Origin: a virus
Virus record (IMG/VR): IMGVR_UViG_3300030099_008323
Coordinates: 1-64,000 of that record
Length of the DNA: 64,000 nucleotides
Reading direction: 5' to 3' (one strand)
Part shown: piece by piece, positions 1 to 64,000 of the stretch
Layout of the letters: each line of letters starts with the position of its first letter
Position numbering within the stretch: the first letter of the stretch is position 1
Notes under the pieces: model-generated
Databases searched by the model: none
Seen by the model: only the letters and a program-made list of their open reading frames with translations
Told to the model about the DNA's origin: nothing
Made by a program: the position numbers and the translations under genes

Positions 1-89
1 TTAAAATAAGTATCTAAAACTGCACGTGCTTCATCAGCCTTAGAATGGAAATGGGTAAGCGCAGCCTTAAAATAAAGATTGTCTTGCAT
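1..89 (-). CDS. hypothetical protein, N-terminal part only (runs off the window edge)
   Basis: ATG at 89 opens MQDNLYFKAALTHFHSKADEARAVLDTYF..., overlapping the end of the 67..546 ORF. Confidence 0.5.
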   Translation of the reverse strand, partial: MQDNLYFKAALTHFHSKADEARAVLDTYF

Positions 90-546
90 TTTCCAACTCC
101 TTGTGGCTTTTTTTCATTTCTAAATAATCTTCGTTCTCTCTAGCTTTCTTCCATGCCTCGCGAAAGATAATCGCCGACACTGCTTTTTCGCATACCATAG
201 CATCAGGCTCCTGAGGTATCACAGAGCCATCCGAATCATATTTTCTGCCATCTCTATGGTTAGCATACCTTCTGGCTCTTGTGAAACCCATGTGCAGAAA
301 TTTTTTTGCCATATCAGCGCCAACAAAATCTCCACATCTAATATAATCATGAAACATTTTTAGTATTTGTGTGCTAGAATTAGTCGCCTCATGCGGTGTC
401 TTGAAACGCCAGTAAGCACAAATCTCCGACTTGTAAGGCTCGCATATAAGCACGCCTTGTTGACCTCTGCCAATAGTGTAAAGATGTGGGTTCTGGCGAT
501 AATCCACGCTTGGATTCCATTTTTTAAAATAGTCTTCACTAACCAT
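67..546 (-). CDS. DUF4385-family protein
   Basis: Motifs GRGQQGVL, WRFKTP, DFVGADMAKKFLHMGFTRARRYANH recalled as typical of DUF4385. Confidence 0.75.
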   Translation of the reverse strand: MVSEDYFKKWNPSVDYRQNPHLYTIGRGQQGVLICEPYKSEICAYWRFKTPHEATNSSTQILKMFHDYIRCGDFVGADMAKKFLHMGFTRARRYANHRDGRKYDSDGSVIPQEPDAMVCEKAVSAIIFREAWKKARENEDYLEMKKSHKELENARQSLF

Positions 547-706
547 TTCGCCACCATTTTTTTGTTTTCTTAAGCTGGTTTTCGATTAAGATATTAAGTT
601 CTTCATCAGAAATCTCAGGAAAGTATTCCTTCGTTATTTTAAACGCTTCTTCAGCTGTAGCGTTGTGAAATAGAATTTGGTCTTTTACAACAAATTTCGC
701 ATCCAT
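539..706 (-). CDS. small hypothetical protein (55 aa), not in ORF track
   Basis: RBS AGGAGA then MDAKFVVKDQ...KKWWRNG*; stop overlaps the start of 67..546. Confidence 0.7.
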   Translation of the reverse strand: MDAKFVVKDQILFHNATAEEAFKITKEYFPEISDEELNILIENQLKKTKKWWRNG

Positions 707-735
707 TTTATCTCTCCTATGTTAAATGTTTTATT

Positions 736-811
736 TGGTGCCCTCTGTAGGGTTCGAACCTACGACCTAGCGGTTAAAAGCCGCGTGCTCTACCAACTGA
801 GCTAAGAAGGC
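736..811 (-). tRNA. trnK: tRNA-Lys(UUU)
   Basis: Cloverleaf: GCCTTCT/AGAGGGC acceptor, loop CTTTTAA, TTCGAAC T-loop, encoded CCA. Confidence 0.95.
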
Positions 812-816
812 GAAAG

Positions 817-893
817 TGGCACGCCCGACAGGATTCGAACCTGTGACCCTCGGCTTAGAAGGCCGATGCTCTATCCAGCTGAGCTACGGGCGC
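817..893 (-). tRNA. trnR: tRNA-Arg(UCU)
   Basis: Cloverleaf, anticodon arm TCGGC-CTTCTAA-GCCGA, encoded CCA. Confidence 0.95.
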
Positions 894-900
894 TTATTGG

Positions 901-1032
901 CTATTTAACCATAAGATAAACTGCAAGCGACACAAACCATCCAGATAGTATCAACGTAAGGAGCAAAGTGTCAGCTGATCTCTCTGTTGACTTGTAGTTA
1001 AAGGTTTTTTTATACCATTGTTTTAATTTCAT
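901..1032 (-). CDS. small membrane peptide (43 aa), not in ORF track
   Basis: ATGA overlap with uvsE stop; MKLKQWYKK...LLLTLILSGWFVSLAVYLMVK* has a C-terminal hydrophobic segment. Confidence 0.6.
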   Translation of the reverse strand: MKLKQWYKKTFNYKSTERSADTLLLTLILSGWFVSLAVYLMVK

Positions 1033-1952
1033 GCTTCCTCCATAAGTTCGCGCATTCTGTAAAGCCCAATTTCTTTGTGCTTACATTCTAACATAACATC
1101 CAAGTCTAAATTGTAAAGATTAATCGGTGTCCAGTAAGAATCGGAGTGAGCGTTGGTTTTAATCTTTGGGTCGTTATGTTCAATAGCTCGGGACTGTGAA
1201 TAATGAACCACTGGACGGATATCACCCCACGTGGTGCATGCAGTTAATAAGGCTTCTTCTTCGTCCTGATCGCCGGTGCAGAACTTGTGATGGTGGTAGT
1301 CAAATACAATTGGTATACCAATCTTCTCATAGACACCTTCATAAAGCTCTTTGGTAGAGTATAGCGAAGCCTTGTCGTCATTCTCAACAGTGAGGCGAGA
1401 CTTAGCCGCTTCAGACAGACGATGATAGTTGCGATTAAAGTTAGCTAATGCCATTGGCTTATCGTTGTAGTGCGCTCCAACATGAATGTTTAGTTTGTTG
1501 TAGGGTGTGCGCGACAAACCAAGCATATCAAATACCTCGCCATGAATGTCTAGATCGCGGATAGTGTTGAGAACAACTTGTTCACGTGGCGAAGTCAACT
1601 TGTTAAATGGGCCTGGGTGAGCTGTAATCCGATGGCCATGATCCTCAATGAAATCACCCGCCTCTTGCAAAGCGGCGCAGATGTCTTCAAAATCTGGCAA
1701 ATCTGATAGCTTATACTCTGACGCCCATGGGAACAAATCAGATGAGATGCGAAAGAAGCGAATGTCTCTAGCTTCATTCCACTGCAAAATCTTAAGTAAA
1801 TCTCTACAGTTAGCTAGCGCTAGCTCAGAAGCGTAAGGCAAGCCCTTGGCATCAAAAGTCCTGCGAATCATCGAGCGGTTAGTCATGACACGCTTAGACT
1901 TTGGCTGCGATGAAAGTTGCATGTTGATACATGCATATCCTAAATTATACAT
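1029..1952 (-). CDS. uvsE: UV DNA damage endonuclease (UvsE/UVDE)
   Basis: LGYACIN, FFRISSDLFP, AHPG, LNIHVG, LTVENDD, VFDYHHH, AHSD, MLECKHKE; likely start ATG 1952 after a GAGG RBS. Confidence 0.95.
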   Translation of the reverse strand: MYNLGYACINMQLSSQPKSKRVMTNRSMIRRTFDAKGLPYASELALANCRDLLKILQWNEARDIRFFRISSDLFPWASEYKLSDLPDFEDICAALQEAGDFIEDHGHRITAHPGPFNKLTSPREQVVLNTIRDLDIHGEVFDMLGLSRTPYNKLNIHVGAHYNDKPMALANFNRNYHRLSEAAKSRLTVENDDKASLYSTKELYEGVYEKIGIPIVFDYHHHKFCTGDQDEEEALLTACTTWGDIRPVVHYSQSRAIEHNDPKIKTNAHSDSYWTPINLYNLDLDVMLECKHKEIGLYRMRELMEEA

Positions 1953-1977
1953 AATAACCTCAAATTTAAATATAGTA

Positions 1978-2484
1978 TCATCTATTAAGATAACAATCCC
2001 ATATGTTAACATTAGTTGTAATTTTATCTAAATATGACTTATAATCTAGTGGCCTAGGCGTCTTAAGAAGTCGGAAGCCAACCTGCTCTAGAGTCTTTGA
2101 GCCTTTCTTTTGATTACAGCTATGACATGACAAAACAATATTAGTCCATTCATGTCTGCCACCTCTAGATTTTGGCTTGATGTGGTCTATAGTTTCCTTA
2201 CCAAGAGGTATAGGGACTTGACAGTATTGGCACTGGCCATTATCTCTGATTCTTAAATTTTTAGTGGTGCAAGAGAAAGATCGCTTATGATTGACAACTT
2301 TATTTTTAAGGACAATTACCGCTGGTAAGTCAAAGCTTTGGCTTTGAGAATTAATCTTGCGATCATAGCACTCCAACATGTAGGTCTTACCAAGCATGCA
2401 AGATACTAGTGCTTGTGTTGAGGGCACAATGCCTATAGGTCTATAAGCTGCATCTAGTTTTAAAGCTTGGTATGAATTTAACAT
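1978..2484 (-). CDS. HNH endonuclease (McrA-like)
   Basis: RDNGQCQYC, TIDHIKPKSRGG, NIVLSCHSCNQKK. Confidence 0.9.
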   Translation of the reverse strand: MLNSYQALKLDAAYRPIGIVPSTQALVSCMLGKTYMLECYDRKINSQSQSFDLPAVIVLKNKVVNHKRSFSCTTKNLRIRDNGQCQYCQVPIPLGKETIDHIKPKSRGGRHEWTNIVLSCHSCNQKKGSKTLEQVGFRLLKTPRPLDYKSYLDKITTNVNIWDCYLNR

Positions 2485-2492
2485 GTCTATTG

Positions 2493-2500
2493 TAAGTAGT
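2493..2500 (-). promoter_or_regulatory. candidate late-promoter motif ACTACTTA
   Basis: Variant of the recurrent ACTATTTA motif, 8 nt upstream of the HNH ATG. Confidence 0.5.
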
Positions 2501-2503
2501 ATC

Positions 2504-2580
2504 TGGTGGGCTCTCTCGGACTCGAACCGAGGACTACCCCGTTATGAGCGGGGGGCTCTAACCAACTGAGCTAAGAGCCC
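2504..2580 (-). tRNA. tRNA-Ile2(CAU, lysidine type); elongator Met not excluded
   Basis: Anticodon loop CTCATAA; GGGCTCT/AGAGCCC acceptor with C4-G69, U12-A23, C29-G41 and A73 (Ile identity elements); encoded CCA. Confidence 0.85.
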
Positions 2581-2611
2581 TTAAATTTATCTCTCACGGC
2601 ATTATATAAGC

Positions 2612-2980
2612 TTACCACGGTGATTCAGGCAGTATACCGTCACTTGAGTATTGTTTATTAAATTTGATAATTACGTCTTTTTTCTCCAAACCACAGGCAT
2701 CGTTGACCTCTAAGTGAATATGATTGAATTTTTTATTCTTCATCCTTGAGGCAGATACGAATGTTCGACCATTAAAACTAATAATATCATACCTAATTTT
2801 TTTCTTCCCCTTTCCGTAAGAGGCTTTTGAGATATAGCACCTCACGATATTAATTTTGATATCGGGGCTATTAATATTTCTTTGCTTCATAGAAGCTTTG
2901 TGGGCAGGGATTTTGCTTTTTGAAAGCGACAGGATTCTAGTCCTGCCTTCTGTATCTTCTAGCACCATAGCGTAGCTCAT
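2612..2980 (-). CDS. hypothetical protein (122 aa)
   Basis: ORF with AGGAGG RBS directly after tRNA-Leu. Confidence 0.7.
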   Translation of the reverse strand: MSYAMVLEDTEGRTRILSLSKSKIPAHKASMKQRNINSPDIKINIVRCYISKASYGKGKKKIRYDIISFNGRTFVSASRMKNKKFNHIHLEVNDACGLEKKDVIIKFNKQYSSDGILPESPW

Positions 2981-3000
2981 CTTTTCATACCTCCTGAATA

Positions 3001-3087
3001 TGGTAGCCGAGGCGGGACTCGAACCCGCAAGCCCACATGGGCGACAGATTTTAAGTCTGTTGTGTATGCCAATTCCACCACTCGGCC
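3001..3087 (-). tRNA. trnL: tRNA-Leu(UAA)
   Basis: Anticodon arm ACAGA-CTTAAAA-TCTGT, long variable arm, encoded CCA. Confidence 0.95.
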
Positions 3088-3092
3088 AAAAT

Positions 3093-3107
3093 GGGCGCTA
3101 AGCGCCC
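3093..3107 (-). terminator. GC hairpin between the lipoprotein gene and tRNA-Leu
   Basis: GGGCGC-TTA-GCGCCC followed by ATTTT. Confidence 0.5.
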
Positions 3108-3113
3108 GGTGGA

Positions 3114-3449
3114 TTAAGGAACCTCTGGATTAAAGAAATGCGAACCCGGATTGGGGTTGCTCCTAAAACTAGTCGGATCCTCGTCCAATCGCTCTGACTC
3201 CTCTTCCTCACTGACATCAGGGCCCTGAACGGCGCTAACCTCTGCCTCTTCCTCCTCTACATTTACATCTAATGTAGCGACATCCTCAGCAGAGTCAATA
3301 CCAGAAACAGCGTCTTCACCAGATTCTTCACTGGTATCAACTGCAGTCGCTTGCGCTTCATTGTCAATTAGCTCATCTGAGTCGCTGCATCCCATAAAAA
3401 TAAATGAAGCAGCTAAAAAAACAGCAGATGCTTGCATAAGTAATTTCAT
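3114..3449 (-). CDS. acidic lipoprotein
   Basis: Hydrophobic signal ending in lipobox-like FMG-C; D/E-rich body. Confidence 0.7.
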   Translation of the reverse strand: MKLLMQASAVFLAASFIFMGCSDSDELIDNEAQATAVDTSEESGEDAVSGIDSAEDVATLDVNVEEEEAEVSAVQGPDVSEEEESERLDEDPTSFRSNPNPGSHFFNPEVP

Positions 3450-3479
3450 AATTTTCTCCTTATTTAATCATGAAGTTTA

Positions 3480-3507
3480 ACTATAGCAACAGTTCTAAAA
3501 AAGTAAA
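3480..3507 (-). promoter_or_regulatory. sigma70-like promoter TTTACT-N16-TATAGT (extended TG-C)
   Basis: Read directly upstream of 3114..3449. Confidence 0.65.
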
Positions 3508-3678
3508 TTATTCATCTTCTTTAAACATTTTCTTTAGTTTTTCTCTAATATCATCAACAATCTTAATTCTAGCGTTCACAGTGCCTGACTGATAGTCAAT
3601 AGCTTGTCTTAAAACGTAAAGATCTTGCAAAACCTCTCCAAGCAAACTATCTCTTTTATCTGGAACATAGACTCTCAT
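3508..3678 (-). CDS. small hypothetical protein (56 aa), not in ORF track
   Basis: AGGAG RBS; MRVYVPDKRDSLLGEVLQDL...KMFKEDE*. Confidence 0.75.
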   Translation of the reverse strand: MRVYVPDKRDSLLGEVLQDLYVLRQAIDYQSGTVNARIKIVDDIREKLKKMFKEDE

Positions 3679-3687
3679 AAAAATCTC

Positions 3688-3837
3688 CTATATATCGATA
3701 ACGATTACGCGCTTTGGTTCTTCAGATTCAAGCGCTTTGTCTTTCTTTTGACTCTCTTGCCAATCTTCAAAAGCTTTTTGTTCATCGTCCAAGGGCAAAG
3801 GCAATTGCTTCCATATATGTTGTGGCTCTTCCCTCAA
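3688..3837 (-). CDS. small hypothetical protein (49 aa, TTG start), not in ORF track
   Basis: AAGGA RBS; TTGA overlap with upstream ORF; MREEPQHIWKQLPLPL...KRVIVIDI*. Confidence 0.65.
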   Translation of the reverse strand: MREEPQHIWKQLPLPLDDEQKAFEDWQESQKKDKALESEEPKRVIVIDI

Positions 3838-4010
3838 CGTCCTTGGCCTCTATAAGCTTTCTTCCGTCTATGGGCTTTTGGCGGTGACGTACCAGCCCTG
3901 TGGCCACTATGGAAAGTCTCACCACCAGAATGAGACTTTTTACTGTAAGTCCCGGCACCAATCGTGGTCTTTTTTTTAGATGTGTTGTTTTTTTTATTAC
4001 TCTTAGCCAT
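3834..4010 (-). CDS. small basic phage protein (58 aa) ending KKAYRGQGR, not in ORF track
   Basis: Start overlaps the def stop; K/R-rich; C-terminus resembles the K(K/R)YRGQG small proteins of marine T4-like phages (recalled, not searched). Confidence 0.7.
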   Translation of the reverse strand: MAKSNKKNNTSKKKTTIGAGTYSKKSHSGGETFHSGHRAGTSPPKAHRRKKAYRGQGR

Positions 4011-4476
4011 CAAATAACTCCTTTTCTACGGCTCGGTCGAACATCGTAATGCCATTTAAATGATCAATCTCGTGTTGCACGCATACACACTCAAGAGCAT
4101 TTTTCTTAAAAGAAAAAAACAATTGATTAGTGTGATTGTCATCGCTAATAACTATATCTGTCCACCTTTCAGTTAAAACATAGTCACCCTCGTATGATAG
4201 ACAACCCTCTTGAAAAAAACTTCGGCCGAACTTCCCCACAATCTTTGGATTTATGAGTATTATTGGCCTTGAAACTTTGACCACGCAAACACTAGAGTCT
4301 AGTCCAATTTGATTGGCTGCCAAGCCAACACCATCATTCTCTCCGGCTAAAATTTCAAGCAACTTATTGCCAATATATATTCCGTCAGCTTTTGATGGGC
4401 AAGGCTTACAGGGCTTTCTAAGGAGATCTAGATATTTCGCAAAAGAATAACTCACTAAAGCCCCCCAAAATAACAT
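4003..4476 (-). CDS. def: peptide deformylase (C-terminally short, phage type)
   Basis: All three motifs: GVGLAANQIG, EGCLS, QHEIDHLNG; true start may be a downstream GTG. Confidence 0.95.
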   Translation of the reverse strand: MLFWGALVSYSFAKYLDLLRKPCKPCPSKADGIYIGNKLLEILAGENDGVGLAANQIGLDSSVCVVKVSRPIILINPKIVGKFGRSFFQEGCLSYEGDYVLTERWTDIVISDDNHTNQLFFSFKKNALECVCVQHEIDHLNGITMFDRAVEKELFDG

Positions 4477-4521
4477 CTACATAAGTAAATATGATCCTGG
4501 GGAGCCAAAACGATTTATTTG

Positions 4522-4944
4522 TTAATCAATCTTAACATTGATTGCTTGTGCCTCTGGTCTTGTAGGTAAGCTAATCGTCAATAAACCATTTTCATATTCT
4601 GCCTTCGCAGCCGTTAAGTCTAAATTGTTGTCGTAATTTACATAAGTTTTCTTAAAACTTCTGCGAGCAATACGTCGCTGTGTCTGAGCTGTAGTATCAG
4701 ACTGTGCAGAGACGGTAATAGTTCGCTCCTCTGGCTTAACCTCGACAGCTAGTTCATTCTTATCGAAGCCTGCTAAGGCAAACTCTAGAGTCGTTGTGCC
4801 ATCGTCATTTTTATAAATGTCAGCCACAGGATAGCCTTGTGTTGTCCTTTGCATTAGCTGTGGAAAGTCCAACATTGAATCAAAAATATCGTCAAAGACG
4901 CCTCGTCCTAAAAGATTTGGACGGTATGCAGTTAAAGTAGTCAT
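4522..4944 (-). CDS. hsp20: small heat-shock protein (Hsp20/IbpA family)
   Basis: YPVADIYK, LEFALAGF, RRIARRSFKK, AEYENGLLTISLP alpha-crystallin motifs. Confidence 0.95.
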   Translation of the reverse strand: MTTLTAYRPNLLGRGVFDDIFDSMLDFPQLMQRTTQGYPVADIYKNDDGTTTLEFALAGFDKNELAVEVKPEERTITVSAQSDTTAQTQRRIARRSFKKTYVNYDNNLDLTAAKAEYENGLLTISLPTRPEAQAINVKID

Positions 4945-4999
4945 AACAATTTTCTCCTATTATAGCAAGTTATGTTCGATGGCCATAAAGCACCATCAA
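4942..4999 (-). ncRNA. ROSE-like RNA thermometer candidate in the hsp20 5'UTR
   Basis: Hairpin TTGATGG/CCATCGA, then CATAAC-TTGCT-ATAAT-AGGAG-AAAATT-GTTATG with UUGCU opposite the SD and CAUAAC pairing over the AUG. Confidence 0.55.
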
Positions 5000-5003
5000 C
5001 TTA

Positions 5004-5031
5004 AAATTAAGCACATATTAGCGCTAGTCAA
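5004..5031 (-). promoter_or_regulatory. sigma70-like promoter TTGACT-N16-TAATTT for hsp20
   Basis: -35 exact; -10 weak; spacer ends TGTGCT as in the groEL promoter. Confidence 0.5.
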
Positions 5032-5039
5032 GAGAAAAT

Positions 5040-5405
5040 TTAATTTAATTCTAGAGAATATGATAGGCGCTTAAGTTCACCCGATGTATGATATCTTGTC
5101 AGCATGTAGCTCTGCATTGTCAGCAAGGTTTTTTCGTCAATCATAAACTCATCTTCCCCAGTCTCTTCATTAACATGACTTACTGGCTCACTAATAATAC
5201 CATCGACTATCTCCAGCATTGCATAGTTTACCCAAAGTAATTTAACAAAAGAGGGTATCACACCCTCTTTATTGGACTCTGGTGAAAAATAATCCACTAG
5301 CATATCCTTAAGGATTGATATTTGTTCATGGCTTTTATCGGCAAGATCATAAACATAATCTGCTGGCAAGGTGTAAAATTGAGTTTTTGGCTTCTCTTCA
5401 CTCAT
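5040..5405 (-). CDS. hypothetical protein
   Basis: 121-aa ORF overlapping the glutaredoxin stop. Confidence 0.7.
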   Translation of the reverse strand: MSEEKPKTQFYTLPADYVYDLADKSHEQISILKDMLVDYFSPESNKEGVIPSFVKLLWVNYAMLEIVDGIISEPVSHVNEETGEDEFMIDEKTLLTMQSYMLTRYHTSGELKRLSYSLELN

Positions 5406-5643
5406 TTTTAAGATACTTTACCAAATCAGTATAGCCACCAATAAATTTGCTATTACCTTTTTTATCTTTCTCAAATATCATCGGCACTGTACCCCATTCA
5501 TAAATTTTTTTGATTTCATTCAACACCTGCTCTTGAGATGGCTCAAAATTAACTTCACTGTAATCTAAACCATTATCTTGCAGCTGCTCTCTAGCCATTA
5601 CGCAATAAGGACAGCCATCCTTGACAAACAAAACATACTTCAC
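5398..5643 (-). CDS. grx: glutaredoxin
   Basis: CPYC active site, TVPMIF, FIGGYTDL. Confidence 0.95.
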   Translation of the reverse strand: MKYVLFVKDGCPYCVMAREQLQDNGLDYSEVNFEPSQEQVLNEIKKIYEWGTVPMIFEKDKKGNSKFIGGYTDLVKYLKNE

Positions 5644-5945
5644 TTTAAGGCTCCGAGCGCGTTGGTCATGGCCTCAATAATTCTGCTGGGGTGACCGATA
5701 ACATTAATTTTGTGTGCATGAGTCCCACCCGTTGATACTGAAATCTCTGTGAATCTAGTTTTTTTGTTTAGCCCATCAATTATGTCTGACCTACAAAGCA
5801 GTTCATGTAGAGCAACATTCTCTTTCATTGCGATTATGAATTTAGGATTCACAAATGTCTCTCTTAAGTCATATTTAGATTTTACAGTAGCTAACTCTGC
5901 ATCATATTCCTTAGGAAGACAATATATCTCTGTAAACTTTACCAT
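5640..5945 (-). CDS. hypothetical protein
   Basis: 101-aa ORF in a tightly packed operon. Confidence 0.7.
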   Translation of the reverse strand: MVKFTEIYCLPKEYDAELATVKSKYDLRETFVNPKFIIAMKENVALHELLCRSDIIDGLNKKTRFTEISVSTGGTHAHKINVIGHPSRIIEAMTNALGALK

Positions 5946-5946
5946 T

Positions 5947-6171
5947 TCATTCTCCTATATTGGTATATACATTTTTTTTACCAACCAGCCAGTATTCACC
6001 ATCAAGATAGACCTCGTAGCACTTAGTTTCAACTTTAGTCACCAAAGCATTAGTTGGCTTTTTAATTCTTTTGTGCGCGCTGACTTGAGAGAACTCAAGA
6101 TCTTCGCCATTGAGCTGGTAAACCATGACTTGTGAAGGTATGTAAATTAAATCTCCAGCATCAATCTTCAC
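5947..6171 (-). CDS. hypothetical protein (possible SH3-like beta barrel)
   Basis: 74 aa; GDLIYIP...YEVYLDGEYWLV beta pattern. Confidence 0.6.
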   Translation of the reverse strand: MKIDAGDLIYIPSQVMVYQLNGEDLEFSQVSAHKRIKKPTNALVTKVETKCYEVYLDGEYWLVGKKNVYTNIGE

Positions 6172-6448
6172 TTGTTGGCTCCTCAGGCAGCTGTTCGTTA
6201 TTGGGCTGATTAATCGCCTGCAGCCATCCAGAGGTAATATTAAGTGCGTCCTCTATTTTTGCTTCAATAAGCTGTAGATCTTGTATTGTACTGGTTAGAT
6301 TTTGTGCCATAATTTGATAATTAACTGGATTGAAATACAATTTTTGACTGCCATCTAGCATCTTCTTCCTGCACTCACTTAGTATGCCGTCAACAATTTT
6401 TGGTATCTCATCGATTGTTGAGGTATAAGAGACTTTTACTTTCATCAT
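6161..6448 (-). CDS. hypothetical protein
   Basis: 95 aa; ATGA overlap with groEL stop. Confidence 0.7.
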   Translation of the reverse strand: MMKVKVSYTSTIDEIPKIVDGILSECRKKMLDGSQKLYFNPVNYQIMAQNLTSTIQDLQLIEAKIEDALNITSGWLQAINQPNNEQLPEEPTSED

Positions 6449-8010
6449 GCCTCCACTATAGCATTATTTGTAGTTATCAATGTTGAGGCGACAGATACTG
6501 CATTCTGTAAAGCAACGCGGGTGACTTTCGCTGGATCAATAATACCTTTTTCTAGCATAGGAACAATCTCTTTCTTGCTAAAGTCATATCCAGTGTCCCG
6601 ATCTAAGCCGCTCAAGGAATTAATAATAATGTCACCAGATTCACCGGCGTTATACGCCATTTGCCTAATCGGCGCTTCGAGCGCGACGCGCACAATTTCG
6701 GCGCCTAATCTTTGGTCTTCATTTTCGTGCTCTACGACAAAATCGCGGCATCTCAGTAGCGCTGTTCCGCCGCCGGGAACAATACCCTCTTCTTGCGCAG
6801 CTGCAACAGCTTCGAGGGCGTCCTCAATTCTGTGCTTCTTCTCGATCATCTCTACCTCTGTTGGTGCTCCGACTTTAATTACAGCTACGCCACTCGAAAG
6901 CCTAGTGATTCTTGCTTGTAGCGAGCGAGCTTCCTCAAGATCGTCTGTCTGTTTTATTTCAGATTTAATTGAGTCAATCCTGCTTTCAATGGCTTCCCAA
7001 TCAGCCAAGCCATCAACAAAAATAGTATGGTTTTTTAGCACCTCGGCTTTCTTACACGATCCCAAATCAGCCAACTTTACGTCTTGCAAAGACTTACCAG
7101 AGTCTCTACTTATAAAAGTAGCGCCAACTGATAAACACAGGTCCTTCAGTAACTCCTTACGTTCTTTACCATATCCAGGCGCTTTAACTGCTGCAACCTT
7201 CATTGAACCTCGGACGGTGTTCATTATTAATGCGGCCAATGCTTGTCCTTCAACATGCTCAGCAACAATAATAAAAGGCCTAGATTCTCTTGCCACCAGC
7301 TCTAAAATTGGTAAAATATTTTTTACATTGTCTATTTTGTGATCTGTAACTAATACCAATAAATCCTCATATTGAATCGCGTTTTTTCGTTCATTAGTAA
7401 CAAATGCTTGCGCGAAATAACCTGAATTAAACTGAAAGCCTTCAATCACCTCTAAGCTAGTATCAGAAGACTTCGCTTCTTCAACTGTTATGGCACCGTC
7501 ATGACCAGCTTGGTCTGCTGCTGTTGAGATTAATTTACCAATTGACTGGTCTCCATTCGCTGATATCGTAGCTACATGCTGCACTTGCTCTTTTGAGACA
7601 ACCTCTTTGGAGATAGAGGCAATACTCTCAACAACTTTAGCTAAGGCCTTGTCCATCCCTCTTTTAAGCTCTATAGGTGAGCTGCCGGCAGCTAAGTATT
7701 TCTGGCTATCGCTGTACAAGGCGCGCGCAAGCACAGTTGAAGTTGTTGTCCCATCGCCTGCCAAGTTCGCAGTCTCGCTAGCAACTTGCTTAATTAATTG
7801 TGCTGCAGCATTTTCAAAAGGATCATCAAACTCAGTAAATTTAGCAACTGTTACACCGTCTTTTGTAACTATTGGATTACTGCCTTCCTTCGCCAGTAAG
7901 ACGTTCCTGCCTTTGGGTCCTAGAGTAGCGGCAACATTATTTGCCAGCTTGTTAATTCCAGATAATATTTTTTTTTGTAAATCTTCGTTGTCGCAATATT
8001 GTTTAGACAC
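6445..8010 (-). CDS. groEL: chaperonin GroEL (Cpn60)
   Basis: TLGPKGRNV, VTKDGVTVA, AGDGTTTSTV, KAPGYG, EGIVPGGG, IIDPAKVTR; no GGM tail; GTG start. Confidence 0.97.
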   Translation of the reverse strand: MSKQYCDNEDLQKKILSGINKLANNVAATLGPKGRNVLLAKEGSNPIVTKDGVTVAKFTEFDDPFENAAAQLIKQVASETANLAGDGTTTSTVLARALYSDSQKYLAAGSSPIELKRGMDKALAKVVESIASISKEVVSKEQVQHVATISANGDQSIGKLISTAADQAGHDGAITVEEAKSSDTSLEVIEGFQFNSGYFAQAFVTNERKNAIQYEDLLVLVTDHKIDNVKNILPILELVARESRPFIIVAEHVEGQALAALIMNTVRGSMKVAAVKAPGYGKERKELLKDLCLSVGATFISRDSGKSLQDVKLADLGSCKKAEVLKNHTIFVDGLADWEAIESRIDSIKSEIKQTDDLEEARSLQARITRLSSGVAVIKVGAPTEVEMIEKKHRIEDALEAVAAAQEEGIVPGGGTALLRCRDFVVEHENEDQRLGAEIVRVALEAPIRQMAYNAGESGDIIINSLSGLDRDTGYDFSKKEIVPMLEKGIIDPAKVTRVALQNAVSVASTLITTNNAIVEA

Positions 8011-8028
8011 TTATACCTCTCTTAGTAT

Positions 8029-8056
8029 AGAATAAGCACATTATAATTTAAGTCAA
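8029..8056 (-). promoter_or_regulatory. sigma70-like promoter TTGACT-N16-TATTCT for groEL
   Basis: Intergenic, 18 nt upstream of the GTG start. Confidence 0.65.
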
Positions 8057-8070
8057 CAGCTTTTTTAATA

Positions 8071-9618
8071 TTATTGCTCATCTTTTTGTCTAATGTATGT
8101 TCTCTGGCGCTGCTCAATTTGTCCAGCTGTCCTAGCAGCTTCAATTCCTTGAGACTTATCACCGCCAATGAAGTAGGCGTTAATCTCATTGGTTAGTTTT
8201 TCAACTCTAGAAAAAAGCTGGAAGATTTGCTCATTGAGAATCTCCACGTATTGTTCTGCTAATTCCCTCACGGCCTGCTGCCCAATCTTAATCTGTCCTA
8301 TGTAGCCAAAACCATCCTGATCATAACGCTTAGGCTTATAGTACCTAGAACTAACAACAAATTGAGTCTCTCCAGCTGAACCTTCATAGCCAGACGTCCT
8401 AGTAATCAATTGCCAAAAATCATTTGGACTCTTGTCCAGCGCGGCGCGCAGCATTGCAATTGACTCTCTATAGGAGCGGTAGCCCTCATAAGTCTTAGCG
8501 CCCTGTGTTTTCCATCTAGAATCACCAGCTGGCAGTTTTTCAAACTTAACAGGCTCGCCATCCTTGTAGAGCCTGAAAGTTTTACCACGTGGCTCGCGGC
8601 CCTCAAAGTCGTCGACATCCAATAACTCTGCGCCAGCAAATAGCTCTTTAACATAATCAGAGTCGTAAGAGTTTAAAATCTTCTTATACTGATTTAATCC
8701 TCCCGGGCCTCCCTTAGCCCAGCGCTTGGCCTCATCAGTGTCCATCGCTATTGGATTATAAGCCTCATCCTCAGTTGCCGGCTCACGTTCAGCGGGGTTA
8801 GAGGTTAAATCCTTGGGCAAAAGAAGGAGCAAGTAATTTTTCTTGTAAGATAACAGTGATTCCAAAAATGTTTGCGCGGTAAAATCAAACTGAAAGAATC
8901 TAATTGCTTGTGATTCTTCACCGGTTAGAGCTGCAGCAGAGCCGGCCTCTTTGAATGTCTTCAAGCCAACAATATAGCTCATCTTTCCATCGCCACCGGC
9001 CTGACCAACATACTGATCACTCTCTGGATCTTGTTTAAGTCCGGTAGGATCAATAAAGTGATCTACTAAGTCTCGGTAGCTACCATGCACGTCACCGGGA
9101 TTCTCACCCAGCAGCTTTAAGCTAACAGGATTCTTATCATTATCAACTAGATCTTGAATGCCTGCTGTACCAGCCGGCACCTGTGTACCACTTAATAGTG
9201 CAGCTAAGAAACCTTCAAATGCAAACCCTGCTGCAGATGCGTTAAAATGCAACAAAATATTAGTTAATGTGTCTAAAAGAACAATGTGCGAGAGAATCTC
9301 AGATACATCTTCAGTCACTGGTGGACTTTCAATAAATTCATTGATATATTGAATTTTTTCAGTCAAATTATTGCCCTTTGCAACAATCCTAGACAGCAAG
9401 TTTTGAATAATCTCTCTGTCCTTTGTGCCTTCTTTTCCCCACATTTTTTCAGAAATTCTGATGATTGGTAATCTTAGAGTTACATCTTTCTTTTGTTCGA
9501 TTAATAAACTAGAGCCAGCAACATGCTCAATCATCTCCATGATGCTTCCCAAGCTTACCTCGAAGGGCTCTGCTTTATAATAATTTTGTTTTAAAAAATT
9601 TAAATCTTCCTGATTCAT
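8071..9618 (-). CDS. hypothetical protein (515 aa), possible PD-(D/E)xK-fold nuclease domain
   Basis: GFAFEGFLAALL...GIQDL...PVSLKLL resembles an E...D...SxK arrangement. Confidence 0.45.
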   Translation of the reverse strand: MNQEDLNFLKQNYYKAEPFEVSLGSIMEMIEHVAGSSLLIEQKKDVTLRLPIIRISEKMWGKEGTKDREIIQNLLSRIVAKGNNLTEKIQYINEFIESPPVTEDVSEILSHIVLLDTLTNILLHFNASAAGFAFEGFLAALLSGTQVPAGTAGIQDLVDNDKNPVSLKLLGENPGDVHGSYRDLVDHFIDPTGLKQDPESDQYVGQAGGDGKMSYIVGLKTFKEAGSAAALTGEESQAIRFFQFDFTAQTFLESLLSYKKNYLLLLLPKDLTSNPAEREPATEDEAYNPIAMDTDEAKRWAKGGPGGLNQYKKILNSYDSDYVKELFAGAELLDVDDFEGREPRGKTFRLYKDGEPVKFEKLPAGDSRWKTQGAKTYEGYRSYRESIAMLRAALDKSPNDFWQLITRTSGYEGSAGETQFVVSSRYYKPKRYDQDGFGYIGQIKIGQQAVRELAEQYVEILNEQIFQLFSRVEKLTNEINAYFIGGDKSQGIEAARTAGQIEQRQRTYIRQKDEQ

Positions 9619-9639
9619 AAACCTACCTCTTCTATGTAA

Positions 9640-10302
9640 TTAGACAATAATATCAGCAATTCCTAAATTAACGGCCTCTTCAGCATTAATATAAACGTTT
9701 GTCTTTTTATCCATTAGTTTTTTAATATGCTTCTTGGTCATATCTGTCTCTTCAGCCAATGCATTAATATACATACTTTGAGTCATTTTTGTCTCAGAAA
9801 ATTCATTTTCAATATCTGCTATATGACCATGCTGGCCAGCTACAACACCATGTATCATAACTCTGCAGTGTTTGCCAATCCTTCTTTCGCCCTTTGTGCC
9901 TGCTGCTAGCAGCAACACACCTGCTGACATTACTTTGCCTAAACCATGAGTGTGTATAGGAGTGCGCTCTCGAATCATCCTCATGGTGTCATAGACTGAA
10001 AACATCTCAGTTGCTTGGCCACCATATGTTGAAATATAGAAATCAATTGGATCAGCAATAAAGCTTTCAATTGTATTGTCTTCGGTGCTCATCTGAACTG
10101 TTGTGTTAGTTGAAAAATCCAAACTCAACAAAGCGTATACAACTTCAACGCATTTTTCTTCGTTAACATCTCCGTATAATGCTAAAGCCCTCATTTCAGG
10201 CCGCTCGGAGGCAACGCTTAGCATGGACAACAGTTCATCAGTTTCGTTGTCTTTTTTTTCTTTTTCCTTTTCTTTCTTTTTTTCCCCTAATTTAACGACC
10301 AT
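9640..10302 (-). CDS. clpP: ClpP-family protease subunit
   Basis: FYISTYGG, GKVMSAG (Ser), VMIHG (His), YINAEEAVNLGIADII. Confidence 0.92.
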   Translation of the reverse strand: MVVKLGEKKKEKEKEKKDNETDELLSMLSVASERPEMRALALYGDVNEEKCVEVVYALLSLDFSTNTTVQMSTEDNTIESFIADPIDFYISTYGGQATEMFSVYDTMRMIRERTPIHTHGLGKVMSAGVLLLAAGTKGERRIGKHCRVMIHGVVAGQHGHIADIENEFSETKMTQSMYINALAEETDMTKKHIKKLMDKKTNVYINAEEAVNLGIADIIV

Positions 10303-10331
10303 TTAATATACTCCTAATAAAATTAAAAAAA

Positions 10332-10355
10332 AAGGCAGAGGGTAACCTCTGCCTT
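10332..10355 (-). terminator. intrinsic terminator
   Basis: AAGGCAGAGG-TTAC-CCTCTGCCTT followed by a long T run. Confidence 0.9.
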
Positions 10356-10382
10356 GATATCCATCGTGCAACAAAATCCTAA

Positions 10383-11042
10383 TTAAGAATTTTTTCTACT
10401 GGCCTGAATTAGCCTTCGGGCAACGCGGCGTGTTACCTCATTCACAAATTCCTCACCTAAGGTATCATCTTCCTCTAAGGTGTAGTCCTCTTCCATAGGA
10501 GGCTTCTCTTCATCGTCTGGCGCGCCCATGTCTGGTGGAGGACCGCCTGCATCCATGTCCGTTTCCATGTCAGCGTCGGCGCGCGATAAGTCCATAGGAC
10601 TGTCTTCTATACCATCGACATCGTCTGCACCGTCAGCGTCGATCTCTGCCTCTGGCGCAGCGTCACCAAGTTTTGCTTTTGCAGCGTCCATGACCATATC
10701 TAAAATATCCATGACAATATCTTTTGCCATGTCTGGATCAACATCGACTGGCGCATCGTCAGCGCCACCTGCATCATCAAGACCGAGGTCATCGTCTGGT
10801 GCGTCGGCGTGCATATCTTCTGTCACGTCATCTTCATAAAGGGCCTCTTCAACAGGATCTTTATCTTTGCCAGCATGCTTCATCCCTTCAGCAGGGTCTT
10901 CATGCTTGTCCTCTTCAAGAGAGTCTTCTTCCATGCCGTAAGTCTCGTTGAGTCTAGAGATAACACCGCCAGCTAGTGGTGTCAAGTTAGCGATTTTCAT
11001 CATTTTGCGAATTTCTGATTCATTTAAAAGTTCTTTACTCAT
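10383..11042 (-). CDS. highly acidic low-complexity protein, possible internal head/scaffold-like protein
   Basis: D/E/P-rich core between basic helical ends (LLNESEIRKMMKIA; FVNEVTRRVARRL). Confidence 0.6.
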   Translation of the reverse strand: MSKELLNESEIRKMMKIANLTPLAGGVISRLNETYGMEEDSLEEDKHEDPAEGMKHAGKDKDPVEEALYEDDVTEDMHADAPDDDLGLDDAGGADDAPVDVDPDMAKDIVMDILDMVMDAAKAKLGDAAPEAEIDADGADDVDGIEDSPMDLSRADADMETDMDAGGPPPDMGAPDDEEKPPMEEDYTLEEDDTLGEEFVNEVTRRVARRLIQASRKNS

Positions 11043-11075
11043 TTTTGTTCTCCTAAAGATGCTTCTGGCAACATA

Positions 11076-11381
11076 TTAAATAGCTTCATCTTTTAATAAA
11101 TGACTTATTTTTTTCAACGCCTTATCTTGTATTTGTTTGACCCTCACAAAACTAATCCCTAGGCGATCAGCTATGTCTCTTAAAGTCATATCATCATTCT
11201 TATCTAGTGTTTCAATTAAACAATTATATTCTTTCTCATAGTCAATCCAATTTCTGCAACTTGAGTTCTCCTTTGGGCATGCCGTCTTCAGCTTTCGACA
11301 TGCCTTCAAACAGTCTCTCGCTACTTCGACCCCTGTTTGTGGAGTAACATTAAAAGATGAATATCTTTTCTTTGGCATCAT
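11076..11381 (-). CDS. sigma70 region-4 HTH protein with N-terminal Cys cluster
   Basis: MTLRDIADRLGISFVRVKQIQDKALKKI matches the region 4.2 pattern; 5 Cys upstream. Confidence 0.8.
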   Translation of the reverse strand: MMPKKRYSSFNVTPQTGVEVARDCLKACRKLKTACPKENSSCRNWIDYEKEYNCLIETLDKNDDMTLRDIADRLGISFVRVKQIQDKALKKISHLLKDEAI

Positions 11382-11716
11382 AAGCCTGTCTCCTGTTCTA
11401 TGGTATCAAATATATTCTCTATCTCATTTTCATTAATTGAAAATTTTTTTTCTATCTCAGCAGTTGATTTTCTTATTTTATTTATTTTTGCCCTTTTACT
11501 CTTGCCCTGAATCTGGTTGTCTTTTTTGTATCTTGTGATGAAAGAGTGTATAAGTTCATCATTATTTATATAACCAGTAACCATCATCCTAAAAAATTGT
11601 GATTGTGTAATTTCATCAAACTGACACCTTATTCTCAATTTTGTTTGACGATCTGGGCTATCATAAAACATTATTTTTTTTCTATTTTTAACGCTAGGCG
11701 CACTAGAGTCTCCCAA
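11378..11716 (-). CDS. putative ribbon-helix-helix DNA-binding protein
   Basis: KKIMFYDS strand, then LRIRCQFDEITQSQFFRMMVTGY helices. Confidence 0.5.
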   Translation of the reverse strand: MGDSSAPSVKNRKKIMFYDSPDRQTKLRIRCQFDEITQSQFFRMMVTGYINNDELIHSFITRYKKDNQIQGKSKRAKINKIRKSTAEIEKKFSINENEIENIFDTIEQETGL

Positions 11717-11719
11717 TGT

Positions 11720-12760
11720 TTACTTCCTCCACAAAATATGTGTGTTACTCTCAAGCTGCGCAGCTGAAGATTGAATTACAAAGCTAGCTGAAGATCGTAA
11801 TTGCTGCAGCGTTCGTGCGCCGGTGTAAGATAGCCCACTTCTGATACCACCTATAATATCTGCAAAAACATCCTCAACTGATCCCCTGTAAGGAACAACG
11901 GTTGCAACTCCCTCCGGAGTAGAATTCTTACCTCGCCAGGCACGCTGTGCCTCCTTTGAGGCCATTCCCCGATACTCTTTAAACTTCTCGCCGCTAACAC
12001 TAGTAGAGATTTTGCCTGGAGTCTCATCTGTGCCAGCCAGGATGGATCCAACCATTACAAAATCTGCGCCTGCGGCGAGGGCTTTAACCATGTCTCCAGT
12101 GGTTTTAATACCGCCATCAGCAATAATTTTTGTGTCATAAGTTGATCTAGCGCAATCAAAAACACTTTGAAGCGTAGGTAAGCCATGCCCAGTGACTATT
12201 CTGGTTGAGCATATGGAGCCACCTCCAATACCAACACGAATTGAGCCTGCGCCCCAGCTAGCTAAATCATTAAATGCACCTAAAGTAGCTACATTGCCGG
12301 CCATTAAGTGTATCTCGCCAGAGAACATATCATTTAGATTTTTAAGGCAGCGCTCCATCAAGGCATGATGGCCATGGGCTACATCAATGCACAACACTTT
12401 TGCTCCAGATTTTACTAAGGCGTCTGCTCTCTCAATATAATCACCAGTCATGCCGATCGCCGCACCAACATTGCTAGCTCCAAGCAGCCAAGACTTGTAA
12501 ACTAAATCAGCCTGCTCTTCAATTGTATTATATCTGTGTATAATTCCTAGTCCACCATGTTTGTCTATGGCAGCTGCCATATCTGCGCCTGTAACCGTAT
12601 CCATAGGGCTAGAGATCAAAGGCATGTCCAGGCGTATAGAGTCCTCTAAACTACTCCCAATGTCTACCTCTGTTCTGCTTTGTATATCAGAGTATTTTGG
12701 TGTCAGCAATACGTCATCAAAAGAATATGTTTGTTGCATCTTATCTGTCCTAAAATCCAT
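11720..12760 (-). CDS. guaB: IMP dehydrogenase / GMP reductase family protein (no CBS domains)
   Basis: [51 protein letters not shown]. Confidence 0.92.
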
Positions 12761-13316
12761 TTGGGGTCCACTCCTCTTCTTGTATTAGTTTAGCAATGCT
12801 ATCATTTTTTTTTGGATACTGATCTCGCACATCTAGTTCAGCGAAGCTATGAACATCCCTTTTGTCAGTGCTACCTAAAGCTCCAGAGCCTCGCTCTGAT
12901 ATAGTAATACCATGCCTATATAGATCTTTTTCGGGCACCAACTTGGGGCGAAAGTGAACAACCGGGACTAACACTAATTGTGCTATCTTTTCGTCTCTAG
13001 ATATATATTGTACCTTCCTGCCAATATTATGAAGGTCGATAAAAACTTCACCGTCATAGCCACTGTCAATAATATGCGCGCCGACAACCAATGATCTTTT
13101 AGCGCCCATGCTAGAACGATTGCAAACCTGCAGCATGTAGCCGTGAGGCACACCAAAGCTTAAGCCAGTTGGTAAAAGCATATTTTCACCCGGCTTAATC
13201 GATGCTGATGAAACTTGAGGGTCTTTTGGGCAATAAAAAACATCTAAGCCAGCGTCACTCGGATTTGCTCGATCCGGGCATTTCGCACCTTTCCTTCTCT
13301 TGTACTCTAAAATCAT
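12750..13316 (-). CDS. dut: trimeric dUTPase
   Basis: DAGLDV, RSSMG, IIDSGYDGEV, IAQLV, RGSGALGST. Confidence 0.95.
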   Translation of the reverse strand: MILEYKRRKGAKCPDRANPSDAGLDVFYCPKDPQVSSASIKPGENMLLPTGLSFGVPHGYMLQVCNRSSMGAKRSLVVGAHIIDSGYDGEVFIDLHNIGRKVQYISRDEKIAQLVLVPVVHFRPKLVPEKDLYRHGITISERGSGALGSTDKRDVHSFAELDVRDQYPKKNDSIAKLIQEEEWTPNGF

Positions 13317-13575
13317 TATTAAACTCCTCTATAATTTTGTTTGCTTTGCCCCAACATTTAGGGCAATATAATCTTACAACTTCCTCTCTTTCTCTTACAA
13401 CAACCTTCCAAGTCATAGCATGCTCCTTAGATTTTTTGTCGTAGGGCTCGCTGCATGCTGAACACTCGGTACCAAGCTTATCGAACATAAAAAGCTGCTG
13501 CTTCATCAGTTTTTCAATTTCTTTTTTTTCTTTTTTAGCTTTATTCCTAGCCACTTTTCTTTTTAAACTTCCCAT
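13255..13575 (-). CDS. CxxC...CxxC zinc-finger protein
   Basis: CSAC and CPKC pairs. Confidence 0.7.
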   Translation of the reverse strand: MGSLKRKVARNKAKKEKKEIEKLMKQQLFMFDKLGTECSACSEPYDKKSKEHAMTWKVVVREREEVVRLYCPKCWGKANKIIEEFNNDFRVQEKERCEMPGSSKSE

Positions 13576-14144
13576 TACTCGTATTCTTCTCTTAGAAAAT
13601 TAGTATAGGCAAACTCTCCATATCTCTTGATGGCTTCCTGGTCATATGCTCTAGCCGCTTCCTCTTTGGTAGAGAAGTACCCTAGTTCCTTTCGATTGCG
13701 AGAGCGGTGTCCAATTCGGGCCCGCCATCGATTGCCATTTTTATAGACACCTTTCAGGCCAGATTTTGAATTTTTTTGCGGAGGCTTGTTTGCATTATTT
13801 TGAGCATTTGTACATACGCGCAAGTTTTCTCTCCTGTTATCCAGGCCATTGCCATTGATGTGATCAACCTGCATATCTTCAGGCGGGCTCATCAACAGAC
13901 GATGAAGGAAGATAGCCTTTCTCCTTTTTCGAGTCTGGCCCGGGCGGTCGGAGCGAGGAATACGATCGCCTCTTGGGCAGTCGATGTGTGCTTTAACGTA
14001 CACTTTGTCACTACCCTTGTAGTGATTGAATTTTGCCCACCATTTATATTTGCTAACAATCGGCCAATCATCTTCGTCAATGATTGCAATTTGATCGCCG
14101 TACTTTGGACTCTTAAGAATGATTTCTCTGGTTTTGTTTTTCAT
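13575..14144 (-). CDS. HNH-AP2 free-standing homing endonuclease
   Basis: LHRLLM, VDHINGNGLDNRRENLR, then AP2 domain KGVY..WRARI..LGYFSTKEEAARAYD. Confidence 0.93.
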   Translation of the reverse strand: MKNKTREIILKSPKYGDQIAIIDEDDWPIVSKYKWWAKFNHYKGSDKVYVKAHIDCPRGDRIPRSDRPGQTRKRRKAIFLHRLLMSPPEDMQVDHINGNGLDNRRENLRVCTNAQNNANKPPQKNSKSGLKGVYKNGNRWRARIGHRSRNRKELGYFSTKEEAARAYDQEAIKRYGEFAYTNFLREEYE

Positions 14145-14148
14145 AGTT

Positions 14149-17100
14149 TTATCCTAATAGTTTAAATGTGTGACGAATAGATCTAGTGCTAAAGCCCCAT
14201 TCGTCACTGTGATCGAGCTTCGCTGCGTAAGGCCTATTAAGATGGATCTGGTCATCGTCTTTAATACCCCAACATTTAATTGCTGTTGTAGTCGACGTAT
14301 TGTCAATAACCTTCACAATCCAATAAGTCTTATCGTTTTTAGTTTTCTTTTGAATGACCTCTCTTGGTATGAACCAAGCCACCCCAAGAGCTTTATCCCA
14401 GTTGCCTAGAGCAGGCACACAATGCCTCTCAATTGACTCTCTAATTTGTCTAGTCAAAACAAGGTCAAACGGGAACATGCCTGTCAAATCAGAGACATAT
14501 TCAATTTTTTCTTCACGTGAAAAATCCTCCTCTGGAGAATACAGCTCAATATTTTCTAGTAATTTCTTCTCTGTCTTGGGTTTATCTTGCACACAAGACA
14601 TCCAAAAGTGCTTGCATCCATTAAATCTATCATCAATAATACAATCTAAAGCGCCAGACCTACAGAGAACATCCAAAGCCTTCTTACCTAGCTTTGCATG
14701 GACAACGTTTTTATTGAAGATGATATCCTCTATCTTGGTAAATGGCCTATTCTCTAGGATCTGATCGATAGCTTTGTCACCTAGGCCCTTAATAGAACTA
14801 AAAGGCTGAATTAAAGTAACGCCATCATCACCGATCTCCCAATGACGGTTGGAAGTATTAATATTAATGTTCTCAATGTAGAAACCCATTTTCTGTGCGA
14901 TCGCAATTGCAGCCTCCTTTTTAGACTCAGGCTCTTTATCCAAGAAAGCAGCAGTCCAGCACTCTGGGAAATAATTTAGGAGCCAAGCACACTGGTATGA
15001 TAGGATAGAATAAGAAACAGCATGAGACTTATTAAAGCCATATCCAGAAAAATATTCAAACTTTTGCCATAAGTCTTCTGCGTCTTCCTTAGCCATCCTG
15101 TGGCCAACGCAGCCCTTGATAAATCTATCTCTGATACTAATCTTCTCTTCATTGCCCTTACCTGTTCCTTTCTTTGTTAGAAGCTTTCTTAGCTTGTTGC
15201 CTTCCTCTAGAGTAATGCCATCACCCAGCTTGTGAGCCAGCAATGCAATTTGCTCTTGGAAAATAAGAAAGCCGTGTGTTTCTTTAGTTACTTCTTCAAT
15301 AATGTCATTGTGATAGAAAGTATCTCCGCTTCTCTTTGCCTTCACATAAAGCTTGTCGACTCCTGCACTTAGAGGCCCTGGACGATAAATAGATGTAATA
15401 GCAGAAATATCAATAATATCTGTTGGTTTTGACTTCATACTAAGTCTTTGCGCTCCAGTGTTAGTAAACTGGAAGACGCCAGCAAACTTGCCTTTATGAA
15501 AGATATTCTTGTATACCTTCTGGTCATTTAGATCGATCACATCGGGATGTAAATTCTCATCGTAATACTTCTTGACATCTTCAAACGCTGGGTTGGCAAT
15601 GTTTTGATATCTTTTGAGGACATGCCCAATAGCAGACTCAATCATCTCTAGTGTAGAAAGCCCAAGCAAATCAAATTTAATGTATCCTAAAGGTTCTAGG
15701 TGTCTGACATTCTGACCTTCAGACCAGGGAGTCTGAATCACGCCTCGTGAGCAAATCAGCGGCATATGCTTGTCTAAATCTTCGCCAATGACAACGCCAC
15801 CTGCATGCCTGCTAGTCGAGCGTACCTGACCAACAAGAGCCTGAACGTGAGTTTTGACGTCAGGATACCTCTCTAAGAATGAGATAAGAGATTCTGAATA
15901 TTTCATAACCTCCTCGAAGTTTGGTGTATACATGCCGGCTCGAATTCCACGGTCTGCCTTAGCTTTTGGCGTTGCCTCGCGGACCATCTTGCCAGTGACC
16001 GCATTAACCTCTTTAAAAGGAATGTCATAAAGCTTGCTGATATCTTTAATTAAAGATCGTAACTGCAGCGTATTAAAATTGGAGATAGGTACAACTGTAG
16101 TTTCGCCCCACTCATTAGCCAAAATTTCCTTAAGACCAAATGCGTCACTAACGTCATAATCAATATCTGGATAATCGGTTGCATCAGAACGCAGAAAGCG
16201 ACTGAATAGTAGACCGTACTTAATCGGATCAACCTGAGTAATTCCAAGAACATAGGCGACTAGAGAGCCTGCTGCAGAGCCTCTACCTGGACCTGCTAAC
16301 ATATGTTCGTTAGCAGTGTCGCTAATCGCCTTCATTGTTAAGAAGTATTTTGCAAATCCGCGCTCATTAATTACAACAAGCTCATGCTTCAAACGATCGA
16401 CATATTCCTGATTTTCCTCGTAGCCAAGCTTGCGCAAGCCTGAAATTGATTCCTTGATGAGAGTCTCCGCTGCAGAGGCGCCTTCTGGCACAACAAATCC
16501 TGGAAGACGAACTGTGTCGTCTGGCATAAAATCTTCGATACGATTATTGGCTATCCAGTGTGTCTTAACGATAGAGTCATAAACCAAGTCATCATTATAT
16601 ACGAACTCGCACTCTGCAGAGTATTTCTTGTATGCTTCCCACATTTGGTCGCCATTTTTTGGATACAGCTCCATGCCCATTTCGTCGACATCAATTGGAA
16701 GCTCTGATTTGGCCCACTCAGGAAGCTTTGAGCCCAGCCAACCTAAACGCTTGTAAAGCTCGCGGTCTTTCCAAGCCTCAGGGCTAGGATAGTGGCTATC
16801 AGCTGTTGAAATAAGCTCAATACCAAATTCTTCGTGCATCTGAATAACATATTGATTGAGCTTGTGCTGATTGGGTACATTGTTCCATTGAAGCTCGCCA
16901 TACCAGCGATCACCAAGCACCTCCATCATGCGCTTGGTTGTCTCACGCATAGCATTAAGGATAGCCTCTTCGCCATCTTCTTGATTATCCCAGAAGTTCC
17001 TAGCATAAACACCGCCTAGGCATGCCGATGAAGCAATGATGCCTTCGCCGTGCTCTTCAAGCATCTTATAATCTAGGCGAGGCTTGGTATAGAAATTGTC

Positions 17101-17589
17101 ACCACGATGTGAATCAGAGACAATCTTAAAGATATTGTTGAGGCCTGTCTGATTTATAGCTACCAGTACAATGTGACCCTTCGAGTTGACTTTGTTTTTA
17201 GTCTTGCTTTTTGAAGCGCTTTCGTCTTCAATAGAAACTTTATCCGTATCATTGATAATTTTTCGCGCCTTCTTTTTGTCCGCTTTAATTCTTTCATACT
17301 CTTCCTTCCACTCTTCGATCGAAGGCACAAAATATGCCTCAACGCCAAAGATTGGCTTGAAGTCTTTGCCTTCAGCTTTCATCTTTTTAGCATGCAAGAC
17401 TTGATAAGACATGCCATTCATGTTACCGTGATCAGTCAGAGCAAGAGCGTTCATGCCATTTTGATATGCATAATCCATATGATCTTGAGGATAGCCAAAC
17501 CCATCAAATACGGAGCCGGCCACACTATGCGCATGTAGGCCCACGAAGGGAATCTTGCTTTTTGTTCTTGCATTGTCTTGCATTGTCAT
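14149..17589 (-). CDS. dnaE: DNA polymerase III alpha subunit (family C)
   Basis: PHP motifs HAHS/TDHG/ADSH, GRGSAAGSLV, PDIDYD, RHAGGVV, KFDLLGL, YGFNKSHA, C-terminal OB fold; start likely 17589 or 17583. Confidence 0.97.
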   Translation of the reverse strand: MTMQDNARTKSKIPFVGLHAHSVAGSVFDGFGYPQDHMDYAYQNGMNALALTDHGNMNGMSYQVLHAKKMKAEGKDFKPIFGVEAYFVPSIEEWKEEYERIKADKKKARKIINDTDKVSIEDESASKSKTKNKVNSKGHIVLVAINQTGLNNIFKIVSDSHRGDNFYTKPRLDYKMLEEHGEGIIASSACLGGVYARNFWDNQEDGEEAILNAMRETTKRMMEVLGDRWYGELQWNNVPNQHKLNQYVIQMHEEFGIELISTADSHYPSPEAWKDRELYKRLGWLGSKLPEWAKSELPIDVDEMGMELYPKNGDQMWEAYKKYSAECEFVYNDDLVYDSIVKTHWIANNRIEDFMPDDTVRLPGFVVPEGASAAETLIKESISGLRKLGYEENQEYVDRLKHELVVINERGFAKYFLTMKAISDTANEHMLAGPGRGSAAGSLVAYVLGITQVDPIKYGLLFSRFLRSDATDYPDIDYDVSDAFGLKEILANEWGETTVVPISNFNTLQLRSLIKDISKLYDIPFKEVNAVTGKMVREATPKAKADRGIRAGMYTPNFEEVMKYSESLISFLERYPDVKTHVQALVGQVRSTSRHAGGVVIGEDLDKHMPLICSRGVIQTPWSEGQNVRHLEPLGYIKFDLLGLSTLEMIESAIGHVLKRYQNIANPAFEDVKKYYDENLHPDVIDLNDQKVYKNIFHKGKFAGVFQFTNTGAQRLSMKSKPTDIIDISAITSIYRPGPLSAGVDKLYVKAKRSGDTFYHNDIIEEVTKETHGFLIFQEQIALLAHKLGDGITLEEGNKLRKLLTKKGTGKGNEEKISIRDRFIKGCVGHRMAKEDAEDLWQKFEYFSGYGFNKSHAVSYSILSYQCAWLLNYFPECWTAAFLDKEPESKKEAAIAIAQKMGFYIENININTSNRHWEIGDDGVTLIQPFSSIKGLGDKAIDQILENRPFTKIEDIIFNKNVVHAKLGKKALDVLCRSGALDCIIDDRFNGCKHFWMSCVQDKPKTEKKLLENIELYSPEEDFSREEKIEYVSDLTGMFPFDLVLTRQIRESIERHCVPALGNWDKALGVAWFIPREVIQKKTKNDKTYWIVKVIDNTSTTTAIKCWGIKDDDQIHLNRPYAAKLDHSDEWGFSTRSIRHTFKLLG

Positions 17590-17615
17590 ATTACCTCTTG
17601 ATGTCATATGTAAAG

Positions 17616-17643
17616 ATAATAAAAACAATACTAAATCAGTAAA
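17616..17643 (-). promoter_or_regulatory. sigma70-like promoter TTTACT-N16-TATTAT for dnaE
   Basis: Read directly upstream of the dnaE RBS. Confidence 0.65.
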
Positions 17644-17644
17644 T

Positions 17645-17845
17645 CTATTTATCTAATTCATTGTTTTTTTCGAACAGAAATAAGGCCATGGCATCAAGAT
17701 TATATCGATCAGGTATGCTAATTACTGGCAACAGCGCGTGTATCATAAAAATTAGTGAGGAGATTGATAATCTCCATGAGATACCCATGGCAAACAAAAA
17801 ATGCCCTAAATATGAGATTTCATTTTCTTTCAAGTGCTTAAACAT
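17645..17845 (-). CDS. DUF6356-like small membrane protein
   Basis: HLKENEISYLGHFLFA...IHALLP pattern. Confidence 0.65.
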   Translation of the reverse strand: MFKHLKENEISYLGHFLFAMGISWRLSISSLIFMIHALLPVISIPDRYNLDAMALFLFEKNNELDK

Positions 17846-17848
17846 TTC

Positions 17849-18697
17849 TTACTCCTCGTCATAGCCGATTTCATTCCATTCACGGCTCTTAAGTATTTTT
17901 GGTTTTGATATTTTACTTTGTGAAAGAAAGTAACAGTAATCAGCCCAATTATCTAGATTATAATAGCAGCCAATGCTTTCTTTTTTATAACCACTAATAT
18001 TTAGTGTCTCAAAGGTCTTTTTCATATCAAATTTTCCATAACAATATCTTTTTTCAACAGCTATTTTTTCCTCTCGTTTCTTGGGGTTCTGCCAGATCCC
18101 GTTTGATCTGGTATAAGCCTCGGAGATCAATTTCTCTACTTGACTTGAATCTAGGGTGAACCCCAAATAGAGGTTGTCGGTAAAGCAATCACCATTATAT
18201 TCTAAAGCGACACTATCTTTTGATATAACTTTTCTAATCTCCCTGGTAACACTTGGAGTGTAGTAGCCATAAGGCCAAGATATCCAAAACTGGTTGGGGG
18301 CTAAATGCGCGCTGACTTTACTTAATATCTTATTTGCTGAGTAAGCGCCATAGATTGCAGACCAAGATAAGCTATCCCTTTTGTTAAAGTCTCTAATATG
18401 CACTGGAATGTAATATATTCTAATTGGCCTTTTAAAATCTTGCTTGTTAAATTCAAAATGCCTGTAGTTGTAAACAGGATCTTGAACTAGCTCACCGACT
18501 TGATACCTAATTAGGGGAGTAACATCGTCAGCGCAGACAATCCATATTGTGCTGCAGCCAGCATATGCGCACTCAAGCACAGAACGTTCTATAGCAAGAT
18601 AGTTTGGTGCAATCGGCATGAGACTTTCATGCCATGGCATATTAAAATTAGTCTTAATCCCAGAGACCGGTATAATTCCTGCTAGCTGTTTTTTCAT
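17849..18697 (-). CDS. divergent nucleotidyltransferase (NTP_transferase/SpsA fold)
   Basis: LAGIIPVSG, LMPI..YLAIERSVLECAYAGCSTIWIV; canonical GxGTR is absent. Confidence 0.6.
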   Translation of the reverse strand: MKKQLAGIIPVSGIKTNFNMPWHESLMPIAPNYLAIERSVLECAYAGCSTIWIVCADDVTPLIRYQVGELVQDPVYNYRHFEFNKQDFKRPIRIYYIPVHIRDFNKRDSLSWSAIYGAYSANKILSKVSAHLAPNQFWISWPYGYYTPSVTREIRKVISKDSVALEYNGDCFTDNLYLGFTLDSSQVEKLISEAYTRSNGIWQNPKKREEKIAVEKRYCYGKFDMKKTFETLNISGYKKESIGCYYNLDNWADYCYFLSQSKISKPKILKSREWNEIGYDEE

Positions 18698-19350
18698 TTG
18701 TAAACTGGGTAAATGTCCCTTTTCCAGAGTGTCATCCTAAGATTTTCAATGCCTCTTTTCTTAAAAAGATCAAAAATCTTAAACTTTGCCATTGTATCAC
18801 TGTAATCAAAGCTTTTTAACTGCTTAGCAGTTAAAAATGATTCACTTAATAGGTCCAAGTATTTCTGATTGCCGTCGATGCGCCGGCTTTTAAAAAGTTT
18901 AATATTATTAACAAATTTATCTTGTGTGTGAATTGTGTCATACGACAAATCATATAAGCCCTGACAGTCGAACCAATCTACAACACGATACTCCGAGAGC
19001 GCGCGTTCCAGAAAGACACCCTCAACATTTTGATCATCAAGTAAAATAATTTCTTCATAAGCTACATAAAATGTGCTTTGCTCAGTGATAACTTTTATAA
19101 TTTTTTCTTGCTCATCAACCCTCAAAAGATTTGGAAGTTGAAAAAATGGGCATAAGCCTAAATTGTAAAGGTCATACACTTTGCTTGCCCATTCTTGCTC
19201 AATGTCGGCTTCATAAGAGTGATGGTGTGGGGCTCTGTTTTTAAATAGAAAGTATTTATTTTGCCAGGCTAGTTTTACAGCGTTAAGATCTGAGCCGATC
19301 ACAACGGTTTTGACTGTAAAATCAACATCCGGACTTTTTATTTCGCTCAT
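18694..19350 (-). CDS. hypothetical protein with Rossmann-like N-terminus
   Basis: VVIGSDLNAV resembles a degenerate dinucleotide-binding motif; start likely ATG 19350. Confidence 0.5.
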   Translation of the reverse strand: MSEIKSPDVDFTVKTVVIGSDLNAVKLAWQNKYFLFKNRAPHHHSYEADIEQEWASKVYDLYNLGLCPFFQLPNLLRVDEQEKIIKVITEQSTFYVAYEEIILLDDQNVEGVFLERALSEYRVVDWFDCQGLYDLSYDTIHTQDKFVNNIKLFKSRRIDGNQKYLDLLSESFLTAKQLKSFDYSDTMAKFKIFDLFKKRGIENLRMTLWKRDIYPVYK

Positions 19351-19963
19351 AGCTACTTGACTTTCTAATGTTTGAGTGCCATTTTTTGAGCACCCTGTAA
19401 AAAAGAGGGCGCTCATTGCAGCGGCCGCCTTTTTTTGGTGCCCGGATTGCAGTGGCCCAGGCAGCTAGCCATCTTTTCGTATTATTTTTAATTTTACACT
19501 GATTGGAGACTTTAAAGTACATCTTTCGCACGTGTTTCATATATGCATTTGCAGCAGGAGTAACATCCCTCCTATTAATCTTATAGGCCTTCTCCCACCA
19601 TGGCCACATCTGAAAGAGTCCAATTGCCATAGCGCGTTTTTTTCTGAAATCTCCCTGGGCAGCTGCCTCATAGCCAGATTCATGGCATGCTGCAGCCAAA
19701 AGCATGCCTCTAAGTTCATTAGGAAGGTTATACTTCTTCTCAATCTCTATCAAAGTTGCCACGATTTTTTCTTTTTCTTTATCAATTTTTTTTGCCCATG
19801 GGCAATTAAAAATAGCTTCATCGCGTATTTCATCGTATGTGATCACATCTTGAGTTGTTTTTAAGTTTTTCTCTATTGGCTTCAAAAAATGATTAGCATA
19901 TATACTTGAAGGCGTTAGCACGATAAGTGCAAAAAGTAAAATTAATAATGGTTTCTTAAACAT
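19322..19963 (-). CDS. lytic transglycosylase (SLT) with signal peptide, candidate endolysin
   Basis: AACHESGY (catalytic Glu), AIGLFQM; N-terminal LLILLFALIVL...IYA. Confidence 0.85.
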   Translation of the reverse strand: MFKKPLLILLFALIVLTPSSIYANHFLKPIEKNLKTTQDVITYDEIRDEAIFNCPWAKKIDKEKEKIVATLIEIEKKYNLPNELRGMLLAAACHESGYEAAAQGDFRKKRAMAIGLFQMWPWWEKAYKINRRDVTPAANAYMKHVRKMYFKVSNQCKIKNNTKRWLAAWATAIRAPKKGGRCNERPLFYRVLKKWHSNIRKSSSYERNKKSGC

Positions 19964-19965
19964 AG

Positions 19966-20232
19966 CTACTCTTTTGAATAAAATCCTATCACGTTGTTTT
20001 CAGTAATTAAATAGTACGTTTCGCCGAAAAAGGACGCCTGTTCGAGCAAGTGTGCCGGCACCAGCACCTTCATGCCAGATCGCAAGATAGAATTTGCATT
20101 TGGTTCTACAATTGTGACCAGTTTATAAGGCCTAGCATCTACCTCTACGTCCTCCGGGACAAGGACAGCGACTTGCTGCTTTTCCTCCTCTATAGGCTCA
20201 ACAACTAAATATTTTCCTAAAGGATAAAGCAT
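19966..20232 (-). CDS. groES: co-chaperonin GroES-like protein
   Basis: LYPLGKYLVVEP...VAVLVP...GMKVLV...GETYYLITENNVIG follows the Cpn10 pattern. Confidence 0.75.
   Translation of the reverse strand: MLYPLGKYLVVEPIEEEKQQVAVLVPEDVEVDARPYKLVTIVEPNANSILRSGMKVLVPAHLLEQASFFGETYYLITENNVIGFYSKE
20008..20015 (-). promoter_or_regulatory. candidate late-promoter motif ACTATTTA inside groES
   Basis: About 45 nt upstream of the SLT start. Confidence 0.45.
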
Positions 20233-20233
20233 T

Positions 20234-20479
20234 TTAAACCCCTACATTCTTTGAAAGCTGGTCAAAGAACTCGCTAAACTGATCGATATTATCGCCTTTA
20301 GACAACATCCTAAACGCACGCACAGCTTGCCTCATCTCATCTTTTGTGAGCCAGCCATTCTGCACATAGTTTTTACGTAAATCTCTTTTATGTTCTTTAA
20401 AAGGCTCCATTTCGTCCTCTACTGCTTTAAATGCCTTAATAAACTCTACTACATAATCTTTTGTTGTTAAATCACTCAT
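20234..20479 (-). CDS. small DNA-binding protein, GapR/DUF2312/T4 DsbA-like
   Basis: FIKAFKAVEDEMEPFKEHKRDL...GWLTKDEMRQAVRAFR coiled-coil/helix pattern. Confidence 0.5.
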   Translation of the reverse strand: MSDLTTKDYVVEFIKAFKAVEDEMEPFKEHKRDLRKNYVQNGWLTKDEMRQAVRAFRMLSKGDNIDQFSEFFDQLSKNVGV

Positions 20480-20506
20480 TATACTCCTCCTTTGTGAGTC
20501 TTAAAT

Positions 20507-20534
20507 AATATAAGCACGAAAAATTAAAATTAAA
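20507..20534 (-). promoter_or_regulatory. sigma70-like promoter TTTAAT-N16-TATATT
   Basis: Upstream of the 20479/groES operon; spacer ends CGTGCT. Confidence 0.45.
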
Positions 20535-22386
20535 ATATTTCACAAGCTCCGCCTGCACAAGCTAACTCGCCAGATAAATTAGTGTCATCTTCAATCTCCA
20601 TAATGTTCTCTGTGTTGATATCTTTCAAAGAGTTTAAAAGAACCTGAAATTTTTCTAAAGAACAATCTTCAAAGGGTGCTTGCTTATAAGTGTGGTCTGA
20701 GTATGGTAACACTGATAGACCATTGTAGAAATTTCTATTTTCCCACATCCACTCGCCCACATCAATCCACTCGGCGTCTTTTATCGAAATGGTTGCCGAA
20801 ACATTATGAGTGTTTTGTCCTCTTCTGTGACCAGGTTGAACCCACTCCTCTGTCACTCGTTTAACTCTTTTCAATAACTGCAGTGCGCTTTCAGATCTTG
20901 TTATTGCACTATCAGGAGATTTTTGGGGCACTTGAATGACTGCAGTGTCATGAGGACGAAAATACTCGTCCTCAATTAATTCTGGATGGTACATCGAGAG
21001 ATAATTATATATTGCCTCATTCTTCCCAACCCTTAATCTCCGGATATAGTAATCACTATGCCACGCATGAATGCCTGAGCTAGTACCTAAAGTTAGAGAA
21101 GTTGTCCCAGCCGGCTTAACACAGGTGGTCCTAGCTGCTGGCTTGATACCAATCTTTTCAGCTACGCGCTTATTTTCTTTCTTGATCACTAGTGAAGCTG
21201 CCTTCATATCAAGTTCTAGAACCTTACCAGACGCAATTCCAGTCATGGAAACACCGATTAGTGCATCTTTCTCAGTATTTCTTCTCCATATGTCACGTAA
21301 ATAATGAAAATCAGTATAGCCTGCTTGCAAGGTGCCTATAAAAGCTGCTACGCGGGCTCGATTCTCATACTCTTGCTGAGTTTCTAGATCAGAGGCATTG
21401 ATTTCTGTTAAGTTACAAAACTGGTATGGACGCAAAGCGATTTCGCAGCAAGGATTTGTGCCCCAGTCTTTATCGTTAGACAAATAAAAGCCAGGCTCAC
21501 CAGATCCAGCCTCTTTAATCCGCTCCCAAATATCCATGAAAAACTCGCGAGTGATAAGATGCCTCATCAATGCAACTGAATTGTTTGCTCTGCCTCTTTG
21601 GGGATTTGCTTCCCACCAGTTACCAGCTTTTGCGGCAAGCATCTCTTCATCGTCTGCGGAAAAAAGTGAAATAAGAGCAGCCCTACGGATCCCCCCGGCA
21701 AGAACAGCATCAGCAATATGGCAAATGATATCATGTACTTCGATAGGTTCAAGCTTGTCACCATTATCCTTTTCTTCAAGTATGCCCTGCACCTTGAGGA
21801 GACATTCTTTTAACGGCTGAGGGCCGGGAGCTTTACCTCCACTTGTAACTAGTCTGCTACCCTTCGGACGGATATCAGAAAAATCAAATTTTATTCTTGA
21901 GCCGCCTTTAAAATAAGATTGCATTAAAATTTTTATTGAATCGGCCCATCCTTCGATTGAATCTCCGATAAGAAATCTTCTACTGCGTTTTGAATTCGGT
22001 TTCTGAATTTCCGGGAGCTTATCAACATGATGCCTTTGGACAGAATATCCAACGCCAGTGCCCCCAAGAAGGAGAAACATGCACTCAGAAAAAGCAGAGA
22101 GATGATCGACAGGCATGTAAGCACAGTTGTATACCCGGTTAGGTGCCACTTCAATTGGCTTGCCCCCAAACTGCATGGAGCGCATTGACGGTAATACTTT
22201 TTTTTCATAGACATAATTATATGCATCTTCTATTTCCTTCCTCATATGAGGATACTTTTTAATATGCATCTTTTTATTTCTGGTAACTAATTCCTGCCAA
22301 GTCTCTCTTCTATTGAGATCTGGTATATACCTAGAATATTTCATGTGTACTGTAATATCTGATAAAATTTTATTTTGTAATTCCAC
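20530..22386 (-). CDS. nrdJ: class II (B12-dependent) ribonucleotide reductase, monomeric RTPR type
   Basis: VLPSMRSMQFGG, NCAY, GTNPCCEI, FCNLTEI, TCVKPAGTTS, C-terminal CAGGAC. Confidence 0.95.
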   Translation of the reverse strand: MELQNKILSDITVHMKYSRYIPDLNRRETWQELVTRNKKMHIKKYPHMRKEIEDAYNYVYEKKVLPSMRSMQFGGKPIEVAPNRVYNCAYMPVDHLSAFSECMFLLLGGTGVGYSVQRHHVDKLPEIQKPNSKRSRRFLIGDSIEGWADSIKILMQSYFKGGSRIKFDFSDIRPKGSRLVTSGGKAPGPQPLKECLLKVQGILEEKDNGDKLEPIEVHDIICHIADAVLAGGIRRAALISLFSADDEEMLAAKAGNWWEANPQRGRANNSVALMRHLITREFFMDIWERIKEAGSGEPGFYLSNDKDWGTNPCCEIALRPYQFCNLTEINASDLETQQEYENRARVAAFIGTLQAGYTDFHYLRDIWRRNTEKDALIGVSMTGIASGKVLELDMKAASLVIKKENKRVAEKIGIKPAARTTCVKPAGTTSLTLGTSSGIHAWHSDYYIRRLRVGKNEAIYNYLSMYHPELIEDEYFRPHDTAVIQVPQKSPDSAITRSESALQLLKRVKRVTEEWVQPGHRRGQNTHNVSATISIKDAEWIDVGEWMWENRNFYNGLSVLPYSDHTYKQAPFEDCSLEKFQVLLNSLKDINTENIMEIEDDTNLSGELACAGGACEIF

Positions 22387-22399
22387 TATAATACTCCTT

Positions 22400-23758
22400 T
22401 TAATATCTTTTTTTTACTGATTGTTTATATTTGGTTTTTAAAGCGTCGGCTAAATCTCCAGGACTCATTGCTGGTGATACGATCGGTGATTCTACTTTTG
22501 CCAAAACTTTTATTTGCACATTGCTGGTGTCCATAAAAATAGGAAAAACTAATCCATCAGGACCATTACGATTTTTTGCTATAAACATCCTACCAGTGTT
22601 GGAGTTTCTGTCTTTAATTGTTCGTGATATTGAACAAATAAAATCAGACACAAAACACTTATTAAATGCTTCAGATATTGATTCCATAGTCACCACTTCT
22701 GCGTTCAATCCCGTCCTATTTGTTTGGGAGGCTGTCCATATCGGACATTTAAATTCTTGTGCAATTGCCCTTAGGTTTTCATAAATAGACTCTAATTCAT
22801 TGCGCTTCTCTTTAAAATTTGTCACGGGTCGAAGCAAATCAGCGTAATCTACTAGAATCATATCGATTTTGTGATTTGTTTTTTTTAATTTTTCTAGATG
22901 CGATCGTATAGTATTTGTTGAGGCGGTTTTTGTTGGATATTCTTTAATGATCAATGATCCTTGCAGGTCGCTAATTGCCTCCAATACTTCATCTTTTTGG
23001 CCGAACAAAGAGCTAAGAGGCACAGAGCTAATACAGCTATCGTAACGCTGGCCTGTAACGGCTTCTGACAGCTCTAGCGTGTAGTGTACAACATTCTTGC
23101 CATTTTTAAGTGCTTGGGCGCCTAGATGAGCTAACACCATAGATTTGCCGGCGCCTGTGGGGGCAATGACAACTCCTAACTCACCAGAACCCAGTCCTTT
23201 TTTAGTTAAAGCATCAATCTTCTCCCATCCAGTTGATATGGGATTTCTTGCTTTTATCTCATATCTTGTCTCGAAGTCTTTTATAAAGTCATGTCCAAAA
23301 TCATTGTCCATACCAAGATTAAGCGCTTCATCAATTACCTTACGAACCTGATCATATGAAGAGTTCTGAATCAAATCAACGGATTTCATTAAGGCCTCTT
23401 TTAGCTTCTGCTTTTTGCAAAAATCTAAGCTGGTGTCTTTAATATACTGTTCATCTTGTACGCGTTTAATACATGTCCTGGCAAAATAGTCCCGTACCTG
23501 TTTTTTTACCGCATCATTGCATTCTTCTAATTCATTCCTTAGAATACTAGGCAAGATACTATTTGTTGGGTGCACTCCATATTTTCTACGATATTCATAT
23601 ATTTTTCTTACAAAAACTCTAAGATATGAAAGCTCAAAAAATTTTGTATCCAAGACCTCCTCGATCTGATCTGCAAAAGGTCGGTCTTCTAAAATTAATT
23701 GTGCCAATGTCTCTTGGAACTGCTTCCCATATTTTGAGAAGTCCACTTCTCTAGTCAT
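22400..23758 (-). CDS. dnaB: replicative SF4 helicase (DnaB/gp41-like)
   Basis: Walker A APTGAGKS, LVDYADLL, IWTASQTNR, KNRNGPDG. Confidence 0.93.
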   Translation of the reverse strand: MTREVDFSKYGKQFQETLAQLILEDRPFADQIEEVLDTKFFELSYLRVFVRKIYEYRRKYGVHPTNSILPSILRNELEECNDAVKKQVRDYFARTCIKRVQDEQYIKDTSLDFCKKQKLKEALMKSVDLIQNSSYDQVRKVIDEALNLGMDNDFGHDFIKDFETRYEIKARNPISTGWEKIDALTKKGLGSGELGVVIAPTGAGKSMVLAHLGAQALKNGKNVVHYTLELSEAVTGQRYDSCISSVPLSSLFGQKDEVLEAISDLQGSLIIKEYPTKTASTNTIRSHLEKLKKTNHKIDMILVDYADLLRPVTNFKEKRNELESIYENLRAIAQEFKCPIWTASQTNRTGLNAEVVTMESISEAFNKCFVSDFICSISRTIKDRNSNTGRMFIAKNRNGPDGLVFPIFMDTSNVQIKVLAKVESPIVSPAMSPGDLADALKTKYKQSVKKRY

Positions 23759-23797
23759 AAATTTTTTCCTCGCTTGTTTAAATACTTTAGGAACATT

Positions 23798-24775
23798 TCA
23801 TCTATTGTCTAATGAGATTCTATTAAAGTCTTGGAACAACTCAATAAAGTTTATCTCCCCAAAGCCATCTTTCAGCATCATCTTCAATAACTCAGTTTTG
23901 TTAAATGATAAATCTGGGTCGCCTAAAGTCTCTTTTATTATATTTTTTGAGTTTATAGATAATGAAGGCGCATAAAGTTGCATCATCTTATAATTCCTGC
24001 TAATCATATCTTTTGACTCCAAGATCTTAGTGTAAAGCTTAAGCTGCTTCTCCTCAAGCATTTCTTCACAGTGAGCATAGATATCTGTTGTTGTTGCTGC
24101 ATCTATATTCTTTAAGAAGGGAAATCTGTTAGCTACAACCTTGAGGCCGGCTCCGGGGACGCCTTCGATATTGTCAGATTTATCACCAACAATGGCGCGC
24201 GCTAAGGCAAAATTATTAGGGTGTATTTTAAATTTATCCACAATGGAATTTTCATTTAAGATCTCTTTTTGAATTGGGCGGTATTGAACCGTCTTAGAAT
24301 TCAAAAGTTGAAAAAAATCTTTATCACTGGATATAATTAATTTTTCATAATCCTCAAACGCCTTAAACTGCGATATATACGCAATGATATCATCCGCCTC
24401 GGTTGAATCAAACATAAATTGAATAACGGGCATTTGATTAAAGTATTCGATTAGTCTAGATTGCTGCCAAAATTTATTCTCCATCTCTTGCTCGGGAGAC
24501 ATGTTTCTGACTGCTCGGTTAAGTCTGATTGGCTTACGGCCAGCTTTGTAGTCTTTTTTGAGCTTCTTGCGTTTTGCAGATCCTCCAGCACCATCCCAGC
24601 AAATTATAATTAAGTCAACTGGTTTTGCTTCCCTGCAAATTTTTTGTATGCTCTGGATACAACCTTTAAGGGCACCGATTGGTGCACCATTAAGTGATAA
24701 GCTGGGATTAACAATATAGTTTCGAAAAAATAAATTTAGCTGATCAATAATCAGCACCCTCTTCTTAGCATGCAT
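23798..24775 (-). CDS. 5'-3' exonuclease / flap endonuclease (Pol I N-terminal domain, T4 RNase H-like)
   Basis: IIDQLNLFFR, EADDII, SSDKDFFQL, GDKSDNIEGVPGAG. Confidence 0.93.
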   Translation of the reverse strand: MHAKKRVLIIDQLNLFFRNYIVNPSLSLNGAPIGALKGCIQSIQKICREAKPVDLIIICWDGAGGSAKRKKLKKDYKAGRKPIRLNRAVRNMSPEQEMENKFWQQSRLIEYFNQMPVIQFMFDSTEADDIIAYISQFKAFEDYEKLIISSDKDFFQLLNSKTVQYRPIQKEILNENSIVDKFKIHPNNFALARAIVGDKSDNIEGVPGAGLKVVANRFPFLKNIDAATTTDIYAHCEEMLEEKQLKLYTKILESKDMISRNYKMMQLYAPSLSINSKNIIKETLGDPDLSFNKTELLKMMLKDGFGEINFIELFQDFNRISLDNR

Positions 24776-24814
24776 TAAATACCTTCTTGTAAATTATTTC
24801 TCTCTGGCGCCGAA

Positions 24815-25171
24815 TCAATTAGCTTCCGGCCTGTAGATTCTGCTAACAACTTTATTCCATCTCACCGGAATAAAAGAAAACACACCATCTATTTTCCTAG
24901 CATCATTTGACATCCTGGCTAGATGCTGCTTGATTGAGCCAGGATGCACCTTAAAAAACTTAACTTTTAAAATAGTGCGCTCTGCAGTTGAGCTAACAGA
25001 TTTTGCTGGGCCGGCGACTGTAACAACTGTAATTCCGCATACACCACGTAAGTTATCTGTTACTTTGGTGATATTTTTATCTCTATGGGAGCGTAGTACA
25101 ACATCAGCTTCCCATAGTATTTCTTGAAAAGCTTCTTTCACTAGGCTTTTTAATTTATTTTTCATGCTCAT
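24815..25171 (-). CDS. hypothetical protein, probably late-expressed
   Basis: AGGAGG RBS; ACTACTTA motif at 25185-25192. Confidence 0.7.
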   Translation of the reverse strand: MSMKNKLKSLVKEAFQEILWEADVVLRSHRDKNITKVTDNLRGVCGITVVTVAGPAKSVSSTAERTILKVKFFKVHPGSIKQHLARMSNDARKIDGVFSFIPVRWNKVVSRIYRPEAN

Positions 25172-25184
25172 CCTCCTAACAGAA

Positions 25185-25192
25185 TAAGTAGT
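25185..25192 (-). promoter_or_regulatory. candidate late-promoter motif ACTACTTA
   Basis: Intergenic, just upstream of the RBS of 24815..25171. Confidence 0.5.
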
Positions 25193-25241
25193 TTAAAGTT
25201 TGTACATTTTTATACTACCTTCATTAGTAATTTATTAAGCA

Positions 25242-26354
25242 CTACTCTTCCTGATCAATATCATAGAAATCTTCCGCTTTACCTTGCTTGCTTTCAAAAC
25301 GCATAATCACTTCCTCATCCATGATTTGAAGAATCCGATTTCTAAATTTTTCACCCTGAAGCTTTTCTTTCCATTTGGATGCTTGGAACTTTTCACTAGA
25401 GCCATCTTCATGAATTAAATTATACCAGGCGCCAGCTTGTTTAAGATTGTCAGATCCTTTCACGGCCTCAAACCAACTTTCTTCATCTTGGATTCCTACT
25501 TCACTACCCCATAGAATTTTAAAAGTACACTGACGCCCTTCTGTACCAAACCTACTTTTGTTAAGAGTTACTTTAACTTCTGACCCAACTCTATATCCAT
25601 TGTCATCAATGATATATGAAGCTTTTGCTTTTCTTTTGGTTAGCCAGATTCGCAATGAGTATGCATAGTGCATCGCTTTGCCACCGGGGGTAACATAAGG
25701 AGTGGTCATAGCCTCTGCAATATTGCTAGTGATATTTGTTTTAAGCTGGTTAAGCACCAAAAAAGTAGATTTAGAAGCAGCAATAGGGACTGTTAGTTTT
25801 GACATGCCCTTTGCAAGGATCCTAGGTTTGACTGCCATTGATGATTGAGGGTTAAAATCACCCTCAACGTCACTAATAGAAGGAGTTAGGGCTAGACTAT
25901 CCCAAATAAAAAGCATTTTATTTTCATGCGACCCAAGAAGCTCTTCTATTGTTTCTAGCACATATTCAACGCTTGGTGGATTTAAATACAATAAGTTATG
26001 AATATTGCATCCAGCGCTCTCCAAAAATTCAGAGGAGATAGCAGCTTCTGCATCAAAATATACAACATCGATGCCCATTTTTTGAGCATTGGCAGCAATC
26101 TGTGCAGCCATATAAGATTTGCCTGATCCCTCTAATCCGGCAATTTCAACAATTTTTCCTGTTGGGATCCCAGCTAGTTGGCCTCTGCATATCATGCTAT
26201 CTAACCAGCGAGATCCGGTTGGGATCCACTCCGTTACATCTGTTGGATTATCTTTTGATAGGTCAAAAGCAACTTGAATGCCTGCCTTCTTGTTGATGAG
26301 ACTTCGCATCTCATCTATACTTAATCTTCCCAATTTTTTTTGTTTTTTAGCCAT
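25242..26354 (-). CDS. recA: RecA/UvsX recombinase
   Basis: IPTGSRWLD, EIAGLEGSGKS, WDSLA, NQLK, PGGKAMHYAYSLRI. Confidence 0.95.
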   Translation of the reverse strand: MAKKQKKLGRLSIDEMRSLINKKAGIQVAFDLSKDNPTDVTEWIPTGSRWLDSMICRGQLAGIPTGKIVEIAGLEGSGKSYMAAQIAANAQKMGIDVVYFDAEAAISSEFLESAGCNIHNLLYLNPPSVEYVLETIEELLGSHENKMLFIWDSLALTPSISDVEGDFNPQSSMAVKPRILAKGMSKLTVPIAASKSTFLVLNQLKTNITSNIAEAMTTPYVTPGGKAMHYAYSLRIWLTKRKAKASYIIDDNGYRVGSEVKVTLNKSRFGTEGRQCTFKILWGSEVGIQDEESWFEAVKGSDNLKQAGAWYNLIHEDGSSEKFQASKWKEKLQGEKFRNRILQIMDEEVIMRFESKQGKAEDFYDIDQEE

Positions 26355-26623
26355 GTTATTTCCTTTGCTGCTGGTATCTCCATAGTTACGTCTGGGTCTT
26401 GCAACTCATACATAACTGGTGTATATGTATTATAATCACGATTTAGCTGATCAGCTAATGAAATAAGCACAGGCTCTATTTTTTTTATTTGCCTTGTTAC
26501 CTCTAATCGGTCTTGCTGGAGTTCAGATTTTATGCGTAACAATCTATTCTCCAGTATGGCACCAGCAGCTAAGCCTAAACAAAACAAAGATATCGCGACA
26601 CCAGTGAAAAGTAAAGATTCCAT
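26321..26623 (-). CDS. membrane-anchored hypothetical protein
   Basis: N-terminal hydrophobic helix followed by coiled coil. Confidence 0.65.
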   Translation of the reverse strand: MESLLFTGVAISLFCLGLAAGAILENRLLRIKSELQQDRLEVTRQIKKIEPVLISLADQLNRDYNTYTPVMYELQDPDVTMEIPAAKEITWLKNKKNWED

Positions 26624-26656
26624 AGCTACTAGTAACTAGTGTGCTATTTCTAAATT

Positions 26657-26688
26657 AAGACACCTGTAGACCCGTGCCTTCCTGCGGT
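26657..26688 (-). repeat. structured element copy B (ACCGCAGG + 7-bp stem + GGGTCTACAG loop)
   Basis: AAGGCAC/GTGTCTT stem; homologous to 27019-27050. Confidence 0.75.
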
Positions 26689-26697
26689 ATTATCTGA

Positions 26698-26994
26698 CTA
26701 GTTGTCAGTAACACCAGTAGAAGTGTTGTTGGTATTACTGTTGCCAGTAGTGCCTTCAACATTTGTTGTGGTGTTGGTTGTTGTACTATTGGTATTGTTA
26801 GTATTAGTCGTTGTACCTGTTGTAGTTCCAGTGTTGGTGGTTGTATTAACAGGCGTAGTTGTAACATTGCCAGTAGTAGTGGTAGCATTACCAGTTGTAT
26901 TAACAGTATTTGCACCATCATTATTTGTAGGTGTGCAACCTACAAGCAAAGCACCCGTAGCCATAACAGCCAAAATTCTCTTCATTAAAATCAT
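26698..26994 (-). CDS. Thr/Asn-rich low-complexity lipoprotein
   Basis: Lipobox LVG-C followed by T/N/G repeats. Confidence 0.75.
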   Translation of the reverse strand: MILMKRILAVMATGALLVGCTPTNNDGANTVNTTGNATTTTGNVTTTPVNTTTNTGTTTGTTTNTNNTNSTTTNTTTNVEGTTGNSNTNNTSTGVTDN

Positions 26995-27018
26995 AGTAAA
27001 TTCCTTATATAAAAAAAT

Positions 27019-27050
27019 GAGGCCTCTGTAAACCCAGGCCTCCCTGCGGT
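27019..27050 (-). terminator. structured element copy A, terminator-like after ssb
   Basis: ACCGCAGG-GAGGCCT-GGGTTTACAG-AGGCCTC followed by ATTTTTTT. Confidence 0.75.
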
Positions 27051-27056
27051 GGAGGA

Positions 27057-27806
27057 CTATGTTCCTAAAAGCTCCGTAAAGGCACGGTCAACCTGGCTAC
27101 TAACCTTGTTGCCCTCATACTTAACGGTCTCAGATGACATTTCTTCAGCGTCTTCCTCGGACAATAGATATTCATCTAGCATAGACTGCACTTGTTGTGG
27201 CGACTTGCGCTCAAAAACCTCATCAAAGTCAGGGATTGATTCCAAATAAGTATTAATTGTGTCGTTTGATTTTGACAACGGAGATGATTTTCTCCTAGGA
27301 ATAATTGTAGTTTGCGGAAATTGCGCGCCTGCAGGCTTACCATAGTTAATCGTAAGGTCTGTGCCTTCTTTAACATCAGTGATATCTCCATATTCTGGAT
27401 TTAAAACTAAATTGAGAAGCTCTTTATATGCAGTCTTTCCAAAGCCCCACAGGCGTACGCCTTTATCTTCTTCGCCTCGGACAACAACTGGCGCAAAGAA
27501 TCGCTGACGAGCAGATAAGTTCTTAGCCATGCGGACTGAATCATCTGAGCCGTCCTTATAAAGTTGACGGATAAAATCATTCAGCGGATCATCTTCGCCA
27601 AAATTTTTCTTTGGGCTCAGAAAGCCTGGGTTCTTCCCCAAATTATAATGGAACCAATATTCTTTAAATGGATCGCCATCAGAGGTTGGTACGATTCGAA
27701 TCGTTTGTTCGCCATCCTCTGGTTTCCAGAAGACGCTTTTGTTACTCCCGCCACGATTCTCTAGCGCTTCGCGCTTTGCTCTCATTTTTTCTAAATCTAA
27801 AGCCAT
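27057..27806 (-). CDS. gp32: single-stranded DNA-binding protein (T4 gp32-like)
   Basis: FWKP...IRIVP, PFKEYWFHY, RFFAPVVVRGEED, WGFGK, GDITDVKEGTDL; acidic C-terminus. Confidence 0.85.
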   Translation of the reverse strand: MALDLEKMRAKREALENRGGSNKSVFWKPEDGEQTIRIVPTSDGDPFKEYWFHYNLGKNPGFLSPKKNFGEDDPLNDFIRQLYKDGSDDSVRMAKNLSARQRFFAPVVVRGEEDKGVRLWGFGKTAYKELLNLVLNPEYGDITDVKEGTDLTINYGKPAGAQFPQTTIIPRRKSSPLSKSNDTINTYLESIPDFDEVFERKSPQQVQSMLDEYLLSEEDAEEMSSETVKYEGNKVSSQVDRAFTELLGT

Positions 27807-27878
27807 TTTCTTCTCCTTTTTTTGCTATAAGCTATAGTACAGTCAGCTAATGTCCTGACTGGCTTGATTTACACACAC

Positions 27879-27906
27879 ATAATAAAAACTTATTTTTGAG
27901 TGTAAA
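27879..27906 (-). promoter_or_regulatory. sigma70-like promoter TTTACA-N16-TATTAT for ssb
   Basis: Intergenic between the tubulin-like gene and ssb. Confidence 0.65.
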
Positions 27907-27912
27907 TAAAAA

Positions 27913-28740
27913 TTAAACATATTCCTGTATAAAAGATGCACAGTGCTCAGAATAAACGTAATTTATATCATATGAGGTAGAATATATTGAAAAACCAGAA
28001 TCTATATTATCATCTGCTTTATTTTGTATAAAACACCTTATATCATGAAGAGCATCTTTATCGCTTTCTACCCTATTAGAGCTTAAGCCAAAAAAATATT
28101 TCCGCGCTCTTGGATATTGCAAATCATATAATAACTTTTCTTTCTTTGTTTCATAATTAACAACCCCTAAAGTGCGTATATTTGAAGTAACGCCGGCCTG
28201 CGGCATACTGTTGAGAAGCGGCTCAGTATTCTTGAAAACATTAATCATATGGTAAGTGCTAGATATGACATTATTCATATCTTGCCAATAATTCTGTAAA
28301 GATACGCTCTCTAAAATATCCTCAACATTTTTATTGCATACCACGTACATCATGTCAAGTGCTGCAGATCTAACATATTGTTGTAGAATCCCATAAGTTG
28401 CTCTCTCATAGAGGCGTTTTTCGCCGGCTAGCTCACCATTATCAGGTTTTATATATAAAATAGTGACACTTCTATCTTTCATCTGTTCTAGAAGTCTTAG
28501 CGCGCATCCACTTATTTTGCTAGCGCCTGAAAGTATAAGAGTTATGTCACCTTTACATTTACGCAGGTTAAGGTTTTTATAATTTTTTTCATAATCTTCA
28601 TGTGTCTCTTGATTGGCGATATGAATAAAGTTGCTATATCCCTTATCTTCAGAGGCGATTGAAAATATCTTGTATTGTGCATAATTACTAAAACTGTTAG
28701 CTAGTGCGCTACCTGCATCACCTAATCCTATTATGTTCAC
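27913..28740 (-). CDS. divergent tubulin/FtsZ/PhuZ-like protein
   Basis: NIIGLGDAGSALA (T1), SGASKISG at the GGGTGxG position, LYIKP, VVCNKNV, DMNNVI. Confidence 0.65.
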   Translation of the reverse strand: MNIIGLGDAGSALANSFSNYAQYKIFSIASEDKGYSNFIHIANQETHEDYEKNYKNLNLRKCKGDITLILSGASKISGCALRLLEQMKDRSVTILYIKPDNGELAGEKRLYERATYGILQQYVRSAALDMMYVVCNKNVEDILESVSLQNYWQDMNNVISSTYHMINVFKNTEPLLNSMPQAGVTSNIRTLGVVNYETKKEKLLYDLQYPRARKYFFGLSSNRVESDKDALHDIRCFIQNKADDNIDSGFSIYSTSYDINYVYSEHCASFIQEYV

Positions 28741-29915
28741 CTTAACCTCTTCATACTTCCATAATCTAAGCCAATGCTAATATTAGTCTTAAATTTTCCT
28801 AACTTAGTAGTTGAAAAAATATCTACCGCCTTAGTGATTATATCTTTATCTTCTTTGGCTAAGTCTAATATTAAACTATCGTGAACGCAAAAAGAAACAA
28901 AAGATCTCCTGCCCTTTAAAAATTTATCTACCTTTATCATCGATGTTAAAAATAAATCACTAGCAGTGCTTTGAATTAAATAATTCAAGGCTTTGGATTG
29001 GTCAACTTGTATTTGTCTATTATAAGGCGTTTTTACATGCCCGTTAACATAATATTTTTTTAAAGCTAACTCGCGGTTGAACCTATCATTTAGTTTTTTG
29101 TTAGATGCCTTTGGATTATATAGCCATGCAAATACTTTCTTTTTAGTCTGCTCTCTGGAATATTTATCAGAAAAGACGTCTTTTGCTATCCATGAGTGTA
29201 AATCATTTTTTGGCTGTAGTTCACCGACTAAGCCCAAGAATGCGCGTAGCTCAGCTGAGTTGTAATCCAGCTCAAGCAACAAATCATTTTTCGGCTTAAT
29301 GGCGCTGCGTAACTCACGATTTAAAGTTAATATTGGGAAGCTGTTTGCTTTTGTTGCCAATCGACCGGTAACTGTCTTCCAAGGGCAATATGATATATTC
29401 TTTGATGAGTTTTTTATTTTAGGGAAACTATTTCTAACCTTTGGGTTATAAAAATTAAGTTTATCATATTCCAAATTTAAACTTTGCTTGTTTATTTTCT
29501 TAAGCAAAATAATTAAATCTCGCATTAAATCATGGTTATCAGGCTTCTTATAGTTTAAAAAAACCCAATCAATTATTTGTTCACGAATGCTATAAAAATC
29601 AATTAAAAACTGTGCTGGTACTGTGTCGTAGAGGCAAATATCATCTAAATTTATCTTTGATATCTTGATAGACCTCATCATGGCCCGGGCTTTTTTATTA
29701 ATCTCGTCCCAATCATCCTTAATGTGATCAGGGCAAACCTGGCTTAAGCTTTTTCCAGCAGCCCAAACCTGAGCATATTGAATTTTGTCATGCATAAAAT
29801 TATTCGTGGGAGCCCATGTTCTAGTTAGGGTGTGCTGGTCATAATCTTGGATAACTTTGCCATTACAAAATATACCATGACATTCTTTTTTTGAATCTAG
29901 TGTTTGAAAAAGCAA
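28737..29915 (-). CDS. polA: minimal family A DNA polymerase (polymerase domain only)
   Basis: TVTGRL, motif A ELDYNSAELR, motif B REQTKKKVFAWLY, ALNYLIQSTASD, motif C VHDS. Confidence 0.85.
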   Translation of the reverse strand: MLFQTLDSKKECHGIFCNGKVIQDYDQHTLTRTWAPTNNFMHDKIQYAQVWAAGKSLSQVCPDHIKDDWDEINKKARAMMRSIKISKINLDDICLYDTVPAQFLIDFYSIREQIIDWVFLNYKKPDNHDLMRDLIILLKKINKQSLNLEYDKLNFYNPKVRNSFPKIKNSSKNISYCPWKTVTGRLATKANSFPILTLNRELRSAIKPKNDLLLELDYNSAELRAFLGLVGELQPKNDLHSWIAKDVFSDKYSREQTKKKVFAWLYNPKASNKKLNDRFNRELALKKYYVNGHVKTPYNRQIQVDQSKALNYLIQSTASDLFLTSMIKVDKFLKGRRSFVSFCVHDSLILDLAKEDKDIITKAVDIFSTTKLGKFKTNISIGLDYGSMKRLR

Positions 29916-29923
29916 TTTTACCT

Positions 29924-31270
29924 CTAAGTTGTTTTGCCTTTGGTGCCCGTTATGATTGTATCCCGTGAGTTTGTTGAATTAAAGGATACGCTCTCTTGTC
30001 GCAAGCGCTGGGTATAAATATCATCACCCACGCCATACCAATATTTTCCTCTTCTTAGAAACTTAGAAACCGGGGCGCCTTTAGTTAAATTATTAATGTA
30101 GTTTAAAGGTGCGTCATTGCCTAAATTTCTTTTGTGGTCAATCAACTCTTTAGATGCTATTCTGAAATACTTATCAATATTCTCATGGTCTGTTTCATAC
30201 ATCCTAGCCAACAACAAATATTTTGTAAAGTACTCATCATATTCTTGACTATCCAGATCCTCAAAAAAAGGAGGAGGTGCTTTATCTTTCCTTGTTAGCG
30301 TAATTTTTTTAGTTCGGCAGTCGGCGCCGGATGCTGGACGGTTATATTCTAATCTTTCATAAGTTCTATTTGATAGGTAATAAGCAGTGTAAAATTTTAA
30401 AAGCAGATCTTTTAGATTATATAGATCCTCCATGTGTGTCTTTGTGTAACAAAAATTAAATATACTATCAAAATCTAAACCATAAGAGGAGAGATATTTC
30501 TTGCCTCCTCTATGATCATCACCTGGACTAGCTGGAGTTGTATTATTCGGGTCACCGAGACCTGAGGCAATATTGAACACTAGCCTCCATGGCGCATTGA
30601 TATCCACCATAAAACCAAACTTTCTAGATTCTGTCCTAATAAAACCAAAATTAGGGTCTGTCACATATTCTGTTATTTGCTTGTTGTTCTGTACCCCATG
30701 GGATCCCGGGGCTATCTCAATCATCAAGCCACTAACATAAGGTGGGCAGTGTTGAGACAACACATAGCCGGTCTTGGTGATTGGAAAATAATATGCATTT
30801 TCTGAGAAATATTTCATAAAAGATGAGCAAAAGGCTCTAAAGTCAATAATTTTCTCATGTTTCCTATCCTTCTTAAGATAAGAGTTTGTGAACTCATCGT
30901 ATAACTTATTCTTATAGTGATGATAATTATACTCAATATCCCCTTGTTTGTAAGCTTTTTTAACAAGAATATCACTACTGTAAACACTTGAAGCGTCAAG
31001 ATCTTGTGTATAAACTCTGGCTCTATAGTAGTTACGAAAATCTTGAAATGCATCAGAAACAAAATTTAAAGCAAGGTTAGTACTCTTGCCTCCGGATCTG
31101 GTGGCTTTAAGATTTGTCTCCTCAACTATTACTGCATCACCCGATCGGTCTATCTTACCATACAGAAAATGTTTTCTATGCAAATCAAAATACTTGACGG
31201 CCGGAGAATAAGGGAAGAAATCATTTAATTTTTTTTTGCTATCAAATATAGACTCGACAAGACCTGCCAT
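29924..31270 (-). CDS. hypothetical protein (448 aa) at the end of the baseplate operon
   Basis: Long ORF with AGGAGG RBS; no motif recognised. Confidence 0.75.
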   Translation of the reverse strand: MAGLVESIFDSKKKLNDFFPYSPAVKYFDLHRKHFLYGKIDRSGDAVIVEETNLKATRSGGKSTNLALNFVSDAFQDFRNYYRARVYTQDLDASSVYSSDILVKKAYKQGDIEYNYHHYKNKLYDEFTNSYLKKDRKHEKIIDFRAFCSSFMKYFSENAYYFPITKTGYVLSQHCPPYVSGLMIEIAPGSHGVQNNKQITEYVTDPNFGFIRTESRKFGFMVDINAPWRLVFNIASGLGDPNNTTPASPGDDHRGGKKYLSSYGLDFDSIFNFCYTKTHMEDLYNLKDLLLKFYTAYYLSNRTYERLEYNRPASGADCRTKKITLTRKDKAPPPFFEDLDSQEYDEYFTKYLLLARMYETDHENIDKYFRIASKELIDHKRNLGNDAPLNYINNLTKGAPVSKFLRRGKYWYGVGDDIYTQRLRQESVSFNSTNSRDTIITGTKGKTT

Positions 31271-31282
31271 TTGTTTTCCTCC

Positions 31283-34015
31283 TTAAGCAATTAACCTTCC
31301 ACCTATGGCACCATGGCCCTCAAAAAATCCTTTAAGTTTTGTCTCAAAACCTCTTTTATCTATCTTCATTATTACGTTCTCAGCAAAATTATAACCACCT
31401 AGGTTTAGCTTGTGAGCAACAGAGTTTGAATTTCTTATATCTCCTAAGCCAAGCAAACTAGGATTAATATAATATCGCATGCCGGGTGTGTATATCGGTA
31501 TACCAATTAATGTCACATCTGAATTGTAAGGAAAAACTAACTGCTCTAATTGATCTGAGTCTTGTGATTCAGCCATTGCGTGCAGCTCCTCAGCTCTAAA
31601 AGGATAAGTTACCTTCCTGAAAGATATATCTTTTAGCATGCCCATGTCTGAACCAATACTAAAGTGCAATATGCCATCTTTTTCATCTTCCACAGGACTT
31701 CCAGTTCTTTTTACTAGATGAGTAGTCGTGCTGACTTGAAATAACAAATAGTCAAAAGAAGTTTTTAAGCGAGCTTCAGAATTACCAAAAGAAATTAGTT
31801 TATTATAGTAATTGTTTATAAATTCAGGACCGTTAACATCAATATGTGTGCGTAAGGGCAAAAGCTCTTTAAATCTATAGCCTTTTCTGCCCATAACGTT
31901 GTCAACGGGGGGCCCTTTAGATTGTTTGCCGGCTAAAGTTAAAGTATGGAAAGAGACAGTTGACTCGCCAACTCTATGGCTTTCTCTGACAGCTCCACCA
32001 AGCGATGGGACAACCAAATCTTCAATTAGCTTCTTAACAAACACATATAAGCGCATTTTTGTTTCTTTTCTATTAACGATATTCTTCAAAAACCAAGCAC
32101 GAAATAAATTGAATGCTATTGGAAATTGCGCGAGTCCCATTGTCTTAATTTGCCTTTGTGCGTTATAATACTCTAAGGGACCAAATAACATTCTCATATT
32201 CATTAAAGAATATTCTAAGCTATCGTAATCAACAGCATTATATTTGCTTGGTTCATAGGGCCATGGTTTATTTTTGGTGTCTGCTGGGAGATCCAGTTGT
32301 TGAAGCCCAGAATTTCTTGCTGCAAGCTCTACAATATCACCTAGAAAAAGGAAATAATATTGATGGCCATCGTCTGGAGTATCCAGAACTGTCCTTAGGC
32401 TTTCGGGTGCAGATCTTTCTCTCTGTGTTTCTTTTACTAAGCTTTCTGCCTCTGCAGCTGCAGTCCCTGCAGATTCGGCGCTGACGTCCTCTATTGTTAT
32501 TATACGATCACCTCTTGTTACTCTGGCTGCAGTAGAGGTTTCCGGACTTCCTTCTTCAGGTGGAGACGCAGCATCGTCTTCTTCTCCCTCAGGATAGAAT
32601 AGGCCCAGAGCATCTTCAATTTCAGCTGGATTAGCATTAATTTTGAGCAATCTGCTGCCAGATCCAGTATTGTTTCCATCTTCAGAAAAGCCAACTATTA
32701 AGTCTCTTGTAAAGGACGGATAAACTTGACTTTTGAATTCAATGGTTTTTTGTTTTATGACCTCCATCAATCTTTTAGATTTTCTCTTATTGCTTATTGT
32801 TCTAATGATTTTGTCTTCTCCGCTACCGGTGATGCGTGCCCCAGAACGTCCACGCTTGACGCCAGCAGCACTTAAATTGCTACTAAATGCCTTAACATAA
32901 CATTGAAAAAAGAATTGATCGGTCTGAATCAAATTGTATATTTTTTCCTGTATTTCCCTATTATTTTTAATGCTTTTTTGCGCTTCGACAAGGAGAATTC
33001 TCATATCTCTAACTTTTTGCATATTGCTGCTATTATCTCCAGCTTCCGACTGAGCAACGGGCTCTAGAGAGCCGTCGTCTCTGACATTAAAACTATCTAG
33101 AAATATGCTTGTACTAGAAGCATCAGCAAGGTTTGCATCTATAAAAGATTTGTATTTAATACTAACAGTTACAGAGCCATCTTTAGCAATTTTTATATCA
33201 TAATCTTGCAGCAACAAAGAAAGCATCATGTTCATATTCTCTATTTTTCTAATGTCTGATACTTCTGAAGGGCTCAGGCTTAAGCCATTTAGCTGCTCTA
33301 AAGATGGACTAGTCCAGCCAATCAGTATTTTGATCTGATAATGTTTTGGATTGTAAGTTTCCGTTGCGTCTGTGCCACCTATAATTGCACCAGGGAAAGC
33401 AAAAAGATCAAAATATCGCAGGCCACCTTTTTCAGGTGAGGGTTCGCCAGGAGGTTGAGCTTGTATGTCTTTTAGGGACTTAAAAGAAATTTCAAGCTTT
33501 GCGTTAATTTCTTTCTGAAAGGGACCATAATTAGCGCCTAAACTCTCCATCTGGAAAGACTTTAGCCCCACATTCCTAAAAGAAGGTCTGGTGCTTTCAT
33601 ATGCCAAATAATCTCTTGGGCTGGCAGCTGTTTCAATACCGAAGTTATCAGAAAATTTAAATTCCCTATAACAAGGGATTGGTAGCTTCACAGTCTTCAT
33701 AGTTGAGCTGCCTTCTGTGATAGGCTTCTCTTCAACATAGCTTACCTTATAAATTCTTATCTTGGGCTGCATTAAAGATAGCACCGATGTCTTTATTCTT
33801 TTAAAAACTGAAAGATCCGGCATGCCACGTAGTTTGGAAATTATCTCATGTGATTCCCCCTGCATTTGTCTAAATGTTCTATAGACAAAACGATCGCTAT
33901 TGCTATTATGCCAATTCATAATTTGATCTAAGTTTTTAGTTAAAATAAATTGTTCTAAGTTGTCTCCATTAAACTCAGAAATAGAATTAATTTTATTCTT
34001 TAAAGGTTCGGTCAT
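31283..34015 (-). CDS. putative baseplate hub protein (gp27/late-control D-like)
   Basis: Follows the LysM gene; C-terminal DVTLIGIPIYTPGMRYYINP..LGGYN pattern typical of hub proteins. Confidence 0.55.
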   Translation of the reverse strand: MTEPLKNKINSISEFNGDNLEQFILTKNLDQIMNWHNSNSDRFVYRTFRQMQGESHEIISKLRGMPDLSVFKRIKTSVLSLMQPKIRIYKVSYVEEKPITEGSSTMKTVKLPIPCYREFKFSDNFGIETAASPRDYLAYESTRPSFRNVGLKSFQMESLGANYGPFQKEINAKLEISFKSLKDIQAQPPGEPSPEKGGLRYFDLFAFPGAIIGGTDATETYNPKHYQIKILIGWTSPSLEQLNGLSLSPSEVSDIRKIENMNMMLSLLLQDYDIKIAKDGSVTVSIKYKSFIDANLADASSTSIFLDSFNVRDDGSLEPVAQSEAGDNSSNMQKVRDMRILLVEAQKSIKNNREIQEKIYNLIQTDQFFFQCYVKAFSSNLSAAGVKRGRSGARITGSGEDKIIRTISNKRKSKRLMEVIKQKTIEFKSQVYPSFTRDLIVGFSEDGNNTGSGSRLLKINANPAEIEDALGLFYPEGEEDDAASPPEEGSPETSTAARVTRGDRIITIEDVSAESAGTAAAEAESLVKETQRERSAPESLRTVLDTPDDGHQYYFLFLGDIVELAARNSGLQQLDLPADTKNKPWPYEPSKYNAVDYDSLEYSLMNMRMLFGPLEYYNAQRQIKTMGLAQFPIAFNLFRAWFLKNIVNRKETKMRLYVFVKKLIEDLVVPSLGGAVRESHRVGESTVSFHTLTLAGKQSKGPPVDNVMGRKGYRFKELLPLRTHIDVNGPEFINNYYNKLISFGNSEARLKTSFDYLLFQVSTTTHLVKRTGSPVEDEKDGILHFSIGSDMGMLKDISFRKVTYPFRAEELHAMAESQDSDQLEQLVFPYNSDVTLIGIPIYTPGMRYYINPSLLGLGDIRNSNSVAHKLNLGGYNFAENVIMKIDKRGFETKLKGFFEGHGAIGGRLIA

Positions 34016-34025
34016 GTTTTATACC

Positions 34026-34358
34026 TTAATATCCTATGTAATACATTACAGTCTCCAGAGGCACAGGAATGTAAATAATATCTCCATATTTTGCATGAAA
34101 CTCTGTTGGTTTTTGATTGTATAGCGCGATGACCCACCACATTTTTGGGTCGTTGTAATACTGATCCGCTAGTTTAAAATATCTATCCCCAGTGGTCCAA
34201 ATATGGTTTTTAACTTGAAAGTTTACTGTATCTTCTGAAGTCGGGTGTCTAAAAGTTGGAGTGGCATATTGTGTAATATTATCCTTACCTCTGCTTTTTA
34301 GATATCTCCTATAAGCCTCGGCAACATTTGTAAATATATCTTGATTAAAATATCTCAT
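34026..34358 (-). CDS. LysM-domain baseplate protein
   Basis: HIWTTGDRYFKLADQYYNDPKMWWVIALYN...GDIIYIP. Confidence 0.9.
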   Translation of the reverse strand: MRYFNQDIFTNVAEAYRRYLKSRGKDNITQYATPTFRHPTSEDTVNFQVKNHIWTTGDRYFKLADQYYNDPKMWWVIALYNQKPTEFHAKYGDIIYIPVPLETVMYYIGY

Positions 34359-34372
34359 TAAATATTTCCTCC

Positions 34373-35236
34373 TTATCCTAGCGCGCCACTAAAACTCTCG
34401 CCAGCTCGGGCGTCTGGACTGCCAGGGGTATTTTGGCCAGAGGTGCTAGTTGGTACCGGATCAGTTTGTCTCTGCAGGCCAAAACCATATGGATATTTGC
34501 CAGCAGCTATACCACCTCGCCATTCCCCCGTTGCGTGATCCCAGCCTAGCTGATGATCATGAACAACATCAAGTTGCAAACTAAGAGTAATCAACTTTGA
34601 AATTTGTATAGACTCTCCCTCCGAAATAGAATTTTGAAAGCCTCCAGATTTAAGTATATTAGCATCTACATTAGAAGCAGAGGATCCTATATTGGCTGGA
34701 TCGATAAAAATATATCCTTTATCGTGTTTGTGTACGACATTTGCACTTTTTATCACACACAAGACACCCTGACCATCTTGTGTTCTAGAGGCTATTATGT
34801 TTGAGTATCTAACTCTGAACAAAGGTGTCGCAGATATTGAAGTGGCAGACTCGGCTTCTTTATAAGTCGGGTATAAAGAAGCGAGAAGCCAACTTAAATT
34901 ATTTAAATTATCTAAAGCCTTAGCTTTGTTAGATGATGGTATATCCAAATTAACTGAAATATTTCTCTTGGACGACTTCCAGATATAATAAGGATCTGTA
35001 CGGCCAAATGGCTGCTCTTCGGTATACTGCGAATTAAATGTATCGGAAATGTCTTTTAGGAAAGCCATAAACTGTATGACGGGAGGATTTCTAATATGCA
35101 CAGGGATAATCTCTAACAGTGTACCTTGCCCTGCACCTTCAGAATTTTCAAAATTATTTTTTTTGAAATTTACATTATTAAGGCCGTGCTTCTCACCAGC
35201 ATGTGCGGCTATTTCATATGGAAAAAATTTTGACAT
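34373..35236 (-). CDS. tail tube initiator / baseplate-tube junction protein (gp48/54-like)
   Basis: FMAFLKDISDTF...FGRTDP...RNISVNLDI; sits between tape measure and LysM genes. Confidence 0.7.
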   Translation of the reverse strand: MSKFFPYEIAAHAGEKHGLNNVNFKKNNFENSEGAGQGTLLEIIPVHIRNPPVIQFMAFLKDISDTFNSQYTEEQPFGRTDPYYIWKSSKRNISVNLDIPSSNKAKALDNLNNLSWLLASLYPTYKEAESATSISATPLFRVRYSNIIASRTQDGQGVLCVIKSANVVHKHDKGYIFIDPANIGSSASNVDANILKSGGFQNSISEGESIQISKLITLSLQLDVVHDHQLGWDHATGEWRGGIAAGKYPYGFGLQRQTDPVPTSTSGQNTPGSPDARAGESFSGALG

Positions 35237-35253
35237 CTAATACAATCCCCCCT

Positions 35254-37530
35254 TTACCTTAGTCTTTCAACTAGTCTTTTCTTAATATTTTCAAACGTGG
35301 CATCGCCAATAGTATCACCATCAAGCTCATTGATGATTTTTATTACGTCTCCTCTAGCCATGCCGGCGGCGACCATCTTTTCAACCATGCTATCTGAAAG
35401 CTGCTCAATATTCTCTAATCTTCTTGTCTCCTCTGCGCCGACAAGTCTGTCGATGGCGTCTTGGTTCGCTTTCCTTATGGCCTGGCTTATAGCTATTGAA
35501 TCTTTGATTCTTGCCAGTCCCTCTGCACCACCTTCTGGCGTGGCTCTATCAGTGGCAGCGCTTCTGCCAATATCTGCCTCTGTGAGGGTAGCGTCGTCCC
35601 GAACGACCCTTTTTGCGATTCTAAGCGCTTCCTCTTTATCGTTGTTCTCAAAAGCCTCACGCATCAGGCGCTTGTCGACTTCGCTAGCTTTATTGTATAC
35701 ATCGACACCAACAAAACCTATTACTCCAGTGCCAATTCCTATTGCGCCGGCTACAGTTTTTAATGAGTCAGCCACTGTCTTGAGTCTGGTTGCTAATATG
35801 CCAGCTGTGCCTTGCATGCCTTTAAAGGCTAAAAGCATGCCAATTGCAGCCTTTTCGCCATCTTGAGTTTCTTTTTTTGCTTGTATGAAACCTTTTGCAA
35901 TCGCTTTTGATCCTTTTTCTGCTAAATCTCTAGTTCTTGCAGTGAATTTTGCAAAGCCGGCGCCTTGTCTTGAAACTGAAGCAGTTACTAATTCCATTTG
36001 TGTCATCGTCTCACGGAGCTTTGTTCTTAGCTCACCAGTTGACATTGCGCTGGTTTTTATTGATTCATTTGCTTCTTCAAAATCATCTTTTGCGTTTAGA
36101 AGTCTCGCGGCCATCTCGACACTTTCGACACCCAAAGCAGCTGCTGTAGCCAATTTCTGAAATTTTCCAAATTCATTAAAGCTTTTGCCACTTTTAGCAA
36201 AGGCTGTCTGTATAGCAGTTATTTTATCTGGCAAATCCATCTTTGCTAGTTCAATGCCAGACACGTACATACCACCTAATTGTGCATTAAATCTTTGCGC
36301 AAATTCTGCTGCGCCCTTAAAAGTATCAAGTTTTTTTGCAAACCCATTTAATTTACCAACCTCAATTCCCGTTGCACGAGCTTGAGCTGCCATCCTAGCA
36401 AAAACTTCTACAGCATCATCACCATACGTAGCAAGGTCTGGCATGAGAGAGGTAAAATCTTTAACAGCTTGACCGGCAGACATGTTTAAAGATTCAGCTA
36501 AAGTTAGCAAAGATCTGGTTGACTTCATGGCCATTCTTGGTGTAGCGCCCAAGGCTTTGACAAACTGATCGATTGCTTTACCTGAATCAGCCTCTGCAAC
36601 GCCCATTTTTTTGAGGCCGGCGACCATGTTAAGCATTGCTTTTGTTGTGGTTTTGTCTGATGAACTTAATTGCTGTCTAAAGGTCGCAACGTTTTGTATT
36701 AACACACTCATTGCCGCAGAAACGTCTTTAGACTTTAAGCCTATATCTTGCAGGCCAGCCGCAGTATAGCCAATTGGCTCATCTGCTTTATTAAACGCTT
36801 CTGTTAAGCCTTCAACCGATGTGGGGTCAAACGCGCCAATGAACGCATCTTTCATATCCGAACCTAAGAAACCAGTTGTTTTTGCGACTGCTCTAAGACT
36901 GTCATCAAATGATTTAAATTCAGTCTCCATCGCCTCCAAAACCTTTAAAGGACCAAGCTCTGGCTTGAATATAGCCAACGTTGTTAAAGCTGGGCCGGCT
37001 TCATTAAGGATTGTCTTAAGGCCGCCCACCGCACCTTTAGCAGCAGATACTGCAAAATCTCTTACATCTGCTGCTGCAGCTTTGTTTTCTAAGGCTCTGC
37101 GTCGACGCTCACTGGCTAATGATTCCTCTGATTCATTGATCTTGCGATTAGATTCTTCAATCGCGCGGGAAAGGTCCTCTGCCTCTTCTCGGCCAGACAT
37201 CTGAAGTTCTGACAGTTTGTCTTGAGTTTCCTCATAGTCTTTTGCCCTTTGCTTATAATATTCAGCTAGACGTTCTTGATCCCTAGCTTCTGCGTCAGCG
37301 CTCTCGCGCCGGAGTTCAGCAGCTTTTCTCTCGGCTTCTGCCGCTAATGATTCAGATTCTTGTTTAAGTCGAACATATTCATCTAATTGATCTGAATTTT
37401 GTCTCAGTGCTGCTCTTAATTCTTTTGCCCGAGCAATTTGAGCGTCATTATATTTCTTGTCAACTTCATTTAGCTTTTTAAGCTCTTTGATTAAATTTTG
37501 TACTTCTTCTGGTGTTCTTGGAAGAGACAT
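35254..37530 (-). CDS. tape measure protein
   Basis: 758-aa Ala-rich helical protein downstream of the tail chaperones. Confidence 0.85.
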   Translation of the reverse strand: MSLPRTPEEVQNLIKELKKLNEVDKKYNDAQIARAKELRAALRQNSDQLDEYVRLKQESESLAAEAERKAAELRRESADAEARDQERLAEYYKQRAKDYEETQDKLSELQMSGREEAEDLSRAIEESNRKINESEESLASERRRRALENKAAAADVRDFAVSAAKGAVGGLKTILNEAGPALTTLAIFKPELGPLKVLEAMETEFKSFDDSLRAVAKTTGFLGSDMKDAFIGAFDPTSVEGLTEAFNKADEPIGYTAAGLQDIGLKSKDVSAAMSVLIQNVATFRQQLSSSDKTTTKAMLNMVAGLKKMGVAEADSGKAIDQFVKALGATPRMAMKSTRSLLTLAESLNMSAGQAVKDFTSLMPDLATYGDDAVEVFARMAAQARATGIEVGKLNGFAKKLDTFKGAAEFAQRFNAQLGGMYVSGIELAKMDLPDKITAIQTAFAKSGKSFNEFGKFQKLATAAALGVESVEMAARLLNAKDDFEEANESIKTSAMSTGELRTKLRETMTQMELVTASVSRQGAGFAKFTARTRDLAEKGSKAIAKGFIQAKKETQDGEKAAIGMLLAFKGMQGTAGILATRLKTVADSLKTVAGAIGIGTGVIGFVGVDVYNKASEVDKRLMREAFENNDKEEALRIAKRVVRDDATLTEADIGRSAATDRATPEGGAEGLARIKDSIAISQAIRKANQDAIDRLVGAEETRRLENIEQLSDSMVEKMVAAGMARGDVIKIINELDGDTIGDATFENIKKRLVERLR

Positions 37531-37554
37531 GGCGCACCCTCGCGAGATATACTA

Positions 37555-37562
37555 TAAATAGT
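37555..37562 (-). promoter_or_regulatory. candidate late-promoter motif ACTATTTA (within palindrome ACTAT-TT-ATAGT)
   Basis: Intergenic, upstream of tape measure. Confidence 0.65.
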
Positions 37563-37594
37563 TACAGCCAGAAATTAATTTGGATGTGACTGAA

Positions 37595-37783
37595 TTAGCT
37601 TTTTGCTATTTCTTCGTTTCTTCTTTTAATTTCTTGAGTGAGACGCTCAAGAAACCACTTGCGCAGACCAATTGGCAAACTATACGCTTCTTGAAAGCTC
37701 CAGCCACCATAATACTTTAGAAGAAAAAACTGCTCATAAACAGTTTCCATATATGCTTCACTCAGGCCAAAAAAACCCCGCAT
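37595..37783 (-). CDS. baseplate/tail assembly chaperone (gp51-like)
   Basis: YEQFFLLKYYGGWSFQEAYSLPIGLRKWFLERL; AAGGAGGT SD 8 nt before ATG 37783. Confidence 0.7.
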   Translation of the reverse strand: MRGFFGLSEAYMETVYEQFFLLKYYGGWSFQEAYSLPIGLRKWFLERLTQEIKRRNEEIAKS

Positions 37784-38609
37784 CAAGCGGGACCTCCTTC
37801 ATGCTCACAAACCCACAATGTGCGCACTGAAATTCCTGCTTTAAGTCAATGCTCGGAATTATTTCAACATATAATTTTCTAAGAAATTTTGAGTCTGATG
37901 CCGGCATATGCTCGACAAAAGATCTAACTTGCTCTCGATCAAAACTGCCCTGCACTGATACAATTAACTTTGATAAAGTTTGAGTGACAGTGCTATTTGG
38001 ATGCACATCATCGAACGTGTCAAAATCTTGTCCAGTCATCATTCTAAACCCAACAGTTATCTGACTATTTGGTAATGTTAAGACAAAAATTCTGTTTTCT
38101 TCATCAAATGTTAGGTTGTGCTTGCTTAAGTACTTAGCGTCAGTAAATTTGGTGTTTATAACGCCTTTTTTTAGATTAAATTCAAACTCTTCTGTAACTT
38201 TTCCACACTCTGTACATGGAACAGATGCAGTGTAATTAGCTCCATAAGCTGATACCCTTGAAGCAATCATAATCGCGTTCCTATCACCAACCAGTAGTGT
38301 TCTAGGATTAATTCTTTTGTCTACGATTAAACTTTCTATGAGTCTCTCAACTAGCAATCCATTACGAAATAGCTCTTCTGAAGCTAATAGATCCTCTTCT
38401 TTAGCAGTCATATACTTAATTTCTATTTCTTGCTTTTCAAAAAGTGGATGATCTTGTGGATAGAACTTGCCTTTTGATGGAAGACGCACGAACTCCGTAG
38501 GCACGGAGTAAAGCGGTTGCGGTGCTGCGTCTTGACTAGCAAACTGAGCTGCAGGTTGAGCTGCAGGTGACCCAGGTACATGCCCGAGTCTAGTTTGGTT
38601 GTTGCGCAT
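37758..38609 (-). CDS. gp26: baseplate hub assembly protein (T4 gp26-like)
   Basis: VRLPSKGKFYP, KYMTAKEEDLL, GDRNAIMIASRVSAYG, CxxC pairs, terminal FFWP. Confidence 0.8.
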   Translation of the reverse strand: MRNNQTRLGHVPGSPAAQPAAQFASQDAAPQPLYSVPTEFVRLPSKGKFYPQDHPLFEKQEIEIKYMTAKEEDLLASEELFRNGLLVERLIESLIVDKRINPRTLLVGDRNAIMIASRVSAYGANYTASVPCTECGKVTEEFEFNLKKGVINTKFTDAKYLSKHNLTFDEENRIFVLTLPNSQITVGFRMMTGQDFDTFDDVHPNSTVTQTLSKLIVSVQGSFDREQVRSFVEHMPASDSKFLRKLYVEIIPSIDLKQEFQCAHCGFVSMKEVPLDAGFFWPE

Positions 38610-38629
38610 TTAAGCCTCTCTTGTTAAAT

Positions 38630-39208
38630 TTATGCTATGATCTCACCGACATTGCTTCGATATTCAGCAAAGTCATACTTGAGCGTTAGATCTACAGTTA
38701 CCAAATCATTGCTACTGTAATCCAATCCCTCACCGAACTTACAACTAGTAATCCAAGCATTAATAAGCTCCCACTCATCAACAACATTTGGATTTAATTG
38801 AGTTGCTCCGGAGCCTGCCTCTTGCAAGCCAACGACGCCGCCGCCATCGAGCTGGCGAATTACAACACCGCCGATAGCACCGACCGAAGTTTGCTTGGTT
38901 ACAGCGCCTTTGTATTGGTCAATCGTACTAGGCAATAAATAGCCCATGTTTATCAAAGTATCATAGAACTTGCTACCTATATTTGGCTCGACAGCATCTA
39001 CAAAACTAATAGAAACATCTTGCCACTGGACAATGTTTGGAAACTTAAATTCATGATTTAAAAATCTGTGTGAGGTAGACTCAATATTATAACTGGGCTT
39101 TTGCGCAGTTTTTGCCATGAAAACGAGATCTTCACCTAGATCGCGAAAATGAACTGAAAATCTAAATTTCCTTTTAGGTTGAAAATTGTTAGCTGTGAAA
39201 AATGGCAT
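38630..39208 (-). CDS. gp19: tail tube protein (gp19-like)
   Basis: PKRKFRF, WQDVSISFVD, WELINAWITS, LDYSSNDLVTVDLTLKYD; downstream of sheath. Confidence 0.85.
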   Translation of the reverse strand: MPFFTANNFQPKRKFRFSVHFRDLGEDLVFMAKTAQKPSYNIESTSHRFLNHEFKFPNIVQWQDVSISFVDAVEPNIGSKFYDTLINMGYLLPSTIDQYKGAVTKQTSVGAIGGVVIRQLDGGGVVGLQEAGSGATQLNPNVVDEWELINAWITSCKFGEGLDYSSNDLVTVDLTLKYDFAEYRSNVGEIIA

Positions 39209-39230
39209 TGATTTTGGTCTCCTGTTAAAT

Positions 39231-39238
39231 TAAATAGT
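39231..39238 (-). promoter_or_regulatory. candidate late-promoter motif ACTATTTA
   Basis: Intergenic, upstream of tail tube. Confidence 0.65.
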
Positions 39239-39250
39239 TTTTAAATCATT

Positions 39251-42200
39251 TTAATCATCAAAAGAAGCGCCGCTTCTGGTGATAATAAAGTCGAGTGCAA
39301 TAAATTCAATCGCACGTGCAGGCTTCAAGAAGATCTTCGCATATAGAATGTTGCGGTCAATTAAATCTTCTGTTGTCGTTGTCTCGTCAAGAACAACTCT
39401 GAAATCTGTTAAGCCTAATCCTGACTTAACACCATCAAGGAAAGGCTTGACCTGTCCCACAAAACGGTCCCAAGTAGATTGTACGTTCTGATCGAACAAG
39501 ACTCTAGATGCAATTCTAGAAACCTCTTTCTTGACATGAATCAGAAGTCTTCTAACGTTGATCCTATCAAGAGCAGATGGCGTAACCTGTAGCGTCTTCT
39601 GGCCGAAGATAACCACACCCTCTGCAGGGAAAGAAGCAATCGGATTAATATTTGCATCATATAGCTTGTCTCTGTCGTCAGAGGTAAGTCTTTGCCTTAC
39701 ATTAAGAACTGGGATGCCTGCAGAACCCTCGCTTAAGCCACCCCGTGTAAATCCAGCTGGTGCAAACCACACAGCTGATCTTCTCTGCGCGCTGGACATC
39801 GTGCCAAGTGCGACTACTGAAGGTGGAACAAACAATATAGAGTCATTAATTAAGTCTCGTATTTGAACGAAGGGGTAGAAGGCAGCGCCGTAGCTACTAT
39901 TCAAATTCAAGCCCTTTAAGTTTGACACTGCACTAGATACAGTACCAATCCTAGCACTCTCTGCAGTTTTATCCTCCTCGGCAGGCTGAAAATCACCTTT
40001 AAGGTCAATAATTGCTAGGGCATCACCTCTAGTCTCGCACGTATCAACTAGATGATTACAGAGGGCGCCATTTGTAAGACCAGGGATGGTTGCTAGATCA
40101 AACTCGATAAACTCATTATCTGATATCATATCGATAGCTTTTTTAATCGTATGATAAGCATAGTTAGTTGTCTCTGCACCATTCTCTAAGAAAGTATTAC
40201 GAAGCGGATTCTTCTCAGTAATATCAAATCCATCAAAACCTCCAACTAAAGGAGTTGTGAAGCGATTGTAATTTAAATCTAGAGGAGAGCTAGATCCATT
40301 CTGAGCTGAAAGCGAGGTGCCGCTAGCTCTAGAGCCTGAAGTGTGCACAGCGTGATTTGAATCTGCGGGGTCGACTCTTACATCGTCTAATGTAAAGACC
40401 CAGGAGTATTGATACTGTGAAAAATCGCTAATCTTTTCGCCTGCACCGGTGCCATTGAAACTAGCCGGAGCGCCTCGAAGAAGATCTAAGTTAGTGTGAT
40501 CAAATCTTTTCGTGCCCTCAATATTAGATTGATACCCAAAGAAAGCTTGCGTACCCTTAATTAGGCCTCCTTCTGAAGAAGAAACTCTCATTCTAGTGAC
40601 CGGGAACTCAATTGAGGCAGACGTAGCGAGACTTGGAAGTGCGGCGCCGTGATGCACTAACCCATCTGAAGCTACAACATGGCTAGCCGCCAGAGATGCT
40701 GACGGATAAGTGCTTCCTCCACCGATAACATAATCTTTAACTGCTGCACCGCTATCATCAGTCAAGCCTGCTGCAGCCGAACCGCTCAAAAGTCTAAATG
40801 TCTTAGCCACAGCTGGGCCATATACACCATATGGGTGCAGGCCTTCAGCCTCTCGAAGCTCTACTAGATCAGTAACCTCGACTCTCACATACTTTGACTG
40901 ATTTTCGTAGAGGCCCTCTTGCTTAAGGACGTTTGTTGCGGCATCAAAAGTAAACTTGACGTCACCGATAACTCTACGGATGTAATTAGCAGATTTAGGA
41001 TCTAAATTAACTCCACTAAACCTCTCTAGGATTTCCATATTATTGTCATTGTCGGTGGCTCTTCTCACTAAGACAGTAAAGCTTCCATAAGTATTGAAGT
41101 TGTCTGATGGAGCCTTAATATCCATTAACGAGATTTTAATGTCTCTACTTCCGGCTTCGCCACTATCTAATGCGTGGAACTTGAACAATCTCTCTGTGTG
41201 TGCGGTTGGGTCAAAGCTGGCTGTTGTGGTGCCTCTTGTATCCTGAGAGAAGAACCAGCCTGTTGTGGCAGCTTGATTATTCTGAAGGCGATTCCACCAA
41301 TCAAAATCTGCTTGGTTGCTAATTCCATCTAGGCCTAGGATAACGCCTAGGAAGTCTCCAGTTGATGAAACCTTAGAGCCTGTAACTGCAAGATTCTTTT
41401 GAACGTTTGTATCAAAAGTCTCGCCTAGCCAGTAATGCTCTACATCAGCAGCTGCGAACAAGTCACCATTTGTTTTTGTTGGGTTTGTGTTAAAAACCTT
41501 TCTAATGTATAGATCTGAATCTCTGTCAAAGTTAAATGTGGCTGACTTGACAACATTTGAAGTACTTGTGCCATCCTTAACTATCTTAGCAGTAAATCTT
41601 TGATTTGTCGACTTGATTGTCACTGCAGAGCCAGAAGTTGTTGTGCCGGCTCTATCGGTGCCTTCCAACAATACGGCGCCGTCGTTGACATACCAAATTG
41701 CTGCAAGAGTACCTGTAACCTCGTGATTTGCGCCTCCGGCTAAGAAACTTGTCTTTGTTGCTGTTGTCTTAAGAGTGCTCGTTGACAAGTGAGCTATGGA
41801 AGAACTAAGCTTAATGTTGTTACCTAGAGGTCCTGCGGTCTCTGCCTGAGTTGTCACTGTGAGGCCAGAAGCCAGTGAAGCAGTAACACCTGGCACACCA
41901 TTTGTTGCGCCGGCGCCGTATTTGATGCCTGCGCGGACTGCAGAAAGGCCTTCGATGAGGCCGCTGTCTTGGTCTGGATATCCATTGATTGCATGAACAA
42001 TTGCCTTGCGCAAATCAAGATTGCTTGCGCCGGAAACATGAATAGTATTTGCAGCCACAGTCGTCACACCACCAGAGCCTGTGAGCGAACCAGTAACAAG
42101 TAGTTTAATCCCAGATGCCGAAGCTGCAGAACCAATCGATTTTGGTACGGTAATCATAAGATATTCGCCATCGAGAGCTGAGCCTGAGAGGTTCACATAT

Positions 42201-42715
42201 GTACCGGTATCAGCAAAATTACCACTAACTTCAATTGTTGTAGAAGTAGCAGTAGCTTTCGTATAAGAGTCCGGGTTTGGCATAACAAAAAGACCATACG
42301 CGCCACCTGCTGAAGCAATGTCGTTTGCTGGTATGTTTGTTGTGCGCCAGCCAGCCTCGGATTTTGTATTTGAACTATAACCCACCTTATTTGTTGGGTG
42401 TTTTCCTAACAATCGGATAACTGTGCAAGGGGAGTTATTTCTCAACCAAGCTTGCGCAGCGTAAGCAGCATAAGTTGGGGCAGTCAGCCCATTAGTTCTC
42501 CAAATTTCACCAGCTGGAGTACCATCTGATGGGTTACCAAATACTTGAACTAATTCCTTGAAAGATTCAACTCTAACAGGCCTGTTCGAAGGTCCTTTAT
42601 TGAAACGCCCGACAATTACAGGCCCCATTCTCTCAGGTAAAACTGGCACCTGGGATTCATCAATCTCATCGATGAAAATACCAGGAGAAACAAATTTAAA
42701 TTTATCAACCGACAT
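39251..42715 (-). CDS. gp18: tail sheath protein (gp18-like) with large insertions
   Basis: FVSPGIFIDEID, WFAPAGFTRG, NINPIASFPAEGVVIFGQKTLQ, RINVRRLLI, KPARAIEFIALDF. Confidence 0.97.
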   Translation of the reverse strand: MSVDKFKFVSPGIFIDEIDESQVPVLPERMGPVIVGRFNKGPSNRPVRVESFKELVQVFGNPSDGTPAGEIWRTNGLTAPTYAAYAAQAWLRNNSPCTVIRLLGKHPTNKVGYSSNTKSEAGWRTTNIPANDIASAGGAYGLFVMPNPDSYTKATATSTTIEVSGNFADTGTYVNLSGSALDGEYLMITVPKSIGSAASASGIKLLVTGSLTGSGGVTTVAANTIHVSGASNLDLRKAIVHAINGYPDQDSGLIEGLSAVRAGIKYGAGATNGVPGVTASLASGLTVTTQAETAGPLGNNIKLSSSIAHLSTSTLKTTATKTSFLAGGANHEVTGTLAAIWYVNDGAVLLEGTDRAGTTTSGSAVTIKSTNQRFTAKIVKDGTSTSNVVKSATFNFDRDSDLYIRKVFNTNPTKTNGDLFAAADVEHYWLGETFDTNVQKNLAVTGSKVSSTGDFLGVILGLDGISNQADFDWWNRLQNNQAATTGWFFSQDTRGTTTASFDPTAHTERLFKFHALDSGEAGSRDIKISLMDIKAPSDNFNTYGSFTVLVRRATDNDNNMEILERFSGVNLDPKSANYIRRVIGDVKFTFDAATNVLKQEGLYENQSKYVRVEVTDLVELREAEGLHPYGVYGPAVAKTFRLLSGSAAAGLTDDSGAAVKDYVIGGGSTYPSASLAASHVVASDGLVHHGAALPSLATSASIEFPVTRMRVSSSEGGLIKGTQAFFGYQSNIEGTKRFDHTNLDLLRGAPASFNGTGAGEKISDFSQYQYSWVFTLDDVRVDPADSNHAVHTSGSRASGTSLSAQNGSSSPLDLNYNRFTTPLVGGFDGFDITEKNPLRNTFLENGAETTNYAYHTIKKAIDMISDNEFIEFDLATIPGLTNGALCNHLVDTCETRGDALAIIDLKGDFQPAEEDKTAESARIGTVSSAVSNLKGLNLNSSYGAAFYPFVQIRDLINDSILFVPPSVVALGTMSSAQRRSAVWFAPAGFTRGGLSEGSAGIPVLNVRQRLTSDDRDKLYDANINPIASFPAEGVVIFGQKTLQVTPSALDRINVRRLLIHVKKEVSRIASRVLFDQNVQSTWDRFVGQVKPFLDGVKSGLGLTDFRVVLDETTTTEDLIDRNILYAKIFLKPARAIEFIALDFIITRSGASFDD

Positions 42716-42769
42716 GTTATATGCTCCTTAAATACAAATAGTCCAAATTATACAGAACTTTTCCTTTAA

Positions 42770-42777
42770 TAAATAGT
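42770..42777 (-). promoter_or_regulatory. candidate late-promoter motif ACTATTTA
   Basis: Intergenic, upstream of sheath; near-copy ACTATTTG at 42735-42742. Confidence 0.65.
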
Positions 42778-42797
42778 CTTGCATCGCTTGAAAGTAC

Positions 42798-43661
42798 TTA
42801 AAATCTAAAATCTCCATCGTTGTCTGGGTCCATGATAACTCTTTCTCTGGCAAATCTTATCTGTACAGCATTTTCACGGCGTACAACGCGCGGTTGAGTT
42901 TGATTTTTTCCATCGCCAATTAAATACCCAATAACCTCAATTGGAACTGTAGCTTCGTACTTTCTTTCATTTGACTCATAGTTCACGATCGTATTTTTGA
43001 CGCCAAAGTCGGCGCCGATAAAGCCCTCATACTGATTGTGATTGTGCGTCAATATTACTCTGTGGTGTGCATTAGAAACTCTTGCGAATGGTGTAAGCAT
43101 ATCATTCATTTGCTCTTGATACTCTGCTTTTAGATGTATTTTATAATTTATATCAACATATATTGGGAGAGGAATTGTTATTGTCTCATACACAATTTTT
43201 TTATTTTTATCTCCGTGCCTGTATAGAGGCGCATGAAGCTGCTTTTTGCGACGATAAGCATCAGCATTTGCAAAATTACTAGTTTTGTCTTGCTTTATTA
43301 CTTTATTTATTGTTATAGCGCCGCCTTTTATATCACCTCTTGGGTCTACCATTGCATAAGGCAGCGTGCGTTTATTAATTGTTTTTTTTACTGTTTCGCG
43401 CTCTACAACTATTATTGGATATTTTACCATACCCATGTTATCTCTTTCTATTGTTTCGTTTTTTGCGCTAAAAGCTCTCTCGGCGCCTGCCCAAACTACA
43501 GGCACCTTTTTAAAGCCCTCATTTGAACTGGAAAATATATCCAATCTGTCATTAACAAAATTATACACAGAAAAATCAATATCCTCAAGCTCAGATTTAT
43601 AAATAATTACATCTCTGGAGGTGTGCTCTTCATTTTTTGGATTATCACTATGTGCCATCAA
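42798..43661 (-). CDS. tail completion / sheath stabiliser (gp15-like)
   Basis: LEDIDFSV, KKVPVVWAGAER, PLPIYVDINYKI; position after the neck genes. Confidence 0.65.
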   Translation of the reverse strand: MMAHSDNPKNEEHTSRDVIIYKSELEDIDFSVYNFVNDRLDIFSSSNEGFKKVPVVWAGAERAFSAKNETIERDNMGMVKYPIIVVERETVKKTINKRTLPYAMVDPRGDIKGGAITINKVIKQDKTSNFANADAYRRKKQLHAPLYRHGDKNKKIVYETITIPLPIYVDINYKIHLKAEYQEQMNDMLTPFARVSNAHHRVILTHNHNQYEGFIGADFGVKNTIVNYESNERKYEATVPIEVIGYLIGDGKNQTQPRVVRRENAVQIRFARERVIMDPDNDGDFRF

Positions 43662-44142
43662 ATATACCTCTTCTAGCCTGCAAACACTCAGCTACAATTT
43701 CAATTCTGCGATCAGCTTGGCCAAAAAGCTCTTTTGGCTGTGTTAGTTTAACTATCTCATAAAAATTTTCGCCATAAGATATAAAATCCCCTTCTCTCAC
43801 AAACAAATCTTGATCTTCAGTTAGCCTTTTTTTGTGAAAATGAGCCTGCAGCTTAGTCACTTTATCGATGCCATAAGCATCTGTTCTTGTTTCCTCACCT
43901 TTAAAATCAATCAAGGCATATACTCTTATAGGAGGTAAAAAAGACTTAACAATCGCCTCATTATATAGAGGGTGAAAATTTGTTCTCTCCAGATCGATTG
44001 GATAGTATGCAATTACTTGACCAATAACCCTCTCAATCAATTCATCGTTGACCTGCTTTACTAAATCTCTCTCTTTCTCACCAAGAAACAGTGGTGGAGG
44101 AGGATTACTAGGTTGCGACCATTTATCTTTTTCATTAGCCAT
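43648..44142 (-). CDS. neck protein (gp14-like)
   Basis: VNDELIERVIGQ, HPLYNEA, DLFVREGDFISYG. Confidence 0.75.
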   Translation of the reverse strand: MANEKDKWSQPSNPPPPLFLGEKERDLVKQVNDELIERVIGQVIAYYPIDLERTNFHPLYNEAIVKSFLPPIRVYALIDFKGEETRTDAYGIDKVTKLQAHFHKKRLTEDQDLFVREGDFISYGENFYEIVKLTQPKELFGQADRRIEIVAECLQARRGIFDGT

Positions 44143-44148
44143 TTAATA

Positions 44149-45438
44149 TTATCCTTGATAAATAAAGTAAGGGTATGTATTGGCCATTTCTTGAACTGTT
44201 TTGGCCATGCTGGTCTGCATTTCAGTAATTTTTTGATAAGTTAGCTCATCTAATACTTTCTGCAACTCCTCTCTAAGCATTTTTTGCTCTTCTCGCGCTT
44301 CTGTTATTAATTTGTCTCCATTTAAATTAACATTGTTCCCTGGGATTGGTATCGCACCAAATTTAGATCTAATCTGGCCTAGCATTTCTTTTGATATTGA
44401 CAATGCAAACCTTCGAATCCACTGTTTTCCAACCGAATTGATATTCTTAAAGGGAATATTTGCTAAAGGCAGTGTGTTCATGTTATTGACACCAGATACT
44501 CCAGAGTCTCTGTCAGTTTGATCTTCCCAAGGATCTTCATCGATTGTAAACTCAAACCAGTATTTATCAGGAGATACGCTGGTCGGCATAGGAAAAATCT
44601 TAAGATTGTTATTCTTAATTTCATAAGAATAATGAGAATTTCTAGTATATATGGCATCCTCATATGCCATGGCTTGAAGCTTGTTGTGCCATGGTGGAAT
44701 TAGCTCGTATGTGGAATCATCTGCATACATGCCGTAAGTTGATAAATTACCAACGGTGTTCATGCCGCCATAATATCCATAAAAACGCCACATTGCATGT
44801 GGTGTTTTATAGTATACTCTTCGAATTAGAATTCTCTTATTACCAACTTTGTTGTAAAAGCTTACATCACTGTCATTTGCAGATTGTGAAACAATTGCCT
44901 GCAAATCATAAGTTTGCTTTGAAGAAGACACAGTAAAAGAAGCAGAATATATGGGAGTTGTTCCGCCTAGGCCTATTTCAGTGACTGTGTTGTCCATTAT
45001 CCTTTTGGCATAACCAAATTTAAATTTTGGATACTTTGTCTCTACACTGCTTCCACTCAACAAATCAGTTCTCTGGCCATCAGAATCAAATGTACCTGTT
45101 GTAGATCCTAGAGAACTATGTAAGACATTCTTAGATTGGTGGACATTAATTATATACGAATATTCTAATACTGCCTCTTCGTAAGAAGCGTATATATTGC
45201 CAACTGTCAGCTCAATATCTAGAACGTCACCTCCAAGCTTCTTAAAGGTATAAGAAACTTGATCTGCGGCTCCAGTTACAAAGTTATTATCATAGAGGGT
45301 GTCACCGGTTGTTACATAAAGCCCAAAAGGGTAAAGTCCAGTGTTGCCGGCTCCGTCAGTTCCAGTGCCTAGCGTGCCTGTTGAAGGCAGTCTAACCGAT
45401 GATATCTGTGAGCCGGGTGTTAAAGTGGGTGTCGCCAT
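44149..45438 (-). CDS. gp13: neck protein (gp13-like)
   Basis: KLGGDVLDIELT, KQWIRRFAL..KEMLGQIRSKF..IPIPG..LNGD..EAREEQ. Confidence 0.85.
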   Translation of the reverse strand: MATPTLTPGSQISSVRLPSTGTLGTGTDGAGNTGLYPFGLYVTTGDTLYDNNFVTGAADQVSYTFKKLGGDVLDIELTVGNIYASYEEAVLEYSYIINVHQSKNVLHSSLGSTTGTFDSDGQRTDLLSGSSVETKYPKFKFGYAKRIMDNTVTEIGLGGTTPIYSASFTVSSSKQTYDLQAIVSQSANDSDVSFYNKVGNKRILIRRVYYKTPHAMWRFYGYYGGMNTVGNLSTYGMYADDSTYELIPPWHNKLQAMAYEDAIYTRNSHYSYEIKNNNLKIFPMPTSVSPDKYWFEFTIDEDPWEDQTDRDSGVSGVNNMNTLPLANIPFKNINSVGKQWIRRFALSISKEMLGQIRSKFGAIPIPGNNVNLNGDKLITEAREEQKMLREELQKVLDELTYQKITEMQTSMAKTVQEMANTYPYFIYQG

Positions 45439-45461
45439 TCATATGATCTCCTATCACAGTA

Positions 45462-45469
45462 TAATTAGT
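45462..45469 (-). promoter_or_regulatory. candidate late-promoter variant ACTAATTA
   Basis: Intergenic, upstream of the gp13-like gene. Confidence 0.5.
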
Positions 45470-45487
45470 TGTGAAACAATGAATTAG

Positions 45488-45808
45488 CTACTTCTTATTG
45501 GCATTGGCTTCACGCGCTTCTCTTTTGGTCTTAACCAGCTCTCTTACACGAATTGAAACTTCTCTAGCATTTCTGATTTTGTCTAGAGGTGTTTGAAAGT
45601 CAATATTCTTTTTGGTTACAGTATCTTCAACCTCATGGTTGGCAATTGCTATGGTAGCATCTAAAATAGAGTTTTTTGCCTCTTCAAGTTGTTGCTTATC
45701 TTGCTCAGAGAACTTTTCTTTTTTTTTGGCTGAGCCTATGAAAGATTGTAACTTTTGAAATTGCTGTGCCAACATATGATATTTTCCGTTTTTTATATCT
45801 TCTGACAT
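45488..45808 (-). CDS. hypothetical helical protein
   Basis: 106-aa ORF; TAATG overlap with upstream gene. Confidence 0.7.
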   Translation of the reverse strand: MSEDIKNGKYHMLAQQFQKLQSFIGSAKKKEKFSEQDKQQLEEAKNSILDATIAIANHEVEDTVTKKNIDFQTPLDKIRNAREVSIRVRELVKTKREAREANANKK

Positions 45809-46206
45809 TATTTCACTTTTTTAGAAGTTGATTTTTTAGTTCTACTAGATGCAGGCGCTTTTCTAGCCGGAGCCTTCTTTACTGCTTTAGGCTTCTTAAG
45901 AGTTGCCTTGGGGCTGGCTGCTTTAGGCGCTTCGACCACCACAGGATCCGGAACGCTCTCTACTTCTACTTTTTCCTCTTCAACGACAGGAGTAGTGCTT
46001 ACAGTTTTTTCTTGTAAAGCCTCAACTGCAATTGCTTCAACAACTTCTTTCTTTGCTACTTCTATTTCTTGCTGCTCTTGTTCTGTCACAACACCATCTG
46101 CTACTGCATCCTCAACAACACCTCTTAGGCGATTGTAGGTTTCTCTAACAGAAGCATATTTTTTAGCGTATTTTGGACTGTGTAGTCTTCTCTTCCTTTT
46201 ACCCAT
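45808..46206 (-). CDS. protein with basic ends and Lys/Ala/Pro-rich (histone H1-like) tail
   Basis: KAASPKATLKKPKAVKKAPARKAPASSRTKKSTSKKVK. Confidence 0.7.
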   Translation of the reverse strand: MGKRKRRLHSPKYAKKYASVRETYNRLRGVVEDAVADGVVTEQEQQEIEVAKKEVVEAIAVEALQEKTVSTTPVVEEEKVEVESVPDPVVVEAPKAASPKATLKKPKAVKKAPARKAPASSRTKKSTSKKVK

Positions 46207-46230
46207 AGTATAACTCCCAAGTTACTAATA

Positions 46231-46238
46231 TAAATAGT
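46231..46238 (-). promoter_or_regulatory. candidate late-promoter motif ACTATTTA
   Basis: Immediately after the terminator, upstream of 46206. Confidence 0.65.
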
Positions 46239-46250
46239 ATATAAAATAAA

Positions 46251-46277
46251 AAGCCCTTTGTTAAGAACAAAGGGCTT
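46251..46277 (-). terminator. intrinsic terminator
   Basis: Perfect 12-bp inverted repeat AAGCCCTTTGTT/AACAAAGGGCTT plus T-rich tail. Confidence 0.85.
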
Positions 46278-46304
46278 AGTATTGATAAGGCTGTTTATCT
46301 TCTA

Positions 46305-46736
46305 TTAAGAAATGGCCATGCAGCCGTCAAGCTTGGTTTGTCCGTGAAAATAAAACTTTGATCCGTCACAAATAAACTCAACGAAGTCTCCAACCGTATC
46401 TGCAGCGTTTGCTATAGTTATTTGAGTTGCGCCTGTTGTACTTGGGCCGTCGTCGTCGGTGTCTACTTCAAGCTCATTAATTCCACCAACAAGCACATCA
46501 GTGTCTACGGATGTCTTTTCTGTAATAACAAGTGTGTTAGAGGCAACGTTGGTGCCGATGACAAATCTCACCCACCAACCGTTGCCAGCCTCTGCAACTG
46601 ATGGTAAGGTAACCGTGCACCCAGCAGCGGCGTTGAGCATCATCAAAGTACCACAATCGTGCACCTCTAGTTGTTTCGAAGCAGTAATCGATTCAACTTT
46701 TTTTCTATCTGCGCTATATCTTCCTAATTTAGCCAT
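46305..46736 (-). CDS. putative capsid decoration protein
   Basis: Directly after MCP; beta-rich DCGTLMMLNAAAGCTVTLP motif. Confidence 0.5.
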   Translation of the reverse strand: MAKLGRYSADRKKVESITASKQLEVHDCGTLMMLNAAAGCTVTLPSVAEAGNGWWVRFVIGTNVASNTLVITEKTSVDTDVLVGGINELEVDTDDDGPSTTGATQITIANAADTVGDFVEFICDGSKFYFHGQTKLDGCMAIS

Positions 46737-46783
46737 GTTCGTTTTCTCCTTTTATAGAAGGCAATGCGCCTTATCAATCATAG

Positions 46784-46791
46784 TAAATAGT
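46784..46791 (-). promoter_or_regulatory. candidate late-promoter motif ACTATTTA
   Basis: After the MCP terminator, upstream of 46736. Confidence 0.65.
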
Positions 46792-46819
46792 TGTATAATA
46801 CTTTAAGTTCCAAATAAAA

Positions 46820-46851
46820 AACCCCGCCAAGAGAAAACTCAAGGCGGGGTT
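46820..46851 (-). terminator. intrinsic terminator after MCP
   Basis: AACCCCGCC...GGCGGGGTT stem followed by TTTTATTT. Confidence 0.9.
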
Positions 46852-46870
46852 AGTTTAGCTAGCTTTTATC

Positions 46871-48727
46871 TTAGCTTGCGCCAGCTTCGCCAAGGAGGCC
46901 GCGACATACGACAAGACCGTACATATCAGGACGGACCATCTTCTTAGCGTAACGGGTCATGACACCCTTACGTGGCACGAAGTCTTCCGTACCAAAGATG
47001 GTAGGAGTGACCTGTAGCGGGACGTAAGGAGCGTAAACAAATCCGCTCTCCAAGAAGCTTCCACCTTTACGACCAACGAGAATAAGATTTCTCATGAAAT
47101 AAGGATCAACATAAACATCGAACTTCTTCGAAATCGATCCAACATTCACAGCACCAACAGTGCCACGATCTGCATCGGCGGTGACGCTAGCACGGAAACC
47201 AGCAGTAAACTCAAGGATATTAGCAACTTCAGGTGATGTCACCAAGAAGTTAGCTCCACCACGAAGAGTCTTTCTGTGGATCTGGGCTGAAACGTCATTA
47301 ATGGTCTCAATAAGAGTCTCGTACCACTCGCTAACCGTACCAGTGAAGTCAGGAGCAGCTGCCGTAGCACCAAGCTCTGCACCGGTTAGGCGGTTAACAA
47401 ATAGACCAGGTGAGCGTGACCAGTAGTAAGTACCAGCGGTTGCACCCTGAACGAGATCATTGAGAATCTCACGATCGATCTCTAAAGCAATCTGCTCAGA
47501 GAGGATCTGGGTAAGCTCAACCTCAGCGTCGAGATTGTGGTAAGCATTGAGGTCCTGACCAAGTTCAGGAGTCCACTTTGCCTTGAGCTTTTTGGTGACA
47601 GCGGTAACAGCGATGCTGTCAACCTTGATGTCAATCTCAGGGATATCATCGTTAACATTCACGCCATTGAACAATGAACTATTGCCTTCTCCGGCACCTT
47701 CAAGTCCCCAGTGAGCCGTACCAACAACGGCGCCGAGTGCGTCGCCTTTTGCAAACGCATCAGCTAGTGGGTAAGACAAGTGACAGTCAACTGCAGCAAC
47801 GTCTGCGCTAGAATCAAACGCGTTATCACCATGAAGGGTAAAGAGAATTCTCTTTGTACCATCAGAGGAAATGTGAGTTCTAGTAAGACGACGAACAATG
47901 CGAGCGTCCTCATTGCCCTGCTGACCAAATGCTGTACCATCAGAACCTGAAGGAGTCAAATTAAGAGCGATTGGGTTGTTGTGGTTGATTGAATTCCAGA
48001 CAGCGTCTGTAACTGTAACCATAACCTGAGCAACTTTGTCAGTGCCCTCAGCGGCGAGAAGATCAGGATCGTAACGAAGCTGCTTCTTCTGTGCCTCAGA
48101 GAGCGCATTAATGTTGGTCTCAGTTTGGAGATCAGCAGTAATATCGCCATATCCCGCTGCGGCTGTTGTAGCATCTGCAACAAGAACAGCTGAATTAGCA
48201 ATGATAATAGAACCAGTCGGTGATGCATAGCCGTTATTTAAGTTGTAGAAACTCTTATCAGCATTGTCACCATCATAAAGGAGGTTGCCGTCTCTCGCCT
48301 CTTGGCTAAGATCGACACCACCAGTAAGCTGGCTACCAACAACTCCACCACCGTACAAGGACTGATCTGCACGTGCATTAGTTCTAGTATCAGTGAAAGT
48401 GAAGTCCATGAAGAAAATGAGGCCGGAGGGCAAGCTCATTGGCTGCACGGAAACAAGCTCGTTGGCCAAAAGACCACCGAACACACGACGAACGATTGGG
48501 AATGCAACAGATGCAAAACCTTCAACGTCGCCACCAGCCATCGAGGAAGCCTCTTTAAGAAGCTGCGCGGCTTGGTTTTCTAATAGACGGGCCATGCCCT
48601 GTCTCTTGCTATCGTTTTCGATACCCTCAAGAAGTCCAGTGCGCTCCCACTTTTCTAGCAAAGCAGCACCCTCTTTCTGTAGGCTTCTCTCAACGATGCC
48701 TTCAGTTAATTTTTTTAAAACAGACAT
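46871..48727 (-). CDS. gp23: major capsid protein (T4 gp23-like) with enlarged insertion domain
   Basis: VQPMSLPSGLIF, KKLKAKWTPELGQDL, EIDREIL, YAPYVPL, KGVMTRYA. Confidence 0.97.
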   Translation of the reverse strand: MSVLKKLTEGIVERSLQKEGAALLEKWERTGLLEGIENDSKRQGMARLLENQAAQLLKEASSMAGGDVEGFASVAFPIVRRVFGGLLANELVSVQPMSLPSGLIFFMDFTFTDTRTNARADQSLYGGGVVGSQLTGGVDLSQEARDGNLLYDGDNADKSFYNLNNGYASPTGSIIIANSAVLVADATTAAAGYGDITADLQTETNINALSEAQKKQLRYDPDLLAAEGTDKVAQVMVTVTDAVWNSINHNNPIALNLTPSGSDGTAFGQQGNEDARIVRRLTRTHISSDGTKRILFTLHGDNAFDSSADVAAVDCHLSYPLADAFAKGDALGAVVGTAHWGLEGAGEGNSSLFNGVNVNDDIPEIDIKVDSIAVTAVTKKLKAKWTPELGQDLNAYHNLDAEVELTQILSEQIALEIDREILNDLVQGATAGTYYWSRSPGLFVNRLTGAELGATAAAPDFTGTVSEWYETLIETINDVSAQIHRKTLRGGANFLVTSPEVANILEFTAGFRASVTADADRGTVGAVNVGSISKKFDVYVDPYFMRNLILVGRKGGSFLESGFVYAPYVPLQVTPTIFGTEDFVPRKGVMTRYAKKMVRPDMYGLVVCRGLLGEAGAS

Positions 48728-48746
48728 TTTGAAATCTCCTATAATA

Positions 48747-49823
48747 TTAGTTTTTGTCTATTCCAGCAAGGAATTTCCAACGATTATACGTTGGGTTATC
48801 TTTTTGTCTACTGGCTCTCTCTCTGCCAGCCGACAATATCATTGAAGATTGCTTTTGTACTGCTTCGCCTAGTGATTTTGGCCGCGATTTGCGAGAGGTG
48901 CTGCCCACAGTGCCTTGAAGTGTATCAAAAATTACTTTTGCTTCTTCAACAGTTTCAGCGTTTGTAACAGCTTCGACAAGTTTTTGTTTTTGCCGCTCAT
49001 TTAAGGAGTCGCTGTTAAGCGCTTTGTTTTGATATAATAACTTTGCTTTTGATAAGTTTGTTGTCTCTAGTTTTTCTTTTAACAACATTGTCACTTCTTT
49101 AAGCTTTTCAATTTGCAAAGTTTTTTGCTCTAGCAAGTTTGTTAAATCATTATTTTTCTTACTTAAGCTTTCGTTAGTTATTTTCATTTTTGCAGCTGCA
49201 TCTCTCATGGCAGCGCGCTCTTCGCGAACTTTCGAATCTTGTTCTAGTGCCAGCAATTCTTCCTCAGCTAACTCTAAAACAGAAGCCGGTGTGCGCATCC
49301 AGCCAGTTTTTTGTGGCTTCATGTCAACAATAAGCTCCTCAACAATTTCTTGCAGGTCGCCCTCTTCTAATTCGATGCCCTCTTCTTCTAAGTCTTCGTC
49401 TAGACTCTCTTCTTCTAATTCGATACCCTCTTGCTCTAAATCTTCGTCTAGGTTCTCTTCTTCTAAAGCATCTTCTTCGTTTAGCAAGCTTCTTTTTAAA
49501 GCATCTATTTCCTCTGTTAACTTGTCTAAAGGAATTTCTACCACATCATCAGATTCTAAAGTGGCGGCTACTGGAATATGGGCTAAAACTGAAGATTCTT
49601 CAAAATTTGAGCCGCCGGCTTGCTCTTCCTGGTTAAACGGATCTTCCATGTCTCCCAAACCAGGTATTTCGAGAGATGGAGTTTCTTCTTGCTCTAAAAG
49701 ACTTTCTACGGCTTCTTTAATTTGACCTGAAAATTTTTCCAATACTAAGGTCTCTGCATTTTTCACTGCAGCTGTTCTTAAGGCCTGAGCGTCAATTATC
49801 GCTTTTTCTAACATTTCAGACAT
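48747..49823 (-). CDS. prohead core scaffold protein (gp22-like)
   Basis: Acidic coiled coil directly upstream of MCP; NLSKAKLLYQNK, EEAKVIFDTL. Confidence 0.8.
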   Translation of the reverse strand: MSEMLEKAIIDAQALRTAAVKNAETLVLEKFSGQIKEAVESLLEQEETPSLEIPGLGDMEDPFNQEEQAGGSNFEESSVLAHIPVAATLESDDVVEIPLDKLTEEIDALKRSLLNEEDALEEENLDEDLEQEGIELEEESLDEDLEEEGIELEEGDLQEIVEELIVDMKPQKTGWMRTPASVLELAEEELLALEQDSKVREERAAMRDAAAKMKITNESLSKKNNDLTNLLEQKTLQIEKLKEVTMLLKEKLETTNLSKAKLLYQNKALNSDSLNERQKQKLVEAVTNAETVEEAKVIFDTLQGTVGSTSRKSRPKSLGEAVQKQSSMILSAGRERASRQKDNPTYNRWKFLAGIDKN

Positions 49824-49852
49824 AGAGATGCTCCTGAGGGTTTATATCATAA

Positions 49853-49860
49853 TAAGTAGT
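49853..49860 (-). promoter_or_regulatory. candidate late-promoter variant ACTACTTA
   Basis: Intergenic, upstream of the scaffold/MCP operon. Confidence 0.6.
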
Positions 49861-49900
49861 CGTAAAATATAGAAAATTCCTTTCAAATATTATCAGAGCT

Positions 49901-52627
49901 TTAGAGAGCGACCCAATTAACAGTTACCTTGCTGTCATTTCCAACAGTACCGCCAGTTTGGTTGGCTATTGTAACAACGCATGCGCCGTTTTGCACATTG
50001 GTGACAAAAGGCAAGAGTCCAGTATTAACACCAAGCGATGCACTAGCAATCGATGCCACAACTGTGTCTACTTGTCTGATTTGGTTGCTTATAAGCGTGA
50101 AGAATATTGCGGAGCCGGCTGATAAAGAACCATTGGTTGTTAATGTGACCTGGCCTTTTCTGGTATGTTGGGTGATCGAGGCTCCAGATCCTAAATCTAA
50201 GCTTCCAGTTGAAAATCCGTTGACAAATATGCCACCTGAAACATGCAAAGATCCTGTCATGACAAAACCGCCGGCACTTGAGACTGTTAGGACATCTGCT
50301 GAGCTAACCTCTAAGACAACTACGTCGTCGCCGACTGCCCTAAGAGAAGTATCCCCATCTTCATCTAAAAATATTCTTCCTTGCCCATTTAAATCAATAT
50401 CATCAACATATAATTTTTTCCAGGCCACCCCATCGCCGCCTAGGTCATCTGTGCTGTCAGAGCCTGGAAGCACATTATTGCCAGCTGGGTCAAGAATAAT
50501 ATCTCCACCAGAAGCAATCGTAAAATCTCCAGCAGCTGCATGGGTAAATGTGGTCGTATCCGCCGCGTCGTCGCCTTGGTCGGCACTGAGCGTTAGTACT
50601 GCATTACCGGCTTCAGCACCTGCTATGGTTAATCCTGAGCCAGTTATTGTTAAAGTGCCGCCGGCTGCTATTGTTGTGTCGCCACCATCAACAACAGTTA
50701 TGGTTGTTGAGTCTGCTGCATCATCACCTTGATCTCCCTTTAACGTCAAGACTGCAGCACCAGCCTCCATGGCTGTTAAAGTAATGCCAGATCCACTAAC
50801 ATGCACACTACCAGTAACACTGAGGCCTCCAGCCAGTACAAGATTATTGCCGTCGAAAGTTAAATCAGCTTCTGCGTTCATCCCATCAGTACCAGTAGCT
50901 GTTACAACTCTATTATTAACACCATTGGTCATAAAATCGCTGACATCAACCGCAATTGCATTTGTAGAAACATCGATACCTGTGCCGGCGCCAACTGTTA
51001 GTGTTACAGCACCCGAATCACCACCACCTGTAAGGCCGTTGCCGGCTGTAACACCAGTAATGTCTCCATCACCACCAGAAGAAGCGGTTAAAACAACTTG
51101 CCCAGCTGATGTAACACCCAGATAGCTTCCTGGGCCGGCAAGTGAGCCACTCTCTACAGTGTCTGTATCAAATATAAGTTTTGAGCCGCTGAGTACAAGG
51201 CCTGCAGCAGATCCTGAAATGATCATCATATCGTCAACAGAGTCTCTAAACACTATATGGCAATCTGTTGCTGTATTTGTGCCAAAGCCCAATTTTTGAT
51301 CTTCGACAACTCTAATTTCACCAGTATTTTTAACACGGAACACATAATTTCCGGCGCCATTTAAAACAAAGAAGGAGTGATCTGAGCCAGTGTTATCTTT
51401 ATCTAGCTCAACATTAAAACTTCTATCAGAGGCTAATCTAAAATTAGCTGATTCTGGACCGACAATATCGCCGCCCTGTACAGTCAAATCTCCAGAGATT
51501 GTTGCAGGAGAATCAATAAACATTGATGTGCCAGACAAGAAAATGCCTTGTGATGCAGAGATAGTTAGATTGCCACTATCAGCAACAGTAAATGTTGTGC
51601 TATCTAATACATCATCACCTTGATCAGCCTTTAAGGTCAGAACAGCAGATTGAGCTTCCCCAGCTGTTATAGTAACACCAGTGCCGCTGACATGCAAGCT
51701 TCCCGTTAGCATCAGTGCATTGCCATCAAAAAGTAAATTAGCTTCAGCGTTTTGAGCGTCGGTTCCAGTCGCTGTTACAACTCTATTATTAGCCCCATTT
51801 GCCATAAAATCGCTTACATCGACAGATATATCATCTGATCCAACGTCAATACCAGTTCCAGCTCCAACGTTCAAGGTCACTGTGCCAGTGGCTCCGCCGC
51901 CCGTAAGACCATTACCAGCTGTAACACCCTCGATATCTCCTGAGCCGCCGCCAGAGGATGCTGTTAAAACTATTTGACCTGTGGCTGTAACGCCTAAATA
52001 GCTGCCCGGACCTGCAATAGATCCGCTAGCCACGCTGCCAGGATCAACTACAATTTTTGAACCACTTAATACCAAGCCGGCTGAGGATCCGGATATAGTC
52101 AAGAAATCATCGATAGACTCTCTGTAATGAATAAAAGAATCATCTGCGTTTCCAAAATAAATTTTCTTGTCATCGCCAACATGCATATTGCCAGTCAGGA
52201 GAACACTACTATTGTTGTAATTAAAGGTAAAATTATTTGAGCCGCTATGCTGGGAGCCAGTTGCAAAAATAATATGTTTATCGTTAGCAACACCCATGTG
52301 AAAAACTGATTCACTAAGATCGCCTATGACAACTGATGCCATAGTGTCTAAAAATGACAATCTTATCCATGCTGACCCACTGTACACACACCAATCATTT
52401 GCAGTCCAGCTGCTGGTACCATTAATATTAGTGTTACCTGCAGTTGATACTTGCCAATAATCTCCTGCAGCTGCTGTTAAGTTAGTACTAGAGTGGTAGC
52501 CATTACTGGTTAGAAGAGTGCCATATTTTGTAGTGCCATTGCTAGCAGTACCGTCATTGCGCGCTGCGTCCCAATTACCTTGGTACCTTGCTGCGCCTAT
52601 AAATGCTAAACTTCCCGTTGCCGGCAT
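49901..52627 (-). CDS. Gly/Thr/Ser-rich fiber protein (head- or tail-fiber-like) with internal duplication
   Basis: 908 aa; N-terminal YQGNWDA..GDYWQVS..WTANDW module; two ~190-aa repeats. Confidence 0.7.
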   Translation of the reverse strand: MPATGSLAFIGAARYQGNWDAARNDGTASNGTTKYGTLLTSNGYHSSTNLTAAAGDYWQVSTAGNTNINGTSSWTANDWCVYSGSAWIRLSFLDTMASVVIGDLSESVFHMGVANDKHIIFATGSQHSGSNNFTFNYNNSSVLLTGNMHVGDDKKIYFGNADDSFIHYRESIDDFLTISGSSAGLVLSGSKIVVDPGSVASGSIAGPGSYLGVTATGQIVLTASSGGGSGDIEGVTAGNGLTGGGATGTVTLNVGAGTGIDVGSDDISVDVSDFMANGANNRVVTATGTDAQNAEANLLFDGNALMLTGSLHVSGTGVTITAGEAQSAVLTLKADQGDDVLDSTTFTVADSGNLTISASQGIFLSGTSMFIDSPATISGDLTVQGGDIVGPESANFRLASDRSFNVELDKDNTGSDHSFFVLNGAGNYVFRVKNTGEIRVVEDQKLGFGTNTATDCHIVFRDSVDDMMIISGSAAGLVLSGSKLIFDTDTVESGSLAGPGSYLGVTSAGQVVLTASSGGDGDITGVTAGNGLTGGGDSGAVTLTVGAGTGIDVSTNAIAVDVSDFMTNGVNNRVVTATGTDGMNAEADLTFDGNNLVLAGGLSVTGSVHVSGSGITLTAMEAGAAVLTLKGDQGDDAADSTTITVVDGGDTTIAAGGTLTITGSGLTIAGAEAGNAVLTLSADQGDDAADTTTFTHAAAGDFTIASGGDIILDPAGNNVLPGSDSTDDLGGDGVAWKKLYVDDIDLNGQGRIFLDEDGDTSLRAVGDDVVVLEVSSADVLTVSSAGGFVMTGSLHVSGGIFVNGFSTGSLDLGSGASITQHTRKGQVTLTTNGSLSAGSAIFFTLISNQIRQVDTVVASIASASLGVNTGLLPFVTNVQNGACVVTIANQTGGTVGNDSKVTVNWVAL
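50510..52180 (-). repeat. internal tandem duplication in the fiber gene
   Basis: ISGSSAGLVLSGSK...GPGSYLGVT...GVTAGNGLTGGG...VDVSDFM..NNRVVTATGTD...DQGDD occurs twice, plus a partial third unit. Confidence 0.9.
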
Positions 52628-52640
52628 ACTTCATCCTCTT

Positions 52641-53114
52641 TTATTCAGTTATTCCGGATCCAGTTAAATGTGGCATTCTTCTTTTTGGAATATTTGTTAA
52701 CTCTGCTAGCACCTGATATCTTAAATTATTTGTACCACTAGTATTAGAAATATATAGTTTTGTAAATTTTGCAGTCAACTCTAAGCTAGTGTTTTGCGGT
52801 ACAGACATAAAATGAAGGCCTTCAAGCACATCACAGCCTGCAGTAATCGTCTGAGCGCCTGCCTCGCCAGGAACGGTCACAGCTGTTGCAGAGCCACTTT
52901 GAAAGTGCACTTGTATGTTTTTATTATCAGTACTGACATTGACAACTCTAACTTTTTTTGCCACATACGGCACTTCGACCATGTGAACTTTTCCGTTATC
53001 TAAGTTCAGCGAGCCAGTTATAAATGGATATCCCGCTGCTTGGTAAGAGCCAACATTACTTAACCCAACACTAGGCGCTCCGGGGTATATAACATTATTA
53101 TTTGGGTCTTTCAT
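52641..53114 (-). CDS. hypothetical virion-associated protein
   Basis: Beta-rich ORF with AGGAG RBS in the head cluster. Confidence 0.65.
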   Translation of the reverse strand: MKDPNNNVIYPGAPSVGLSNVGSYQAAGYPFITGSLNLDNGKVHMVEVPYVAKKVRVVNVSTDNKNIQVHFQSGSATAVTVPGEAGAQTITAGCDVLEGLHFMSVPQNTSLELTAKFTKLYISNTSGTNNLRYQVLAELTNIPKRRMPHLTGSGITE

Positions 53115-53123
53115 AATTTTCTC

Positions 53124-53360
53124 CTACTTTATATCTAGTTTTTGATTTCTTTCTTGTTCGGCCTTTCTTGCATTGCGTATTTTTTTAGCCTTTTCCCTGC
53201 GTTTTTTTGAAGATGGCTTTTCATAAAATCTTCTATCTAAATAGTCTTCTAATATTCTTTCTTTTTTGACCTTCTTCATAAATTTGCGTATCAATCTAGT
53301 GATATCGCCCTTCGTTTCTCTTATATGTACTGATACATTTACTGCTTTTTTATTTGACAT
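53124..53360 (-). CDS. rpsU: phage-encoded 30S ribosomal protein bS21
   Basis: ITRLIRKFMKKVKKERIL..YLDRRFYEKPSSKKRREK matches the bS21 pattern (..F.YEKPS..R). Confidence 0.9.
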   Translation of the reverse strand: MSNKKAVNVSVHIRETKGDITRLIRKFMKKVKKERILEDYLDRRFYEKPSSKKRREKAKKIRNARKAEQERNQKLDIK

Positions 53361-53369
53361 GTGAATTCT

Positions 53370-53768
53370 CTATATTAAATGCTTCCATCTACCTTTTGAC
53401 AACTTCTCAATATTTGATATATCAACTCCTGCGTCGACCGGAGATACTCCTGCCAGTGCTGAAGATGGTGAACCATCTGCTATTTGCTTTGTACCTTCAA
53501 AAACGTCGGCGCCAAGTTTAGATTTTGCAGATTCGTTTAGTCTTCTTATTCTTTCCTGTCTGTTCCTCTCATATTCTTCAGCTTTTGCTTGTTGGTCCGC
53601 GGTTGAGAGATTGCTTGCTTTGGCCTCAACAACTAAATTACCCTGCAGTCCGCGGGCGACCTCCTGAACTATACCGGATAATATACCCTCTTCTAATATA
53701 ACCTCTTTAACTGTTTGCTTAATTAGCGGCTTAAGTATTTTTTTAAAATCAGAAGTTTTCATTCTCAC
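53370..53768 (-). CDS. hypothetical head-cluster protein
   Basis: KKILKPLIKQTVKEVILEEG N-terminus. Confidence 0.7.
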   Translation of the reverse strand: MRMKTSDFKKILKPLIKQTVKEVILEEGILSGIVQEVARGLQGNLVVEAKASNLSTADQQAKAEEYERNRQERIRRLNESAKSKLGADVFEGTKQIADGSPSSALAGVSPVDAGVDISNIEKLSKGRWKHLI

Positions 53769-54396
53769 CTCGTGTTAATATTTTCTCAAATAAGTTATCT
53801 AAATCACTATTTTTTGATTCATTTATATATAAATTAATTTTATTATCCATTTGTGTGTTAGCACTTAATGTTTTGTCTAAGTAAGCGCCAGGTGTTGATG
53901 GCTCCGACACAATGTCAAAGCAAATTAATTGAAAGTCGTCCTCAACAATCGTTTTACCTTTTTCTTGTTTTACAGAACCTAGGCCTCTAGAGGATATTCC
54001 TAATTTAACATTTGCTTTTACAAGATCTTTTAAGATCTGTCCAGATGGCGTATCTAAAACCTCAATTTTTCCCATCACATCATTGCCCTGCCACCATGTC
54101 TTAGTAACAAGGTGCGAAGCATTTTTGAGATTGATAACAGAATCATCAGGATGGTCTAGTTCACCTAAAGATCTACGCTCACTAATTGATTTTTGATAAT
54201 TAGCGACTTCTCTCTCTAGAGTTTCTTTTCGATAAACACGACCATTGCCGTTTTTTGTACCGGCTTTTTGAATGATGCCAACAAGATAGACTGCTCCGTC
54301 CATAACATTTCTCTTTTCTGATTCGTTAAGAGCATGCACGGGACATCTACCTTCAGGGCATAGTTCAAAATATTCCTGAAGAAGCTGTTTACTCAT
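53749..54396 (-). CDS. gp21: prohead core protease (T4 gp21-like)
   Basis: NGNGRVY, LGELDHP, GISSRGLGS, FDIVSEPSTPGAY. Confidence 0.95.
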   Translation of the reverse strand: MSKQLLQEYFELCPEGRCPVHALNESEKRNVMDGAVYLVGIIQKAGTKNGNGRVYRKETLEREVANYQKSISERRSLGELDHPDDSVINLKNASHLVTKTWWQGNDVMGKIEVLDTPSGQILKDLVKANVKLGISSRGLGSVKQEKGKTIVEDDFQLICFDIVSEPSTPGAYLDKTLSANTQMDNKINLYINESKNSDLDNLFEKILTRGENENF

Positions 54397-54401
54397 ATTA
54401 T

Positions 54402-54536
54402 TTACTTACCCTTTTTACCAGATTTAGCTTTTGCAGGCTTTCCAAAATTGCCTGGTGTTTTTGGGCATTGATTTTCTACCTTACCTTTAACACCAAAAGT
54501 GCCTGTGCCTGGTCCGTGTCCTTTTGTACCTTTCAT
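54402..54536 (-). CDS. Gly/Lys-rich micro-protein (44 aa), not in ORF track
   Basis: AAGGA RBS; MKGTKGHGPGTGTFGVKGKVENQCPKTPGNFGKPAKAKSGKKGK*. Confidence 0.65.
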   Translation of the reverse strand: MKGTKGHGPGTGTFGVKGKVENQCPKTPGNFGKPAKAKSGKKGK

Positions 54537-54561
54537 AGTTTTTTTTCCTTATAAAAATTAA

Positions 54562-54580
54562 TGCAGGGCTCACCCCTGCA
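54562..54580 (-). terminator. terminator-like hairpin
   Basis: TGCAGGG-GTGAG-CCCTGCA followed by TTAATTTTT. Confidence 0.6.
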
Positions 54581-54635
54581 CGTAATAGCTACCATTACAA
54601 CAACGTCTAACTTCTGGCTTGTTTTGCCGTTTCAT
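54570..54635 (-). CDS. 21-aa peptide MKRQNKPEVRRCCNGSYYVQG, not in ORF track
   Basis: AGGAGGT SD 8 nt upstream; ATGA overlap with the stop of 54632..54946. Confidence 0.5.
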   Translation of the reverse strand: MKRQNKPEVRRCCNGSYYVQG

Positions 54636-54946
54636 TGTTCATCACCTCCTTTTGTATTTCTAAATTTTAAACCAAAATCGTCCAATATTGAGCTTAAGAA
54701 ATAACTTGTCCCAGCGGATAAGCACCCTAGAAGCAAGCCGTTTATCAAGTTGTAATCATAAGTAAATAGTTCTGTAAAACAATTGATACTCCACAAAAAA
54801 ACGCCTGCCCAAAACCCTGTACAAAGAGGACAGTGAAAAAGCTCTCCTAGTTTGCCATTTATTGGCCTTATGGGGTTAAATATCGAGCCGTAAACTAGGA
54901 TATACGTCAAGCCATAGGCACACAAAACAAAATATAAAAGTTCCAC
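54632..54946 (-). CDS. membrane protein with CxxC (DUF1360-like)
   Basis: Three hydrophobic segments; LFHCPLCTGFWAG. Confidence 0.7.
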   Translation of the reverse strand: MELLYFVLCAYGLTYILVYGSIFNPIRPINGKLGELFHCPLCTGFWAGVFLWSINCFTELFTYDYNLINGLLLGCLSAGTSYFLSSILDDFGLKFRNTKGGDEQ

Positions 54947-54953
54947 ATATCAC

Positions 54954-55502
54954 CTATAATCTGTATATAGCCCCGATTCCGTAATTTAACTTAGCTGGAC
55001 GCAGAGATCCTTTTTCTGGGGCATGCCGGTCTGCGTCAAACTCACTATACTCATCAGGCTCTGGCTCAAGAAGATTTTTTTCAACTTCCTGCTCATATTC
55101 TTGTTGATCTTTATAAAAAGGCAATTCTTCTTCAATAAATTGAGCAATTGCATATAATAGCAATTGAATTTTGTCACCGTCCTGAGCATCTGGAATAGCA
55201 GCTTCCGAAGACATGAACAAATCTCCACCCTGAAAAGTTCCAAAATCAACAACGCCTCTACCACATAAATTTTTGTAAAGCCTCTTTTGTGTATCATATA
55301 TTTCATCATCCATCTCGGATTTAGGTATCATGACTAATTTACTTTTTTTAGATAAAACCATGATATCTATTTCAGGATGATCTGAAATAATTATGTTACC
55401 ATCTATTGTCTTTTTAGCCTTCAATAATATTTTTTCTATTATTTTACCAGGCGTTAATTGAATTTTAATTTTATATGACATTTCTTTGTAACTCTTTAAC
55501 AA
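54954..55502 (-). CDS. hypothetical protein
   Basis: ORF in the portal-protease operon. Confidence 0.7.
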   Translation of the reverse strand: MLKSYKEMSYKIKIQLTPGKIIEKILLKAKKTIDGNIIISDHPEIDIMVLSKKSKLVMIPKSEMDDEIYDTQKRLYKNLCGRGVVDFGTFQGGDLFMSSEAAIPDAQDGDKIQLLLYAIAQFIEEELPFYKDQQEYEQEVEKNLLEPEPDEYSEFDADRHAPEKGSLRPAKLNYGIGAIYRL

Positions 55503-56283
55503 CTGATTGAATTCTAAATATATCGAATATTAGACTTTCATCCAGCTTTCTCTCTCTGTAAGTTTCTATTTTTTCTAATACTTTTTGAATTTTGCTTGAT
55601 GTGTTGTCATCATAAGAATTTTTGTTTTCTGACAAAAAAGATTTTATATTGTCCATCTGCTCATATAGATAAGCCTTAAACTCTAAGTTGTTTTCATCTG
55701 TAGAGTTAACATAGTTAAAAACTAATCTTTTTTGGTCTTCACTCAGCACAGAAGAATATTTTTCATTAAATTTTTCAACAAAATTTTTCATCGCCAGGTT
55801 GTTAACTTTTGGAAACTTATTGTTTTCTTTTTTAATATCCACATACGATGACAGAATTTTCTGTTCTAACAATACTTGCTTCTTAGGAGGATTTTTTTGC
55901 ACCAATATTTGGTTAATCGTCGCAAGGTTCTTGTAGTTTGGCACAAAGTTGTTCCACATTTTATCATCTAAATTATTAATTTCCTGTATTATACTATTTT
56001 GTATTTTAAAGATCTTCTCCCTGTTTAGAGATAAAAATTGTTTTTTTGCTTCTAAAAGAATTTTTTCTTGTAAGGGACGTTCAATATCATCCAAAGTTGC
56101 TATGGACTTATAGATCTCTAGATCTTCTTTTAATAACTTTCCTCTGGAGAAATATTTTGTAATAATCTCTACAATGCCTTGTTTTTTCTTTATATTTTCG
56201 CTCAACGAGGCTTTTGTCAGCTCTCTTATCAGGACTTCAAAAACAAAAGCTGTATTTCTTTTTTTATTATGGCTATACTTCAT
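55471..56283 (-). CDS. hypothetical helical protein downstream of portal
   Basis: 270 aa; HNKKRNTAFVFEVLIRE N-terminus. Confidence 0.75.
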   Translation of the reverse strand: MKYSHNKKRNTAFVFEVLIRELTKASLSENIKKKQGIVEIITKYFSRGKLLKEDLEIYKSIATLDDIERPLQEKILLEAKKQFLSLNREKIFKIQNSIIQEINNLDDKMWNNFVPNYKNLATINQILVQKNPPKKQVLLEQKILSSYVDIKKENNKFPKVNNLAMKNFVEKFNEKYSSVLSEDQKRLVFNYVNSTDENNLEFKAYLYEQMDNIKSFLSENKNSYDDNTSSKIQKVLEKIETYRERKLDESLIFDIFRIQSVVKELQRNVI

Positions 56284-58270
56284 CTGTGGATCTCTCCAGT
56301 GATTCTATTAATCTTTTTACTTCAGTGCTCTCAGAGAAGATATTTTTCTCTTCTTGATCATAATAATTAGAAGCTAAATCTTCTGAAAGACCTTTATAAG
56401 AAAAGCGAGTTAATTCTGCTCCAGGTAAATAAGATCTTGGGCTAGTGCCTGTGTACTGCTGTCCTCCAGAGGCTTGCGCACTTCTTTTGTAAGCACCCAA
56501 AGATCTTTTATCAGACGGCTCGCGAACATACCTTTTGCCTTTTGACCTCTCAGTTACGTATCCATCATCTCTTTTACCAGGGGGCGGAGTTGGTGCGGCA
56601 GCATCTCCACCTGGACTAGCTAAAAGAGGGCCGGCGTCGTCTGCTCCACCTGCAGCAGGCGTATCGGCTCCTGGCTCAGGAGTTTCTGGTGCTGGAGCAT
56701 CAGGAGGAGTATCTGGAGCGTCACCCGGTGCGTCTAAATCTAATCCGGCGCCGAGATTTCCACCGAGATCAGCAGCACCGCCACCGCCTCCGGCCGCAGC
56801 TGCTGCTTCAGCAACTTGCTCTAGGGCAAAATCATGCTTCCTATCGTAGAACATCTCATGTTGCATACGCTCAAACTCTTCCTCATTAACATTAAGGATG
56901 TTTTTGGCAACCCATCTTCTGCTAAAGTATCCTTCAGTAGCCTCAGCTGCGGCAGCAAATCTAGATTTCCAATGCTCTAGCTCTTGAAGCTCAGCTAATT
57001 TTGAAGGATTGTTTAGATTTAGCTTAAATGATAGCAAGTCATTGCCACGATAGCCTAAAGTAAATAAATGAATAATACAGATTTTTTCTAATTCAGAAAT
57101 AATCGATCTTTGTAGCCTCTGTACAGTTCTAGCAAAACGTATATCTTTTTGTGCTAAAGTAGATTTATCTTCGCTAGCGCCTTCACCGTTAGAGAGGTAT
57201 GCCATAGGTATCTTCAAAGCGCTAAAAAGCTTATCTCTTAAATATTTAATATCCTCAATATCACCGGTGTAGCTTCCGCCGCCCAAGCTTTCTATTTTTG
57301 TGCTGGAAGCGCCGCCTCTAACAGGTATGTAATAATCTTCCTCCACACTTAAAGGGTTATATCTTAAATCAACTCTTCCAGAGTTAACATCAACAATTTG
57401 ATTTCTTTTCATCTGTGTCATGACACGCTGCATATATTGCTCTATGTCTTCAGGTGGAATATTGCCAACATCAATATAAAATACTCTTCTTTCAGGCGAT
57501 CGAACAATTCTATAAGCCATCACTGCATCTTCTAATAATGTTAATTGGCGCCATATTCTTCGGGCAGGCTCAAGTATTGAAGTACCATATGGTGCAAACT
57601 TGTCATTACCCAAAACTCTAAAATGGCCGACTTGCCAGTTCTCTAATGTTAGGCCGGCAGTATTCCATTGGTATTGAATATAGTTTGGATTATTTTTATC
57701 TTCGCCCTCGATTCTTTCTACTTCATTTGTTGGTAACCCTATGACATTCTTGATTCCCTCATCCTCTTCAATATCAAGATATAAGAAAAAATCACCATAT
57801 TTGCACATTGAGCGGCTCCAACCATATAAATTAAACTCTATGTTAAGAACATTATGAAGAAGGGTATCTATGACAGTTTTTATTTCTTGATTGGTACACA
57901 AAATGTTAATAATTGGCCTGTAGACTGAAGAAGTGGTCATTTCATCAGCATATATATCCAATGCAGAAGCTATTTCAGGGGTATATTCCATTTGATCAAA
58001 ATCAATATATCTGTCAACCCTGCTTTGATTAGCATACATATCTGCTTGCAGTGAATCGTAAACGTCGTAAGAAGATAGTTTAAATTCTTGACCGCTGGCA
58101 GATCTAAAGCGAGTTTTATATTTATCTAGCTGTCTTCTTTTTAATCTTTTTGTATCTTGCCTTCTATACTTAACTAAAGGTCCTGAAAGGAGCTTTGTTA
58201 ACTGACGGAATAGAGGACTAGTCTCATTCCTAGGATTATGTTTTTTGCCTTTTCTATATGGTTGAACCAT
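56273..58270 (-). CDS. gp20: portal protein (T4 gp20-like) with Pro/Ala-rich C-terminal extension
   Basis: PEIASALDIYADE, ILEPARRIWRQLTLLEDAVMAYRIVRSPERRVFYIDVGN, EDYYIPVRGG, DIEDIKY, DIRFAR. Confidence 0.96.
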   Translation of the reverse strand: MVQPYRKGKKHNPRNETSPLFRQLTKLLSGPLVKYRRQDTKRLKRRQLDKYKTRFRSASGQEFKLSSYDVYDSLQADMYANQSRVDRYIDFDQMEYTPEIASALDIYADEMTTSSVYRPIINILCTNQEIKTVIDTLLHNVLNIEFNLYGWSRSMCKYGDFFLYLDIEEDEGIKNVIGLPTNEVERIEGEDKNNPNYIQYQWNTAGLTLENWQVGHFRVLGNDKFAPYGTSILEPARRIWRQLTLLEDAVMAYRIVRSPERRVFYIDVGNIPPEDIEQYMQRVMTQMKRNQIVDVNSGRVDLRYNPLSVEEDYYIPVRGGASSTKIESLGGGSYTGDIEDIKYLRDKLFSALKIPMAYLSNGEGASEDKSTLAQKDIRFARTVQRLQRSIISELEKICIIHLFTLGYRGNDLLSFKLNLNNPSKLAELQELEHWKSRFAAAAEATEGYFSRRWVAKNILNVNEEEFERMQHEMFYDRKHDFALEQVAEAAAAAGGGGGAADLGGNLGAGLDLDAPGDAPDTPPDAPAPETPEPGADTPAAGGADDAGPLLASPGGDAAAPTPPPGKRDDGYVTERSKGKRYVREPSDKRSLGAYKRSAQASGGQQYTGTSPRSYLPGAELTRFSYKGLSEDLASNYYDQEEKNIFSESTEVKRLIESLERSTDEV

Positions 58271-58273
58271 TTT

Positions 58274-59860
58274 TTACCCCTTTAGCAACCAAGAGAAGTT
58301 TTCATACTGTTCTCTTTGTTTGTCAATTTTTTTATCTCGTCGCAACTTATCATATCCTATCATACCTGGTATGCTCGTGTTCAACTTTCTATCCGTAGAA
58401 GACAAAGAAGAAAGAAAAGCTTTTTGATATTGAATATCCCTTTGGTTAACATCATATGCTACTTCCCTAACCCAACACCCAATCGCACAAGCCATGATCA
58501 AATCATCATTATATTTTTTCATAGCCTGTGGTTTGCCGTTGTGCCAAACAAATGTCCTCATTTCATCATGTAATCTTTTTGATTTTATATTAATTAGTTT
58601 ATTTCTAACAAACTCTTCTAATTTAGCGACGATCAAAGGTCTTGTCTTCATTGTAGTTGAAAAGCCAGGTACAACAGAATTCATTCCTTCAGCCTGTAAT
58701 GGATCAACATATTCGTGTGTGGATTTTTTAGAATAATACACATTAGGATATCCTACCTCAATCAGTTTATTTACAACTGTCCAGCCAACAGTGTTGTTCT
58801 CAACTACAATCATACAATTTCCAAATTCTCTACCAATTGATAGAAGCATGTCAGAAAAAACATCTGGAGTGGGCTTTCCTTGATATTCTGCAATTATTTC
58901 ATTTGTTTCAATTTTAAATATCATGAAAGTTGAATAATCTTTTCCGTCTCCTCTAGCTACATCTGCAGCTAGCATATAGTTGCTCTCATTTTCATATTCT
59001 TCCCATATCCACAAATTTCTATCAAAGCCTGTTTTATACTTTGGCTCGCATATATCTTTAGAGATTATTTCTAAATCCTCTGGGTGAAAGACAGTCTCAC
59101 CAGACATGTTGAAATTACATTCAAGCTCTTGTGCGATTTGACGTCGAGACATGTTTCTAGTTTCTTTCTCAAACCAAGATTTGTCTCTTTCAGGATGCAC
59201 ATCCCAAGGTAAAGTTGTGATGTAGAAGTTATTTTTTTCAGACTGCGCATCAACACAAGTTTGGTGAAACCAGTTTCCTACACCATTCGGCGTTGACAAA
59301 GCAATACAGCGCCCACCAGTTGAGAGAGTTGGATAGAGGCCTGTCCATAATTCATCCAAACCTTCAACATGTGCTGCCTCATCAATGACAAGCAAAGATA
59401 AAGCCTCAGAGCGACCAGCATCTGAGCTTGTAGAACTAGCTTTTATTTGTGATCCATTTGATAACTCAAAAGAAGTTCTATTATCAATTGAAATGTTTGA
59501 TATGCGCATCCAGTTTGGTAAATTTTTGTGTATTGATTTTACTTTCTTTACCAAGTTTGCAGCAGTGCCAAATTTTGTGGCTATGACTAGAACATTTTTG
59601 TCGCGGTGAAACAGCATCAGCCAAGCAATATAAGCAGCAGATATAGTAGATATACCTAACTGGCGCGCCTTCAAAACAACGTTAAAGCGATGATCATTAA
59701 AATCATGTAGAAGTGTGGTCTGAAAATCGTAAGTCTTAAAAGGAATTAATCCATGCATCGGATGAGATATTTTAGCATAGTTGTTTATAAAATAAACAGG
59801 ATCCTTGCCAGATTTTAAGATTTCCTTTACTATATCATCTTTTGTTAGCTGAAAAGACAT
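58274..59860 (-). CDS. terL: terminase large subunit (T4 gp17-like)
   Basis: LKARQLGIST, LVIDEAAH, STPNG, ADVARGDGKDYS, NDDLIM. Confidence 0.96.
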   Translation of the reverse strand: MSFQLTKDDIVKEILKSGKDPVYFINNYAKISHPMHGLIPFKTYDFQTTLLHDFNDHRFNVVLKARQLGISTISAAYIAWLMLFHRDKNVLVIATKFGTAANLVKKVKSIHKNLPNWMRISNISIDNRTSFELSNGSQIKASSTSSDAGRSEALSLLVIDEAAHVEGLDELWTGLYPTLSTGGRCIALSTPNGVGNWFHQTCVDAQSEKNNFYITTLPWDVHPERDKSWFEKETRNMSRRQIAQELECNFNMSGETVFHPEDLEIISKDICEPKYKTGFDRNLWIWEEYENESNYMLAADVARGDGKDYSTFMIFKIETNEIIAEYQGKPTPDVFSDMLLSIGREFGNCMIVVENNTVGWTVVNKLIEVGYPNVYYSKKSTHEYVDPLQAEGMNSVVPGFSTTMKTRPLIVAKLEEFVRNKLINIKSKRLHDEMRTFVWHNGKPQAMKKYNDDLIMACAIGCWVREVAYDVNQRDIQYQKAFLSSLSSTDRKLNTSIPGMIGYDKLRRDKKIDKQREQYENFSWLLKG

Positions 59861-60406
59861 CTAGGACTTAGGGCTTTTTTGATTTTTATTGACTGGGCCA
59901 CTTCCCCAAGCGCCTTGGTCTAAAAAATCTTTAAAGTTTTTCTCAAGCTCTTCGCGGCTAGGATCTAAAACGTCTAACACATCACCCATATTACCAATGC
60001 TGTATAGACATCTGGCAGTTGCCCAACAACGCACTCGACTTGAAGACTCAACTCTAATTTTAACATCACCTTGTTTAGTCAAAGTTAGGTTACTGTTTGT
60101 GTTGGCCTTAAATCTTTTTTTAAGTTCAGACACTATCTTATTCATCATTTTTTGAGTTTCCGCTTCAAAATCCTGGCTATAGATTTCTTTTAGTTTAATA
60201 TCAGAATGATATGATAATATTAAAGTCTTACCGGATACTCCAATGTTAAATCCATCCATAACCCGGGAATCATATATAGGGTGGCCAGTATGTCTTTTCA
60301 TGCCAAAATCAAGAGGCTCACCGTCAGCAGTGAGGGCGCCATCATAGCCAATATCCGCTGCGGCTTGAGCGATCCCTTCTAGAATTTCAAGTACTTTTTT
60401 CGACAT
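59861..60406 (-). CDS. hypothetical protein upstream of terL
   Basis: 181-aa ORF abutting the terL start. Confidence 0.75.
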   Translation of the reverse strand: MSKKVLEILEGIAQAAADIGYDGALTADGEPLDFGMKRHTGHPIYDSRVMDGFNIGVSGKTLILSYHSDIKLKEIYSQDFEAETQKMMNKIVSELKKRFKANTNSNLTLTKQGDVKIRVESSSRVRCWATARCLYSIGNMGDVLDVLDPSREELEKNFKDFLDQGAWGSGPVNKNQKSPKS

Positions 60407-60421
60407 TTTTTAATCTCCAAT

Positions 60422-60787
60422 TTATTTATTATTTTTGCAAGGGACATGTCTTTCATATTTTTCTATATAACATCTCTCACAGCACAAGTACTTAATCATG
60501 TAAATATCGTCATTAATTGATTTAATTCTTGTATTACACAGAGTACAATTTAATTTTCTCTCTTTATTAAGTAGTTTGCGGGTTATTAAAACACCGTCAA
60601 CATTTTCTAGTTCAGACGTGTGCTCAAAAGACTTCTCTTTATCAATACGCTCTTGTAATTGTTGTATATATTCTTCTTCTTTATCTCTGTTCCAATAACT
60701 AGCTGGATTCTGTATAGCCTCTTCACCATATTTTTTTTTAATTGCCTTTTCAAGACCAGCTATATAATTTAGATCTTTTTTGCTCAT
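60422..60787 (-). CDS. hypothetical protein with C-terminal zinc finger
   Basis: Start MSKKDL at 60787 (ATGA overlap); CTLC...CCERC. Confidence 0.75.
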   Translation of the reverse strand: MSKKDLNYIAGLEKAIKKKYGEEAIQNPASYWNRDKEEEYIQQLQERIDKEKSFEHTSELENVDGVLITRKLLNKERKLNCTLCNTRIKSINDDIYMIKYLCCERCYIEKYERHVPCKNNK

Positions 60788-61242
60788 CTTGCAATTTCCA
60801 CGCTGGCGTAAAATACCGCCACAGATAATAATATTCCAATTGTTACTCCTCCTAATACCCACCACTCTGTGTGGCTGGGCTTCATTTCTTCTTTCAACAT
60901 TAAATTTAAATCGTTTATCTGCTGCTCTTTTATTTTAATTGTTTCTTCATGTATCTTCTTTAACGAATCATGGTCAATCCTTAGAAGATCGTAAGCCATT
61001 CTTTTATCAGCTAAATCTTTTTGAAACTCTTTCCTTAGCTCCAGCTCAATTTCCATGCGAAGATACTTCTGATCTACAATCATCTTTGATGCCGCAACAG
61101 AATCAAGTAAAACACCAGCAAATGGCGCTTCCTCATCGATAGCAAGAGAAGTTACTCTACCATCTAGCCCTTCAGCATTAGCTTGAAGGGGGAATACAAA
61201 AATAGCCAACGCCACAAATAAAGATATTATTTTTCTTAGCAT
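60784..61242 (-). CDS. signal-peptide + coiled-coil + C-terminal TM protein (spanin-like)
   Basis: ANA|E signal peptidase I-type site; WWVLGGVTIGILLSVAVF transmembrane segment. Confidence 0.55.
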   Translation of the reverse strand: MLRKIISLFVALAIFVFPLQANAEGLDGRVTSLAIDEEAPFAGVLLDSVAASKMIVDQKYLRMEIELELRKEFQKDLADKRMAYDLLRIDHDSLKKIHEETIKIKEQQINDLNLMLKEEMKPSHTEWWVLGGVTIGILLSVAVFYASVEIAR

Positions 61243-61245
61243 ATA

Positions 61246-61647
61246 TCACCCTTTTTTTAAGAACTCTGAACTTAAAATTTTTGCAATGTCCTCTGCTAAC
61301 TTTTCAGGTCTATCTTTGTTTTTTTCAATTGTTTCTGCAAGCTCTTTTTGCTTTTCAATTTCAAGCTCTTCAACTTTGATATCATGTTCTTCTTCAATTT
61401 TTCTGATTTCTTCAACGTGTTCTTCAACAGCTTGCTCTTTTTTAACGTCTTTTTGTTCATTGACTTCCTTTATAACTTTTATTTCTTTTTCGTAATTCTC
61501 TTTAGACTTCATCAAAAGACCAAAAAGCTTCTCTTTCAAGCCTTTACTGGACACCATTGAAAATATCAACAATATTATTATAGCAGGCCAATACCAATAA
61601 TGTTTAACCCAAGTCCAAACTTTTTTCCAAAAAAGTGCGGAAAGCAT
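61246..61647 (-). CDS. N-terminal TM + coiled-coil protein (i-spanin-like)
   Basis: Start MLSALFWKK at 61647 (TAATG overlap); WYWPAIIILLIFSMV then K/E coiled coil. Confidence 0.55.
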   Translation of the reverse strand: MLSALFWKKVWTWVKHYWYWPAIIILLIFSMVSSKGLKEKLFGLLMKSKENYEKEIKVIKEVNEQKDVKKEQAVEEHVEEIRKIEEEHDIKVEELEIEKQKELAETIEKNKDRPEKLAEDIAKILSSEFLKKG

Positions 61648-61763
61648 TAGCAACCACCGCAACTCACACACTTGCAGCAAGCGCAGCAAGCTTTGCAGCA
61701 TTCTTCTATGCAGCAGCATGCTCTCTTAAATAAGTTTAAAAATTTCTGTAATAATGATTTCAT
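61647..61763 (-). CDS. 38-aa cysteine-rich peptide (12 Cys), metallothionein-like, not in ORF track
   Basis: ACAGGAG RBS; MKSLLQKFLNLFKRACCCIEECCKACCACCKCVSCGGC*; stop overlaps the next ATG. Confidence 0.8.
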   Translation of the reverse strand: MKSLLQKFLNLFKRACCCIEECCKACCACCKCVSCGGC

Positions 61764-61779
61764 TTGTTTTCTCCTGTAA

Positions 61780-62064
61780 TTATTGATTAAAGCGCCCTAG
61801 TCGATGGATAATTCTATCCAAATGTACTTCAGTTTTCATATCTCTAAGAGAACTCAAGGCTAAATCCATGCTATCATATTTCAAGCCTCTTGCTCCTTTT
61901 CTAAGACCCTCAAGTACTTGCTTTAGCCTTGCAGCTGCCATTTGTATTTGTTTGGCGGCTTCGATTCCCTCCTCGGGACTAAAAGCAGACTCAGCATTCT
62001 CCAGCTCTTCTTTAATAATTTGTTTTAATTTTGATCTTGTAATCTTCACTTTCCGTGCCTCCAT
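61780..62064 (-). CDS. hypothetical protein
   Basis: KITRSKLKQIIKEELE N-terminus. Confidence 0.7.
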   Translation of the reverse strand: MEARKVKITRSKLKQIIKEELENAESAFSPEEGIEAAKQIQMAAARLKQVLEGLRKGARGLKYDSMDLALSSLRDMKTEVHLDRIIHRLGRFNQ

Positions 62065-62240
62065 TGTGTTGCGAGGTCGACAAGTGCTTGTGACCCAATA
62101 TAAGCTAATGTGACTGCAACCCAGTCCTCGCTAGTCAAAGCGTTCATATAAACGAGATACGTAGCTGTACCCCACGCTAAAAACTTTCTTGAAATAAATC
62201 GCTCGACGTGTTTGTCAAGCCATGCTCTTACTTGTGACAT
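62046..62240 (-). CDS. holin-like small membrane protein
   Basis: 64 aa; FISRKFLAW followed by two hydrophobic segments. Confidence 0.55.
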   Translation of the reverse strand: MSQVRAWLDKHVERFISRKFLAWGTATYLVYMNALTSEDWVAVTLAYIGSQALVDLATQWRHGK

Positions 62241-62261
62241 AATATAGACCCCCTAACATAC

Positions 62262-62269
62262 TAAATAGT
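62262..62269 (-). promoter_or_regulatory. candidate late-promoter motif ACTATTTA
   Basis: Intergenic, upstream of the holin-like cassette. Confidence 0.65.
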
Positions 62270-62296
62270 TTAAATTTTACTAATAAGCCACATCTC

Positions 62297-62695
62297 TTAA
62301 AGACCTGTGAATGTAATTCTTTCACGATCGATACCCATATTATTTTTCCTAAGAAGATCTTGTATACTATCTCGCACAGCTTCTTTTTGTGAGTCCGTAA
62401 TTTTCTTATATGTATCGCGCAGTTCATCATCTGTCATGCTAGTTTTAGTTAGAGATCTCATAAGATCAATGAAAATTTCAGGTGTGACCTGTATGTTATT
62501 AACAACTTTTACAACCGGCCTTATCTTTATCTGCTCTTCTTCTGACTCCGGCGGGAGCTGTGGCGTCGACACATCTAAACTTTGGCCTCCAATCGTTGAT
62601 CCATGGTCTTGGTCAGAATATGGAAGAGATCTACCTCCGCGAGTAGCTTCAGACTCACTAACATATCTTCTCCAATTTTCAAACAATTGTTTCAT
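62297..62695 (-). CDS. hypothetical protein with MKQLFENWRRYVSE N-terminus
   Basis: Late motif 5 nt upstream; no SD. Confidence 0.7.
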   Translation of the reverse strand: MKQLFENWRRYVSESEATRGGRSLPYSDQDHGSTIGGQSLDVSTPQLPPESEEEQIKIRPVVKVVNNIQVTPEIFIDLMRSLTKTSMTDDELRDTYKKITDSQKEAVRDSIQDLLRKNNMGIDRERITFTGL

Positions 62696-62700
62696 AGTTA

Positions 62701-62708
62701 TAAATAGT
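62701..62708 (-). promoter_or_regulatory. candidate late-promoter motif ACTATTTA
   Basis: 5 nt from the ATG of 62695. Confidence 0.6.
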
Positions 62709-62730
62709 CATACTTTTGCTCTTTTACCAG

Positions 62731-63774
62731 TTATGTTGTGGTATCATATTCCCATACGCATGTTACAAAAGTATCGTTCATGCCAGCATTAGGGTTAATA
62801 CTAACTGCCAAAGTATCACCAGCAGAAAAACTATGTGACTGAGATGTAAAATCAAATGTTTGAGTTGTATCAACTGCCAAAGATGCAGTCACAGCTGCGA
62901 CTGCGGCAGAGTTTTCATTGACCTCTAATCCAACTGCAGTCGCACCAGATGCTCCACCTCCAGACGCTCCAGCACACTTTATTAAAACTTTTACTAGCTT
63001 TCCATCATAGGGCGCAATCCAGTGGGTCCATTCACTAGCAGCGTGGCTTGATGCATTAACATCTGATGTAGTGTTAATAGGTAAATAGCGAAGAACAGAA
63101 GAGTTCCCATCGTTAAAAGAGTGATGAGTAAAATAATAATATTTAGCTTTTATAGTACTGGAAAAGCGAAATTCAGCTTCATCTTCCATCCAAGTTATTG
63201 TGCCATCATTACTATTTGCATTGAAGGTTAAAACAACATCCGTATCTCCGCCCTCGCCAATGCTAACGGCATCAGACTGCAAATCAATTAAAGTACCAGC
63301 GTCTAAGACAATATCTGTAGCTACAATCTCTAAATCATTTGCAGTTGGCGAGTTAATAAAAGAGTTAGTATCTCTAAAATTAATTTTGCCTGCGGCTCCA
63401 AGCGTCAAGTCTGTGCCATCAAAAGTAAGACTAGATTCAACAGCAAAAGTATTATCACTAGTGACCCAAGAGATAATTCCATTATCGGTATCACCCGAAA
63501 CAGACCTTGCGGACCCGCCGGCGCCTGAGGCCGTTGTCTTAATAACTCTATTATCTGAGTTTAAGGCTAAAAAACTAGCAGTATTCGCGATGGATCCAGC
63601 AGCGATATTTTGAAAATTAACGCCACCTTCAACTTTTAGATCCCCGCCCACGTGAAGAGTCGACTGTGGTTTTGTTTTGCCAACACCAATTCTAGTGTTT
63701 TTTTCATCTAAAAATAAAGTTTTGCCATCATTTAATAGCTTCTGAAGTTCTCTTTTTTTAGATGGAGTAGGCAT
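62731..63774 (-). CDS. fiber-like structural protein
   Basis: RIGVGKTKPQSTLHVGGD; ESSLTFDGTDL segment resembling 49901..52627. Confidence 0.65.
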   Translation of the reverse strand: MPTPSKKRELQKLLNDGKTLFLDEKNTRIGVGKTKPQSTLHVGGDLKVEGGVNFQNIAAGSIANTASFLALNSDNRVIKTTASGAGGSARSVSGDTDNGIISWVTSDNTFAVESSLTFDGTDLTLGAAGKINFRDTNSFINSPTANDLEIVATDIVLDAGTLIDLQSDAVSIGEGGDTDVVLTFNANSNDGTITWMEDEAEFRFSSTIKAKYYYFTHHSFNDGNSSVLRYLPINTTSDVNASSHAASEWTHWIAPYDGKLVKVLIKCAGASGGGASGATAVGLEVNENSAAVAAVTASLAVDTTQTFDFTSQSHSFSAGDTLAVSINPNAGMNDTFVTCVWEYDTTT

Positions 63775-63778
63775 GTAA

Positions 63779-63786
63779 TAAATAGT
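63779..63786 (-). promoter_or_regulatory. candidate late-promoter motif ACTATTTA
   Basis: 4 nt from the ATG of 63774. Confidence 0.6.
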
Positions 63787-64000
63787 CTACTCATTAACAT
63801 ATGCCTTGCCTTCTATTTTCTCAATCATAATTTGCCTGTCGACAATATCCTTCAGAGAATCTAAGTGTGATATTAAAAGCACAGTTTTAAACTGAGTTTT
63901 GATCATATCTAAAATTCTAATAAATCCTTCCATATTTTCAGCATCCAAAGCAGTGCCTGGCTCATCCAAGATGAATATGTCACCTTTTGGAAGTGTTGAT
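63787..64000 (-). CDS. sbcC: SbcC/Rad50/gp46-like ABC ATPase, C-terminal part (runs off the window edge)
   Basis: Walker B/D-loop FILDEPGTALD and H-loop LISH. Confidence 0.85.
   Translation of the reverse strand, partial: STLPKGDIFILDEPGTALDAENMEGFIRILDMIKTQFKTVLLISHLDSLKDIVDRQIMIEKIEGKAYVNE

What the first reader, a model, noticed from the sequence alone, without database searches (positions are those of the whole stretch)
61647..61772. Unannotated 38-aa metallothionein-like peptide (12 Cys in the last 23 residues) in the late lysis-like cassette
Sequence: ACAGGAG RBS, then MKSLLQKFLNLFKRA-CCCIEECCKACCACCKCVSCGGC-TAA, with TAATG overlap into the i-spanin-like gene, which is strong evidence of translation. 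The N-terminal 14 aa form a cationic amphipathic helix. Knowledge: metallothioneins bind Zn/Cu/Cd through CC/CxC/CxxC clusters, bacterial ones (SmtA, MymT) are small, and Cys-rich cores after a leader also typify RiPP precursors. Cationic amphipathic peptides such as phiKT gp28 disrupt outer membranes in place of spanins. Inference: a membrane-targeted metal-binding peptide, a disruptin-like lysis factor or a RiPP substrate; to my knowledge not described in phages. The many Zn-finger ORFs in this window make metal buffering plausible.
Basis: partly seen in the sequence, partly recalled or inferred. Interest (0 to 1): 0.85.

Follow-up and report, generated by a model that had tools for sequence, protein, structure and literature searches.

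The report
Cysteine-string microprotein of marine phages
The 38-codon ORF is a real, conserved gene for a tiny protein (a short positively charged helix followed by a string of 12 cysteines) found in a clade of large uncultured ocean phages; it most likely holds a metal-sulphur cluster, but its job is untested.

Summary
Window 61647-61763 (minus strand) encodes 38 aa with 12 Cys in the last 23 residues. AGGAG lies 7 nt upstream, and the stop overlaps the next gene's start (TAATG).

It is a real gene. I found 55 distinct relatives (30-41 aa) at 70 marine viral or metagenome loci, and none in 596 Gb of cellular genomes. Third codon positions vary about three times as often as first or second. 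Every Cys column mixes TGT and TGC. The N-terminal helix has dN/dS of about 0.2. One copy is present in all five complete genomes of this T4-like myovirus clade.

There are two subtypes: 38-40 aa with CCC and CCACC motifs, and 30-34 aa with an HCCCCC motif.

No known family matches (Pfam, NCBIfam, PHROGs, PDB, GenBank phages).

RiPP maturases do not co-occur. No attenuator-like RNA structure was found. The "lysis cassette" and "many Zn fingers" context is not supported.

Best reading, an inference at about 0.45: a metallothionein-like metal-thiolate microprotein docked by a cationic amphipathic helix.

This scan already flagged the short subtype in another genome (e1-5411270).

The parts
61647..61763 (-). 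38-codon gene (stop included) for the cysteine-string microprotein, long subtype
   Evidence: ORF listing and sequence. There are 55 distinct homologues at 70 loci (alignment A1). The coding signature is clear: 14, 10 and 33 of 39 sites vary at codon positions 1, 2 and 3.
61771..61775 (-). Shine-Dalgarno AGGAG, 7 nt before the ATG
   Evidence: Sequence. 53 of 60 distinct family contexts have GGAG, GAGG or AGGA at -16 to -4.
61719..61760 (-). Codons 2-15: cationic amphipathic N-terminal helix (hydrophobic positions 4, 5, 8, 9, 11, 12; charge +4)
   Evidence: Hydrophobic moment 0.70, reached by 57 of 5000 shuffles. AF2 helix over residues 2-12. dN/dS is 0.24 in the long type and 0.20 in the short type, with the pattern-forced NLF codons excluded.
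61650..61718 (-). Codons 16-38: cysteine string, 12 Cys in 23 residues, containing the CCC and CCACC motifs; no aromatic residues
   Evidence: Sequence. Cys columns are invariant or nearly so in A1. Every Cys column of the 38-aa type uses both TGT and TGC, with nonsynonymous p = 0.
61645..61649 (-). TAATG stop/start overlap with the downstream gene
   Evidence: Sequence. Relatives show the same kind of overlap (TAATG, TAGTG, TGATG) with whatever gene follows.
61246..61647 (-). Downstream gene (133 aa): N-terminal hydrophobic segment plus a highly charged helical region. Clade-specific, function unknown.
   Evidence: ORF. Homologues in 35 of 80 TerL-related loci start at the same position. No significant family match.
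61780..62049 (-). Upstream gene (89 aa from the GTG start) carrying the clade's repeated N-terminal 'MKIT...IIKEE' leader. It has swapped order with the Cys gene in locus L002 and is absent in L244.
62046..62240 (-). 64-aa, very conserved small protein (94% identical in L002, against 79% for TerL). In 7 of the 52 family contexts that reach at least 200 nt upstream, its stop overlaps the Cys gene's ATG (ATGA).
   Evidence: The hydrophobic segments are below a standard TM threshold. No homologue in GenBank phages.
62260..62268 (-). Candidate late-promoter motif CTATTTA[TG][AT], 19 nt before the 64-aa gene. It heads the unit that contains the Cys gene.
   Evidence: The motif occurs 14 times on the gene strand and once on the other strand of the genome. 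Several copies precede large ORFs in the virion-gene region (758, 1154, 347, 365, 1788 aa). No convincing terminator lies between it and TerL.

Best explanation
Window 61647-61763 (minus strand) is a genuine protein-coding gene. It sits in a tightly coupled run of genes, behind a late-promoter-like motif, that continues into the terminase and portal genes. It belongs to an undescribed family of 30-41-aa microproteins restricted to a clade of large (about 186-192 kb) uncultured marine T4-like myoviruses, with one copy per genome.

The product has two parts. Residues 2-15 form a cationic amphipathic helix under purifying selection. I infer that it docks the peptide onto a membrane surface or a partner protein. 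Residues 16-38 form a cysteine string: 10-12 thiolates separated by small or polar residues, and in the short subtype preceded by a His. I infer that in the reducing cytoplasm this string folds only around metal ions, as a metal-thiolate cluster (Zn/Cd-type M3-4 or Cu(I)-type), in the way metallothioneins do.

What is shown: the gene is real, it is under selection, the Cys residues and the helix are conserved, it is virus-specific, and it is core to the clade. What is inferred: metal binding, docking, and any role in metal hand-off, sequestration or virion chemistry.
For: Gene reality:
- SD site and coupled stop/start.
- 55 distinct homologues at 70 marine viral or metagenome loci. These came from a 54-nt degenerate pattern that gave 8 true of 9 hits in IMG/VR, 60 of 68 in metagenomes, and 0 of 10 in 596 Gb of cellular genomes.
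- Variable sites at codon positions 1, 2 and 3 are 14, 10 and 33 of 39 in the 38-aa type and 13, 10 and 30 of 32 in the 31-aa type. Most codon differences between family members are nonsynonymous in the two alternative frames.

Selection on the product:
- Cys columns have nonsynonymous p = 0 while TGT and TGC interchange.
- The helix has dN/dS of 0.20-0.24.
- Spacer residues in the short type are nearly free to vary, at 0.79.

Core status:
- All five CheckV-100% genomes examined (G000, G003, G004, G009, G010) carry it. G000, G009 and G010 each gave exactly one match.

Chemistry:
- 52-63% Cys in the tail, with no aromatic residues and CC, CxC and CxxC spacings.
- AF2 leaves the tail unstructured and models only helix 2-12, as expected for an apo metal-dependent fold.
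- The helix has a hydrophobic moment of 0.70 and charge +4.

Late context:
- A strand-specific motif that also precedes large ORFs in the virion-gene region heads the operon. No terminator lies before TerL.

An independent follow-up in this scan reached the same reading for the short subtype in another genome (e1-5411270). That is a lead, not evidence.
Against: - No metallothionein HMM matches (Pfam at E <= 0.1). There is no PDB relative, so 'metallothionein' rests on composition only.
- The Cys density (52-63%) and the runs of 3-5 consecutive Cys exceed those of classical metallothioneins (about 30%). They resemble palmitoylated cysteine strings more closely.
- Nothing links the gene to metal transport or metal-dependent genes. 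The 'many Zn fingers' argument fails.
- The gene's commonest neighbours are leader-bearing cargo-like genes, which hints at a virion-related or regulatory role instead.
- No experiment exists for any member.
Confidence: 0.45

Rival explanations
1. Virion-internal or ejected cargo. The N-terminal helix acts like a T4 capsid-targeting sequence. The Cys string is then packed with the DNA, cross-linked or metal-loaded in the virion, and delivered to the next host.
For: - The phage has a T4 gp21-type prohead protease (Peptidase_S77, E 4e-31).
- The genome carries arrays of genes with two repeated N-terminal leaders ending in [ILV]-x-E. This recalls the T4 internal proteins, which share only a capsid-targeting sequence (PMC3012670).
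- In 36 of 58 contexts with downstream sequence, the Cys gene is followed directly by a leader gene. That is 30 type B and 6 type A, against about 6% of SD-led ORF starts being type B.
- It lies in a late operon with TerL and portal.
- A few members end in basic, AT-hook-like tails.
- Short-subtype helices usually end in F-x-[DE] just before the His.
Against: - The Cys helix scores only at about the 88th percentile against PSSMs of either leader, so homology is not supported.
- The long subtype, including the window's gene, has no [LI]-x-E site at the helix end.
- That the leaders are capsid-targeting signals is itself unproven.
- There is no virion proteome for this uncultured clade.
Confidence: 0.17
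2. Membrane-active or membrane-anchored late factor. The cationic amphipathic helix lies on the inner membrane. The peptide then helps lysis (disruptin- or antiholin-like), or it is tethered there, possibly by S-acylation of the Cys string.
For: - Hydrophobic moment 0.70 and charge +4.
- In the window, and in 7 of the 52 contexts that reach at least 200 nt upstream, the gene is start/stop-coupled to a small conserved hydrophobic protein. In 9 contexts the next gene is a TM/coiled-coil or signal-peptide protein.
- Late operon.
- The Cys density matches eukaryotic palmitoylated cysteine strings (my own knowledge).
- In one genome a 4HBT thioesterase gene overlaps the Cys gene.
Against: - No endolysin, lipobox or recognised holin or spanin family lies nearby.
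- The 64-aa neighbour's hydrophobic segments are below a TM threshold.
- Most family members are not next to membrane proteins.
- No DHHC acyltransferase is in the genome, and none is known in bacteria.
- The Cys string has no obvious role in membrane disruption.
Confidence: 0.13
3. Cysteine-sensing translational gate. The ORF's function is its run of Cys codons. Ribosome pausing when Cys-tRNA is scarce would tune translation of the coupled downstream gene, as polycysteine sORFs do in mycobacteria.
For: - Runs of 3-5 consecutive Cys codons, with 10-12 in all.
- Stop/start overlap or close spacing with the next gene in most loci.
- Precedent: polycysteine short ORFs attenuate operon expression through ribosome stalling (bioRxiv 10.1101/834739).
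Against: - Non-Cys residues of the helix are under purifying selection (dN/dS 0.2), and specific motifs (CCACC, His before the run) are kept. A pure codon sensor needs none of this.
- The mRNA around the ORF folds no better than shuffles (z = 0.20).
- Third positions vary freely, so there is no conserved RBS-sequestering duplex.
- The ORF is SD-led and internal to an operon, not a leaderless first ORF.
- The downstream genes are diverse. Those inspected contain few or no Cys, and none matched a cysteine-metabolism family.
Confidence: 0.08
4. RiPP precursor. The helix is a leader and the Cys string is a core that is cross-linked or heterocyclised by a maturase.
For: - Leader-plus-Cys-rich-core layout, with a size typical of precursors.
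- The genome does encode two radical SAM proteins (lead from e1-5814826).
Against: - The radical SAM genes lie 60 kb away in a sugar operon.
- Complete genomes G009 and G010 have the peptide but no radical SAM gene. G006 has a radical SAM gene but no peptide.
- No MbnB/DUF692, YcaO or LanC in the genome.
- No NCBIfam precursor model matches at E <= 1.
- No peptidase or exporter gene is adjacent.
- Host-encoded maturases cannot be excluded.
Confidence: 0.05

Closest known systems
Metallothioneins (bacterial SmtA/BmtA PF02069, mycobacterial MymT, small fungal Cu-thioneins, vertebrate alpha-domain with its CCxCC motif)
   Same: Tiny size, a very Cys-rich tail with CC, CxC and CxxC spacings, no aromatic residues in the Cys domain, and a tail predicted to be disordered without metal. 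A His adjoins the Cys run in the short subtype; SmtA also uses His ligands.
   Different: No detectable sequence or profile similarity. The Cys density is nearly twice as high, with runs of 3-5 consecutive Cys. It has an added conserved N-terminal amphipathic helix. It is encoded only by phages and lies in a run of genes with terminase and portal. Metal binding is untested.
Ten-cysteine microprotein family noted earlier in this scan (e1-5411270, another genome)
   Same: By its description, probably the short subtype found here (30-34 aa, 10-11 Cys, HCCCCC motif), in large marine phages and translationally coupled.
   Different: The window's gene is the longer subtype (38-40 aa, 11-12 Cys, CCC...CCACC). 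I did not see the other genome's sequence, so the link rests on the description only.
Polycysteine short ORF attenuators of mycobacteria (Canestrari et al., bioRxiv 10.1101/834739)
   Same: A short ORF with consecutive Cys codons directly upstream of other genes in an operon.
   Different: Here the ORF is SD-led and internal to the operon. Its non-Cys residues are under selection. There is no RBS-sequestering structure. The downstream genes are unrelated to cysteine metabolism.
T4 internal proteins with a capsid-targeting sequence (PMC3012670)
   Same: A T4-type phage with a gp21-family protease. The gene sits among hypervariable genes that share short N-terminal leaders, and it has a short N-terminal helix followed by 'cargo'.
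   Different: The Cys helix is not significantly similar to the genome's leaders. The long subtype lacks an [LI]-x-E cleavage site. Packaging is untested.
Palmitoylated cysteine strings (CSP-alpha/DnaJC5 string domain; coronavirus spike endodomain) - from my own knowledge
   Same: Comparable Cys density (about 55-60%) next to a membrane-seeking segment.
   Different: Those are eukaryotic, and DHHC enzymes acylate them. This is a bacterial virus with no DHHC gene.
SCIFF/ranthipeptide and methanobactin (MbnA) precursors
   Same: A 30-45-aa peptide with a leader and a Cys-rich core.
   Different: No model match, and no co-occurring radical SAM-SPASM or MbnB enzyme.

Membership tests
Metallothionein | Match to a metallothionein sequence family (Pfam MT models, solved MT structures) | tested here: not met
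   No Pfam family at E <= 0.1. A profile of 55 members against PDB sequences gave only chance hits, E > 2, in the helix.
Metallothionein | Low mass, high Cys content in CC/CxC/CxxC motifs, no aromatic residues in the Cys domain | tested here: met
   12 Cys in residues 16-38, with no F, W or Y there. The Cys columns are conserved across the family.
Metallothionein | Binds several metal ions in thiolate clusters | not testable with these tools
   Needs ICP-MS or ESI-MS on expressed peptide. AF2 leaves the tail unstructured, which is compatible but not evidence.
RiPP precursor (SCIFF/ranthipeptide, methanobactin, lanthipeptide, azoline) | A cognate maturase encoded nearby or co-occurring (radical SAM-SPASM, MbnB/DUF692, YcaO, LanC) | tested here: not met
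   G000 has no PF05114, PF02624 or PF05147. Its PF04055 genes are 60 kb away. G009 and G010 have the peptide and no PF04055. G006 is the reverse.
RiPP precursor (SCIFF/ranthipeptide, methanobactin, lanthipeptide, azoline) | Match to a curated precursor model | tested here: not met
   NCBIfam: no family at E <= 1 for the long and short subtype.
T4-type capsid-targeted internal protein | Phage encodes a gp21-family prohead protease | tested here: met
   Window 53749-54396 (-): Peptidase_S77, E 4e-31; phrog_207 head maturation protease, E 1e-61.
T4-type capsid-targeted internal protein | N-terminus shares the phage's repeated targeting leader and ends in [LI]-x-E | tested here: not met
   PSSM scores sit at about the 88th percentile of background for both leader types. 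The window's helix ends in K-R-A, with no Glu. The short subtype often has F-x-[DE].
T4-type capsid-targeted internal protein | Present inside virions | not testable with these tools
   The clade is uncultured and no proteome is available.
Polycysteine sORF attenuator | Consecutive Cys codons in a short ORF upstream of regulated genes | tested here: met
   CCC or CCCCC runs, with stop/start coupling to the next gene.
Polycysteine sORF attenuator | mRNA duplex that sequesters the downstream RBS and is opened by a stalled ribosome; peptide sequence itself unimportant | tested here: not met
   Fold z-score 0.20. Third positions vary freely. The helix has dN/dS of 0.2.
Spanin / disruptin lysis proteins | o-spanin lipobox, or homology to known spanin, holin or disruptin families, beside an endolysin | tested here: not met
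   The residues before the first Cys are K-R-A (or D/E-H), which is not a lipobox. The peptide and its neighbours have no PHROG or Pfam lysis families. The only peptidoglycan hydrolase I came across (Peptidase_M74) lies about 98 kb away.
Palmitoylated cysteine-string proteins | DHHC acyltransferase available | tested here: not met
   No PF01529 in the genome. Bacteria are not known to have one (my own knowledge).

The most novel reading that the evidence does not exclude
The family is a phage-specific class of metal-carrying cysteine-string protein. Its conserved helix parks it at the membrane or inside the capsid, so that a widespread group of ocean phages stores, steals or delivers trace metals (Zn, Cu, Cd) during late infection. 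That would be a viral hand in the marine trace-metal economy.
Probability: 0.25. Interest if true: 0.8.

Novelty: new variant of a known kind. Interest (0 to 1): 0.6.

Why it matters
Small phage genes are systematically missed: only 6 relatives of this family sit among 1.84 billion predicted-protein representatives. Yet this one is core to a clade of large marine myoviruses seen in many ocean metagenomes.

If it binds metals, it would be a phage-specific metallothionein-like class. It would give a direct handle on whether viruses manipulate trace metals in metal-poor seawater. If it is instead packaged, lipid-anchored or a Cys sensor, each would be unusual for a bacteriophage.

The peptides are short enough to synthesise, so the main hypotheses are cheap to test.

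Tried and rejected
Searches that found nothing or could not run:
- A 43-aa form from L002 found nothing in the 5.8-billion-protein word index.
- The ESM Atlas gave no usable hit.
- tblastn against GenBank phages gave no match for the peptide or for its two neighbours.
- Complex prediction (four copies of the peptide) was not available, so self-association of the helix was not examined.
- Literature searches for phage or viral metallothionein, cysteine-rich small phage proteins and polycysteine found no description of such a family.

Patterns that did not help:
- Exact degenerate patterns built from the window's Cys tail or helix found only the L002 contig.
- A loose CCxCCKCxxC pattern gave mostly chance matches, but it did yield the first short-subtype member.

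Readings rejected:
- N-terminal extension of the downstream gene (the 157-aa ORF from 61719). Homologues start at the TAATG/TAGTG position. The Cys gene is followed by other genes in other genomes. The overlapping frames accumulate nonsynonymous change.
- Non-coding repeat or RNA element.
- Lipoprotein or o-spanin: there is no lipobox.
- P0006, a 155-aa 'fused' form: it comes from an 885-bp contig at 1x coverage.
- A shared origin of the Cys helix and the MKIT or ENW leaders: the position-by-position resemblance did not survive a PSSM test.

Upstream genes of other family members gave no informative Pfam hits.
Full report
**1. The observation.**
The minus strand of the window carries a 38-codon ORF at 61647-61763. 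It begins with ATG at 61763-61761. AGGAG sits at 61775-61771, 7 nt upstream. The stop TAA shares its last base with the ATG (61647-61645) of the next gene, giving TAATG. Residues 16-38 contain 12 cysteines. Residues 2-15 carry four net positive charges and have hydrophobic residues at positions 4, 5, 8, 9, 11 and 12. Their helical hydrophobic moment is 0.70, which only 57 of 5000 shuffles reach.

The window is bases 1-64000 of a 186,103-bp IMG/VR virus record that CheckV rates as complete. In that genome this is the only six-frame ORF of 20 aa or more with more than 6 Cys in any 20-residue window; it has 11. The description is therefore accurate.

**2. The setting.**
All genes in the window lie on the minus strand. 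The phage is a T4-like myovirus:
- a large terminase at 58274-59860 (phrog_2, E 2e-54; best cultured relatives are Flavobacterium phage immuto and Microcystis phage Mel-JY01, at 42-44% identity);
- a portal at 56273-58270;
- a gp21-type prohead protease at 53749-54396 (Peptidase_S77, E 4e-31);
- a major head protein at 46871-48727.

Reading 5' to 3' on the gene strand, the local order is:
- a fibre-like 347-aa gene;
- a 132-aa gene with an 'ENW' N-terminal leader;
- a 64-aa gene;
- an 89-aa gene with an 'MKIT...IIKEE' leader;
- the Cys gene;
- a 133-aa gene (hydrophobic N-terminus plus a charged helix);
- a 152-aa gene (signal peptide plus a C-terminal TM segment, no lipobox);
- a Zn-ribbon gene;
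- a 181-aa gene;
- TerL, then portal.

A strand-specific motif, CTATTTA[TG][AT], occurs 14 times on the gene strand and once on the other. It precedes several large ORFs in the virion-gene region and also the 64-aa gene. No convincing terminator follows before TerL. I therefore infer that the Cys gene is expressed late, together with the packaging genes.

**3. It is a gene family.**
Among 80 IMG/VR loci with a related TerL, only the closest long contig (L002) had a homologue within 6 kb of TerL. It is 76% identical and keeps 11 of 12 Cys. There it follows the 64-aa gene through an ATGA overlap and precedes the MKIT-leader gene, so the two small genes have swapped order relative to the window.

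A loose Cys pattern then turned up a 31-aa analogue with the same kind of N-terminus. From the three sequences I built a 54-nt degenerate pattern: M-K, seven free codons, N-L-F, three free codons, C-C-C. Its yield was:
- 9 IMG/VR stretches, 8 of them Cys-rich ORFs;
- 68 metagenome stretches, 60 Cys-rich, from marine datasets;
- 10 stretches in 596 Gb of bacterial and archaeal genomes, none Cys-rich.

In total this gives 70 loci and 55 distinct peptides (alignment A1). A profile search of further relatives' records found members with one extra residue before the Cys run, which the pattern had missed. The family is therefore larger than my count. All five complete genomes of the clade that I examined (G000, G003, G004, G009, G010) carry a copy. 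The two negative records are 81% and 57% complete.

Two subtypes stand out. The long one is 38-40 aa, with 11-12 Cys and CCC...CCACC motifs, and includes the window's gene. The short one is 30-34 aa, with 10-11 Cys and a His directly before a run of five Cys. A few members end in a basic, AT-hook-like tail.

**4. It is translated and selected as a protein.**
In 53 of 60 distinct contexts a GGAG-type SD lies at the right distance. Stops commonly overlap or abut the next start.

| Subtype | Distinct DNA sequences | Variable sites at codon position 1 / 2 / 3 |
|---|---|---|
| 38 aa | 13 | 14 / 10 / 33 of 39 |
| 31 aa | 20 | 13 / 10 / 30 of 32 |

In the annotated frame, synonymous codon differences are as common as or more common than nonsynonymous ones. 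In the other two frames nonsynonymous differences dominate. Every Cys column of the 38-aa type uses both TGT and TGC while remaining Cys.

By Nei-Gojobori counting, the helix (codons 3-15, leaving out the NLF codons that the search pattern forces) has dN/dS of 0.24 in the long type and 0.20 in the short type. The invariant Cys codons have no nonsynonymous change. The spacer residues of the short type are almost neutral, at 0.79. Selection therefore acts on the cysteines and on the N-terminal helix. The helix result matters below.

**5. What it is not.**
No family in Pfam, PHROGs or NCBIfam matches. Nor does any PDB sequence, the ESM Atlas or any GenBank phage. Only 6 relatives exist among 1.84 billion predicted-protein representatives.

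RiPP precursor. The genome lacks MbnB/DUF692, YcaO and LanC. Its two radical SAM genes are 60 kb away, in a sugar operon. The complete genomes G009 and G010 have the peptide but no radical SAM gene, while G006 has the reverse.

Cys-codon attenuator, like the mycobacterial polycysteine sORFs (bioRxiv 10.1101/834739). The mRNA folds no better than shuffles (z = 0.20). Synonymous sites vary freely. The non-Cys helix is under purifying selection. The ORF is SD-led and internal to the operon. The downstream genes are diverse, and none showed a link to cysteine metabolism. A secondary gating effect cannot be excluded.

Lysis cassette. The residues before the first Cys do not form a lipobox. The neighbours match no holin, spanin or endolysin family and have no homologue in GenBank phages. 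The 64-aa protein's hydrophobic segments fall below a standard TM threshold. Only 7 of the 52 contexts that reach at least 200 nt upstream have the 64-aa gene there, and only 9 of 58 have one of the two membrane-type genes downstream.

The 'many Zn fingers' argument is weak. Only 3 of 77 ORFs of 50 aa or more in the window have a CxxC...CxxC/H motif, and the proteome is 1.1% Cys.

**6. The commonest neighbour.**
In 30 of 58 contexts the next gene starts with the clade's 'MKIT...IIKEE' leader, and in 6 with the 'ENW' leader. Type-B leaders make up only about 6% of SD-led ORF starts in the same loci. The genome holds about seven genes of each leader type. Their cargos include a Peptidase_M74 murein endopeptidase and a NUDIX hydrolase.

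The presence of a gp21-family protease and the [ILV]-x-E ends of the leaders fit that idea. T4 internal proteins are indeed diverse proteins united only by such a sequence (PMC3012670).

By eye, the Cys helix lines up with the MKIT leader. Scored against PSSMs of either leader, however, it reaches only about the 88th percentile of background N-termini. I therefore do not claim homology. The long subtype also has no Glu at the helix end. The adjacency is real but unexplained.

**7. How it most likely works.**
A tail in which half or more of the residues are cysteine, with only small or polar spacers and no aromatic residues, has no way to form a hydrophobic core. AlphaFold, given the 55-sequence alignment, models only helix 2-12 and leaves the rest unstructured (mean pLDDT 53). 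In a reducing cytoplasm such a peptide should bind soft or borderline metal ions through its thiolates, as metallothioneins do. That is the step I think most likely, at about 0.45, and it is an inference from chemistry.

The conserved cationic amphipathic helix would then be a docking element, onto the membrane surface or a partner protein. Its target is unknown.

The Cys density and the runs of 3-5 consecutive Cys go beyond classical metallothioneins. They look more like eukaryotic palmitoylated cysteine strings, but the genome has no DHHC enzyme. The rivals are a virion-internal cargo (0.17), a membrane-active or membrane-anchored late factor (0.13), a Cys-sensing gate (0.08) and a RiPP precursor (0.05). 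The first two are compatible with metal binding.

**8. Novelty and verdict.**
I found no published description. This scan had already flagged, in another genome, a 32-aa ten-cysteine microprotein family of marine phages and reached a similar reading (e1-5411270). From its description, that is probably the short subtype here.

This report adds:
- the long subtype;
- the two-part selection pattern;
- core status in complete genomes;
- absence from cellular genomes;
- the link to leader-gene arrays;
- explicit tests against the RiPP, attenuator, lysis and capsid-leader readings.

I rate it a new variant of a known kind (metal-thiolate microproteins), with moderate-to-high interest. The gene is certain and the function is open.

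Noticed in passing
window 61780-62049 (-), 62297-62695 (-); G000 141.9-145.9 kb, 158.7-160.6 kb, 169.0-169.3 kb (loci L299-L301): About 14 genes in the genome share one of two N-terminal leaders ('MKIT...IIKEE' or '...ENW...NE'), followed by unrelated cargos that include Peptidase_M74 and NUDIX. The 94-aa ORF upstream of the Cys gene most likely starts at the GTG at 62049, which gives it the MKIT leader and a GTGA overlap with the 64-aa gene.
   Followed up: partly
window 62260-62268, 62699-62707, 63777-63785, 37553-37561, 42768-42776, 46229-46237 (-) and eight more gene-strand sites, two in the window and six elsewhere in G000: The strand-specific motif CTATTTA[TG][AT] occurs 14 times on the gene strand and once on the other. 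It usually lies 2-55 nt before an ORF, among them several large ones in the virion-gene region, so it is a candidate late promoter of this phage.
   Followed up: partly
window 62046-62240 (-): The 64-aa protein is more conserved than the terminase (94% against 79% identity to L002). It has two weakly hydrophobic segments and no homologue in GenBank phages or any library. Its function is unknown.
   Followed up: partly
window 61647-62240 versus L002:3604-4635 and L244: Small-gene shuffling between close relatives. The window has the 64-aa gene, the MKIT gene, the Cys gene and the 133-aa gene. L002 has the 64-aa gene, the Cys gene, an MKIT gene and the 133-aa homologue. L244 has an identical Cys peptide but no MKIT gene. 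All junctions are start/stop overlaps.
   Followed up: partly
L205:5055-5465 (+) beside L205:5446-5550 (+): In one complete relative (G004), a 4HBT-family acyl-CoA thioesterase gene overlaps the start of the Cys-string gene by 20 nt. This is the only locus with that neighbour.
   Followed up: no
P0004, P0005; L257:2088-2213 (-): Some short-subtype members carry a C-terminal extension rich in Arg and Lys. One of them contains an RGRP, AT-hook-like core, which hints at contact with nucleic acid.
   Followed up: no
window 60784-61242 (-): A 152-aa protein with a cleavable-looking signal peptide, a conserved 'APF.G.L.D' block, a coiled-coil-like middle and a C-terminal TM segment, but no lipobox Cys. 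It is conserved in 40 of 80 related loci and has no known family.
   Followed up: partly
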